Shown here one piece after another: positions 1 to 38,482 of a stretch of 38,482 nt of DNA. The notes beneath the pieces are model-generated. The model worked only from the letters and a program-made list of their open reading frames with translations. It was not told the origin of the DNA and did no database searches. The stretch is from sequence record SRR2962707_4308; one strand, given 5' to 3'. The first letter of the stretch is position 1, and each line of letters starts with the position of its first letter. The position numbers and the translations under genes are program-made.

Positions 1-22
1 TCAAATCCTACCGTCCCGACCA
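1..22 (+). tRNA. 3' end of tRNA-Pro (T-loop to CCA); left att junction
   Basis: TCAAAT-CCTAC-CGTCCCG-A-CCA; joined to the window end it gives the T arm GTAGG-TTCAAAT-CCTAC. Confidence 0.88.
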
Positions 23-30
23 GAATTCCC

Positions 31-69
31 CGAAAAGGCAGACACTTAAAAGGCGTCTGCCTTTTTTCG
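31..69. terminator. Bidirectional intrinsic terminator between tRNA 3' end and convergent integrase
   Basis: AAAAGGCAGAC...GTCTGCCTTTTTT inverted repeat with flanking A/T tracts. Confidence 0.8.
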
Positions 70-76
70 TTTTGGG

Positions 77-110
77 CCAACCAAAATAGAACCAATAGAA
101 AACCAAAACC
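77..110 (+). repeat. Three tandem AACCAA repeats, probable integrase arm-type sites
   Basis: AACCAA at 79, 90 and 101 (11-bp period); related AACCAAAAC at 38336 near the other att end. Confidence 0.55.
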
Positions 111-112
111 CC

Positions 113-1189
113 CTACTCTGCAGCAACCTCCACCCACCGAATTTCATCGTGTCCTGAGTCATAGTTGCTGGTCATTTTTGCACTGGCATGGCCGGCCAGC
201 TGCTGGGGATCTGCACCCCTGTCCCGGTACCGCTTGATGCCCAGCGCACGAATCTCATGGAACGTTGGCAGCTCATTTTCAGGTACGCCGTCGAACAAGC
301 CGGATTCGTCCCGAGCTTCAGCGAATGCCCTGGTAATCATCTGAGGTCGAACCTGTGTCCAGTGATCCATGCCCTCCCGATCTTTCACTTTACGCTCAGG
401 CCTGCGATGCACCAGGTACGGGCTGGCCAGATCGTCACGGCACCGCCGGATAACCTTCTCCAGCTTCGGGCCAATGCTGATGGCCAAATAGCCGGTGTCG
501 TACTTCTCCGTTTTCTCCTGCACCACGTAAAGCTTTCCGTCACGGATATTGTCGAACTTCATCCGCGACACATCGCCCCGGCGCTGCAGAGTAATAAGAG
601 CAAGATCCATGGCATTTTGAGCCCACGCAGGGCACAGCGCGTAGATGGCGTCGTACTGTGCCTGAGTTAGCCGCCGGCGCGCCTTCTTCTCTCTGCGCTT
701 CAGCGTGGCCTCGGCAGGGTTATCTGATCGAAGCCCTCGGCTCACCGCCACCCGAAACAGGCCAACAACCACCTGCCGAATCTGGTTCGCGGACCGCGGC
801 GAATACTTTTCCAGTAGCTCGGCGATGTCCTGAACGCTCACGTCCTCGACTGCGACATCGCCCATGGCAGCTTCCAGCTTGCGAGCCTGGACCCGATACA
901 TTTCCAGAGTGCTCGGTTTGTATTCCCGCTCCGGAGCGATGTTTTCAAAGAACCATTTGATGTGCTGGCTAACCGTCACATTGCCCAACACCTTCGCCAC
1001 CAGGTCATTTTCTGGCATCAAGTGCGCGTTCAGTTCCTTGGCGGCCGCGATGGCCTGGGCCTTATTGGAACCCATACCGTGGAACTTTCCGGTAACCGGA
1101 TGACGATATTGATACGACTTGCCACCGTTGTTCGGATACAGATTCGGTGGCAAAGCTCTGTTCTTCGGTCTGCGTGGCCGTGGGCTCAT
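113..1189 (-). CDS. int: Lambda-type tyrosine integrase with N-terminal arm-binding domain
   Basis: YQYRHPVTGK arm-binding N-terminus; catalytic R (QRRGD), HEIR, LAGH, Y (SNYD); adjacent to att. Confidence 0.96.
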   Translation of the reverse strand: MSPRPRRPKNRALPPNLYPNNGGKSYQYRHPVTGKFHGMGSNKAQAIAAAKELNAHLMPENDLVAKVLGNVTVSQHIKWFFENIAPEREYKPSTLEMYRVQARKLEAAMGDVAVEDVSVQDIAELLEKYSPRSANQIRQVVVGLFRVAVSRGLRSDNPAEATLKRREKKARRRLTQAQYDAIYALCPAWAQNAMDLALITLQRRGDVSRMKFDNIRDGKLYVVQEKTEKYDTGYLAISIGPKLEKVIRRCRDDLASPYLVHRRPERKVKDREGMDHWTQVRPQMITRAFAEARDESGLFDGVPENELPTFHEIRALGIKRYRDRGADPQQLAGHASAKMTSNYDSGHDEIRWVEVAAE

Positions 1190-1380
1190 GCTGCCAGCAC
1201 CCTATTCACTAGGGGGTTATTCGATACCTTTAGTCTGTCCAGGTCCACATAGTAGATGGTTCCGATACGCTGACCGGGCAGCTCGCCTTCGTCGATGCAT
1301 TTTTTTAGCGTCTTCATGTCCGGCTCACTCCCCTTCTCAAAGTACCGAGTCCGGAATTGTGTTGCTTTCATGAGTTTCAC
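1186..1380 (-). CDS. xis: Excisionase
   Basis: 64 aa, winged-helix-like (TLKKCIDEGELPGQRIGTIYYVD), 4-bp overlap with int. Confidence 0.8.
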   Translation of the reverse strand: MKLMKATQFRTRYFEKGSEPDMKTLKKCIDEGELPGQRIGTIYYVDLDRLKVSNNPLVNRVLAA

Positions 1381-1472
1381 TGTTCGCCTCCCGGCCAGGG
1401 CAGGAGCTCCTGCCGCTGGGCATATTCCATAACCGTGCCGCCGTTACTGGTGTTTTCGTAGGGTAGCGTCAT
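1377..1472 (-). pseudogene. 31-aa mini-ORF, possible internal-deletion remnant of a phage gene
   Basis: MTLPYENTSNGGTVMEYAQRQELLPWPGGEQ; ATGA and GTGA overlaps with both neighbours. Confidence 0.5.
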
Positions 1473-1756
1473 GCTACTTTTTCCTCATATCCCCGGTAAC
1501 ACTCCGCCCCTGCAGGCTTATCAAACGGGCAGTTGCACTCCGGGTAGTTGCAGGCCCGGCCGGCGGGCTTCTTCAGATCTGCGTAGACCAGGTCAAGCAA
1601 ATACTCTGTCTGATCGTCATACCCCTGCCTGCTGGCGGCCTTGGCAATGCTGTGGCGCTCTGCACTGGTGAGCTCCATGCGGTATTCCTGCACATCCAGC
1701 TGCTTGTTTTTCTCCCGCTGGCGGCGCTTTCGTTCTGCTGGTGTCAGGGCCATCAC
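1469..1756 (-). CDS. Hypothetical phage protein (basic N-terminus, Cys-rich C-terminus)
   Basis: MALTPAERKRRQRE start typical of phage early genes; coupled overlaps. Confidence 0.7.
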   Translation of the reverse strand: MMALTPAERKRRQREKNKQLDVQEYRMELTSAERHSIAKAASRQGYDDQTEYLLDLVYADLKKPAGRACNYPECNCPFDKPAGAECYRGYEEKVA

Positions 1757-1965
1757 ACATCCCCCAGGACATTCAGCGCCTTTCGGCCCGCCTTCATCAG
1801 GGCCTTCCGGTGGCTGATCTTTTCGATGCCGTTGGCGTTCATGTAGTGCAGGGTTTCGGCCACGGTTGCCAGCGTGCTCACCGGGCTAGTGGTAGCGCTG
1901 AGCATCAATGATGTCTCGCAATCGCTGGCGGAACTTCCGATTACGTATTGGGGCCCTTTGCTCAT
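1753..1965 (-). CDS. Hypothetical phage protein
   Basis: Start reassigned to MSKGPQ at 1965 (ATGA overlap, GGAG SD). Confidence 0.6.
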   Translation of the reverse strand: MSKGPQYVIGSSASDCETSLMLSATTSPVSTLATVAETLHYMNANGIEKISHRKALMKAGRKALNVLGDV

Positions 1966-2120
1966 GATTCTGTCTCCGCTTCTTTCAGGTGCTCCAACCA
2001 CACATCCCATTGCTCTGGCTGTAACCAGGTGCCGTCTTTGAGCACTGCGCACCCGCTGGAGTGGATGTAGGCCAGCCCTGCCTCCTCAATCAGTTCGATG
2101 ATTTCCTCTGGCAACTTCAT
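1962..2120 (-). CDS. Hypothetical phage protein
   Basis: Start reassigned to MKLPEE at 2120 (ATGA overlap, GAGG SD). Confidence 0.6.
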   Translation of the reverse strand: MKLPEEIIELIEEAGLAYIHSSGCAVLKDGTWLQPEQWDVWLEHLKEAETES

Positions 2121-2347
2121 GCCGCTAATACCTCGCTCGAAATGCTGTATGCAGTCACCCCTTCCCCGAACAGATCTTTGCCGCACGGGACAAGGGCGCC
2201 TTTCTTAACCAGGGCCCGTAGCGTTAACTGGTTCACTTGGGTGCCATCGACCAAGAAGGCCCTGCCGCTGGCATCAACATTGATGCTCTGTCCGGTCTCC
2301 TGCATGTGCTTTAACACTTTGATCTGGGGGGAGGTATAGCCGCTCAT
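2117..2347 (-). CDS. Hypothetical phage protein
   Basis: Coupled ORF in the leftward operon. Confidence 0.65.
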   Translation of the reverse strand: MSGYTSPQIKVLKHMQETGQSINVDASGRAFLVDGTQVNQLTLRALVKKGALVPCGKDLFGEGVTAYSISSEVLAA

Positions 2348-2964
2348 TACGCCATTTCCTTTTTCCGCTTGCTCATCGCCAACTTGAGCCTGGCCAAATT
2401 AAGGAGCACATCAAAACCACCCTCCGGAGGGCTCTCCATGGCAAAAAACTTATTCAGGATGGCGTTCTCTGCCATTGAAACCAGCACCAAGTTTTCTCGA
2501 GCAAAATTCCGTTTATCCCCATCCTTCAACCGAACAACGTGCTTTGGCGGTACCGATCGTCCGTGGTACTCCTCCCATTTGAGGACATGCACAAACCTCC
2601 AGTTCTTTCGGGTCATCCCTGTAGGCGCGTCATCGCGAACCTTCCGCTTCAGGTAGCCATCTTTGTCGACAGACTCAGCGCCAATGGGAACCGTATTATT
2701 AGGTTTGCTCCCGGGCTTGAACCGAGTCTCAGCTCCTCGGCCGCCAGGCATGTAGCTCACACCTTTATTCCAGCTCCCCTGCCCTTTTTGAAAACAACCC
2801 GGTTTTGTGGCCATGTAGGCCTCTGATTTCTTCAGCCCCAGCACCGTTGCTCGATTCTTCACGGCCAGATAGCTGCAGTTCAGAATCTTAGCGATCGTCC
2901 GGTTGGGGGTGTTCGGGTACATGTCTCGCAGCCACTCATCCCGCTGTGGGTTCCAGGTCGTCAT
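2347..2964 (-). CDS. HNH endonuclease-like protein (N-terminal HTH, C-terminal HNH)
   Basis: HVLKWEEYHG...KDGDKRNFARENL; ETRFKPG repeats. Confidence 0.8.
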   Translation of the reverse strand: MTTWNPQRDEWLRDMYPNTPNRTIAKILNCSYLAVKNRATVLGLKKSEAYMATKPGCFQKGQGSWNKGVSYMPGGRGAETRFKPGSKPNNTVPIGAESVDKDGYLKRKVRDDAPTGMTRKNWRFVHVLKWEEYHGRSVPPKHVVRLKDGDKRNFARENLVLVSMAENAILNKFFAMESPPEGGFDVLLNLARLKLAMSKRKKEMA

Positions 2965-2967
2965 GGG

Positions 2968-3189
2968 TCACTCCAGCAGCTTAGGGCCGTCCTGAAGGCC
3001 GTACTCACGCTTGTGCTTGTCGGCGTCCAGAACCAAGCGGGCATTCGACACCACCTCTTTACTTACGCTGGTGATTGCCCTGCTTCGATCAATCTCGTCC
3101 TGCAGGGCGTCACCGCTCAAGCTCTCGTCGTTGAGGCGCTCGAGCTGGGCAAAAAGGTGATTGTTCAGATCAGTCAGTTTGTTCTTCAT
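2968..3189 (-). CDS. Conserved small phage protein usually found upstream of this HNH family
   Basis: MKNKLTDLNNHLFAQLERL signature. Confidence 0.75.
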   Translation of the reverse strand: MKNKLTDLNNHLFAQLERLNDESLSGDALQDEIDRSRAITSVSKEVVSNARLVLDADKHKREYGLQDGPKLLE

Positions 3190-3472
3190 AGAATGGATCC
3201 TCCGTGGATTCGCTTTCGATCTGTTTCAGCAGCTCGTTAGAATTCCGCACGGCTGCCCGGTATGTGTTCAGCGGTGCAGCCGCCATCATGGCCAGCCCGG
3301 TCAGGTCTTTGAGCACCTGGTAAAGCTCGTCTGCGTACCGGACCTTGGCGGTTTCAGCCCGCAGCGGAAGTGCGCAACCTCCGGATCTGGCAGCGCAGAA
3401 GGTTGCAGCGTTCCGCGAGTCAAACACTCCCGCTACCTGCCCCGCGTGTATCCATGCCCATGCATCAGCCAC
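3170..3472 (-). CDS. Hypothetical phage protein
   Basis: Coupled ORF with SD in the leftward operon. Confidence 0.6.
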   Translation of the reverse strand: MADAWAWIHAGQVAGVFDSRNAATFCAARSGGCALPLRAETAKVRYADELYQVLKDLTGLAMMAAAPLNTYRAAVRNSNELLKQIESESTEDPFYEEQTD

Positions 3473-3653
3473 GGCGCTTTCCCTCCCTCTTCTTCAAGTG
3501 GACTTCCTCGCGGTCGATGGTCACCGACTTGGGTGCGATGATTCCCATGCGGGCTGTATTGCCGCTGTTGTGGATCATCACCACCTTGATTTCCGGTCCA
3601 CCCTCCGGGGTGATCACCAGTGCTTCGCCGTCTTTCCTGGTAACTACCAGCAT
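3465..3653 (-). CDS. csrA: CsrA/RsmA-family RNA-binding protein (62 aa)
   Basis: MLVVTRKDGEALVI...RMGIIAPKSVTIDREEV matches the CsrA consensus MLILTRRVGE...GIxAPKxVxVHREEI; AAGGAG SD; start reassigned to 3653. Confidence 0.9.
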   Translation of the reverse strand: MLVVTRKDGEALVITPEGGPEIKVVMIHNSGNTARMGIIAPKSVTIDREEVHLKKREGKRRG

Positions 3654-3663
3654 GCCGATCTCC

Positions 3664-3867
3664 TTATGCCGCGCCCGGGCCCGGCTGATTGATTTGCCGC
3701 AGCCGCACAGGTAGACGGACCACGTTCTGTTCCCTGGGCACCACCTTGTAGGTGCGATTGGCGCCCAGGCGAATCTCACAGCCCAGCTCGGTTGCCAGCT
3801 GGCGGAGTGCAGGGTCCAGCTTTGCCAGGGTCAGGTTTTCCGGAAATTCCACAGTTACAGCTGCCAT
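3664..3867 (-). CDS. Hypothetical phage protein
   Basis: MAAVTVEF start with AAGGAG SD. Confidence 0.6.
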   Translation of the reverse strand: MAAVTVEFPENLTLAKLDPALRQLATELGCEIRLGANRTYKVVPREQNVVRLPVRLRQINQPGPGAA

Positions 3868-3877
3868 GCTCTGCTCC

Positions 3878-4267
3878 TTATGCGTAGATGCCGCGAATAG
3901 CCGTGCGGCCGATGGTGTTCTGGGTAACGGGAGGACGACCGCCACTGATCGGCGTGGGCCGGCTGCGCATCGCGGGCAGCATGGCGAAAGCCATCAAAGC
4001 CCAGGCGAGCATCCGGGCCCGGAATAGGCCCTGCATCCAGCCCTGGGAAATCAGGTCTACCCTGCTGTGCGCGTGAAACTGGTCTTTAGCCTCGTCGAGG
4101 TGCCAGTTAACGGTGTCTGGTGAGATGTCGAGCTGGCGCGCAATTTCTTTGGCGCTCATTCCCCGGGCCGCCAGCATGACGACTTCGGCCCGGCGAGGCG
4201 GAAGCAGTGACTCGTCCGCCAGCTCAACGATCATTCGGGGGTAATGCGGTTTCTGTCTGCGGCCCAT
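3878..4267 (-). CDS. LuxR-type HTH protein with hydrophobic C-terminal segment; first gene of the pL operon
   Basis: LPPRRAEVVMLAARGMSAKEIARQLDISPDTVNWHL; GGGAG SD before ATG at 4267. Confidence 0.85.
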   Translation of the reverse strand: MGRRQKPHYPRMIVELADESLLPPRRAEVVMLAARGMSAKEIARQLDISPDTVNWHLDEAKDQFHAHSRVDLISQGWMQGLFRARMLAWALMAFAMLPAMRSRPTPISGGRPPVTQNTIGRTAIRGIYA

Positions 4268-4294
4268 GGTGTTGTCTCCCTGATCAACGACTAT

Positions 4295-4344
4295 GGATAC
4301 AGCGTATACAAAACGTATCATTTGCGTCAATACATTTTGTATCC
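4295..4344 (-). promoter_or_regulatory. pL promoter and OL operators
   Basis: Minus strand TTGACG-N18-TACGCT, overlapped by ATAC-N5-GTAT palindromes at 4306-4318 and 4330-4342 that match sites between cI and cro. Confidence 0.75.
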
Positions 4345-4416
4345 CTTTGGTGGGATTTCCGCAGAGTCCAGAAATAGGCTATGGTTCCGCCCTCACGAAA
4401 CAAGGAGAGCGTCACA

Positions 4417-5151
4417 TTGAAAGCATTAGTGAATACCCTCCTAGCCCTAGCGCTGATCGTCAGCGCCGGCACGGCACTGGCAGAGCTCGTCAAGAAATCG
4501 AAATCAGGAATCTGCCACCCACCCGCCAGCTCCTTCTACGAACGCACGAAGAACTATCAGGCTTTCGATTCTGTTCACGCCTGCATCCAGTCAGGCGGGC
4601 GCCTGCCAAAGAACATGAGCAGCTTTCGGCCGATAGCCAAGGCGGAAGTGTCCGCCAGACCTGCCGCCAGCAGTGGTTATGAGAGAAGCAAGTTCGGGCA
4701 TGGGTGGGATGATGCTGATGGAGATTGCCAGAACAGCCGCGCTGAAGCGCTGATCACTGCTTCAACGACGACCGTGAGGTTTGCGGACGAACGCCGCTGC
4801 AGAGTGGTTACCGGGCGCTGGATCAGCATGTTTACAGGAAACGTGATACAGAACGCCGGCGATATCGATATCGACCATGTGGTGCCCCTGAAGTGGGCCT
4901 GGGATCACGGCGCCAGCTCCTGGACTAAGGCAAAGAGGGAGAAGTTCGCGAACGATCCGGTAAACCTGATACCGGTAGAGGCCAGCCTGAACCGAAGCAA
5001 GGGCGCCCAGGGCCCAGAAGATTGGTTGCCGCCATCAGGTAAATGCCAGTATGTCAGCAGGTTTGTGAGAATTGTGCGAACCTATAACCTAGAGCCCTCT
5101 AAGGAGCAGTTCTACCGATATAAACAGCAGCTGGCATCGTTTTGTAGCTAA
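4417..5151 (+). CDS. Exported HNH nuclease (DUF1524-like) with small N-terminal Cys domain
   Basis: TTG start after AAGGAG; signal peptide ending ALA; DIDHVVP...ANDPVNL...LNRSKG. Confidence 0.8.
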   Translation: MKALVNTLLALALIVSAGTALAELVKKSKSGICHPPASSFYERTKNYQAFDSVHACIQSGGRLPKNMSSFRPIAKAEVSARPAASSGYERSKFGHGWDDADGDCQNSRAEALITASTTTVRFADERRCRVVTGRWISMFTGNVIQNAGDIDIDHVVPLKWAWDHGASSWTKAKREKFANDPVNLIPVEASLNRSKGAQGPEDWLPPSGKCQYVSRFVRIVRTYNLEPSKEQFYRYKQQLASFCS

Positions 5152-5168
5152 TATTTGGTTGATAACCC

Positions 5169-5870
5169 ATGAAGATTCTGAGCATCGCTGCGGCATTCGC
5201 AACAATAATGGTTTCCCAGGGGGCGCTATCACAAAATCGCCTACCAGATGCGCTTCATTGTGTAGGCGTGGAAAACGACATAGCCAGACTTGAGTGCTAT
5301 GACTCGGCCTACGACAGTTTCAGGGCTGCTGAGACGGCGCAAGACAACTGGCAAATCGTAGCTAAAACCAATCCTCTCGATGACACTGTAACCACGGTAT
5401 TTATCGTTGAATCATCTGGCGGCACGAGCCCCGTGTTCGGTGAGCACAGGTTGATCATCAGATGCCGCGGAAACGAGCTGAACATATGGATTGATTGGCA
5501 TCAGTTCCTCTCAACTGAAAGTGCCAGCGATGTAACCTGGAGAGTTGGTAAGCAGAAAGCGCAATCAGGGAAATGGCCACACGGGGCGAGCTCATCATCA
5601 CTGACGTTCTACCCCCATGATGAGCCGGAACTTGTGACTCAAATGATAGATTCTGATCAATTCGTAGCGCAAACGAAGGCGGCGACCGGGGACACTCTTA
5701 CAGCCATTTTCAACGTCAGGGGCTTGGAGCAAGCAGTCACGCCAATCAAAGACGATTGCTTGCAGGAGGATGCTCTGACACGCCCGGATTACATGAACAA
5801 AGAGATTTATGAGGCGTTGAAAAGTATCAAACAAAGAGATGAATACCGGTCCAGGTCAGAAGTGGAGTAA
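5169..5870 (+). CDS. Exported protein, T6SS VasI/TagO-like
   Basis: Signal peptide; CVGVENDIARLECYD; W...NPLDD; LIIRC. Confidence 0.6.
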   Translation: MKILSIAAAFATIMVSQGALSQNRLPDALHCVGVENDIARLECYDSAYDSFRAAETAQDNWQIVAKTNPLDDTVTTVFIVESSGGTSPVFGEHRLIIRCRGNELNIWIDWHQFLSTESASDVTWRVGKQKAQSGKWPHGASSSSLTFYPHDEPELVTQMIDSDQFVAQTKAATGDTLTAIFNVRGLEQAVTPIKDDCLQEDALTRPDYMNKEIYEALKSIKQRDEYRSRSEVE

Positions 5871-5910
5871 CCTAGCGGATTAATGAGGTTAATACCAACA
5901 CCAGAAGGCC

Positions 5911-6393
5911 CTACTTGAAATCCACGTCGATGAGGTGGACATACCCTGTCAGAACCCCATCGGTAAACCTATCGATCGTGCCAGTAAAACGGATGACGTC
6001 TCCCTGGGATAGTATAAGCGCCCGATCGTCAGGAACTTCCTCGAGGTAATAATCGACTAGCGCCCTTCGATCACCGTCACTAAGCTCAACCCTATTACCC
6101 CGGTTGCCCTGCTCAACATCGATCACAGTTCCCAGCCAGGTCACTCGTTTGCCGACAAACTGAGATTTCTTGTCAGTCTCTTGGGCGGACGTGAGACCAG
6201 AAAGATAGATCTGATCCATCATCTGACCATAGGACAGGTCAATGTGTTCGGCCTGAAAGCCAGGGATCTGAAAGCTTTTGCTGAAAACGCCAGCCAGAGC
6301 ACCAACAGCCAAGACGATCATGAAGATCATCTTCGGCTTACTGGACTTGAGCTCGTCCCACATTTCGCTGGATGATTCCTTCTTCACAGCCAA
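5911..6393 (-). CDS. Membrane-anchored OB-fold-like protein
   Basis: One N-terminal TM; FVGKRVTWLGTVIDV and LSQGDVIRFTGTI strands. Confidence 0.55.
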   Translation of the reverse strand: MAVKKESSSEMWDELKSSKPKMIFMIVLAVGALAGVFSKSFQIPGFQAEHIDLSYGQMMDQIYLSGLTSAQETDKKSQFVGKRVTWLGTVIDVEQGNRGNRVELSDGDRRALVDYYLEEVPDDRALILSQGDVIRFTGTIDRFTDGVLTGYVHLIDVDFK

Positions 6394-6445
6394 TGCCGTC
6401 CTTGTGGTTTGTTAAAGCGCTCAATGCTGGCGGATTATTGCGGAT

Positions 6446-6471
6446 AAGAAAAAGCCCGCTCTTTGGCGGGC
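6446..6471 (-). terminator. Intrinsic terminator closing the hicA-hicB-chaperone operon
   Basis: Minus strand GCCCGC-CAAAGA-GCGGGC-TTTTTCTT, just after the stop at 6476. Confidence 0.8.
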
Positions 6472-6475
6472 ACGA

Positions 6476-6937
6476 TTACTCTGCAACTGGTTTTTGAACC
6501 GGCCTCAACTGTAGCGGAATGGTAATGCTATCAATGCCCGCATCGAGAAGAATTTCTCTCAACTTACTGACAATCAGAGGGTCGATAACATTGCTGAAGG
6601 TTACCACCTCTTCATGCTCTAACTCATTCAGTCTCTTGCTCGTGATCCCGTGATCCGCGCCCAAGTCAAAGCGGCCCGTTCCTGCAAGTTCAATTTCGAT
6701 TATCACTTTGTCATCGGAATCAATGTCATCTTGACCCTCGGGAATGATCTTGACGAAAGCTGTCACAGTACAGTACAGAGAATTTGAATCGACTCCAAAT
6801 CTCAAGTTGGTTTCGATTGACAGGTCTCCACCATTATTGTCTATGCGATCATAACTCGGTATGTCAAACCGAATACGATGAAAACGCATTTCCACCAAGT
6901 GGTAGTTGTAAGCACAAACCTCAATGCTCATGTGCAC
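6476..6937 (-). CDS. SecB-like chaperone (start GTG 6937 or ATG 6931)
   Basis: ~150 aa, acidic; four alternating beta-strands (...IEIELAGTGRFDL) then helix and tail DPLIVSKLREILLDAGIDSITIP, resembling SecB FPYxRxxIxxxxxxGGFPxLxLP; overlaps hicB. Confidence 0.65.
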   Translation of the reverse strand: MHMSIEVCAYNYHLVEMRFHRIRFDIPSYDRIDNNGGDLSIETNLRFGVDSNSLYCTVTAFVKIIPEGQDDIDSDDKVIIEIELAGTGRFDLGADHGITSKRLNELEHEEVVTFSNVIDPLIVSKLREILLDAGIDSITIPLQLRPVQKPVAE

Positions 6938-7448
6938 GCCCCTGACCCAGCGAATAATTGCCTTTCAGCCCCTGAAAAATCTCCTCAGACCAGCTTAATC
7001 CTGCAGTTCGTGGTTCGTTCGACGTACGAACGCTACTTGCATAGAGGCTCGCTTGATATACGTGCTTCCTAATCTGGTCATTAACGTTTTCAAGAAACTT
7101 CTGCTGTGGATCATCTTCAACATATTCAGCGATGGCCCTTGTTACAGCGTCATTGATCGAAATGTCTTGCTCAGCTGCCTTGAACGCAATTCGCTTATGC
7201 AAGTCTGCCCCGATTCTAACGTTGAATGACCCTTTGAACGGCTTGTTGGGCTCAACTCCAAGTTCGGAGCAGGTTTCTAAGTAGTCATCGACCGCTGCTT
7301 CAAACTCTTCTTGCAGTTCGGCCGGGGAGCAGGCTTCATAGGTGACCAAATCGTTGATATACATTAGCTGGCCATACATGCAATTGGTCTCTGTATCCCA
7401 GTCAACAGAACCGATTTGGCCTTTGTAATTTAGTACCTTTGAACTCAT
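6921..7448 (-). CDS. hicB: HicB antitoxin (RHH type) with ~65-aa C-terminal extension
   Basis: YKGQIGSV...INDLVTYEA...FEAAVDDYLETC...PNKPFKGSFNVRIGADLH. Confidence 0.92.
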   Translation of the reverse strand: MSSKVLNYKGQIGSVDWDTETNCMYGQLMYINDLVTYEACSPAELQEEFEAAVDDYLETCSELGVEPNKPFKGSFNVRIGADLHKRIAFKAAEQDISINDAVTRAIAEYVEDDPQQKFLENVNDQIRKHVYQASLYASSVRTSNEPRTAGLSWSEEIFQGLKGNYSLGQGRAHEH

Positions 7449-7717
7449 TTTAAGAGCCCCCTCTCCTTAAGGGATTTCACAACGGCGTCAATAGCGCCGG
7501 GCTTTACATCAGGGCTGGGATGGGGATTATGCAGGCTTATGATCATTCGATCGCCATCCGGAGCCTCTGGTAGAAAATATTTTACGCGCGAGCCACTACC
7601 TTGGAGCTCTTCAAAGCCCAATGACTCTAAATATTTCTGTAATTGTCGCCACTTGATATCCTTTGGCGTTGGCTTTCGCTTTAGTTTTTCAGCGAATCTA
7701 TCCTGTTTGTTGCCCAC
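7445..7717 (-). CDS. hicA: HicA mRNA interferase toxin
   Basis: DIKWRQLQKYLESLGF...GSGSRVKY...LHNPHP; ATGA overlap with hicB. Confidence 0.92.
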   Translation of the reverse strand: MGNKQDRFAEKLKRKPTPKDIKWRQLQKYLESLGFEELQGSGSRVKYFLPEAPDGDRMIISLHNPHPSPDVKPGAIDAVVKSLKERGLLK

Positions 7718-7741
7718 AATTTTAGGTCCTGATTTCCCGAA

Positions 7742-7762
7742 TGCAACTAGAATTTAGTTGCA
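7742..7762. promoter_or_regulatory. Putative HicB autoregulatory operator
   Basis: Perfect inverted repeat TGCAACTA-N5-TAGTTGCA in the 55-bp cI/hicA gap. Confidence 0.7.
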
Positions 7763-7772
7763 AGCTTGTAAC

Positions 7773-8516
7773 TCATCGCAATACTGACCACCAAAAGACT
7801 CTTCCGATCAATCGCACATTGGCCGCCATCTCTTCAGCAGTCACTTCTTCAACTGGATGTTCACTCGCATTCTGGCTCACGATCTTGATGCCACCACCTG
7901 GTCGACGGTGCAGATACTTCACCCGAAGCATGCCACCATGGTCGATCGCGTAGATCTCGCCATCCTTAATGGTCTTATCGGCAGTGTTCACACCGACACA
8001 AGTACCATCCGGCATGACCGGTTCCATGGAGTTACCACGAACAAAGGCGCAGGCGGCGGCTTCAGCTGGCACACCGGCCCGGCTCAATGTGGACTTTGCG
8101 AAACGTAATTTGGCGCCGTGATTCTCTATAACCTGAGTAGCGCCACCTCCTGCCGCCAGCTCGACTTCCCTGAATAGAGGCAACTCTACTTCATCCTCAT
8201 CCAATGGCGTGTTGCTGTCCCAGGCATCCATGTGGCCGAAAAACTCTAATTCGTCTTCGACTACCTCGTTGCCGACAAGGTACTCAGCATAAGCCTGATA
8301 GGGCGATTTACTCCCTTCCCCAGAGATCATCCAGCCCAAGTCAGTTTTCAAATATGCAGCGAGCGCCTCAAGTTGCTCCAGAGACGGCTCTCGCCGGCCA
8401 CTCAGATAATGACCAACAGCGCCCCTTGTCCCAACACCAAGAGGCTCTTTGAGATCTTCCTGAGTCACCTTTCTTTCCCGCATAAGGGCGCGGACCCGAT
8501 CAAACCATTTTTCCAT
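7773..8516 (-). CDS. cI: CI-like repressor (HTH plus S24 autopeptidase)
   Basis: Start MEKWFDR at 8516; HTH; AAGGG cleavage region; VRGNSMEP Ser and RVK Lys. Confidence 0.95.
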   Translation of the reverse strand: MEKWFDRVRALMRERKVTQEDLKEPLGVGTRGAVGHYLSGRREPSLEQLEALAAYLKTDLGWMISGEGSKSPYQAYAEYLVGNEVVEDELEFFGHMDAWDSNTPLDEDEVELPLFREVELAAGGGATQVIENHGAKLRFAKSTLSRAGVPAEAAACAFVRGNSMEPVMPDGTCVGVNTADKTIKDGEIYAIDHGGMLRVKYLHRRPGGGIKIVSQNASEHPVEEVTAEEMAANVRLIGRVFWWSVLR

Positions 8517-8523
8517 GTTCTGA

Positions 8524-8610
8524 ATGGTACGCAATGTATCCAATCCGGCAAGGACACTTTTTGTATCCAAATCAGCTTGACTCGATACAGATGTATACAT
8601 ATCGTATCCC
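8524..8610. promoter_or_regulatory. OR operators with divergent pR and pRM
   Basis: pR TTGACT(8577)-N17-TATCGT; pRM (minus) TTGCCG-N16-TACCAT; sites GTAC/ACAC/ATAC-N5-GTAT at 8527, 8554 and 8595. Confidence 0.75.
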
Positions 8611-8612
8611 TC

Positions 8613-8852
8613 ATGAACATACAGACCTTCATCCAGCAAGTGGGGCCGGAAGTTGCAGCCAAGACGCTTGGCGTTTCTGTCTCCGCAATCAAGCACTACC
8701 GGAACGGTATCCGGCGGATCGCCCCTGCAAACGTTATTTCCGTCTGTGCATCGACCGGATGGAGAGTTACGCCGCATGAAGCGAGGCCGGACATCTACCC
8801 GAACCCTAGTGACGGACTCCCGGCGGATAAGCGCACCGGAGAGGCCGCCTGA
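8613..8852 (+). CDS. cro: Cro-like (YdaS-type) repressor
   Basis: 79 aa, divergent from cI; HTH; VTPHEARPDIY motif. Confidence 0.9.
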   Translation: MNIQTFIQQVGPEVAAKTLGVSVSAIKHYRNGIRRIAPANVISVCASTGWRVTPHEARPDIYPNPSDGLPADKRTGEAA

Positions 8853-8939
8853 TGGTTTGCATTAAACCACTCACGAGCTGGCGGAATACCCGCCTGACTA
8901 TTAGTGGTTATTCATACAGGTATTTATGAGGAAGGATCG

Positions 8940-9230
8940 ATGGCCGCAATGACAAAAGACGTGAACACGAAAATGGCAGCGCCGACGCCCGGAGAGAGCC
9001 TTTCCGCTGCTGTCATGGTTTCGGTCCTGGGCGTGGGCAACGTTGGAGTGAAAACAAAGTTACAGGTTATGTGGCCCTACTACGAGTTGGACGACGCTCT
9101 TGTAGCCAAAGAGGCCGCCCAGCTGCTCATAGATGCCCATATTGCTGCGCTAAAAGCACTGCCTCCTCAGCATCTTGAGCAGATTTGGAAAGATCGAGAC
9201 GAACGCCTGTTTTCTGTTTGTGCTCCTTAA
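8940..9230 (+). CDS. Hypothetical protein downstream of cro
   Basis: GAGGAAGGA SD before ATG 8940; 3' end overlaps a convergent gene. Confidence 0.5.
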   Translation: MAAMTKDVNTKMAAPTPGESLSAAVMVSVLGVGNVGVKTKLQVMWPYYELDDALVAKEAAQLLIDAHIAALKALPPQHLEQIWKDRDERLFSVCAP

Positions 9231-9357
9231 CGACGCAATAGTAGAAGCCGTCGCCAGGCTCGATCACGTCACCAATTTTGACCGGAAATTCTGACTCGTG
9301 ATGCCTCTCGCAGGCATCGTCCATATCGGACAGATAGTGGAGGCGGTACTTGAACAT
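9127..9357 (-). CDS. Small hypothetical protein (antisense accessory gene)
   Basis: GGGAG SD; globular-looking 76 aa. Confidence 0.65.
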   Translation of the reverse strand: MFKYRLHYLSDMDDACERHHESEFPVKIGDVIEPGDGFYYCVVKEHKQKTGVRLDLSKSAQDAEEAVLLAQQYGHL

Positions 9358-9688
9358 AGTTTCTCCCTGAAAGAACTGAGGCTCAGGGAAAAGGATACAC
9401 CAGATAAAGATTGATGCAGGCGCGAGCTGCAGCTCTATCAGAAGCAGCCGGTAACAGTCGCTGGCCAGGCGTAAGCCGAGGTGCCGACATTGCAGGTGGA
9501 GATAGGGACCACCGATAGAACGCCAGCAGCGTGGGCCAAAGGACCGTCACGACCTCCGCCCCCGGTGACCACGCTGACAGCCCGGAAAGACGGGCCGTAT
9601 CCGGGAGGACCTCACTCCCACGAGCCGGGTGGCTTGGTAGATCTCCCTGGGCGTGTGAGTCAGGTAGAGCCCCCTCGGATGCGGCAGA

Positions 9689-9853
9689 TCATTTGGCCTC
9701 GTCTTTACCGGGGTTACTCACTGCCTCGTAGATGGAGCGGAATGCGTCAGTAATGTACTCGATCTTGTGGTGATGAACGCTACCACTTTTCGAAAGATGA
9801 GCGATGAGAATGTCGGCGGCAATACGTTCGAAGGATTCTTTTTTGTCGGACAT
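9689..9853 (-). CDS. Small hypothetical protein (antisense accessory gene, 54 aa)
   Basis: MSDKKESFERIAADILIAHL... with GGAG SD. Confidence 0.55.
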   Translation of the reverse strand: MSDKKESFERIAADILIAHLSKSGSVHHHKIEYITDAFRSIYEAVSNPGKDEAK

Positions 9854-10051
9854 AGAGGTCTCCATTTCCTTTGGATTGATGAGTGAAAAGAGTAGCAGAT
9901 AACCCCGAATTGTTAAGGAGTCTCGGAGAATGGAGCGCATGTGACGCCGGCGGCCCGGATCGACAATAGAGGTGGGCTCGATTGTAAGAGTGTCCCGAGT
10001 CGCCATAAGAAAACGTGACCCGTCACAAAAAAACCGGACAGCGGAGCAGTC

Positions 10052-10465
10052 ATGCCGGAGAAGTTTCAGATCACCTTACCCTGGCCGCCGAAGGCGCTCA
10101 GTCCGAATAGCCGCGGCCACTGGTCGAAGAGGGCCAGAGCCGCAGAGCTCTATCGGTACACCTGCAAGATGGAATCGTTAGCAGTCATCCGGGAAGGCAA
10201 GGGGGACCTGCAACCTCTGCGTGATCTGGTCGCCGCTGGCGGTGAAATTCATGTGTTCCTCGACTTCTGCCCGCCTAATCGCCGACAACGTGACGACGAC
10301 AATTTGGTTGCCGCGTTCAAGTCCGGCCGTGATGGGCTGGCGGATGCTCTGGGAATCGACGATTGCCACTTTCGGACACACCCATTCCTGAAGCGCGACG
10401 AAATCGTTAAGCCGTTGGGCGAAGTGCGGGTGGTGATTACGGGGAAAGCGAAAAGTGAGGAATAG
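10052..10465 (+). CDS. rusA: RusA-like Holliday junction resolvase
   Basis: LPWPP...LSPN; PPNRRQRDDDNL...K...DGLADALGIDD. Confidence 0.85.
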   Translation: MPEKFQITLPWPPKALSPNSRGHWSKRARAAELYRYTCKMESLAVIREGKGDLQPLRDLVAAGGEIHVFLDFCPPNRRQRDDDNLVAAFKSGRDGLADALGIDDCHFRTHPFLKRDEIVKPLGEVRVVITGKAKSEE

Positions 10466-10622
10466 CCACTTCCTAATTTTTCCGACGCCGTAAGCAAATC
10501 GTTGCTTGGTTTTCTGAGTCTTCGCACATGGGGGTGTCTGTTACTCAGTAGCCAGCATCGGAAAAAACTACCCGGCTTAAACGGTGCTGGTAACACCTGG
10601 CCGGGTTAATCGATGAAACGGA

Positions 10623-11369
10623 GTGATTATGACTGAATTAGCAACTGCCAGCAACGAACAGCAGACCATGAGTAGCAAGGAGATTGCCGAGCTTGTGGAA
10701 GCCAGGCACAACGATGTGCTTGTGACGATTCGCCGACTATTTGATAAGGGCCTTTTACGATCATCTCGTAAAACCCATCGGATTCAAACCGGTGGGAGGC
10801 CGATAGATGTTTATCAGCTCACCGAGCGCGACACCCATTTAGTCGTTGCTGGATACAGCGATGAGCACCGAGCGCGGGTTATTGATCGGTGGCAGGAACT
10901 GGAAGCGAAAGCCGCCCTCCCCTCCTGGGCTCAAAACCTTAGCCAGGCCGCCCGGATCGCCCTCGAAGACCTCGGTACCCAGCTGGAGCACTTCAAAGAC
11001 GAAACCGATCGCCTGAACGCCGTATGCAACGATCTGGCCGCGAATCTGAAGGCTGGGCTCACGCCGGTTGAGTTCTGTCGGATGCTCAACGGCGTCAACC
11101 TGAATCGGGTTCAGCCCCTCCTGGTTGAGCGCAAGCGGCTCCTGAAGACCCAGCACGGGTATCGGAGCGCCGCTGCATACCGCGACAAGCTTTTCACCGA
11201 ACGCCGCTACCTGAACCGAGATGGCCGAACCTGCGAGAAGGTCGTGCTCACCCAGAAGGGCGCCAAGTGGCTCTATTCCCAGTACGAACAGGGCCAGCTC
11301 GAAATGCGCAGGGACTGGGATGGCAGATACACACACATGCTTTTCGATAACGAGGAAAAGTCCGCATGA
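10623..11369 (+). CDS. Rha-family regulator/antirepressor with C-terminal ANT-like domain
   Basis: MSSKEIAELVEARHNDV...RARVIDRWQELE; VVLTQKGAKWL. Confidence 0.85.
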   Translation: MIMTELATASNEQQTMSSKEIAELVEARHNDVLVTIRRLFDKGLLRSSRKTHRIQTGGRPIDVYQLTERDTHLVVAGYSDEHRARVIDRWQELEAKAALPSWAQNLSQAARIALEDLGTQLEHFKDETDRLNAVCNDLAANLKAGLTPVEFCRMLNGVNLNRVQPLLVERKRLLKTQHGYRSAAAYRDKLFTERRYLNRDGRTCEKVVLTQKGAKWLYSQYEQGQLEMRRDWDGRYTHMLFDNEEKSA

Positions 11370-12367
11370 GCATCATCAACTTGATGGCGCGCCCTATCGC
11401 CTTCAACCGCGTCTTTGTTGATCTGGGCCTTGGCATGTGCGGTGCCATGATGTTGTCCCAGGCGCTTTACTGGCGCGCCAGAACGAGAGATCCGGAGGGC
11501 TGGTTCTACAAGTCCCAGACTGAGTGGCAAGCCGAAACCGGTATGACAAGGCGTGAGCAGGAGACTGCCCGCCGCCGATTGACCAAGGCCGGATTCCTTA
11601 AGGAACAGCGCAAGGGTGTTCCTGCCCGACTGTACTTCCGCGTGGACATCGATGCGTTGGAGACTGCGCTGGAAGAGCTTTCATCCAGTTTGGCGGAAAA
11701 CGCCAATCAAGAATGTATCGATAATGAAAACAACAGTTTGGCGGATTCCGCCAACCAAGATTGTACGGACGGTGCAACCAGTATGGCGGAAAGCGCCAAT
11801 CAAGAATGCGCAGAAGCGCCAGACAGTGATGGCGGAAAGCGCCAATCTATTACAGAGATTACTTCAGAGACTACAGCAGAGACTACGGCAGAAGGATTGT
11901 CCGGGCCTGATCGGCCGGACGCCTCCCGGTCCACTTCCGATGACAGTGCTACCGAACCAGACCGCCCTGACGCAGCTATCCAGAGCGGCCGGTACTGGGG
12001 AACTCAAGACGATCTCAACTTGGCGACGTGGATGTGGGAGCAGCTGGCGGAGCAGCTGGGCCAGGACAAGCCCCGAGAGCCAAACCTTGCGCGCTGGGCG
12101 AATACCATCCGGCTGATGCGACAGCAGGATTGCCGGGAGCTGGTGCACATTCGGGCGCTATTCAACTGGTGCCGGCAGCATGGCTTCTGGTCTGCCAATG
12201 TTCAGTGCCCCGACAAGCTTCGCGAGAAATGGTCTCAGCTTGCGGCTCAACGCAAGGCGGAGCGCCGAAAATCCCCGGAGCAGGCCGGGCTTGATCGAGC
12301 GGCAGAACTTCGACGGATCCACGAACAGCGCGCTGGCAACCAACAGGGGGCAATCTATGAACACTAA
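11366..12367 (+). CDS. Replication initiator (lambda O-like)
   Basis: N-terminal wHTH (GWFYKSQTEWQAETGMTRREQETARRRL); internal iterons; C-terminal FWSANVQCPDKLREKW. Confidence 0.88.
   Translation: MSIINLMARPIAFNRVFVDLGLGMCGAMMLSQALYWRARTRDPEGWFYKSQTEWQAETGMTRREQETARRRLTKAGFLKEQRKGVPARLYFRVDIDALETALEELSSSLAENANQECIDNENNSLADSANQDCTDGATSMAESANQECAEAPDSDGGKRQSITEITSETTAETTAEGLSGPDRPDASRSTSDDSATEPDRPDAAIQSGRYWGTQDDLNLATWMWEQLAEQLGQDKPREPNLARWANTIRLMRQQDCRELVHIRALFNWCRQHGFWSANVQCPDKLREKWSQLAAQRKAERRKSPEQAGLDRAAELRRIHEQRAGNQQGAIYEH
11686..11891 (+). repeat. Replication origin: four iterons plus 12-bp tandem repeats
   Basis: CAGT(T/A)TGGCGGAAA(A/G)CGCCAATCAAGAATG-like units at 11686, 11734, 11779 and 11824; CAGAGA(T/C)TAC repeats at 11851-11891. 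Confidence 0.85.
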
Positions 12368-13031
12368 CGAACTGGAAGCCTTTGGCGATATGTGGGCCCA
12401 GGCTCATGAGATCTACGGTAAAAGCCCGGAGCCGAGAGTAGTTTACATGGTGTTTCAGTCCCTGATCGGTTTCTCGCTGGCGGACATTGAGCGCGCCCTG
12501 TCCCGACACATTACCAACCCGGACACTGGCCAGTTCCCGCCAAAGCCAGCGGATATCGTTCGACTGCTCCAGGGCAGTAGCCATTCCGCCAGCGGTGAGG
12601 CATGGGCAAAGGTCGATCACGCGATCCGCTGCGTGGGCAACTACCGCTCAGTGGTTTTTGACGATCCCAAGATTCACGCGGCCATCGAACGCCTGGGCGG
12701 CTGGCTGAAGGTCAGCATGACTGACGACAAGGAATACCCGTTCCTCCGGAGCAACTTCCAGAAGCTCTACCAGGGCTTCACGGTACAACCGCCGGAGTCG
12801 TTCCCTCGAAAGCTGGTCGGTACATGTGAGCACGAGAACAGCCAGCACAGCGGATTCAGGCGCGGGCGCGCACAGGATGAACCGGTAATGATTGGCAATG
12901 CGGAAAAGGCACGGCTGGTGTACCAGGGTGGCGGCGACCTCGGCATTACTCATATCCACCAGCGCGGTACCCAGGAGTACCTGGAAAGCGCCATCGACAG
13001 CGGAGTTAAGAAACTCGGAGGCCTGCATTGA
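12357..13031 (+). CDS. DUF6475-like replication-associated protein
   Basis: Start MNTNE; GQFPPKPADIV...AWAKV...SVVFDDPKIHAAIERLGGW. Confidence 0.75.
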   Translation: MNTNELEAFGDMWAQAHEIYGKSPEPRVVYMVFQSLIGFSLADIERALSRHITNPDTGQFPPKPADIVRLLQGSSHSASGEAWAKVDHAIRCVGNYRSVVFDDPKIHAAIERLGGWLKVSMTDDKEYPFLRSNFQKLYQGFTVQPPESFPRKLVGTCEHENSQHSGFRRGRAQDEPVMIGNAEKARLVYQGGGDLGITHIHQRGTQEYLESAIDSGVKKLGGLH

Positions 13032-13348
13032 AGGAAGTAACGAAAAAGGCCGGCCCAGCCTTCAATCAGGAGAAGCGACCGCTTAAGCCCTGCCCTCATT
13101 GTCATGGAGCGGGATTAGTGCAGTCGATGTTCTACCAGCTGCGATGCGACAACTGCGAGGCGTCCGGTGTTGTGTGCAAAGAGACCGGTGAAAGCCTGGC
13201 AATGGATGATCTGGTGATTCAGCTGCGGATCCGTCTGAACGATCGAAGCCAGCAGATCAGATCACTGCGCAAGCAGCTGGCGGAGCTTAGAAGCGGGGAA
13301 AGCGGCCGGGGTTATGGCGCTGGCGGATCACGCTACCACGGTGACTGA
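13028..13348 (+). CDS. Zn-finger (CxxCxGxG) phage protein
   Basis: CPHCHGAG and CDNCEASG. Confidence 0.7.
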   Translation: MKEVTKKAGPAFNQEKRPLKPCPHCHGAGLVQSMFYQLRCDNCEASGVVCKETGESLAMDDLVIQLRIRLNDRSQQIRSLRKQLAELRSGESGRGYGAGGSRYHGD

Positions 13349-13349
13349 C

Positions 13350-13682
13350 ATGCTGAAGAAACCGACCCCTATTCGATCAAACCACATTCGAAACGCTGCT
13401 CGGGGACAAGCCTGCACCCTGCAGATCGTTGGCGTGTGTAACGGAGACTGGTCGACAACCGTACTGGCTCACCTTCCTGACGAAAGCCACGGCATTGCCA
13501 GGAAAGCGGACGATCTGAGCGCCTGCTTCGCGTGTGACGCCTGTCATTCAATCATCGATGGACGGATGAAGTGGCCACCCATGGAACGCGAGCACAAAGA
13601 CTGGTACCTGCGCCGGGCACAGATGCGCACCTGGCGGGAATTGTTCGGTATGGGCGTGATTACGATCAAGGGGGCGGCATGA
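13350..13682 (+). CDS. DUF1364/YbcO-like nuclease-domain protein
   Basis: AARGQACTLQIVGVC...TVLAH...FACDACHSIIDGR. Confidence 0.8.
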   Translation: MLKKPTPIRSNHIRNAARGQACTLQIVGVCNGDWSTTVLAHLPDESHGIARKADDLSACFACDACHSIIDGRMKWPPMEREHKDWYLRRAQMRTWRELFGMGVITIKGAA

Positions 13683-13870
13683 CGCCAGAACAGCATAAGG
13701 CCGAATGCCTGGAACGCTGGGAGGCGCTGAAAGCTGAAGCTCTGACCAAGTGGGGCCTGTTCCGGCGAAAGCGGATCAGTCGGGGGCAACTGGAGCAATG
13801 GCTGAAACAGCAGTCAGAAATGGACGAAAGAACAATACGGGCGATGTTCAACGGGATGCGGAGTAGGTAA
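13679..13870 (+). CDS. Hypothetical phage protein
   Basis: MTPEQHKAECLERW; coupled overlaps on both sides. Confidence 0.65.
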   Translation: MTPEQHKAECLERWEALKAEALTKWGLFRRKRISRGQLEQWLKQQSEMDERTIRAMFNGMRSR

Positions 13871-14382
13871 TGGCAGAACAGAATCGGAGAACAGCAGAGC
13901 AGAGACGAGCCCGGGAGGCTGCCCAGAGGGAGGTGGACCGGTTTATTGCATACCTGCAGGGGTTAGATACCATCGACCAGATCGCGCACCAGGGCCGCAG
14001 CATTATGGGCATGTGGGCCGACTTTGAAGGCAAGCCGCCATCCGGGTCTGGGTTCAGTGGGTTCTGTCTGCTGGCGGACAAGCTGGAGAAGATCCGCAGG
14101 CGAAACATGCCGGCAGAGTTTACCAGGGCTTATGAGCGCCTCAGAACAATGGCCGCCAAGTCTCACTTGTGCGTGGAGGCTCTGGTGGTTGACCGGTTTT
14201 ACCGCGGCAGAATCAAAATCGCCATTGACCCCTTTACTGAACAGCGCCACGAAATCCACTGGAACGATCCGGCCTGCGCCCAGCTGCTTGGATGTTCTGT
14301 GAAGGTGTTTCAGCGGCGCGTATCGAAGGGGTATTCGCAGCTCGAATATCGCCTTGGCTTTCGTGAGGCTGAGGCAGCCTGA
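13870..14382 (+). CDS. Probable late-gene regulator (Q-like antiterminator)
   Basis: Position before a promoter-terminator pair and lysis genes; C-terminal HTH (CAQLLGCSVKVFQRRV). Confidence 0.6.
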   Translation: MAEQNRRTAEQRRAREAAQREVDRFIAYLQGLDTIDQIAHQGRSIMGMWADFEGKPPSGSGFSGFCLLADKLEKIRRRNMPAEFTRAYERLRTMAAKSHLCVEALVVDRFYRGRIKIAIDPFTEQRHEIHWNDPACAQLLGCSVKVFQRRVSKGYSQLEYRLGFREAEAA

Positions 14383-14391
14383 CACCACATA

Positions 14392-14419
14392 TTGACATCA
14401 GGGGTCCAGTGGCTACACT
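14392..14419 (+). promoter_or_regulatory. Late promoter pR'
   Basis: TTGACA-N16-TACACT immediately after the Q-like gene. Confidence 0.7.
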
Positions 14420-14450
14420 ATTTGCTAACTGGTCGAAATGACCCCAAACG

Positions 14451-14484
14451 AAACCGCCCTCCCCTCGGAGCTGGCGGTTTTTTT
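14451..14484 (+). terminator. tR'-like terminator (possibly bidirectional)
   Basis: AAACCGCC...GGCGGTTTTTTT. Confidence 0.8.
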
Positions 14485-14499
14485 GTGGGGTTTCAGTTT

Positions 14500-15006
14500 T
14501 CAGAAGAAGTGGTAAGGGTTAATGAGCATCATGAATCGGATGTAAAGCCGCTTCCACAAGGGTGTACCCCGCCTAAAGGCCAGTTTGAACCGCCGTTGTG
14601 TCGCCGATTGGGCGTATGTGGCCATAGGTTTTGGCGCTAAGCGCATGTGTATGTCAAGCACCTGACCGTGATGCTCTAGTTTGTGATCCCCATATATGTC
14701 CACATCGTCAGGGTTGAAGCTTCCGACTTGCAGTTCAATTTCTACTGAACACATGGTCATGTCATCGAGAATGTACCCATAATCGACGATGTGCACCGGA
14801 TGATCTGAAGTGCTAATCACCGAGAACTGGTGCCCCTCATCTATCACTGGAAAAACTGACCAATACCTTACGACAAACTTATCGGTTCTCCCTTTAAGCA
14901 GAAGAGCCAAATTCACTACCCCGGTTAATGCAGCAATCACCGCCGCAGCTATACCAACTCCGTTTTCGAGAATGCCAAGTTCCATCGCTGTATTCCTAGT
15001 CTCCAA
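14500..15006 (-). CDS. Moron: single-TM membrane protein of unknown function
   Basis: Antisense to the late operon, AT-richer, N-terminal TM. Confidence 0.7.
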   Translation of the reverse strand: METRNTAMELGILENGVGIAAAVIAALTGVVNLALLLKGRTDKFVVRYWSVFPVIDEGHQFSVISTSDHPVHIVDYGYILDDMTMCSVEIELQVGSFNPDDVDIYGDHKLEHHGQVLDIHMRLAPKPMATYAQSATQRRFKLAFRRGTPLWKRLYIRFMMLINPYHFF

Positions 15007-15121
15007 TAGGTTGGTTGCAAGCTCCTGATACCTAAAGCCGAAATTAGGGGTCAGCTATACCGGTTTCTTGAGATCTTTTCCACTGCATGCGACCCGCATA
15101 GAAGCGGCATTTTTTACGCCT

Positions 15122-15544
15122 ATGAAACGTCAGCTACTCAGATCCCAACTGGAGCGCCATGAAGGCCTTCGCCTAAAGCCCTATCGCGACACAGCAGGCA
15201 AGCTAACTATCGGCTACGGCCGTAACCTTGAAGACGTTGGTGTCAGTCGAGACGAGTGCGACCTCATGCTCGATAACGATATCGACATGATCGAGGGTCA
15301 GCTAAAAACTGTTAACGAGTACCAAGCGCTAGATCCGGTTCGTCAGACCGTTTTGGTCAATATGGGCTTCAACATGGGATTTTATGGCCTGATGAAGTTT
15401 AAAAAGATGTGGTTCGCTATTGAGCGCCAAGACTGGGAAGACGCCTCATGCGAAATGCTCGATTCGAAATGGGCTCGCCAGGTTGGTTATCGCGCAAGGG
15501 AGCTCGCCAAGATCATGGAGACTGGCGAGGTAGCCGGTGAGTGA
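15122..15544 (+). CDS. Endolysin (T4-type/GH24 lysozyme)
   Basis: HEGLRLKPYRDTAGKLTIGYGRNL catalytic E-D-T; MLDSKWARQVG. Confidence 0.92.
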   Translation: MKRQLLRSQLERHEGLRLKPYRDTAGKLTIGYGRNLEDVGVSRDECDLMLDNDIDMIEGQLKTVNEYQALDPVRQTVLVNMGFNMGFYGLMKFKKMWFAIERQDWEDASCEMLDSKWARQVGYRARELAKIMETGEVAGE

Positions 15545-15815
15545 TATGGCCGACCGCAGGCAATGGCACCTGGATAAGAGCGTCAGTGTTGCCCACATCA
15601 TCACGACTGTTGCGCTGGTTGTATCGGCGCTGTGGTTCCTCGCCGGGCAAGACCGGAGAATCAGCAACCTCGAATTGAACTACGCGCACCTGAAGGCGGC
15701 CCGAGTTGAAGATCAGGAGCGGGCTGAACGAAAGTTCGACGAACTCAAGACTGACCTGCGCATGATTAATGCCAAGCTTGACCGGCTGATAGAGGGAAGC
15801 GGTGGTGTCCGCTGA
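15537..15815 (+). CDS. Single-TM coiled-coil lysis-cassette protein (holin/antiholin-like)
   Basis: WHLDKSV plus TM plus coiled coil. Confidence 0.55.
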   Translation: MSDMADRRQWHLDKSVSVAHIITTVALVVSALWFLAGQDRRISNLELNYAHLKAARVEDQERAERKFDELKTDLRMINAKLDRLIEGSGGVR

Positions 15816-16026
15816 TCACCCAAACCCCAATCAGTGGTGGTATCACCGCCGCCTAATGGCCTATTTCAGTCTGGCCTGCCTGGCCGCCTTGCTGATCGGC
15901 ATGTTCGGCAACCGGGTGCCAGAAGCCATGCTCCCCTTGGCTGAAACCTTGGCCTGGGTGTTTTCCGTGAACCTTCTGTATTACTACGGCGGGAATGCCG
16001 TCGAGTACCTCAAGGATCACAAATGA
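15802..16026 (+). CDS. Putative holin (2 TM)
   Basis: Two hydrophobic helices, lysis cassette. Confidence 0.6.
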   Translation: MVSADHPNPNQWWYHRRLMAYFSLACLAALLIGMFGNRVPEAMLPLAETLAWVFSVNLLYYYGGNAVEYLKDHK

Positions 16027-16400
16027 CTTTCAAAGTGAAACTTTTGATTGTTGGCGCGGTTCTCGGAGCTGTCGCTCTGGGTAGCTGGACGGCTCGCGGT
16101 TGGTTTGAGGACAGCAAAGACCTCGCTGCCGTTGAAGCCCAACGCGCTCTGGCTGCTGAGATTCGCGAGGGCCAGGCCGCCATCTCCAAGCAGGTAGAGG
16201 AGCGCCTCAGCCAACTGCGCGCCAATGAGCGCATCATTGATCGTGGAGTTATCCGTGAGATCCAGAAGCCTATTTATCAGCGCGTGTGTTTTGAGCCTGA
16301 GCTTGTCGAGCTGCTCAATGCTGCGCAGCGAGGCGATGCTGGGGCCAGATCAGCAGAACCTGCTGGTGAAGTGCCCCGCCCAGCTCCCAGAGTTCAGTAA
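16023..16400 (+). CDS. i-spanin (Rz-like)
   Basis: N-terminal TM, coiled coil, C-terminal Cys. Confidence 0.75.
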   Translation: MTFKVKLLIVGAVLGAVALGSWTARGWFEDSKDLAAVEAQRALAAEIREGQAAISKQVEERLSQLRANERIIDRGVIREIQKPIYQRVCFEPELVELLNAAQRGDAGARSAEPAGEVPRPAPRVQ

Positions 16401-16509
16401 TGGTCAGGCAGACACCGCCGCCAGCGTGATAACAGCCACGGCCAGCATCTACCACGACTGCGCCACCAGGCAGCGTGGATTGGTCGATGCAGTGATTGAG
16501 AGCCAGTAG
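16225..16509 (+). CDS. o-spanin (Rz1-like lipoprotein) overlapping the i-spanin; start may be GTG ~16255
   Basis: Lipobox LSSC; CP..LP and YHDCATRQ motifs; shifted frame. Confidence 0.75.
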   Translation: MSASLIVELSVRSRSLFISACVLSLSLSSCSMLRSEAMLGPDQQNLLVKCPAQLPEFSNGQADTAASVITATASIYHDCATRQRGLVDAVIESQ

Positions 16510-16889
16510 TGCCCCGCAGACCACTGAAGCCATGCGCAGCAGCAGGTTGCCATGAGCTACTGCGAGGGCAGCGCTATTGCGACAAACACCAGCCCGCCCC
16601 CAGGCAGTACAACCGAGCCAAGGAAAGGGAGCGTGGCAGCAGCACCCAACGAGGTTATGGCTACAAGTGGCGCCAAGCCCGGCGCGATTGGTTGATGGCC
16701 AACCCTCTGTGTGCTGAGTGCAGCAAGCAAGGCCGAATCACAGCAGCAACAGATGTTGATCACATCACCCCCCACAGAGGCGACCTGAAACTCTTCTGGA
16801 GCCGCTCCAACTGGCAGTCACTCTGCCACCCATGCCACTCACGAAAGACCGCGAGAGAGGACGGAGGGTTCGGCAACGATCGAGGCTGA
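16509..16889 (+). CDS. Terminase-associated HNH endonuclease (HK97 gp74-like)
   Basis: RGYGYKW...PLCAEC...VDHITPHRGD...NWQSLCHPCHSRKT. Confidence 0.92.
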   Translation: MPRRPLKPCAAAGCHELLRGQRYCDKHQPAPRQYNRAKERERGSSTQRGYGYKWRQARRDWLMANPLCAECSKQGRITAATDVDHITPHRGDLKLFWSRSNWQSLCHPCHSRKTAREDGGFGNDRG

Positions 16890-16985
16890 GGGCCCCGGGG
16901 GTGGTCAAATCTCTACAGGTCACAAGACCTCGACCGCGTGCCCTAGCCAGATTTTTATGCGTGAGAAATAACGAAACTTTTTTGG
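16890..16985 (+). other. Probable cos packaging region
   Basis: Gap between HNH and terS with G-run, GACCGCGTGCCC core and T-tracts as in HK97-like phages; exact cut site unknown. Confidence 0.55.
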
Positions 16986-16994
16986 GAGGCCCTG

Positions 16995-17441
16995 GTGAAC
17001 AACAACGCCCCGGTTCGTGCCTCCGGCGGAGGGCGGAAAAGGAAGTCGCTCGGCACACAGAAAAGCTCGATCACTCGGATTAACCCGCCAGATGAATTGA
17101 TGGGCGAGGCGGCCCGCCGGATCTGGAAACAACAATCGAAAGTTCTGATTGATCGCGGCACCTTCGAGGTCGAAGACGCCCCACTCCTGCAAGCCTACTG
17201 CAACGCCTGGCAGTTGATGCTCGATGCTGAAACCAGAATCGCCAAGGAAGGATTAACGCTGCCCACCGCTGACGGCAGCGAGAAGATGCACCCAGTCATC
17301 AACGTGCGAGACAAATCAGTGCAGCAACTTTCGAGGCTCGGCTCTTTGCTCGGCCTGGATCCGCTCACCCGCCATCGGATGCTCGGTGGCGGAGCGAACG
17401 ACGATGGCAAAAACGAGGGCAACGAATTCGACGAGTTCTAA
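16995..17441 (+). CDS. terS: Terminase small subunit (P27 family)
   Basis: YCNAW...KMHP...LGLDPLTR. Confidence 0.92.
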   Translation: MNNNAPVRASGGGRKRKSLGTQKSSITRINPPDELMGEAARRIWKQQSKVLIDRGTFEVEDAPLLQAYCNAWQLMLDAETRIAKEGLTLPTADGSEKMHPVINVRDKSVQQLSRLGSLLGLDPLTRHRMLGGGANDDGKNEGNEFDEF

Positions 17442-17444
17442 CCT

Positions 17445-19163
17445 ATGAGCGCCTACCCGAATGTGAACGCGGCGCAGAAGTACGCCCGCGACGTGGTAGG
17501 GGGCCGGATCGTCGCCTGCAACTACGTGAAGGCAGCTTGTGCCCGACACCTCAACGATCTGAAAGCCGCGAAGGCGAAGAGCTACCCCTACCGGTTCGAC
17601 CGGGATCTGGCGGAGCGGGCGTGTCGATTCGTCCAGCTGCTGCCCCACACCAAAGGTGAGTGGGCCCGCGGCAATCAGAGAATCGTTCTCGAGCCTTGGC
17701 AGCTGTTCAGCTTTGCAATGGTGTTCGGGTGGGTTCGCAAGAAAGACAAGCTCCGGCGGTTCAGGGAAGTCTACGAGGAAGTTCCCAGGAAGAACGGCAA
17801 ATCGATCAAGGTAGCCGGTGCGGGGCTGTACGCCTTCTGCGCAGATAACGAATACGGCGCCGAGGTTTACTGCGGTGCCACCAGCGAGAAACAGGCATGG
17901 GAGGTTTTCCGCCCTGCCCTCAAAATGGCCCGCCGGCTCCCAAACCTGCGCAAGCGATTTGGCATCGTTCCCTGGGCTAAAAAACTGGAACGGGCTGACG
18001 GTTCTGTATTTGAGCCGGTGATAGGCGATCCCGGCGACGGCTCCAGTCCGTCAATGGCCATAGTGGATGAATACCACGAACATCCGGACTCCCGCCTTTA
18101 CGACACGATGATCACCGGCATGGGCGCACGATCCCAGCCGCTGATGTGGGTGATCACAACCGCCGGCTTCGATATCGCGGGCCCGTGCTACGAAATGCGG
18201 GAACGCGCCATCGAGATGCTGGAAGGAACCAGCCAGGACGATGAGCTGTTCGCGATCATTTACACGATCGACCCCGGCGACGACTGGACGAGCGACGAGG
18301 CGATTCTCAAGGCCAACCCGAACGCCGGGGTTTCAGTAAAGCTCGACTACCTCCGCAGCCAGCGGGACAAGGCAGTGGCGCGGGCAAGGCTGGCCAACAA
18401 GTACAAAACCAAGCACCTCAATGTGTGGGTTTCCTCGAAAGAGGCATTCTTCAACATGGAGGATTGGAAGCGCTGCGAAGACCGGTCTCTAACGATCGAC
18501 CAGTTCCGCGGCGAAGAGTGCATCCTCGCGTTCGACCTGGCCCGCAAGCTGGACATGAACTCCATGGCCCGGGTGTTCCGAAAAGTGATCGACGGCAAAA
18601 CGCATTACTACAGCGTGGGGCCTCGATTCTGGGTGCCAGAAGATACCGCCTTCGATAACGAGGACCGCCGGATCAGCGAGCGGTTCCAGGGCTGGATTGA
18701 GTCGAAGCACCTGGACGCGACGGACGGCAGCGAGGTGGATTATCGGGAAATTCTGGAGTGTGCCAAGGAAGCGAACCTTGAGACGCCAGCACTGGAATGC
18801 CCAATCGACCCACACGGCGCCACCAACCTTTCGCACCAGCTGGACGACGAAGGCCTGAACCCGGTCACCATAGTTCAGAACTACACCAACATGTCGGACC
18901 CCATGAAGGAACTGGAAGCGGCGATCGTCTCTGGCCGGTTCCACCATGATGGCCACCCGATCATGACCTGGTGTGTTGGCAACGTGGTTGGCAAGTATCT
19001 GCCCGGCAACGACGACGTGGTTCGTCCTATCAAGCAGGGCGATCACAACAAGATTGACGGCGCGGTGGCGCTAATCATGGCCATTGGCCGTGCACTGGCT
19101 CACGCCCAAGTAGGCGAGAGCGTGCTCGACACCCTCTCCGACGACGACATTCTGGTGATGTGA
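17445..19163 (+). CDS. terL: Terminase large subunit
   Basis: Walker A PRKNGKS; Walker B IVDEYH; ITTAG; KIDGAVA. Confidence 0.97.
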
Positions 19164-19340
19164 ATGCGCACTTACCTGATCGACACCCTGGGCCTGACCG
19201 GCTTCGGGGCGATGACCTATGGCCTGTATCTCCGTTTCGGCCTCGCGGACGCCCTTATCGCTGCCGGCGGCATGATGCTGGTCATGGCTTTGGCAGCCGC
19301 CCGGGCGTCCAAACGCAACGCTGGCGGAGGTAAGAAATAA
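19164..19340 (+). CDS. Small 2-TM protein between terL and portal (58 aa, absent from the ORF track)
   Basis: MRTYLIDTLGLTGFGAMTYGLYLRFGLADALIAAGGMMLVMALAAA...; abuts both neighbours. Confidence 0.75.
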   Translation: MRTYLIDTLGLTGFGAMTYGLYLRFGLADALIAAGGMMLVMALAAARASKRNAGGGKK

Positions 19341-20575
19341 TGCTCGAGTCTCTTTTCGCCTCCGAGGCCCGTTCGATCGAGAACCCGGACACCCCGCTGA
19401 CCGGCCAGAACCTTGATGAGTATCTGCAGGGCGACAGCGGCATCACCGTGGACAACCACTCAGCCTTAACGCTTTCAGCTGTGTACTCCTGCATCTACGT
19501 GCTGTCGTCATCCATTGGCCAGCTGCCGCTCCACGTTATGCGCAAGCAGGGCAACAACATCGAGGCCGCCAAGGACCACCCGGCTTATTGGCTTCTGCAC
19601 GACGAGCCCAACACCTGGCAGACCAGTTACAAGTGGCGAGAAACAAAACAGGCGCACGTCCTTGGTTGGGGCAACGGCTACACACAAGCCATTCGCAGCC
19701 CTCGCGGCGAGCTCCGGGAATTGGTAACGCGGCGCCCCTGGGAGACCCAGCTGGTCAAGAACGGTAACCGCTGGCTATTCGCTGTAAACGAGGAAGACGA
19801 AGGCAGCCGAGCGGTGGCGCTGGAAGACATGATCCACGTTCGAGCTCTGGGCTCCGATGGCCGCACCGGGAAGAGCCTGATTCGCCAGCACGCCGAAACC
19901 ATCGGCCTGGGGCTGGCGGCTCAGCGGTATGGCAAGGATTTCTTCACTGGTGGAGGCAGGCCGACAGGGCTGGTGACCGTAAAAAATGCCCTGCAGAAAG
20001 ACAGCTGGACGCGCCTGAAAGAGGCATGGCAGGGCGCTGTCTCCCGCCTGAAAGCCAGTGAAAACAAAACCCTATTACTCCCGGCGGATCTCGATTACAA
20101 GTCGATCACCATCCCGCCAGAAGACGCGCAGTTCCTGGAAACCCGGAAGCTGAATCGCTCCGAAGTGGCCGGCATCTTTAACGTCCCGGCCCACATGATC
20201 AATGACCTGGACAAGGCCACCTTCTCCAATATCAGCGAACAAGCCATCCAGTTCGTCCGGCATACCATGATGCCGTGGATCGTGAACTGGGAGCAGGAAA
20301 TTAACCGGCGGGTTTTCACCCGAGCAGAACGGGCCGCTGGCTATTACGCCAAGTTCAATCTGGCAGGCCTGCTCCGCGGTACCGCCAAGGAGCGCGCCGA
20401 GTTCTACCACTACGCCATCACCGATGGCTGGATGGACCGCAACGAAGCCCGAGTGCTGGAAGACATGAACCCGCGTGACGGCCTCGACCAGATGCTGGTC
20501 AGCGTCAACGCCCAACCCCTGAGCAATCTGAACAACTCCAACACCCCCAACGATGACGAGGAACCCACCTCATGA
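19340..20575 (+). CDS. HK97-family portal
   Basis: SAVYSCI...QLPLH; DAQFLETRK...IFNVP; FSNISEQ; NEAR. Confidence 0.96.
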   Translation: MLESLFASEARSIENPDTPLTGQNLDEYLQGDSGITVDNHSALTLSAVYSCIYVLSSSIGQLPLHVMRKQGNNIEAAKDHPAYWLLHDEPNTWQTSYKWRETKQAHVLGWGNGYTQAIRSPRGELRELVTRRPWETQLVKNGNRWLFAVNEEDEGSRAVALEDMIHVRALGSDGRTGKSLIRQHAETIGLGLAAQRYGKDFFTGGGRPTGLVTVKNALQKDSWTRLKEAWQGAVSRLKASENKTLLLPADLDYKSITIPPEDAQFLETRKLNRSEVAGIFNVPAHMINDLDKATFSNISEQAIQFVRHTMMPWIVNWEQEINRRVFTRAERAAGYYAKFNLAGLLRGTAKERAEFYHYAITDGWMDRNEARVLEDMNPRDGLDQMLVSVNAQPLSNLNNSNTPNDDEEPTS

Positions 20576-21174
20576 GCGAAGTCGAGAAGCGCGCCCTTCT
20601 GTGTGAGGTGCGTGCCGAAGAAACCGAGGAAGGACAACCCGCCCGCATCGTCGGGCACGGTGCCGTCTTCAACAAGCGCAGCGACATGATTCTCGGCATG
20701 TTCAAAGAGGAGATCGCCCCGGGCGCCTTCGATGATGTGCTCGGTGACGACGTGCGCGCTCTGTTCAACCACGACCCCAACTTCGTGCTGGGCCGAACCC
20801 TCAGCGGAACTCTTGAGCTGTCCGTGGATTCAGAGGGCCTTCGCTACGACATCAACCCGCCAGATACCCAGTCTGTTCGCGATCTGGTTCTGGCACCGCT
20901 GGCCCGGGGTGATATCACCGGTTCCAGCTTCGCGTTCCGAGTTGCCCCCGATGGCGATGAATGGCGCGAAGAAGACGACGGCCTGATTGTGCGGACCATT
21001 CGCCGCTTCAGCCGGTTGCTCGACGTTTCGCCGGTGACTTACCCGGCGTACCCGGATGCGGGCGCTGCCAAGCGCTCCCTCGAAGCTCGCTGTGCCGAGA
21101 TTCAAAACCTCGCTCAGCGAGCAATCAATCAGCGCCGCGCCCGCGAGCGCTTCCTTGAACTCATCCACGCCTGA
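20572..21174 (+). CDS. HK97-family prohead protease
   Basis: ALFNHD...LGRT; SFAF; DVSPVTYPAY. Confidence 0.95.
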   Translation: MSEVEKRALLCEVRAEETEEGQPARIVGHGAVFNKRSDMILGMFKEEIAPGAFDDVLGDDVRALFNHDPNFVLGRTLSGTLELSVDSEGLRYDINPPDTQSVRDLVLAPLARGDITGSSFAFRVAPDGDEWREEDDGLIVRTIRRFSRLLDVSPVTYPAYPDAGAAKRSLEARCAEIQNLAQRAINQRRARERFLELIHA

Positions 21175-21206
21175 ACCTCAAACAGCGCCCCGGAGGGCTG
21201 AACAAC

Positions 21207-22433
21207 ATGAAACTTCATGAATTGAAGCAAGCTTACAACGAAGTCGCCCGCAACATGCGCAACCTGCATGACAACATCGGCGATAACACCTGGACTGACG
21301 AACAGCGCAGCCAGTGGACCGAAATGAAGAAGAAGCTGGACGGCTTCGACGAGCAGATCAAGCGCGAAGAGGCCCTTCGTGATGCAGATCAGCGCTTCGT
21401 GGAGGAGCACGAAGAAGAGCATCGCAACAACCAGGAAAGCGAAGAACGCGGCGGAGAGTCTGCTGACGAACAGCGTGCCGCTGCCTTTGATGCTTTCCTG
21501 CGTCAGGGCATGAGCGAAATGACCACCGAGCAGCGCCAGATCCTTCGCGAGATGCGCGCTCAGGCAACCAGCCCCGGTGAGAAAGGTGGCTATACCGTAC
21601 CGACCCAGATGCTGAACATGATCTACGAATCCATGAAGGATTATGGCGGCCTTGCCGGTGTGGCCCAGATCATGACCACCGACAGCGGGAACCCGATCGA
21701 ATGGCCAACCAGCAATGGTACTGCCGAAGAGGGCGTGCTGCTGGGCGAGAATCAGGAAGCTGCCGAAGAGGATGTCGAATTCGGCATGGAGACTTTGGGC
21801 GCTGTGAAGCTCACATCCAAAGTGATCCGCGTGTCCAATGAGCTGCTGAACGACTCCGGCGTGAACATCGAGGCGTTCCTGGCAAATCGCATCGGTCAGC
21901 GCATTGGTCGCGGCGAAGCCAAGTATCTGGTTCAGGGTACCGGTGCCGGAACTCCGAAACAGCCCAACGGCCTGCAGTCCGCCGTTACTGGTGTCACAAA
22001 TGTGGCTGCCAATAACGAGTTCACCTGGCAGGAGATCAACGCCCTCATCCACTCCATCGATCCGGCATACCGCCGCGCCGCTGGCTTCCGCATCGGCTTC
22101 AACGACAACACCCTGAAGCTGTTGACGGAAATGGAAGACAACCAGGGCCGTCCGCTTTGGCTGCCTGCCGTTGCCGGCGCCGCGCCAGCCACCATCCTGA
22201 ACCGGGAATACTTCGTCGACCAGGGCATTGACGATATCGCCGACAACGCCAAGTTCATGTACGCGGGTGATTTCAAGCAATTCATCATCCGCCGCGTGCG
22301 CTACATGGTGTTGAAGCGTCTGGTTGAGCGTTACGCCGAATTCGATCAGACCGGCTTCCTGGCATTCCACCGCTTTGACTGCGTTCTGCAAGACACCGCC
22401 GCAATCAAGGCGCTGGCCGGCCCGGTCGTTTAA
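21207..22433 (+). CDS. HK97-family major capsid protein
   Basis: N-terminal coiled-coil delta domain; GGYTVP; VSNELLND. Confidence 0.96.
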   Translation: MKLHELKQAYNEVARNMRNLHDNIGDNTWTDEQRSQWTEMKKKLDGFDEQIKREEALRDADQRFVEEHEEEHRNNQESEERGGESADEQRAAAFDAFLRQGMSEMTTEQRQILREMRAQATSPGEKGGYTVPTQMLNMIYESMKDYGGLAGVAQIMTTDSGNPIEWPTSNGTAEEGVLLGENQEAAEEDVEFGMETLGAVKLTSKVIRVSNELLNDSGVNIEAFLANRIGQRIGRGEAKYLVQGTGAGTPKQPNGLQSAVTGVTNVAANNEFTWQEINALIHSIDPAYRRAAGFRIGFNDNTLKLLTEMEDNQGRPLWLPAVAGAAPATILNREYFVDQGIDDIADNAKFMYAGDFKQFIIRRVRYMVLKRLVERYAEFDQTGFLAFHRFDCVLQDTAAIKALAGPVV

Positions 22434-22499
22434 TCGGCTGGCGGTTCCGAACCGGCTGGTCCCGCTACGTTGGGGCCAGCCTTCACTTGAGACTGTCAC

Positions 22500-22847
22500 A
22501 TGCTCGAACTGGACATCATCAAGCCGCACCTTCGGTTGGAGCTGGACGACTCCGAAGAAGACGCGCTGCTAGAAACCTACGCAACGGCTGCACAGCGCTA
22601 CGTCGAGAATCACATCGGCCGGAACCTGTATGCCACCGCAGGAGAGATCCCCAAGGATCCGGAAACCGGAGAACCAACAGACGACCACGCCCTGGTGCTT
22701 GATGACGACATCACGGCAGCAATGCTGTTGCTGATCGGCCACTGGTACGTGAACCGGGAAAGCGTCGTGGTTGGATCAATCACCGCCGAGGTGCCGATGG
22801 CGGTAGATGCGCTGATCTGCCCTTACCGTCACTTTCACTTCGCTTAG
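22500..22847 (+). CDS. Head-tail connector (gp6-like)
   Basis: KPHLRL...LLLIGHWYVNRE. Confidence 0.92.
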   Translation: MLELDIIKPHLRLELDDSEEDALLETYATAAQRYVENHIGRNLYATAGEIPKDPETGEPTDDHALVLDDDITAAMLLLIGHWYVNRESVVVGSITAEVPMAVDALICPYRHFHFA

Positions 22848-22858
22848 AGGAATCGAAC

Positions 22859-23110
22859 ATGACTCGCAAAAACCAGAAGACCGAACCAGCTCCAACTGAG
22901 GAAGCCGTCAAAACGGAACAGTCTGAATCAGCCGAGCAACAGGCGCCGCGTTCTGCTGGAAAGACCGGAGCAAAAACCAGCGCCGGTTACGTCGAAGCAA
23001 AACTGAAAGCCCGCCACTGCAGCGGTGGACGCTGCAAAGAAAAGGGCGAAACCATGCGCATGACCCGCGGGGAATACGAGCGCCTGAAGAAATACGACCG
23101 GGTAGAGTGA
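22859..23110 (+). CDS. Small hypothetical virion-module protein
   Basis: GAGG SD, in operon. Confidence 0.65.
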   Translation: MTRKNQKTEPAPTEEAVKTEQSESAEQQAPRSAGKTGAKTSAGYVEAKLKARHCSGGRCKEKGETMRMTRGEYERLKKYDRVE

Positions 23111-23111
23111 G

Positions 23112-23633
23112 ATGCGAGCGGGCCACCTGAGAACACGCTTGAGCATTCTGGATGCTGGGGTAGAAGTCGGCAAAGTCTGGGCCGACGTTCGCCCTCCCAC
23201 TGAATCAGGTGAGGCCAAGGGGCTCCGCGAATCGGGTTCAACCAAGGTCATTATCCGCCCGCGCCCAGGCATCCGCCCCGGGCTGGTTCTTTCGGGCAAG
23301 GGGTACGTACTGGTGATCGAAGCAGCCGGCGATCACCTTGCCCGCGGTCGCGACCTGCATATCACCTGCACCCGCCTACTCGGTACTCCGGGCACTTACA
23401 CCAAGCACGACGGCACACAGATTAATGTGCTGGCCCACGTTTCGGTGAACACCCCATACATCGGCCTGAATGGCCAGCTGATAGACTTCCGGTATCGGAT
23501 AGAAGTGCCTAGTTATCAAGTGCCGGCCAACTGGCAGCCCGGTGACAAGATCACCGTGCCCGGCGGCGAGTATGTGCTGACCGGGCTGGCGGAAGATTCC
23601 GGGCACGGACAAATTACGGCATACACGGCATGA
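23112..23633 (+). CDS. Head closure/adaptor protein with extra C-terminal domain
   Basis: MRAGHLRTRLSI...VWADVRP N-terminus. Confidence 0.6.
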   Translation: MRAGHLRTRLSILDAGVEVGKVWADVRPPTESGEAKGLRESGSTKVIIRPRPGIRPGLVLSGKGYVLVIEAAGDHLARGRDLHITCTRLLGTPGTYTKHDGTQINVLAHVSVNTPYIGLNGQLIDFRYRIEVPSYQVPANWQPGDKITVPGGEYVLTGLAEDSGHGQITAYTA

Positions 23634-24187
23634 TTTACACCCTGCAAACCCAAGGTGCCGATCGACTGGCCAAGCTCCTGGGGGCACTGCCAAAGGAAAC
23701 CGACCGAGCTCAGCGCAACGCACTGAACGCAGCCGCAACGGAGTTCAAACGCGACTTTGTAGAGCAAATCAGCGCCGGCACAGGCCTGAAGAAAAAGCTG
23801 GTTCGCCAAGGTATCCGCGTGAGCCGTGCCAAGCGCGCCACCAGCGAGGCCCGGATTATCCCGGACAGTCAGGGCCTACCCATTACCGAATACACCTGGC
23901 GCCCAGAACCTGCCGGCCACCCTACCCGGGCGCGGATTCTGATCCGATGGTTTGGCGGCTGGAAGGTGGCAGCCGGCTTTATCAACCCGGAATCCGACCG
24001 CCCCATCCCGCTGAAGACGATCACCAGTCGCGGCCGATCCCGACGGCCAATGCTGGCCCACGGCGTGAGCATCGCAGCCGCATTCAAGCACGTCAGAGAC
24101 GACGATCGAAAGATGGAGGCCTACGCGGCCCGGCTGGCGGAAATCTTTGAAGGGAAGCTCGAAGACCAAATCAACCAGAGAGCGTGA
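23630..24187 (+). CDS. Neck/tail completion protein (lambda Z-like)
   Basis: Basic protein, RNALNAAA, position. Confidence 0.6.
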   Translation: MIYTLQTQGADRLAKLLGALPKETDRAQRNALNAAATEFKRDFVEQISAGTGLKKKLVRQGIRVSRAKRATSEARIIPDSQGLPITEYTWRPEPAGHPTRARILIRWFGGWKVAAGFINPESDRPIPLKTITSRGRSRRPMLAHGVSIAAAFKHVRDDDRKMEAYAARLAEIFEGKLEDQINQRA

Positions 24188-24651
24188 CCATGGCAGACCC
24201 CAAATCCCTGAGAGTGGTGAAGGCCGTTCAAGGGGCGCTCGAACAAATCCAGAAGCCCGACTACAACACCGATGCCGGCCAGCGCATCACCCGAGGCCGC
24301 CGCCGGATCAGCACCAACGAAACCTTCCCCTTGATCATTATCCACGAAGGTGAAGAGGAAGTGATTAAGCGGGCGGGAGTGGACCAGGTTCAGAACCGCC
24401 TGAACATCACCGTGGAGGGCTGGGTGCAGGCTGACCCGATCAACCCGCTCGATGATGCCCACCTGCTACTGGCTGACATTCAGAAATCCCTGTTTCCGGC
24501 CCTGGAAAGCCGAACTAATCCGGGGCTGCTTGTGCAAGTGCAATACCTGGGGCGAGTCATCGACCCGCCCGAAGACGGTTCCCGTTCCTGTTCTGTCTCT
24601 GTCCTGCTCGCCATTGACTGGACAGAACATCTCACCGACCCCACGAAATAA
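24184..24651 (+). CDS. Tail terminator protein
   Basis: Size and position before major tail protein; YNTDAG...LLADIQK. Confidence 0.65.
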   Translation: MTMADPKSLRVVKAVQGALEQIQKPDYNTDAGQRITRGRRRISTNETFPLIIIHEGEEEVIKRAGVDQVQNRLNITVEGWVQADPINPLDDAHLLLADIQKSLFPALESRTNPGLLVQVQYLGRVIDPPEDGSRSCSVSVLLAIDWTEHLTDPTK

Positions 24652-24663
24652 GAGGATCGACCC

Positions 24664-25398
24664 ATGGCTGAGCAAATCAACGAGGCGTATATCGGCTCCG
24701 GTATCGTCTACATCAACGGCCGCGATGTCGGCAACTGCTCCAACGTGAACTTTGCGATCGAGCAGGAAACCCAAACCCAGCGGAACTATCGGGGCGGCGG
24801 CGGCAACTTTGCCTCTGTGACCACCGTAAGTGCCGTGAATCTGTCTATGGAACTGGCCAACTTCAGTAACGCCAACCTGGCGCTGGCGCTTCGCGGTGTC
24901 GTTGAAAGCGTAGCGGCGGGTCAGGTTGCCGATGAGTCGGTTGTGGCGGTTGCTGGCGGTTTGGCTGAGACATCCAAGATGATCGACCTTTCCGATACTG
25001 CCAACACCGTAACCGTGAAGGATGAGACAGACCAGACCACTTACGTTGCAGGTACCGACTACGAGGTTACCGCTGCCGGCCTGAAGATCCTGTCTGGCGG
25101 CAATATCACTGACGGCGAAACGTTGAAAGTGAGCTACGACAACCAGGGCACCAACGTTCTGCAGGCTCTGATCGACTCCGGTCAAGAAGTGCGCGTGGTG
25201 CTGGATGGTATCAACGACGCGACCGGAAAGCCGGTTACCGTCAAGGTACACCGCTGGAAGCCGTCGCCAACCTCTGGCCTTGGTCTGATCTCCGACAGCT
25301 TCGCAACCTTCACCATTGAAGGTGAAGTGCTGGCGGATGAAACCATCCAGGCTGCTGGCAAATCCAAGTTCTTCACCCGCGCCGCAGCTGCAGCGTAA
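24664..25398 (+). CDS. Major tail protein
   Basis: YIGSGIVY...VGNCS; GGG; position before TMP. Confidence 0.85.
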   Translation: MAEQINEAYIGSGIVYINGRDVGNCSNVNFAIEQETQTQRNYRGGGGNFASVTTVSAVNLSMELANFSNANLALALRGVVESVAAGQVADESVVAVAGGLAETSKMIDLSDTANTVTVKDETDQTTYVAGTDYEVTAAGLKILSGGNITDGETLKVSYDNQGTNVLQALIDSGQEVRVVLDGINDATGKPVTVKVHRWKPSPTSGLGLISDSFATFTIEGEVLADETIQAAGKSKFFTRAAAAA

Positions 25399-25469
25399 AA
25401 GCCTGACCAACCGGTGGGGCCACCCGGCCCCACCACTCCCCCTCCCCTTGCTGTTCTGCTGAGACTGAC

Positions 25470-28400
25470 ATGGCGCTGAAAGACTCAATCATCAACCTTG
25501 TCCTGAAAGGCAAGGACTTAATGACCCCTGCCACCAAAACGGCAGCGGACAGCGTTGGCAAACTGCAAGAGCGCAGCGACGAACTTACGACTGCCCTCGA
25601 AAAGCTCAACAAAACCGAACGCAACATTGAGCAGTTCAAGAAGCTCAGCGAACAAAGCGATCGCCTGAAAGATAACTGGCAGGAAGCCGAGTACGAGCTG
25701 CAGCAACTCAAAGAAACCTTCGAGGCTACAGAGAAGCCCACCAAGGCAATGGCCCGGGAGCTGGAGAAGGCAGAGAAGTCTGCCGAAGGCGCCCAAGTTG
25801 CCTGGCGCAGAAACAGGGATTCCCTCGACCGCCTGACGCCGCAACTCAAAGCCGCCGGCGTGAACATGGACAACCTCGACCAGGCTCAGGATGACGTTCA
25901 GCAGTCTGCCATGCGCCTGCGTTCAGACCTCACCGGCGTCAACGTGCAGCTCGATCGTCAGGAGCAGGCTGCAAAAGAAGCCGCCGAGGGTACCGAAGAG
26001 CTGGGCGACGAAGCCGAGCGGTCATCCGGTCTGATTTCAAAACTCGGTGCAGGCATTAAAACCGTGGCCGCCGGCGCCACTGCCCTGGTCGCCAGTATCG
26101 GTGCATCAGCTGCCACGCTAACTGTTTTCTCCCGTAGCCAGGCGTCCCTTGCCGACGAGATCACCAACACCAGCAACGCCATTGGCGTAAACCGTGAAGC
26201 CCTGCAGGTCTGGCAGGTTGCTGGTGAGCGTGTTGGTCTCACAGGTGAAAAGGTCACTGATATTCTCCGCAGTGTGACGGAGCGGCTGGGCGAGTTCGCC
26301 GCCAACGGAGGTGGCGAGGCAGCCCAGGTGATGGAGCGCCTTAACCTCCAGATTGAGGACTTTGAAGGTCTCGCACCGGATGAGCAAATGCTCAGGTTTG
26401 CCGAGGCCATCGAAAGCCTGCCTAAGAATGAACAAGTTGCGCTTTTGGAAAAGCTCGGCAGCGATGCCAGTCAGCTGCAGCCGTTACTCGAGGACAACGC
26501 TGCAGGGCTGCGTGCCATTGCCGAGGAAGCGGCGCAATCAGGAGCAATCTATTCCGAGGAAGAGCTCGACAAGCTCCTTCGCGCCAATGACATCTACAAC
26601 TCCATTACCATAAAAATTCAGGGCCTCACCCGCCGAATTGGCGCGGAGCTGGCCCCGGCTGTTGCCGATGCAACGGATAAAGTCGTCAAGCTTTTCGATC
26701 AAAACGAAACCGGTGAAAAGCTGATCGACATGTTCAGGCGCATCACTACCTGGGGCGCCGATATGGCGACCAAGCTGGTGGAGAATGCTGACAGCATATC
26801 CGCCGGTTTCGGCAAACTCTGGGACACCATTCAGGCTGGTGCCAACGGAGCCGTTGCTATATTTCGCGGATTGCAGACCATCGTTGCAGCTTGGGCCACG
26901 CTGGTGGCTGGTAGCTTTGCCACCGTTCTCAGCATCGCGGAGGGCCTGGCTGTTGCTATGAATAAGGCCGGCCTCGTCAGCGATGAAACCCTGAACAACA
27001 TTAGATCGAAAGCCGAAGCTGCGCGTCAGTCGGTAATGGATCTGGGCCAACAGACTGCAGAGTATGGCCGCCAAGCAGTCGAGGCTGGGAAAGGTGTGAT
27101 TGATGCCTTCGATGGCGCGGCTGACGCAGGGACAAAGCTCCAGGAGAAAACCGAGAAAGGAATCGGCACCCTGACCACGCTGGCTGAGAATGTTGAAACT
27201 GCCGTCCGTAAAGCTGGGGATGAAACGACCAAAGCAAGGCAGAAAGCCAAGGATTTGGCGGAGGCCTACGAAACGCTTGGTATAGAGAGCCAAGCCGCTT
27301 TGGACAAAGCGGCGGAAACTGCCAAGCAAGACTTTGAAACCATTCTGGCAAGCGGAAAAGCCACAAAACGTGAGCTTTCCGAAGCTTTTCAAGCCTATGC
27401 TCAAGCCATTATGGATTCTGGCGACAAAGCCAAGATCCGGGCCCTGGAAGTGGAAGCCGCCCAACTCGGTCTACGTGATGCGCTGAAAGAGGTGAGGACT
27501 CAGGCGGAGGAATCTGGAGATGCCGCGAGCTCCAGTGCTGAGGATATTGCTATAAAGGCCGGCAAAGCTGCCGATGAAACAAAGCGCCTCGCAGATGAAA
27601 CCCGGAAGGCCAAGCAGGAAGCTGAGGCTGCACGGGAGAAGTTTCGGGAAACCCTTGGAGCGTACTTCTCCAAAGCGATATCTACGGCCAGAGAGCAGGT
27701 AACCGCTCTATCTGTGGCTGCCCGAAACCTGTTCGAGATGAAGATCGGCGGCAACGCGTTTGTGAAACAGAGCGAAGACGCCGCCGCATCACTGGAGAGG
27801 GCCCGCCAGCGTACCGATGAGCTGGCATCTGCCCGACGGCGCTTGATGTCCAGCAGTCTGGCGGCTTGGTTTGCGGACACCGCCTTACATGCCGCCGAGA
27901 CAGAAGAACGGTTCTGGGCCCAGGCCGTAGCGATGGAGAACCTACAGGAAAAGATTGAATCCGGCAGCTTCAGCCTTAGCCAGCTCAACGGCCTGAGCGA
28001 AACCGCCGCCACCCGTTTCGATGTTTTGGACAAGCAGCGCCTCAGCGGCCTGCAAAGTGCGATCGACTCCGCCAAGCAGAAACTACAGTCCCTCACCGAC
28101 ACCGCAGACAACACCCTCAACAGTCTGCGTCAGCGGCTGGCGGATATCCGGGGTGACACGGAGGAAGCTCAGCGCATCCAGTACGAAGCCGAGCGTGAAC
28201 GCCTGCAAGAACAGCTGGAACAGGCCCGGAAGGCTGGCGCCGATGCGGCCGCTGCCGACTACCAGCAATCCTTAGATACCCTCGAAAAGATCTACCAGAT
28301 TGAACAGAAGAACCGCCGGGAAGAACAGAATGCCCGCGAGAAAGACGCCGCCGATCGTGCGCGTGATCAGCAGCTGGCAGAGATTGAGCGCCAGCGGGCA

Positions 28401-28565
28401 GATCGTGAGCGAAACACCACCACGAACCAGCAACAGAGCGTTCAGTCTCGACCGTCTCAAACCATCGTTCTTCAGACGCCAAACGGCGGACAAACCGAAA
28501 TCCAGACTTCCGACCCTGACAGCTTTTTGACCGTTCTCGAAGAAGCCGGTCTCAGGAGCCTTTGA
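25470..28565 (+). CDS. Tape measure protein (1031 aa)
   Basis: Long Ala/Glu-rich helical protein with hydrophobic segments. Confidence 0.93.
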   Translation: MALKDSIINLVLKGKDLMTPATKTAADSVGKLQERSDELTTALEKLNKTERNIEQFKKLSEQSDRLKDNWQEAEYELQQLKETFEATEKPTKAMARELEKAEKSAEGAQVAWRRNRDSLDRLTPQLKAAGVNMDNLDQAQDDVQQSAMRLRSDLTGVNVQLDRQEQAAKEAAEGTEELGDEAERSSGLISKLGAGIKTVAAGATALVASIGASAATLTVFSRSQASLADEITNTSNAIGVNREALQVWQVAGERVGLTGEKVTDILRSVTERLGEFAANGGGEAAQVMERLNLQIEDFEGLAPDEQMLRFAEAIESLPKNEQVALLEKLGSDASQLQPLLEDNAAGLRAIAEEAAQSGAIYSEEELDKLLRANDIYNSITIKIQGLTRRIGAELAPAVADATDKVVKLFDQNETGEKLIDMFRRITTWGADMATKLVENADSISAGFGKLWDTIQAGANGAVAIFRGLQTIVAAWATLVAGSFATVLSIAEGLAVAMNKAGLVSDETLNNIRSKAEAARQSVMDLGQQTAEYGRQAVEAGKGVIDAFDGAADAGTKLQEKTEKGIGTLTTLAENVETAVRKAGDETTKARQKAKDLAEAYETLGIESQAALDKAAETAKQDFETILASGKATKRELSEAFQAYAQAIMDSGDKAKIRALEVEAAQLGLRDALKEVRTQAEESGDAASSSAEDIAIKAGKAADETKRLADETRKAKQEAEAAREKFRETLGAYFSKAISTAREQVTALSVAARNLFEMKIGGNAFVKQSEDAAASLERARQRTDELASARRRLMSSSLAAWFADTALHAAETEERFWAQAVAMENLQEKIESGSFSLSQLNGLSETAATRFDVLDKQRLSGLQSAIDSAKQKLQSLTDTADNTLNSLRQRLADIRGDTEEAQRIQYEAERERLQEQLEQARKAGADAAAADYQQSLDTLEKIYQIEQKNRREEQNAREKDAADRARDQQLAEIERQRADRERNTTTNQQQSVQSRPSQTIVLQTPNGGQTEIQTSDPDSFLTVLEEAGLRSL

Positions 28566-28963
28566 TGACCCTGCAAATATCTCTTAGCGATAGCACCACC
28601 ACCCTGGCGCTGCCGCCCGATCTTGAGTGGCAAGACGAATTCGACTGGACGCCCGTCGAACACAGCACCGATTACAGCAACACCGGAAGCCTGATTGTTC
28701 ACGAGGGGGAGCGGCAAGACGGCCGGCCCATCACGCTGTACGGCGGCAGAGAAGGGGCATGGATGTCGCGGGCGGACGTGGAGCAGCTCTATGCCATGGC
28801 ATCCTTACCAGAGGCCCAGTTCACCCTCATTCTCTGGGGGCAAAGTTTCAACGTCATGTTCCGCCGGCCGCCCCTACAGGCAAAGCCTATTAGTCGCTTG
28901 GCCAACCCGGGGCCCGAACACCAATACGCCGTCACCATCAACCTTATGGAGATTAACCCATGA
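28565..28963 (+). CDS. Distal-tail-like protein
   Basis: LPPDLEWQDEFDWTPV...GRPITL, directly after TMP. Confidence 0.7.
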   Translation: MTLQISLSDSTTTLALPPDLEWQDEFDWTPVEHSTDYSNTGSLIVHEGERQDGRPITLYGGREGAWMSRADVEQLYAMASLPEAQFTLILWGQSFNVMFRRPPLQAKPISRLANPGPEHQYAVTINLMEINP

Positions 28964-30447
28964 CCATCACCAGCGATCAGGTCGTTCTGTCCGAATCTGA
29001 AGTTATGGCAGACACCGACGATGGCGGCGGCCGCATGAGCGGGCGAATTGTTGTCAGCGGCCAGATCAACAACACCTTTCCCGATATCAGCCGGATCGAC
29101 CGCGTTTATGGGCGGGTGAACTTGCGAAAGCTTTACCTGTTTGTGAACGCGGCCAACACCGATGTGTTCCTTGGGGCGCACACCATCCTGAGCCAGCTGG
29201 CCAAAGACCCGAACGTGTTTGTTCTGCTGTTCAATACCAACAGCCACACCGATCGGCGAGTGGATGCCCAGGACAGAATCGAGAGCTACGTGGTGGCCAG
29301 TACCGAGGCACCTTTCTGGCTGTGGGGGCGTCAGCTGAAGGGGCAGCGGGCCGTCCAGGCGCTGGCCTTCACGAACAACCAAAAGGATCCGGAGCCCGGC
29401 CAGATATTCGTGCTCAACGACGAGAACGGGGATCAGCAGTATATCCGCATCACCGGCGTTGATATCGAGAGACAAACCTTCACCATCGATCGGGGTAGTT
29501 ACGGGTTCTACAACTTCCAGTTGAAAACCTACGTGATGGAGCTGGCTCAACCGCTGGCCTACGACTTCCAGGGTAGCGATCCGCACCCCACCGGCAACCT
29601 GAACAGCGAAATGAAGATCCTAAAAACGCAGATCGCCGACGCTGCCAAGTACTATGGTGCCTCACCACTGGCGGCCCCGGCTGCCGTGGGCGATCGGATC
29701 ATCACCGTTGAGAATGTATACGCTCCCTTGGTTCCAAGTGCGCAATCCGAGAATGCCATCACCGACCAGGCTGCCGGTGGACTGGCGGCAATCATCCGGC
29801 CGGCCAGCAACAACACCATCACTGTGAGCAATATCAGCGGCGTGACCACTGGCCCGAACGGGGAAGGTATCTATCACGCTGGCCGCGCCATCGTGCCGGG
29901 CACCCTGCAGATTTCCGGCAACAACGGTAGCTATGTGGACAACGGCGGGCGCTTGGTTCACACCGGCGGCAGCAACTACCTGGACGAAGAAAACAGCGTT
30001 GTTGACTACGTGAACGGCGAGATACGCGCCTTTTACTCCGGCGGCAGCACCAGCCGAACGACCACCCTGACGTTTCTGCCTGGGGCGGTCGTGAATCAGC
30101 AGACCAAGCAGGCCAGCCTGGAAGTGAATCAGCAGACTCGGAGCCTGACGTGGGTGTTCCAGACCGAGCCAAAGGCCGCAGAGGCCACCCTGACCGTTGA
30201 GTTCCGCGCCCAGGGGAGCTGGTACCTGCTACGCGACGAGGGCGGCGGGGAGCTAGCCGGAGATGGCACCGGAACTGTGGATTACGCCACCGGTACCGTG
30301 AATTTCACGCTGGCGGCTCTGCCGGATTCCGGTACCGAAATAATCCTCGCCTGGGGAGAAAAGCAAGGCACCGTTATTGAAGCCGGCGCCACCATCCCGG
30401 ACGCCCCGACCATCCGCTTTGAAGTCGGTGAAACCGTAACTGTTTAA
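28960..30447 (+). CDS. Tail tip protein, part 1
   Basis: DGGGRMSG...NNTFPDISRIDRVYGRVNLRK; G-x-VDY-x-TG repeats. Confidence 0.75.
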   Translation: MTITSDQVVLSESEVMADTDDGGGRMSGRIVVSGQINNTFPDISRIDRVYGRVNLRKLYLFVNAANTDVFLGAHTILSQLAKDPNVFVLLFNTNSHTDRRVDAQDRIESYVVASTEAPFWLWGRQLKGQRAVQALAFTNNQKDPEPGQIFVLNDENGDQQYIRITGVDIERQTFTIDRGSYGFYNFQLKTYVMELAQPLAYDFQGSDPHPTGNLNSEMKILKTQIADAAKYYGASPLAAPAAVGDRIITVENVYAPLVPSAQSENAITDQAAGGLAAIIRPASNNTITVSNISGVTTGPNGEGIYHAGRAIVPGTLQISGNNGSYVDNGGRLVHTGGSNYLDEENSVVDYVNGEIRAFYSGGSTSRTTTLTFLPGAVVNQQTKQASLEVNQQTRSLTWVFQTEPKAAEATLTVEFRAQGSWYLLRDEGGGELAGDGTGTVDYATGTVNFTLAALPDSGTEIILAWGEKQGTVIEAGATIPDAPTIRFEVGETVTV

Positions 30448-30457
30448 GGACTAAATC

Positions 30458-32581
30458 ATGGGTAACGTCGCACTCTCCTACAACTTCGCCAGCGCCCAGG
30501 TTAAGCGCAACCTTTCCCCGGGTAGCGTGGTCATCACCTGGAACACCGGCGGTCAGCAGTACACACTGACGGACGATGGGGCGGGCAGCCTGACCGGCGC
30601 CGGTACTGGAACTGTCAGCTATTCCAACGGCCTGATCTTTATCAACCCGAATCCGGCACCGAGCCCGAGCGATGGCGATTACGCCATCGACTACGAGGAC
30701 TGGCAGGGCCAGACAAAGCTGACTGACCAGTTCGCGCTCAACACCAGCTCCGGCAGTGACACAACATTTAGTCCCGCCACCGCAATGCGCGAGGGCTCTG
30801 TGGAGATCCGCCTGATTGTAAAGCGGATTACCAAGCAGTGGCGGTACAAAGCCGACTCGGGAAAGTCGAATCGCACCGAATACGCCAGCGAGGAAGTCAC
30901 CATAACCGACGATGGCGGGGGCAATCTACGGCGCGAGAAGGGCGGGCCGGTTCTGGGTTCCATCAATTACGCCACGGGAGCCATCACGCTTAACGCCCGA
31001 CAGAACTACACCTTCAAGACCTATGATGAAAAATCCAGAATCGGAGCAGGCAGCTACTGGGAAAATGGCACCGAAACTGCCGTTGAAACCTACGCGGGCA
31101 CAACTGCCTCAATCAGTTGGACAGATCCTGGCGATCCGGTGCAGATCCGAAGTACCACCCGCCCGATTCCTGGTCTGACCATCGACCTGACGCCGACCAG
31201 CAGCCGAAACATCGTGCCCAACAGCGTGCTGTTCGAGATCAACGGGACGCAGTACCGCGACCAGAACGGCGCAATCATCAAAGACTGGTCGCCGATCACC
31301 GACACCGGTACCGCCGTGGGCAGCATCGACTATGCCACCGGCCTCGTAACCCTGGAGGACTACCCGGCCAACACCCCGACGAACACACCCGTCACACTGC
31401 TGGCCTGCCTGACCACGCTTGAACAGGCGCCGGCTAACCGGTCGATCTTCCGAACCGCTGGGGCACCGCTGCGCGAAGGCAGCTTGATCGTGAACGCCAC
31501 CGACATTGAGGGCAACCAGATCACCCTGAACGCCGACACCAGTGGCAACCTGACCGACGGTAACATCGTCAGCGGTTTTGTGGACACCCAGACTGGCCTG
31601 GTAACTATCGAGTGGGCCAGCGATCTACAGGCCAATAGCGTGCCCGTGGTGCCCTCAACTGTTCGATACAGCGCGGTAAGCTACACCTTCCTGCCGCTGG
31701 ATGCGGATCTGGTTGGCCTGGACGCCACCCGCCTGCCGAGCGACGGGCGCGTGCCGCAGTTCAATCTGGGCGACGTGGTGGTGGTCTCCAATACCCAAAG
31801 CCAGGAGGTCATGACCGCCACCCCGGGGCAGGTCGTCACCTTTGGTCGCCAGAACCAAGCCGAGGTTTGGGTGGAAGGGGCTAACGGCAACCGGCTGGCC
31901 GCCGACCAGTACACCCTGGACACCGACGCCGGCACGCTGACCTTTGCCGATCCGCTGAATCTGGTGGACAGCGAGGCCAGCGCCGTGACCGAACCGCTGC
32001 AGGTTTATAACCGCGTAGAGGATATGGGCCTGGCCACCGACGTGCAGATCGGCGGGCAGATCAGTCTGAACATTCCGCTTTCCCAGGACTACACCGCCGG
32101 TGACACTATCGCCAGCGCCGCAGTGCTTTACGGCGACCTTCGGGCGCGAGCCTTCAACGCCTTCCACCAGAAGACCTTTGATGGCTCCACCTGGTCCGAC
32201 GACCTAATCGGCGATAGCACCACTGCTAAGTACAACCTGGTGAGCTACCCCATCGAAGTGACCAACCAAGGGGCTATCAAGGAGCGCTGGGCAATCAAAT
32301 TTGGAGGCTCCACGAGCTTTGAGGTAATCGGGGAAACAGTGGGCGTCGTGGCCACCGGCAACATCAGCGCCGACCTGGCACCCACCAACGCCGCCACCGG
32401 CGCGCCGTATTTCACCATCCGCAAGGAAGGCTGGGGCAGCGGCTGGGTAAGCGGCAATACCTTGCGTTTCAACACCGACGGCGGGCAGGCGCCTTTCTGG
32501 GTGGCGCGCACCATCGTGGCAGGGCGAGCCGTTGAAGAAACCGATCAATTCGCAACACAGAACCGAGGGGATGCTGACTAA
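30458..32581 (+). CDS. Tail tip protein, part 2
   Basis: AAGGA SD; same repeats; GLDATRLPSDGRVP; GAIKERW; GWGSGW. Confidence 0.75.
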   Translation: MGNVALSYNFASAQVKRNLSPGSVVITWNTGGQQYTLTDDGAGSLTGAGTGTVSYSNGLIFINPNPAPSPSDGDYAIDYEDWQGQTKLTDQFALNTSSGSDTTFSPATAMREGSVEIRLIVKRITKQWRYKADSGKSNRTEYASEEVTITDDGGGNLRREKGGPVLGSINYATGAITLNARQNYTFKTYDEKSRIGAGSYWENGTETAVETYAGTTASISWTDPGDPVQIRSTTRPIPGLTIDLTPTSSRNIVPNSVLFEINGTQYRDQNGAIIKDWSPITDTGTAVGSIDYATGLVTLEDYPANTPTNTPVTLLACLTTLEQAPANRSIFRTAGAPLREGSLIVNATDIEGNQITLNADTSGNLTDGNIVSGFVDTQTGLVTIEWASDLQANSVPVVPSTVRYSAVSYTFLPLDADLVGLDATRLPSDGRVPQFNLGDVVVVSNTQSQEVMTATPGQVVTFGRQNQAEVWVEGANGNRLAADQYTLDTDAGTLTFADPLNLVDSEASAVTEPLQVYNRVEDMGLATDVQIGGQISLNIPLSQDYTAGDTIASAAVLYGDLRARAFNAFHQKTFDGSTWSDDLIGDSTTAKYNLVSYPIEVTNQGAIKERWAIKFGGSTSFEVIGETVGVVATGNISADLAPTNAATGAPYFTIRKEGWGSGWVSGNTLRFNTDGGQAPFWVARTIVAGRAVEETDQFATQNRGDAD

Positions 32582-33591
32582 TGGCTATCAATGTTTTTCG
32601 ATACGACGACGCTAATGCTCCTGCGGCTCCGGCAACCTCCGTTGAGTGTATACAGCTTCTTATTACCCTGCTAACCACAGGGTACACCGGTAAACCGGGA
32701 GGGGGCTGGACCGTTATTTACGACGATGTTCCGAACATGAACCCTGTAATCCTTCAGCACCCTGATGGGGACATGTTCGTGCTTCAACCACTAACCGCAG
32801 ACTCCTTTGAGTTTGGGATGTGCTTGTCTGCTGATTCTTCCGGGGTTATGGACAACTACCGAAGCGGCAGTTATGCCCAAGGCACTGGATACCGTCAACG
32901 TATGGATAACGCCGGTACCCAGAACTGGGAGCGGTGGGTCGCTTTGTATGATGATGTTAGTCATACACTGATATTCCATGCGACACGGGTAGCCTACGAC
33001 ACATGGAATGCTTACCGAAACTCAACGTCATTTGACGCACGAATCGGTATCTACATTGGGTCCTTAAAGCCGCCCGTGCCCGGTGGATTCGCGCCAAAGG
33101 TGATCTTTGCGGGCACCCCGGCCCAGTACAATGATCAGAACCACCTGTTCCAATACAACACCCGGTCGTATGCCCACCGTGGCGGCCATACTGGCACTGT
33201 TTTGAAGCCATATTCTGATGAGGTTTTGATTAATCAGGAGGTTGGCTTTGTGCCTGTTGCTGAAAACGAGGGGGTTGAGGCTGTACCTTCGGTTACCCAA
33301 ACGACTCCTCATATCGGGGTAGTCCCAGCCTTGTGCTTTCTGAACAGAGAATCCACAACCCGAAGTTTTGAGTTGCTTGGATTCATCCGTGGTTGGAAGT
33401 TTCTCCCAAGCTGGCATAGTGGTAGCCGGTCTTCTGCTGACCATCCCGCCAGATGGATAGATCCAAACGCAGCCTCCTACCCATCCATGATTGCTTACCC
33501 GCTATCCCCGGGCGATGGGATTCTGTATTACACCGCTGGTGACCGAACTGAGCAAACCGGGGTGTTTGGTACTAATTTGGACTGGTGGTAA
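32581..33591 (+). CDS. Putative tail fibre/receptor-binding protein
   Basis: N-terminus YDDANAP...TGYTGKPGGGW, then divergent, AT-richer body. Confidence 0.6.
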   Translation: MAINVFRYDDANAPAAPATSVECIQLLITLLTTGYTGKPGGGWTVIYDDVPNMNPVILQHPDGDMFVLQPLTADSFEFGMCLSADSSGVMDNYRSGSYAQGTGYRQRMDNAGTQNWERWVALYDDVSHTLIFHATRVAYDTWNAYRNSTSFDARIGIYIGSLKPPVPGGFAPKVIFAGTPAQYNDQNHLFQYNTRSYAHRGGHTGTVLKPYSDEVLINQEVGFVPVAENEGVEAVPSVTQTTPHIGVVPALCFLNRESTTRSFELLGFIRGWKFLPSWHSGSRSSADHPARWIDPNAASYPSMIAYPLSPGDGILYYTAGDRTEQTGVFGTNLDWW

Positions 33592-33593
33592 TC

Positions 33594-34385
33594 ATGCAAT
33601 TTCAGGCTGAGAGTGTTGATGTAATTGTTACCGGGGCAGACCTGACTACATTTAATGTGGCTCTGCCAGAAACCACAGGCTACATCCTTGACTTCAAGAG
33701 GAAGTCGGATGGTCTCTTTTCTGGAAGGCTACTGAAAGCACCGGGGTTCACCACCGTACCCTTCAAGAGTTCGGACTTCTCGGCATCAAACTTTGATGTG
33801 TTTGCATCAAACCTCAAGACTGGAGTTACGGAGCTTCATGTCTCACTGGATCAAGAAATCTCCGAGGGTAGGACTATAAACTTTGAAACCATAGTTGGAA
33901 GTCCTGCTTCGGTAGCCACTTCTAGGGTTGCTGGGGTAGTCCAGATAGACGGAGATCCTGCTGGTCGATTGGTACGAGCGTTCACCTACAACAGTGAGAC
34001 TATGACCTTGCTGAACCGCGAGGTCAGGTCTTCACGTCCTTTGGGGGAGGTTAATAGTGATCCCGAGACTGGGGCTTATGAGCTAACCATTGAAAGTGGA
34101 TACTCAGAGGAAATCTTCGTTATTGCTTTTGACGACTACGGAAAGGCATTTACGCCAAACCTCACTGTCTCTGTTGGGCACAGGATCCATCCAACTACCC
34201 CCAATGGCTATATTTGGGAGTGCACCGGATCGGGCACCCTGCCGAGCGAGGAACCGACCTGGGTGATCGATACCGAAACCGCCCAACTCTATGGCACCGC
34301 CTCAATGATCGCTAGGCCTTTCTATCGGCCGGTGGTGCACGGGCCGGTCAACCCAGAAGTTATTGCTCCCGATCCAGCGCCGTGA
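33594..34385 (+). CDS. Tail-associated protein
   Basis: C-terminal HPTTPNGYIWECTGSG...EPTW beta-module. Confidence 0.6.
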   Translation: MQFQAESVDVIVTGADLTTFNVALPETTGYILDFKRKSDGLFSGRLLKAPGFTTVPFKSSDFSASNFDVFASNLKTGVTELHVSLDQEISEGRTINFETIVGSPASVATSRVAGVVQIDGDPAGRLVRAFTYNSETMTLLNREVRSSRPLGEVNSDPETGAYELTIESGYSEEIFVIAFDDYGKAFTPNLTVSVGHRIHPTTPNGYIWECTGSGTLPSEEPTWVIDTETAQLYGTASMIARPFYRPVVHGPVNPEVIAPDPAP

Positions 34386-36277
34386 CCTACGCACCAGAAG
34401 GCAATCCGCTGGCAGTGGTCCTAGACCTCGACGCCCAGTACAACCCGCCGACCAACACGAGGGCGCTGGACTTCGACTTGGCCGAAGCGGGCGGCTTCGT
34501 CTATCGCAAGCCACCGCTTGCGGTTTCCGTAGGCTACCCGAGCGCCCAGGCCAGCGTTGGGGTCAGCGATACTCAATGGCAAGGCCATGAGCTGGCGAAG
34601 CCAATGGACGGCGCCGGAAGGCGCCACAGGGCTGATCAGGCGAGCAGCCTGCCCCTACCGACCTACGGGGCTGGCTGGGAGTTTGTGCCTGCCAAGGTCG
34701 GCCGTCCCAACCCTTACAGAGCCCTGAACGCCAACCCGCTGGATTTGCGGGCTGAGCGAGCCCTCTGGCGGAAAGTGCCAACCCGGGATGATCCCGAGGA
34801 CTATGGCGCCCAAGCATGGGACGTTCAGGCCCCCAAGGATGAGCGGGCCGATCAGGGATTCAATAACCCAGCATACCACTACCAAACAAGCCGGCACGGC
34901 GCCAGTGACAGCATTCTGAACTGGCAGGCCCCGTCGCCGGAGGAAGTGGATCTGGTGCAAAGCGATACATTGAACATGCAAGTTTCGCCATACCAGCCCC
35001 CGGGGGCTGGCGTGGTCGACTTTGAGTTGGTACCGGTGGCCACCGCCGTAGAAGTAAAGCCCCCGACCCGAAGCGTGGACGCGCAGGCAAACCTGCCTGG
35101 CTGGTCGCTTAAGCAAGCCCTGGACGGGCGCACCATCCATCCCTGGGATAGAAAACCTCGGATTGGTACCGAGATTGAGTTCCCGAGCGCCAATGAACCG
35201 GATGCCCCGGCAGGCGACCCGCCCCCAGAACCAGAGATCAAAAGGACGTACATCGTAATGAACGCCAGCAGCCTGATCGAAGTGACCACCGGCACCCCGC
35301 TGGAATTTCGGGATTTGAGCATCGAGCTGGATATCGACAGCTTCGCCTGGACGATGAGCTGCACTATTCTGAACCGCGCCAGCATGGATCAGATCCGCCC
35401 GACCGGCCAAGGGCCGGCGGAAGTGATCGCCACCGTCAACGGCTACCAATGGCGGTTTGTGGTGGAGCGGTACAGCCTGAACCGGAAGTTTGCCCGGGAA
35501 GCCTACACCGTCAAAGGGGTATCCCGCCCGCAGCTGCTGGCCGCGCCCTACGCACCGAAGCGCACCGGTCGCATCACCAGCCAGACCACCGCCACCCAGG
35601 CCATGACCGAACAGCTACAGTTCACCGGATTTACCGTCAGCCGGCAGCAGGGCCTGACCGATTACATCATCCCGGCGGGCGCCTGGGGATGGGATAACAA
35701 GACGGCAATGGAAGTGATCGCCGAGCTGGCCGCCGCCCAAGGCGCCGTAGTGGTCCCGGATCGGGAGGCCGACGTTCTGCACATCAAACACAGGTACAAG
35801 CTGACCGGCCCTTGGGTCTATCACAGCCTCCCGATTGAATCCGTGGACGCCATCATCGCCGACACCATGACCATCAGCTACGCCAGCCAGTGGGAGCCGC
35901 AGCCTGAGTACAACGCCGTTTTCGTCTCCGGCATCACCGACGGCGTGGCCATTGATGTTGTGCGCCAGGGCACCGCCGGCGACAAACCGGCGCCGGATAT
36001 TTTCGATGACCTGAACGTGGAACCCTCACAATGCCGGGAGCGTGGCCTGGCATCCATCGCCGCCGGCGGTAACCAGGAGATTGTCACCATCGAAACCGTC
36101 CTTCCCACCAGCGGAAGCCCGGGGCTGATAGAGCCGGCCATGCTGGTTGAAGTGCGGGACACCATCGAGCCCGCGAACACCTGGCGCGGCAACGCCTTGG
36201 GCGTCAGTATTTCAGTCGGCCAGCCCGGTACCGGCCGTGTCACACAGACAGTCAAAATCGAGAGGCATCACTACTAA
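34382..36277 (+). CDS. Tail hub-like structural protein
   Basis: DIDSFAW...; YNAVFVSG...GTAGD; position. Confidence 0.65.
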   Translation: MTYAPEGNPLAVVLDLDAQYNPPTNTRALDFDLAEAGGFVYRKPPLAVSVGYPSAQASVGVSDTQWQGHELAKPMDGAGRRHRADQASSLPLPTYGAGWEFVPAKVGRPNPYRALNANPLDLRAERALWRKVPTRDDPEDYGAQAWDVQAPKDERADQGFNNPAYHYQTSRHGASDSILNWQAPSPEEVDLVQSDTLNMQVSPYQPPGAGVVDFELVPVATAVEVKPPTRSVDAQANLPGWSLKQALDGRTIHPWDRKPRIGTEIEFPSANEPDAPAGDPPPEPEIKRTYIVMNASSLIEVTTGTPLEFRDLSIELDIDSFAWTMSCTILNRASMDQIRPTGQGPAEVIATVNGYQWRFVVERYSLNRKFAREAYTVKGVSRPQLLAAPYAPKRTGRITSQTTATQAMTEQLQFTGFTVSRQQGLTDYIIPAGAWGWDNKTAMEVIAELAAAQGAVVVPDREADVLHIKHRYKLTGPWVYHSLPIESVDAIIADTMTISYASQWEPQPEYNAVFVSGITDGVAIDVVRQGTAGDKPAPDIFDDLNVEPSQCRERGLASIAAGGNQEIVTIETVLPTSGSPGLIEPAMLVEVRDTIEPANTWRGNALGVSISVGQPGTGRVTQTVKIERHHY

Positions 36278-36510
36278 TGGCAACCGTTAACCCTTGGGCG
36301 CGTTTCCAGCGCCTGCTGCGCCGGGCGGGGCGCTATACCGTCACCATCGACACCGTGAACGCCGACGGCACCAGCCTAGCCACCCGTAGAGACGGGCAAA
36401 AGGTAAGGCTCAAGGGCGGTCTGGTGGAAGCTGGCAAAAAGGCATGGGTAGAGGGGGAGCAGATAATCGGGGAGGCACCGAACCTCCCTGAAGGCACTCA
36501 ATACGTCTGA
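36277..36510 (+). CDS. Small terminal tail protein
   Basis: MATVNPWARFQRLL...GEAPNLP. Confidence 0.7.
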   Translation: MATVNPWARFQRLLRRAGRYTVTIDTVNADGTSLATRRDGQKVRLKGGLVEAGKKAWVEGEQIIGEAPNLPEGTQYV

Positions 36511-36612
36511 GAACTTATCTATATTGGTTGATTAAAAGAAAATACTCAAAGCAAACTATTGCTATCAATAATCTATGTAGATACTTTTTAACATGAACCC
36601 TAACATCAGCCA

Positions 36613-37605
36613 TTAGGAGAAATTCAGCCTGCTAATTAGCCAGTTCACCATGCAAATACGACAAGTCCTTATAACGCTTCGACGGAATTCGTCATCATTA
36701 ATAATACTCTCGTGGCTGTCGAAATCTAATGGCATTACTTCTCCGCTAAATAGCTCTCCAGTATGAACCACCTTTGATCTGTATCTATAGATCTTCATGG
36801 CATAACGCTTGAACTCTTGACTATCGTTTCCGTACTTGAGAAAAAATTCTCGGAATTTTTGAGCAACTCTGTGCCTTTCTTGCCCGCACTCCCCGCATCT
36901 TTCAACTTTGACACCTTTGTGGTCAGCATTAATTAGTGTTTCTAAACAGGAGACGAATCCGACAAATGATAAGCTCGGATAAGCACCCCACGCATCTATG
37001 GCTTGTTCAAATAGCGCACATGATGACAGAAATGATGATTTATTTTCTTGAGATAGAGAAAAATAACTACTTAGCAAAAAACCTAAATCTTTAGGAACTT
37101 CAAACGCGGCGTCATACGTAATGAATCTGCGATTTAAATATTCACTTGTCGCTACCTCTTCAACCTCAGATAACTCTTCGACGTCATCAAATCCTTCGAT
37201 GTTTGCATCAAACCCCCTTGCAAAATATGCTTCCTGGCCCCACCTTGGCTCTGAATTTCTCGGCGCCTCATCCTCAAGATCAATAAACCAGCCTTGCCTT
37301 CCACGATATTCGAAAATTCTATTGTTTAGAAATACGCCTAAAATTAGAAGTATTTCTCTCGCTTTTTCGGCTGCATTATCCTTGTCTCTAACCCACTTGG
37401 GGACATCGAAGTCTGGTGATTTGGATCTTGGCTCAGTTGACTCAGGATATTTCCATTGAAATATAAACGGATGATGTGCCGAAACTACATGCGGATTTTT
37501 AAGATTTTTATTTGGTGGCAGGATTTGAAAAACATCTCTATACCTATACCAGCCTTTTACTGGCAAAGAGCTCAAAACAATTGCCTGTCTGTACAAGTCA
37601 GCCAT
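36613..37605 (-). CDS. HEPN-domain protein (ApeA-like), candidate defence RNase
   Basis: SLSFVGFVSCLETL helix, CGEC insert, IYRYRSKVVHTG (RxxxxH); AT-rich; start taken at MADLY. Confidence 0.75.
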   Translation of the reverse strand: MADLYRQAIVLSSLPVKGWYRYRDVFQILPPNKNLKNPHVVSAHHPFIFQWKYPESTEPRSKSPDFDVPKWVRDKDNAAEKAREILLILGVFLNNRIFEYRGRQGWFIDLEDEAPRNSEPRWGQEAYFARGFDANIEGFDDVEELSEVEEVATSEYLNRRFITYDAAFEVPKDLGFLLSSYFSLSQENKSSFLSSCALFEQAIDAWGAYPSLSFVGFVSCLETLINADHKGVKVERCGECGQERHRVAQKFREFFLKYGNDSQEFKRYAMKIYRYRSKVVHTGELFSGEVMPLDFDSHESIINDDEFRRSVIRTCRICMVNWLISRLNFS

Positions 37606-37740
37606 GGTTAATGCCCAGTATAGATGTGGTAAGCCCCCACATTTTCTCCGTTTTAACCGCAGCAAATCTGCTACGAATTAGCCATTTAAAACTAATAACC
37701 ACTAAGTGACCAAGCAATTTCGAAACCAATATGTCAGATT

Positions 37741-38199
37741 TCAATAATTCCGGTAGTAGCCACTCCAATTCACGACGCAGCCATTCTCAAAGTACACATA
37801 GTTTGCGGAGCCTCCCGAGTAGTGGTAAGCCCACTGTGTTCGCCTGCCGGTCAGAATGCTTGAAGGGCTTCCCCACGAGCGCCTGACATCATTCGGCTTC
37901 ATTCCGCGTTTAATCTTGTTCTGGATGATTAATCGTCTAAGGTCAGTAGAATTGATATATGGGCAGGGGTCTTCAGACTTGGAGCGCTGGCGGGTTTCTG
38001 GCTCATAGAACTCTACGTCGGTACCAGTATCAAATCGTCCCCCAATAGCGGGGGCCGGTTCGTGATCCAATTCCTTGGCGTCATCACCACAAGGCTCGTC
38101 AGAGAAGATCGTCTGACCATTAACCTTGCACTGATAGATGGCAGCCTGGCCAACTATTGGAAATAGTAAAGCGATAAAAAGCAACATCCCTTTGAGCAT
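37741..38199 (-). CDS. Exported DUF4124-like protein with SmpA/BamE-like C-terminal domain
   Basis: Signal peptide; IYQCKVNGQTIFSDEPC; GMKPNDVRRSWGSP...WAY...YVYFENG; AGGAGG SD. Confidence 0.75.
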   Translation of the reverse strand: MLKGMLLFIALLFPIVGQAAIYQCKVNGQTIFSDEPCGDDAKELDHEPAPAIGGRFDTGTDVEFYEPETRQRSKSEDPCPYINSTDLRRLIIQNKIKRGMKPNDVRRSWGSPSSILTGRRTQWAYHYSGGSANYVYFENGCVVNWSGYYRNY

Positions 38200-38351
38200 A
38201 CTAACCTCCTTTATCAGGACACCTTAGCCAATACAGTAAGAAACTGCATGTCAAAGAGTGTTAAATAGCACGCTGGCTGGTTAGTTATACTCCTATTTTT
38301 CGGAGGTGTTTGAAATCAAGACCTACTGAATTCCGAACCAAAACAACAATG

Positions 38352-38364
38352 TAAGATTTTGATT
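38352..38364 (-). promoter_or_regulatory. IHF consensus site in att arm
   Basis: Minus strand AATCAA-AATC-TTA = WATCAANNNNTTR, ~90 bp from the att core. Confidence 0.6.
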
Positions 38365-38452
38365 TTTAAGAGGCAGTTTTCCTGATTGTCCAACCTTCCA
38401 AAACCGACCTTTTTCTATATATTTCAGCACCCTGCCCCGCTTTCCATCCATA

Positions 38453-38482
38453 CATGGGGTGCAAGGGGTCGTAGGTTCAAAT
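38453..38482 (+). repeat. Right att: partial tRNA-Pro(GGG) copy starting at the anticodon loop
   Basis: C-ATGGGGT-GCAAG-GGGTC-GTAGG-TTCAAAT; upstream sequence cannot form the tRNA 5' half. Confidence 0.88.

Follow-up and report, generated by a model that had tools for sequence, protein, structure and literature searches.

A probable HicAB-type toxin–antitoxin–chaperone cassette with a predicted SecB-fold protein, downstream of the cI gene of a temperate Marinobacter siphovirus

Three overlapping genes follow the cI-type repressor gene in the window, by which we mean the whole stretch of DNA analysed here (38,482 nucleotides of sequence record SRR2962707_4308), and the locus raises the question of whether these genes constitute a toxin–antitoxin–chaperone (TAC) system and, if so, whether that system serves to defend the host against phages. 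We consider it probable that the locus is a HicAB-type tripartite TAC, which a temperate Marinobacter siphovirus carries behind cI as an accessory cassette and which acts by aborting infection. The window corresponds to an HK97-type siphovirus prophage of Marinobacter, in which genes for the integrase, cI, an O-like replication protein, terminase, portal, protease, capsid, major tail, and tape measure proteins were identified. A related-locus search recovered only a near-identical prophage in Marinobacter nauticus DSM 50418, together with its IMG/VR provirus record. The cassette shares the region from cI to int with further accessory genes; in lambda, the slot after cI is occupied by rexAB (10.1101/2024.02.24.581848). 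The position after cI had been claimed in the first-pass annotation, and a gene encoding an S24-type cI-like repressor is indeed located directly upstream on the same strand. Its product matched Pfam HTH_3 (7.3e-8, residues 95–149), Peptidase_S24 (2.2e-20), and the PHROGs family phrog_4 'transcriptional repressor' (2.9e-49), and the ORF as listed is probably overextended at its N-terminus. The features of the locus are as follows:

7773..8777, minus strand: cI-type repressor ORF (HTH_3 and Peptidase_S24), adjoining the cassette upstream
7742..7762: perfect palindrome TGCAACTA-N5-TAGTTGCA, in the gap that separates the stop of cI from the start of hicA
7445..7717, minus strand: hicA, 90 aa, GTG start, with AGGA 9 nt upstream
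6921..7448, minus strand: hicB, 175 aa, whose ATG shares ATGA with the hicA stop
6924..7109, minus strand: part of hicB for the C-terminal tail (residues 114–175), a candidate chaperone-addiction (ChAD) region
6476..6931 or 6476..6937, minus strand: third gene, for the predicted SecB-fold protein, 151 aa (ATG 6931) or 153 aa (GTG 6937)
6454..6471, minus strand: intrinsic-terminator-like hairpin at the end of the three-gene operon

The minus-strand overlap of hicA, hicB, and the third ORF, as well as the palindrome and the terminator, were all present where the first-pass annotation had placed them. The genes are arranged in the order toxin–antitoxin–chaperone within a single operon, with overlapping reading frames and one terminator after the third gene. 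This terminator consists of the hairpin GCCCGC-CAAAGA-GCGGGC (6 G–C pairs) followed by TTTTTCTTAT, located 5 nt past the third-gene stop. The end of hicB and the start of the third gene overlap by 17 nt if translation begins at the GTG or by 11 nt if it begins at the ATG, and the ATG at 6931 is the more likely start because homologues open with MST, the database copy is 151 aa long, and AGGGG is found 7 nt upstream. The two 8-nt arms of the palindrome are 100% complementary, and the element occurs a single time in the 38.5-kb window even when up to two mismatches are allowed (chance expectation 0.01); HicB may bind it as an operator through its ribbon-helix-helix domain. The scan revealed no terminator between the cI gene and hicA and no sigma-70-like promoter on the minus strand upstream of hicA, where inspection by eye gave weak candidates only; co-transcription of the cassette with cI is possible.

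The product of the first gene belongs to the HicA family according to both Pfam (PF07927, 7.6e-11, 42.4 bits versus a cut-off of 27) and PHROGs (phrog_8887 'toxin', 1.5e-19), and it is a basic protein (pI 9.74) for which the AF2 model (pLDDT 86.4) predicts the HicA (dsRBD-like) fold. When this model was compared with the PDB using Foldseek, the best rows were all HicA toxins (6g26_E, 1whz, 4c26, 4p78_C, and 6hpb_A), the match to 6g26_E having an E of 0.041, a TM of 0.75 by target, and an rmsd of 2.3 over 63 columns, with 0 rows at E ≤ 0.001. The earlier description of this protein as a HicA RNase effector is borne out in its family assignment, but not in its catalytic residue. According to a 2024 review of HicAB systems (PMC11594946), the studied HicAs carry a Gly-x-His motif in which both Gly and His are needed for toxicity and the His is catalytic (His23 in EcHicA, His24 in BpsHicA, His28 in YpHicA3, and His36 in StpHicA). 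The window HicA has G42-S43-R44 at the motif position, and none of the 29 aligned members of its clade has His in the R44 column (25 Arg, 2 Ala, 1 Cys, and 1 misaligned). As the canonical catalytic His is missing, RNase activity should not be assumed. The clade showed no sequence-level match to any solved HicA, and in its alignment with the E. coli protein, for which hhalign gave a probability of just 9%, His23 falls opposite a gap.

These observations would suit a reading in which HicA of this clade, with its His replaced by Arg, is not an RNase toxin and the cassette is a degenerate or repurposed TA-like regulator, a reading that we regard as very improbable. The clade is widespread, being present in 62 (~15%) of the 401 genomes sampled from the class, and a HicB partner adjoins HicA in 26 of the 29 sources with a HicA match. 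Across 28 sequences, G42 and S43 are invariant, R44 is conserved in at least 90%, H63 is invariant, and H66-P67 is again conserved in at least 90%. In the predicted structure, R44 opens the strand 44–49 and H63 closes the adjoining antiparallel strand 58–63; therefore, a His could sit beside the old site, a geometry that is read from the strands of the model. Moreover, a dedicated antitoxin and chaperone would make little sense without a toxin. The Gly-Ser-Arg clade poses the testable question of RNA cleavage without the canonical His.

The second gene encodes a HicB antitoxin, identified through Pfam PF05534 (4.2e-19, 68.6 bits versus a cut-off of 21, residues 56–106), with a match to RHH_1 at residues 75–111 that fell under the cut-off of that model (E 0.045). 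The match to phrog_9151 'HicB-like antitoxin' (7.2e-42) covered residues 4–113 only, and the protein is accordingly composed of a core with the ribbon-helix-helix part (residues ~1–113) and a C-terminal tail of ~62 residues (114–175) containing 6 aromatics. This tail is missing from the aligned 116–117-aa HicB relatives, including the 116-aa HicBs of two-gene loci in Marinobacter, as well as from 22 two-gene loci whose HicB measures 107–131 aa. A variable C-terminal extension that two-component homologues lack is a characteristic of TAC antitoxins, and the tail is accordingly a candidate ChAD region.

For the third protein, which is acidic (pI 4.58), no sequence matches were found in Pfam, NCBIfam, PADLOC, PHROGs, or the sequences of the PDB. 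No Pfam match of any kind was obtained at E ≤ 1 for this protein or for any of 10 family members, and the profile search of PDB sequences returned 14-3-3 proteins only (E 0.7). Even at E ≤ 10, the SecB model PF02556 recognised nothing in a related genome other than its housekeeping secB, and aligning the third-protein family with the SecB of the related host by hhalign yielded a probability of 0.1%. The first-pass annotation had attributed to this protein the strand and helix pattern of SecB, and the predicted structure agrees with it: the AF2 model (pLDDT 82.4, pTM 0.75) consists of four long strands followed by a long helix, in keeping with the four-stranded antiparallel sheet and long helix of the SecB fold. 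The Foldseek comparison that had been proposed as a check gave the M. tuberculosis TAC chaperone Rv1957 as the best match (5mtw_A, E 2.6e-5, TM 0.64/0.70), and the best 13 of the 22 rows at E ≤ 0.001 were chains of SecB or of Rv1957, along with two SecB-like proteins whose function is unassigned. In VIA structural comparisons, the third protein aligned with Rv1957 (5mtw_D) at Z 11.6 (rmsd 2.6 Å, 125 of 136 residues) and with the SecBs 1qyn, 1fx3, and 1ozb at Z 10.6–10.7 (10.7 for E. coli SecB, 1qyn_D), versus a maximum Z of 6.1 for unrelated folds. Additionally, the model of the independent predictor behind the ESM Atlas matched SecB clusters with TM 0.67–0.72, and the best matches in BFVD were siphovirus proteins labelled 'SecB'. 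Because sequence similarity went undetected, the proposed homology to SecB is drawn from predicted structure. Compared with Rv1957 (5mtw) and SecB, the acidic third protein shares the predicted succession of a four-stranded sheet and a long helix, but it differs in having 9–13% identity in the structural alignments, no sequence-profile signal, and no helix in its model after residue 132. The first-pass annotation had also named a putative SecB-like C-terminal motif; within the family of the third protein, G134 and P141-L-Q-L144 are conserved.

A SecB fold does not by itself make a protein the dedicated chaperone of HicB. The third protein might instead be a phage-encoded chaperone of general use, such as a holdase or an export chaperone, or it might resemble DUF1149 proteins, and hicAB would then be a plain two-component TA with an antitoxin that happens to be long-tailed. 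We judge this improbable, although several results are compatible with it. By sequence, the third protein could not be connected to any SecB-TA, and the SecB-like folds without assigned function scored close to the best matches (2hng, Z 9.6; 2o2a, Z 9.5). The feature matches in the Atlas were mostly to unnamed clusters, one of which has DUF1149 in 11% of its members. The prediction of the complex also drew a verdict of 'weak support'. Four copies of the chaperone supplied with HicB residues 110–175, and run without the alignments built for this analysis, scored 0.46 (runs of 0.46, 0.46, and 0.34, with only the partner chain scored), and the best of 3 controls scored 0.00; contact agreement was at least 47% and partner pLDDT at least 44. 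Of 78 solved complexes, 51 attain the pass mark of this score, as do 2 of 108 mismatched pairs, and passing scores of at most 0.60 comprise 5 of the 78 solved complexes and all 4 passing mismatches (of 180). Since a like complex (5mtw) has already been solved, the pass may reflect likeness.

The distribution of the genes speaks for a dedicated partnership. Two diverged copies of the triad were found at other Marinobacter loci (designated L004 and L005), with the same gene order and with the palindrome upstream of hicA, perfect in L004 and with one arm mismatch in L005. In L005, the flanks are unrelated to those of the window, an integrase fragment replacing cI, and the palindrome is still kept. 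The third gene overlaps the hicB reading frame in all three loci, which argues against a chaperone of general function. The co-occurrence sample was composed of 26 sources with a HicA-clade gene and an adjacent HicB. The three loci with the chaperone-family gene (window, L004, and L005) all have a long HicB of 167–179 aa, and the gene was found at none of the 22 loci with a HicB of 107–131 aa. One further locus (L009) has a 155-aa form of HicB followed by an unrelated 105-aa ORF; therefore, long tails do occur without a SecB-like neighbour, a point in favour of the chaperone being unconnected to the tail. On the other side, six metagenomic homologues of the chaperone most likely share contigs with six long HicBs (166–180 aa), as the contigs are exactly equal in size, and these would add six more cases to the three loci in which the family stands only beside long-tailed HicBs. 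When the three triads were compared, the HicB core showed 50–61% identity, the tail 18–21%, and the chaperone 19–40%. Such divergence of tail and chaperone in step fits what the work of Bordes et al. (PMC5105189) would predict for ChAD/chaperone pairs of specific fit, and this, together with the TAC chaperone Rv1957 being the best structural match, weighs against the non-dedicated alternative. The TAC reading is well supported by computation, because the triad is kept in L004 and L005 and the tail and chaperone diverge jointly beside a stable HicB core.

The chaperone family is rare. A search of 1.84 billion sequences gave 9 representatives at E ≤ 0.001, one of which, a 1,653-aa protein, is probably unrelated, and it was found in 1 of 400 genomes of the class and 2 of 191 of the genus. 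Searching 50,697 records of phages and 72,556 of plasmids by tblastn revealed no relatives of the chaperone, so that no wider 'defence island' statistic can be given. The metagenome scan with the alignment gave no match. A separate metagenome match (L039) was rejected as spurious, since it covered 38 residues over a membrane-protein gene on the opposite strand.

If the cassette works as a TAC, its three translationally coupled genes would be produced jointly, the N-terminal core of HicB would neutralise HicA, and the ribbon-helix-helix part of HicB, bound to the conserved palindrome, would repress the operon. The tail of ~62 residues would destabilise HicB unless the SecB-fold chaperone held it. 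Titration of the chaperone would then leave the tail exposed, and analogy with HigBAC and CmdTAC points to a structural protein, freshly synthesised by an infecting phage, as the most likely titrant. With HicB lost, HicA would be freed, the cell would be arrested, and the infection would be aborted. That this takes place as an abortive defence expressed in the lysogen is a candidate role suggested by analogy and by the position of the cassette.

When compared to published systems, the closest counterpart is Mmet-TAC, the HicAB/SecB-TA of Methylomonas methanica MC09 (Metme_2813/2812/2811) described by Bordes et al. in 2016 (PMC5105189). The first-pass annotation had treated HicAB-linked SecB-like genes as computational predictions, a view overtaken by that report, in which the Methylomonas system is one of four TACs functional in E. 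coli assays and its ChAD region was also transplanted. On the published description, the two systems share the HicA and HicB families, the toxin–antitoxin–chaperone order, a C-terminal ChAD in the antitoxin (residues 119–159 there, ~114–175 here as a candidate), and the size of the chaperone gene (486 nt there, 456–462 nt here). In contrast, the Methylomonas chaperone is a SecB homologue able to replace E. coli SecB, and the window chaperone goes undetected by the Pfam SecB model and by profile searches. The available text of the report does not describe prophage carriage or phage testing of Mmet-TAC. Among the 12 long HicBs, none matched the Methylomonas HicB as judged by the C-terminal residues deduced from its published reverse primer.

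Regarding position, the nearest likeness is to HigBAC of E. coli NT1F31, which is encoded in a variable region of a lambdoid prophage, immediately after cI, and which defends against lambda-vir and Bas25, its trigger being the tail protein gpV acting through the chaperone (10.1101/2024.02.24.581848). Both cassettes are prophage-borne, sit in the post-cI slot, and comprise a TA pair from an RNase-type family, an antitoxin bearing a ChAD (a candidate here), and a SecB-like chaperone (predicted here). Aromatics of the ChAD drive recognition in HigBAC, and the window tail likewise carries aromatic residues. The systems differ in their toxin and antitoxin, HigB/HigA versus HicA/HicB, and in defence having been demonstrated for HigBAC. 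Two further E. coli systems follow the same three-gene logic, with the chaperone as the sensor of infection: CmdTAC, reported in 2024, responds to freshly synthesised capsid protein, and surplus chaperone inhibits its protection (PMC11618068), and MqsRAC protects against T2 (Vassallo et al. 2022, PMC9519451). These have other toxins (an mRNA ADP-ribosyltransferase and MqsR, respectively) and are experimentally validated, unlike the window cassette, which is known from its sequence. To the anti-phage TACs as a group, the likeness of the window cassette is positional, namely its place in the prophage accessory region after cI as in HigBAC. None of the three proteins matched PADLOC, a result that counts neither for nor against a defence role. 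The earlier statement that no HicAB-type TAC had been characterised in defence agrees with our literature searches and with the 2024 review, whose available text lists no validated defence role for the HicA family (PMC11594946).

Instead of defending against other phages, a genuine HicAB-TAC could serve for addiction to the prophage or its stabilisation, or could control growth in response to stress. Cells losing the prophage, or its expression, would be arrested in that case. This purpose is unlikely, in our view, even though it has precedents: HigBA1-SecB-TA of M. tuberculosis, the founding TAC, and the Methylomonas HicAB-TAC are described as stress-responsive TAs and not as defence systems (PMC5105189), a Paracoccus prophage HicAB stabilises plasmids, and the HicAB-like pair of mycobacteriophage Adephagia had no targeted phage in a diverse panel, as summarised in the 2024 review (PMC11594946). 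In favour of defence, the phage-tested TACs reported in the literature consulted, CmdTAC, MqsRAC, and HigBAC, were all three protective. The location of the cassette among accessory genes between cI and int, the slot of HigBAC and of RexAB in lambda, likewise speaks against addiction. An integrated prophage, moreover, gains little benefit from post-segregational killing.

Within the defence reading, a more specific version would have the sequence-orphan SecB-fold clade sense a phage protein and control a HicA whose catalytic His has moved to the strand of His63. We offer this version tentatively and hold it to be somewhat doubtful. If the phage-sensor part is true, the cassette would be the first abortive-infection TAC built on a HicA toxin; if the His63 part is true, the HicA family would have a second active-site layout, common to a clade carried by about 15% of the genomes sampled from the class.

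Published work already contains the logic of the TAC, its HicAB version, and the prophage slot behind cI, and the concept is unchanged by this locus. Should the cassette protect lysogens, chaperone-sensed TAC immunity would extend to HicA toxins and to marine Marinobacter prophages. TAC censuses based on Pfam miss SecB-fold proteins such as this one, which are visible only by structure prediction. Finally, the tail–chaperone pairs of the window, L004, and L005 form a natural specificity series for the co-evolution of the ChAD and the SecB-like sensor.

The cassette on the minus strand of the window (6446-7762) is composed of three consecutive open reading frames bracketed by two flanking signals, and it lies next to a cI-type repressor gene:

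7773-8777, minus strand: cI-type repressor (Pfam HTH_3, 7.3e-8, and Peptidase_S24, 2.2e-20; phrog_4, 2.9e-49)
7742-7762: perfect palindrome TGCAACTA-N5-TAGTTGCA, within the 55-nt gap between the stop of the upstream gene (7773) and hicA
7445-7717, minus strand: hicA (gene 1), 90 aa, GTG start, AGGA 9 nt upstream
6921-7448, minus strand: hicB (gene 2), 175 aa, its ATG overlapping the hicA stop in ATGA
6476-6937, minus strand: gene 3, 153 aa if GTG is the start
6471-6454, minus strand: terminator-like hairpin of six G-C pairs and a T-run, 5 bases past the gene 3 stop

The first-pass annotation had described this arrangement, naming the first two genes hicA and hicB and proposing a SecB-like protein for the third; the layout is present as described, and the assignments are upheld by profile matches in Pfam and PHROGs for genes 1 and 2 and by structural comparison for genes 1 and 3. 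For gene 3, the ATG at 6931 is the more probable start, giving 151 aa, because its relatives open with MST, the database copy has 151 aa, and the ESM Atlas entry begins there, with AGGGG 7 nt upstream. Overall, the reading of the cassette as a toxin-antitoxin-chaperone (TAC) system is well supported computationally; we consider the statement as a whole probable and hold the TAC architecture by itself with greater confidence.

By prediction, the gene 3 protein has a SecB fold. Its AlphaFold model (pLDDT 82.4, pTM 0.75) displays four long strands and then a helix of 25 residues, and Foldseek returned 22 PDB rows at E <= 0.001, headed by the Mycobacterium tuberculosis TAC chaperone Rv1957 (5mtw_A, E 2.6e-5, TM 0.64/0.70), with Haemophilus influenzae and Escherichia coli SecB next. 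VIA-align gave Z 11.6 against 5mtw_D (rmsd 2.6 A over 125 aligned residues, chain length 136), 10.6-10.7 against SecB, and 9.5-9.6 against two SecB-like proteins of unknown function, falling to 6.1 for unrelated folds. The ESM Atlas model, produced by a different predictor, matched SecB clusters (TM 0.67-0.72), and the best viral-library rows were siphovirus proteins named SecB. On these models, homology to SecB is likely. At the sequence level, the protein had no match in Pfam, NCBIfam, PADLOC, or PHROGs, nor among PDB sequences by single sequence or profile, and ten members of its family had none in Pfam. In the related genome G001, the Pfam SecB model detected the housekeeping secB alone, even with E <= 10 allowed, and hhalign of the gene 3 family against that SecB gave a probability of 0.1%. 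The family is rare: it forms 3 clusters in a set of 5.8 billion proteins, has 9 representatives at E <= 0.001 in one of 1.84 billion, and turns up in 1 of 400 genomes sampled from the class and 2 of 191 from the genus. One of the 9 representatives, a 1,653-aa SdrD-like protein, is regarded as unrelated. A Marinobacter alkaliphilus member is named "Preprotein translocase subunit SecB" in one source (UniRef).

HicB was identified by PF05534 (4.2e-19) and phrog_9151 (7.2e-42). Residues ~114-175 are an addition to the HicB core, because the profile match spans residues 4-113 only and alignment with relatives of 116-117 aa leaves them out. The association of this tail with the chaperone was followed through the HicA clade, which was found in 62 of the 401 class genomes sampled. 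The ORF scan took in 32 sources, comprising the window, two further triads, and 29 loci from the HicA-clade search; a HicA ORF was matched in 29 of the 32, with HicB adjacent in 26 of these 29. Among the scanned loci, the chaperone family occurred in the three triads only, whose HicBs measure 167-179 aa, while 22 loci encoded HicBs of 107-131 aa and no chaperone-family gene. L004, in a second prophage-like region of G001, encodes a cI-like S24 repressor, HicA (89 aa), HicB (179 aa), and the chaperone (144 aa); it is a second, diverged copy, and therefore two related prophage-like regions carry different cassette alleles. L005, from another species of the genus, comprises an integrase fragment, HicA (95 aa), HicB (167 aa), and the chaperone (156 aa). 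Between the three triads, identity amounts to 50-61% in the HicB core, 18-21% in the tail, and 19-40% in the chaperone, and the tails contain 6, 6, and 3 aromatic residues. Six metagenomic chaperone homologues and six long HicBs (166-180 aa) lie on contigs of identical size (4721, 19510, 84952, 21545, 2667, and 9661 bases) and most likely share them.

A complex predicted for four copies of the chaperone and HicB residues 110-175, obtained without this analysis's own alignments, scored 0.46 (runs 0.46, 0.46, and 0.34; best of three controls, 0.00), which the prediction tool grades as weak support. Since a complex of this kind, 5mtw, has already been solved, the pass may stem from likeness and not from binding. 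The runs agreed in at least 47% of contacts, with a partner pLDDT of at least 44. Of 78 solved complexes, 51 attained the mark for such scores, as did 2 of 108 mismatched pairs; with scores no higher than 0.60, only 5 of the 78 solved complexes attained it, along with all four passing mismatches (of 180).

Other long HicBs were also observed. Locus L009 (G342:C1), also among the scanned loci, encodes a 155-aa HicB (1761-2228, minus-strand ORF coordinates) with a long Pro- and aromatic-rich tail, also ending in His, followed by an overlapping 105-aa ORF (2206-2523) without a match to the chaperone family, which may encode a different type of tail partner or have arisen by chance. Many more long HicBs, of 146-161 aa (P0052, P0063, P0085, P0091, P0095, and P0128), have His-rich tails, e.g., H-H-x-H-H-H-Y-H, with Trp near the end, and probably pair with other chaperone clades; NCBI attributes one of them to a Methylobacter sp. 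metagenome-assembled genome.

HicA passed the Pfam cut-off (PF07927, 7.6e-11, 42.4 bits vs 27) and matched phrog_8887, "toxin", at 1.5e-19. Its AlphaFold model (pLDDT 86.4) has two helices, then three strands and a final helix, and the first Foldseek PDB rows were HicA toxins (6g26_E, 1whz, 4c26, 4p78_C, 6hpb_A), all weak, at E 0.04 and above, with no PDB row at E <= 0.001; against Burkholderia pseudomallei 6g26_E, the TM was 0.75 by target (rmsd 2.3 A, 63 columns). According to a 2024 review (PMC11594946), a Gly-x-His motif is required for activity in the HicAs studied, its histidine being His23 in E. coli, His24 in B. pseudomallei, His28 in Yersinia pestis HicA3, and His36 in Streptococcus pneumoniae. 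The window's HicA reads G42-S43-R44 in its place. In an alignment of 28 sequences of the clade, G42, S43, and H63 never vary, and conservation is at least 90% for R44, P65, H66, and P67, giving a conserved H-x-P-H-P motif (H63, H66). When 29 HicA ORFs were aligned with the clade model, the R44 column held 25 Arg, 2 Ala, 1 Cys, and 1 misaligned residue, and none had His at the canonical column. With hhalign, at a probability of only 9%, E. coli His23 faced a gap beside R44, and E. coli "RHP" fell on H66-P67. In the model, strand 44-49 begins at R44 and the strand next to it, 58-63, ends at H63; going by the secondary-structure string rather than coordinates, antiparallel pairing would place H63 beside R44. 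An active toxin whose site has been modified is favoured by how common the clade is, by its constant pairing with HicB, and by the conservation of these motif residues; that it acts as an RNase is an assumption. A literature search on the HicA "catalytic histidine" returned no title or abstract opening addressing a Gly-Ser-Arg variant.

The palindrome occurs once in the window at up to 2 mismatches (0.01 chance matches expected). Upstream of hicA, it is also perfect in L004 and has one mismatch in one arm in L005, where it is retained although the surrounding sequence is unrelated. Because of this retention, the ribbon-helix-helix part found in HicB by the Pfam scan, and the repression of their own promoters by free HicB or HicAB complexes described in the review (PMC11594946), a putative operator of the cassette is the natural inference. 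The promoter scan found no minus-strand promoter for the cassette, and co-transcription with cI is possible because no terminator lies between cI and hicA.

According to Bordes et al. (PMC5105189), TAC systems join a SecB-like chaperone to HigBA, MqsRA or, less often, HicAB; the Methylomonas methanica HicAB-TAC was one of four systems functional in E. coli assays, and its chaperone-addiction region (ChAD, residues 119-159) was transplanted. The earlier statement that HicAB-linked SecB-like genes were only predicted thus does not stand, whereas its companion, that none is characterised in defence, agrees with full-text literature searches, which found no published HicAB-type TAC tested against phage and no printed account of gene 3's sequence-orphan chaperone clade. 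The divergence of tail and chaperone resembles the variable, partner-specific ChAD/SecB pairs in the same text, and the tail aromatics fit the aromatic recognition described for HigBAC (10.1101/2024.02.24.581848). CmdTAC and MqsRAC protect E. coli against T-even phages (PMC9519451); the trigger acting through the chaperone is the capsid protein for CmdTAC (PMC11618068), and tail protein gpV, competing with the ChAD, for HigBAC (10.1101/2024.02.24.581848), a system that itself occupies the position after cI in a lambdoid prophage. By analogy, a defence role for the cassette would have roughly an even chance, the main rival being that it serves addiction or stress control instead; the 2024 review describes HicAB defence as only proposed, and the words SecB and chaperone are absent from it. 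With its TAC type and its prophage slot both known already, the cassette would not surprise a specialist, though it is worth testing experimentally.

The window is a prophage of a temperate siphovirus, with structural and replication genes for an O-like replication initiator, large terminase, portal, head protease, major head and tail proteins, and tape measure. The cassette occupies the accessory region between cI and int, where its neighbours include a LuxR-type regulator and the GmrSD_C/HNH-like and VasI-like proteins, listed here together with int and the ORF past the terminator:

113-1189: integrase (PHROGs match)
4381-5151, plus strand: 256-aa protein with a hydrophobic N-terminus and a GmrSD_C/HNH-type nuclease domain (PF07510, 1.3e-12)
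5169-5870, plus strand: 233-aa protein with a signal-peptide-like N-terminus (VasI, PF11319, 6.2e-8; phrog_1848, 1.5e-19)
5911-6393, minus strand: 160-aa ORF with one hydrophobic segment, immediately past the terminator and on the cassette's strand

Among public sequences, the nearest DNA belongs to a Marinobacter nauticus DSM 50418 prophage, also present as an IMG/VR provirus record; its gene 3 protein is 99% identical. In the ORF list the cI-like protein has 334 aa, and its HTH begins only at residue ~95; the true start is probably an internal Met, which would make the divergent promoter region towards 8904 (plus strand) larger than that list implies. In L004 (63-2725), the S24 domain of the repressor is almost identical to the window's, and the protein differs upstream of it. 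The 160-aa ORF had no PHROG or PADLOC match and OB-fold-like Pfam matches only below threshold, and its counterpart is absent from L004. A homologue of the GmrSD_C-like gene, possibly another accessory or defence-related prophage gene, adjoins the L004 cassette, past it on the opposite strand with a LuxR-type gene. The VasI-like (type VI secretion accessory) protein is an odd passenger for a prophage.
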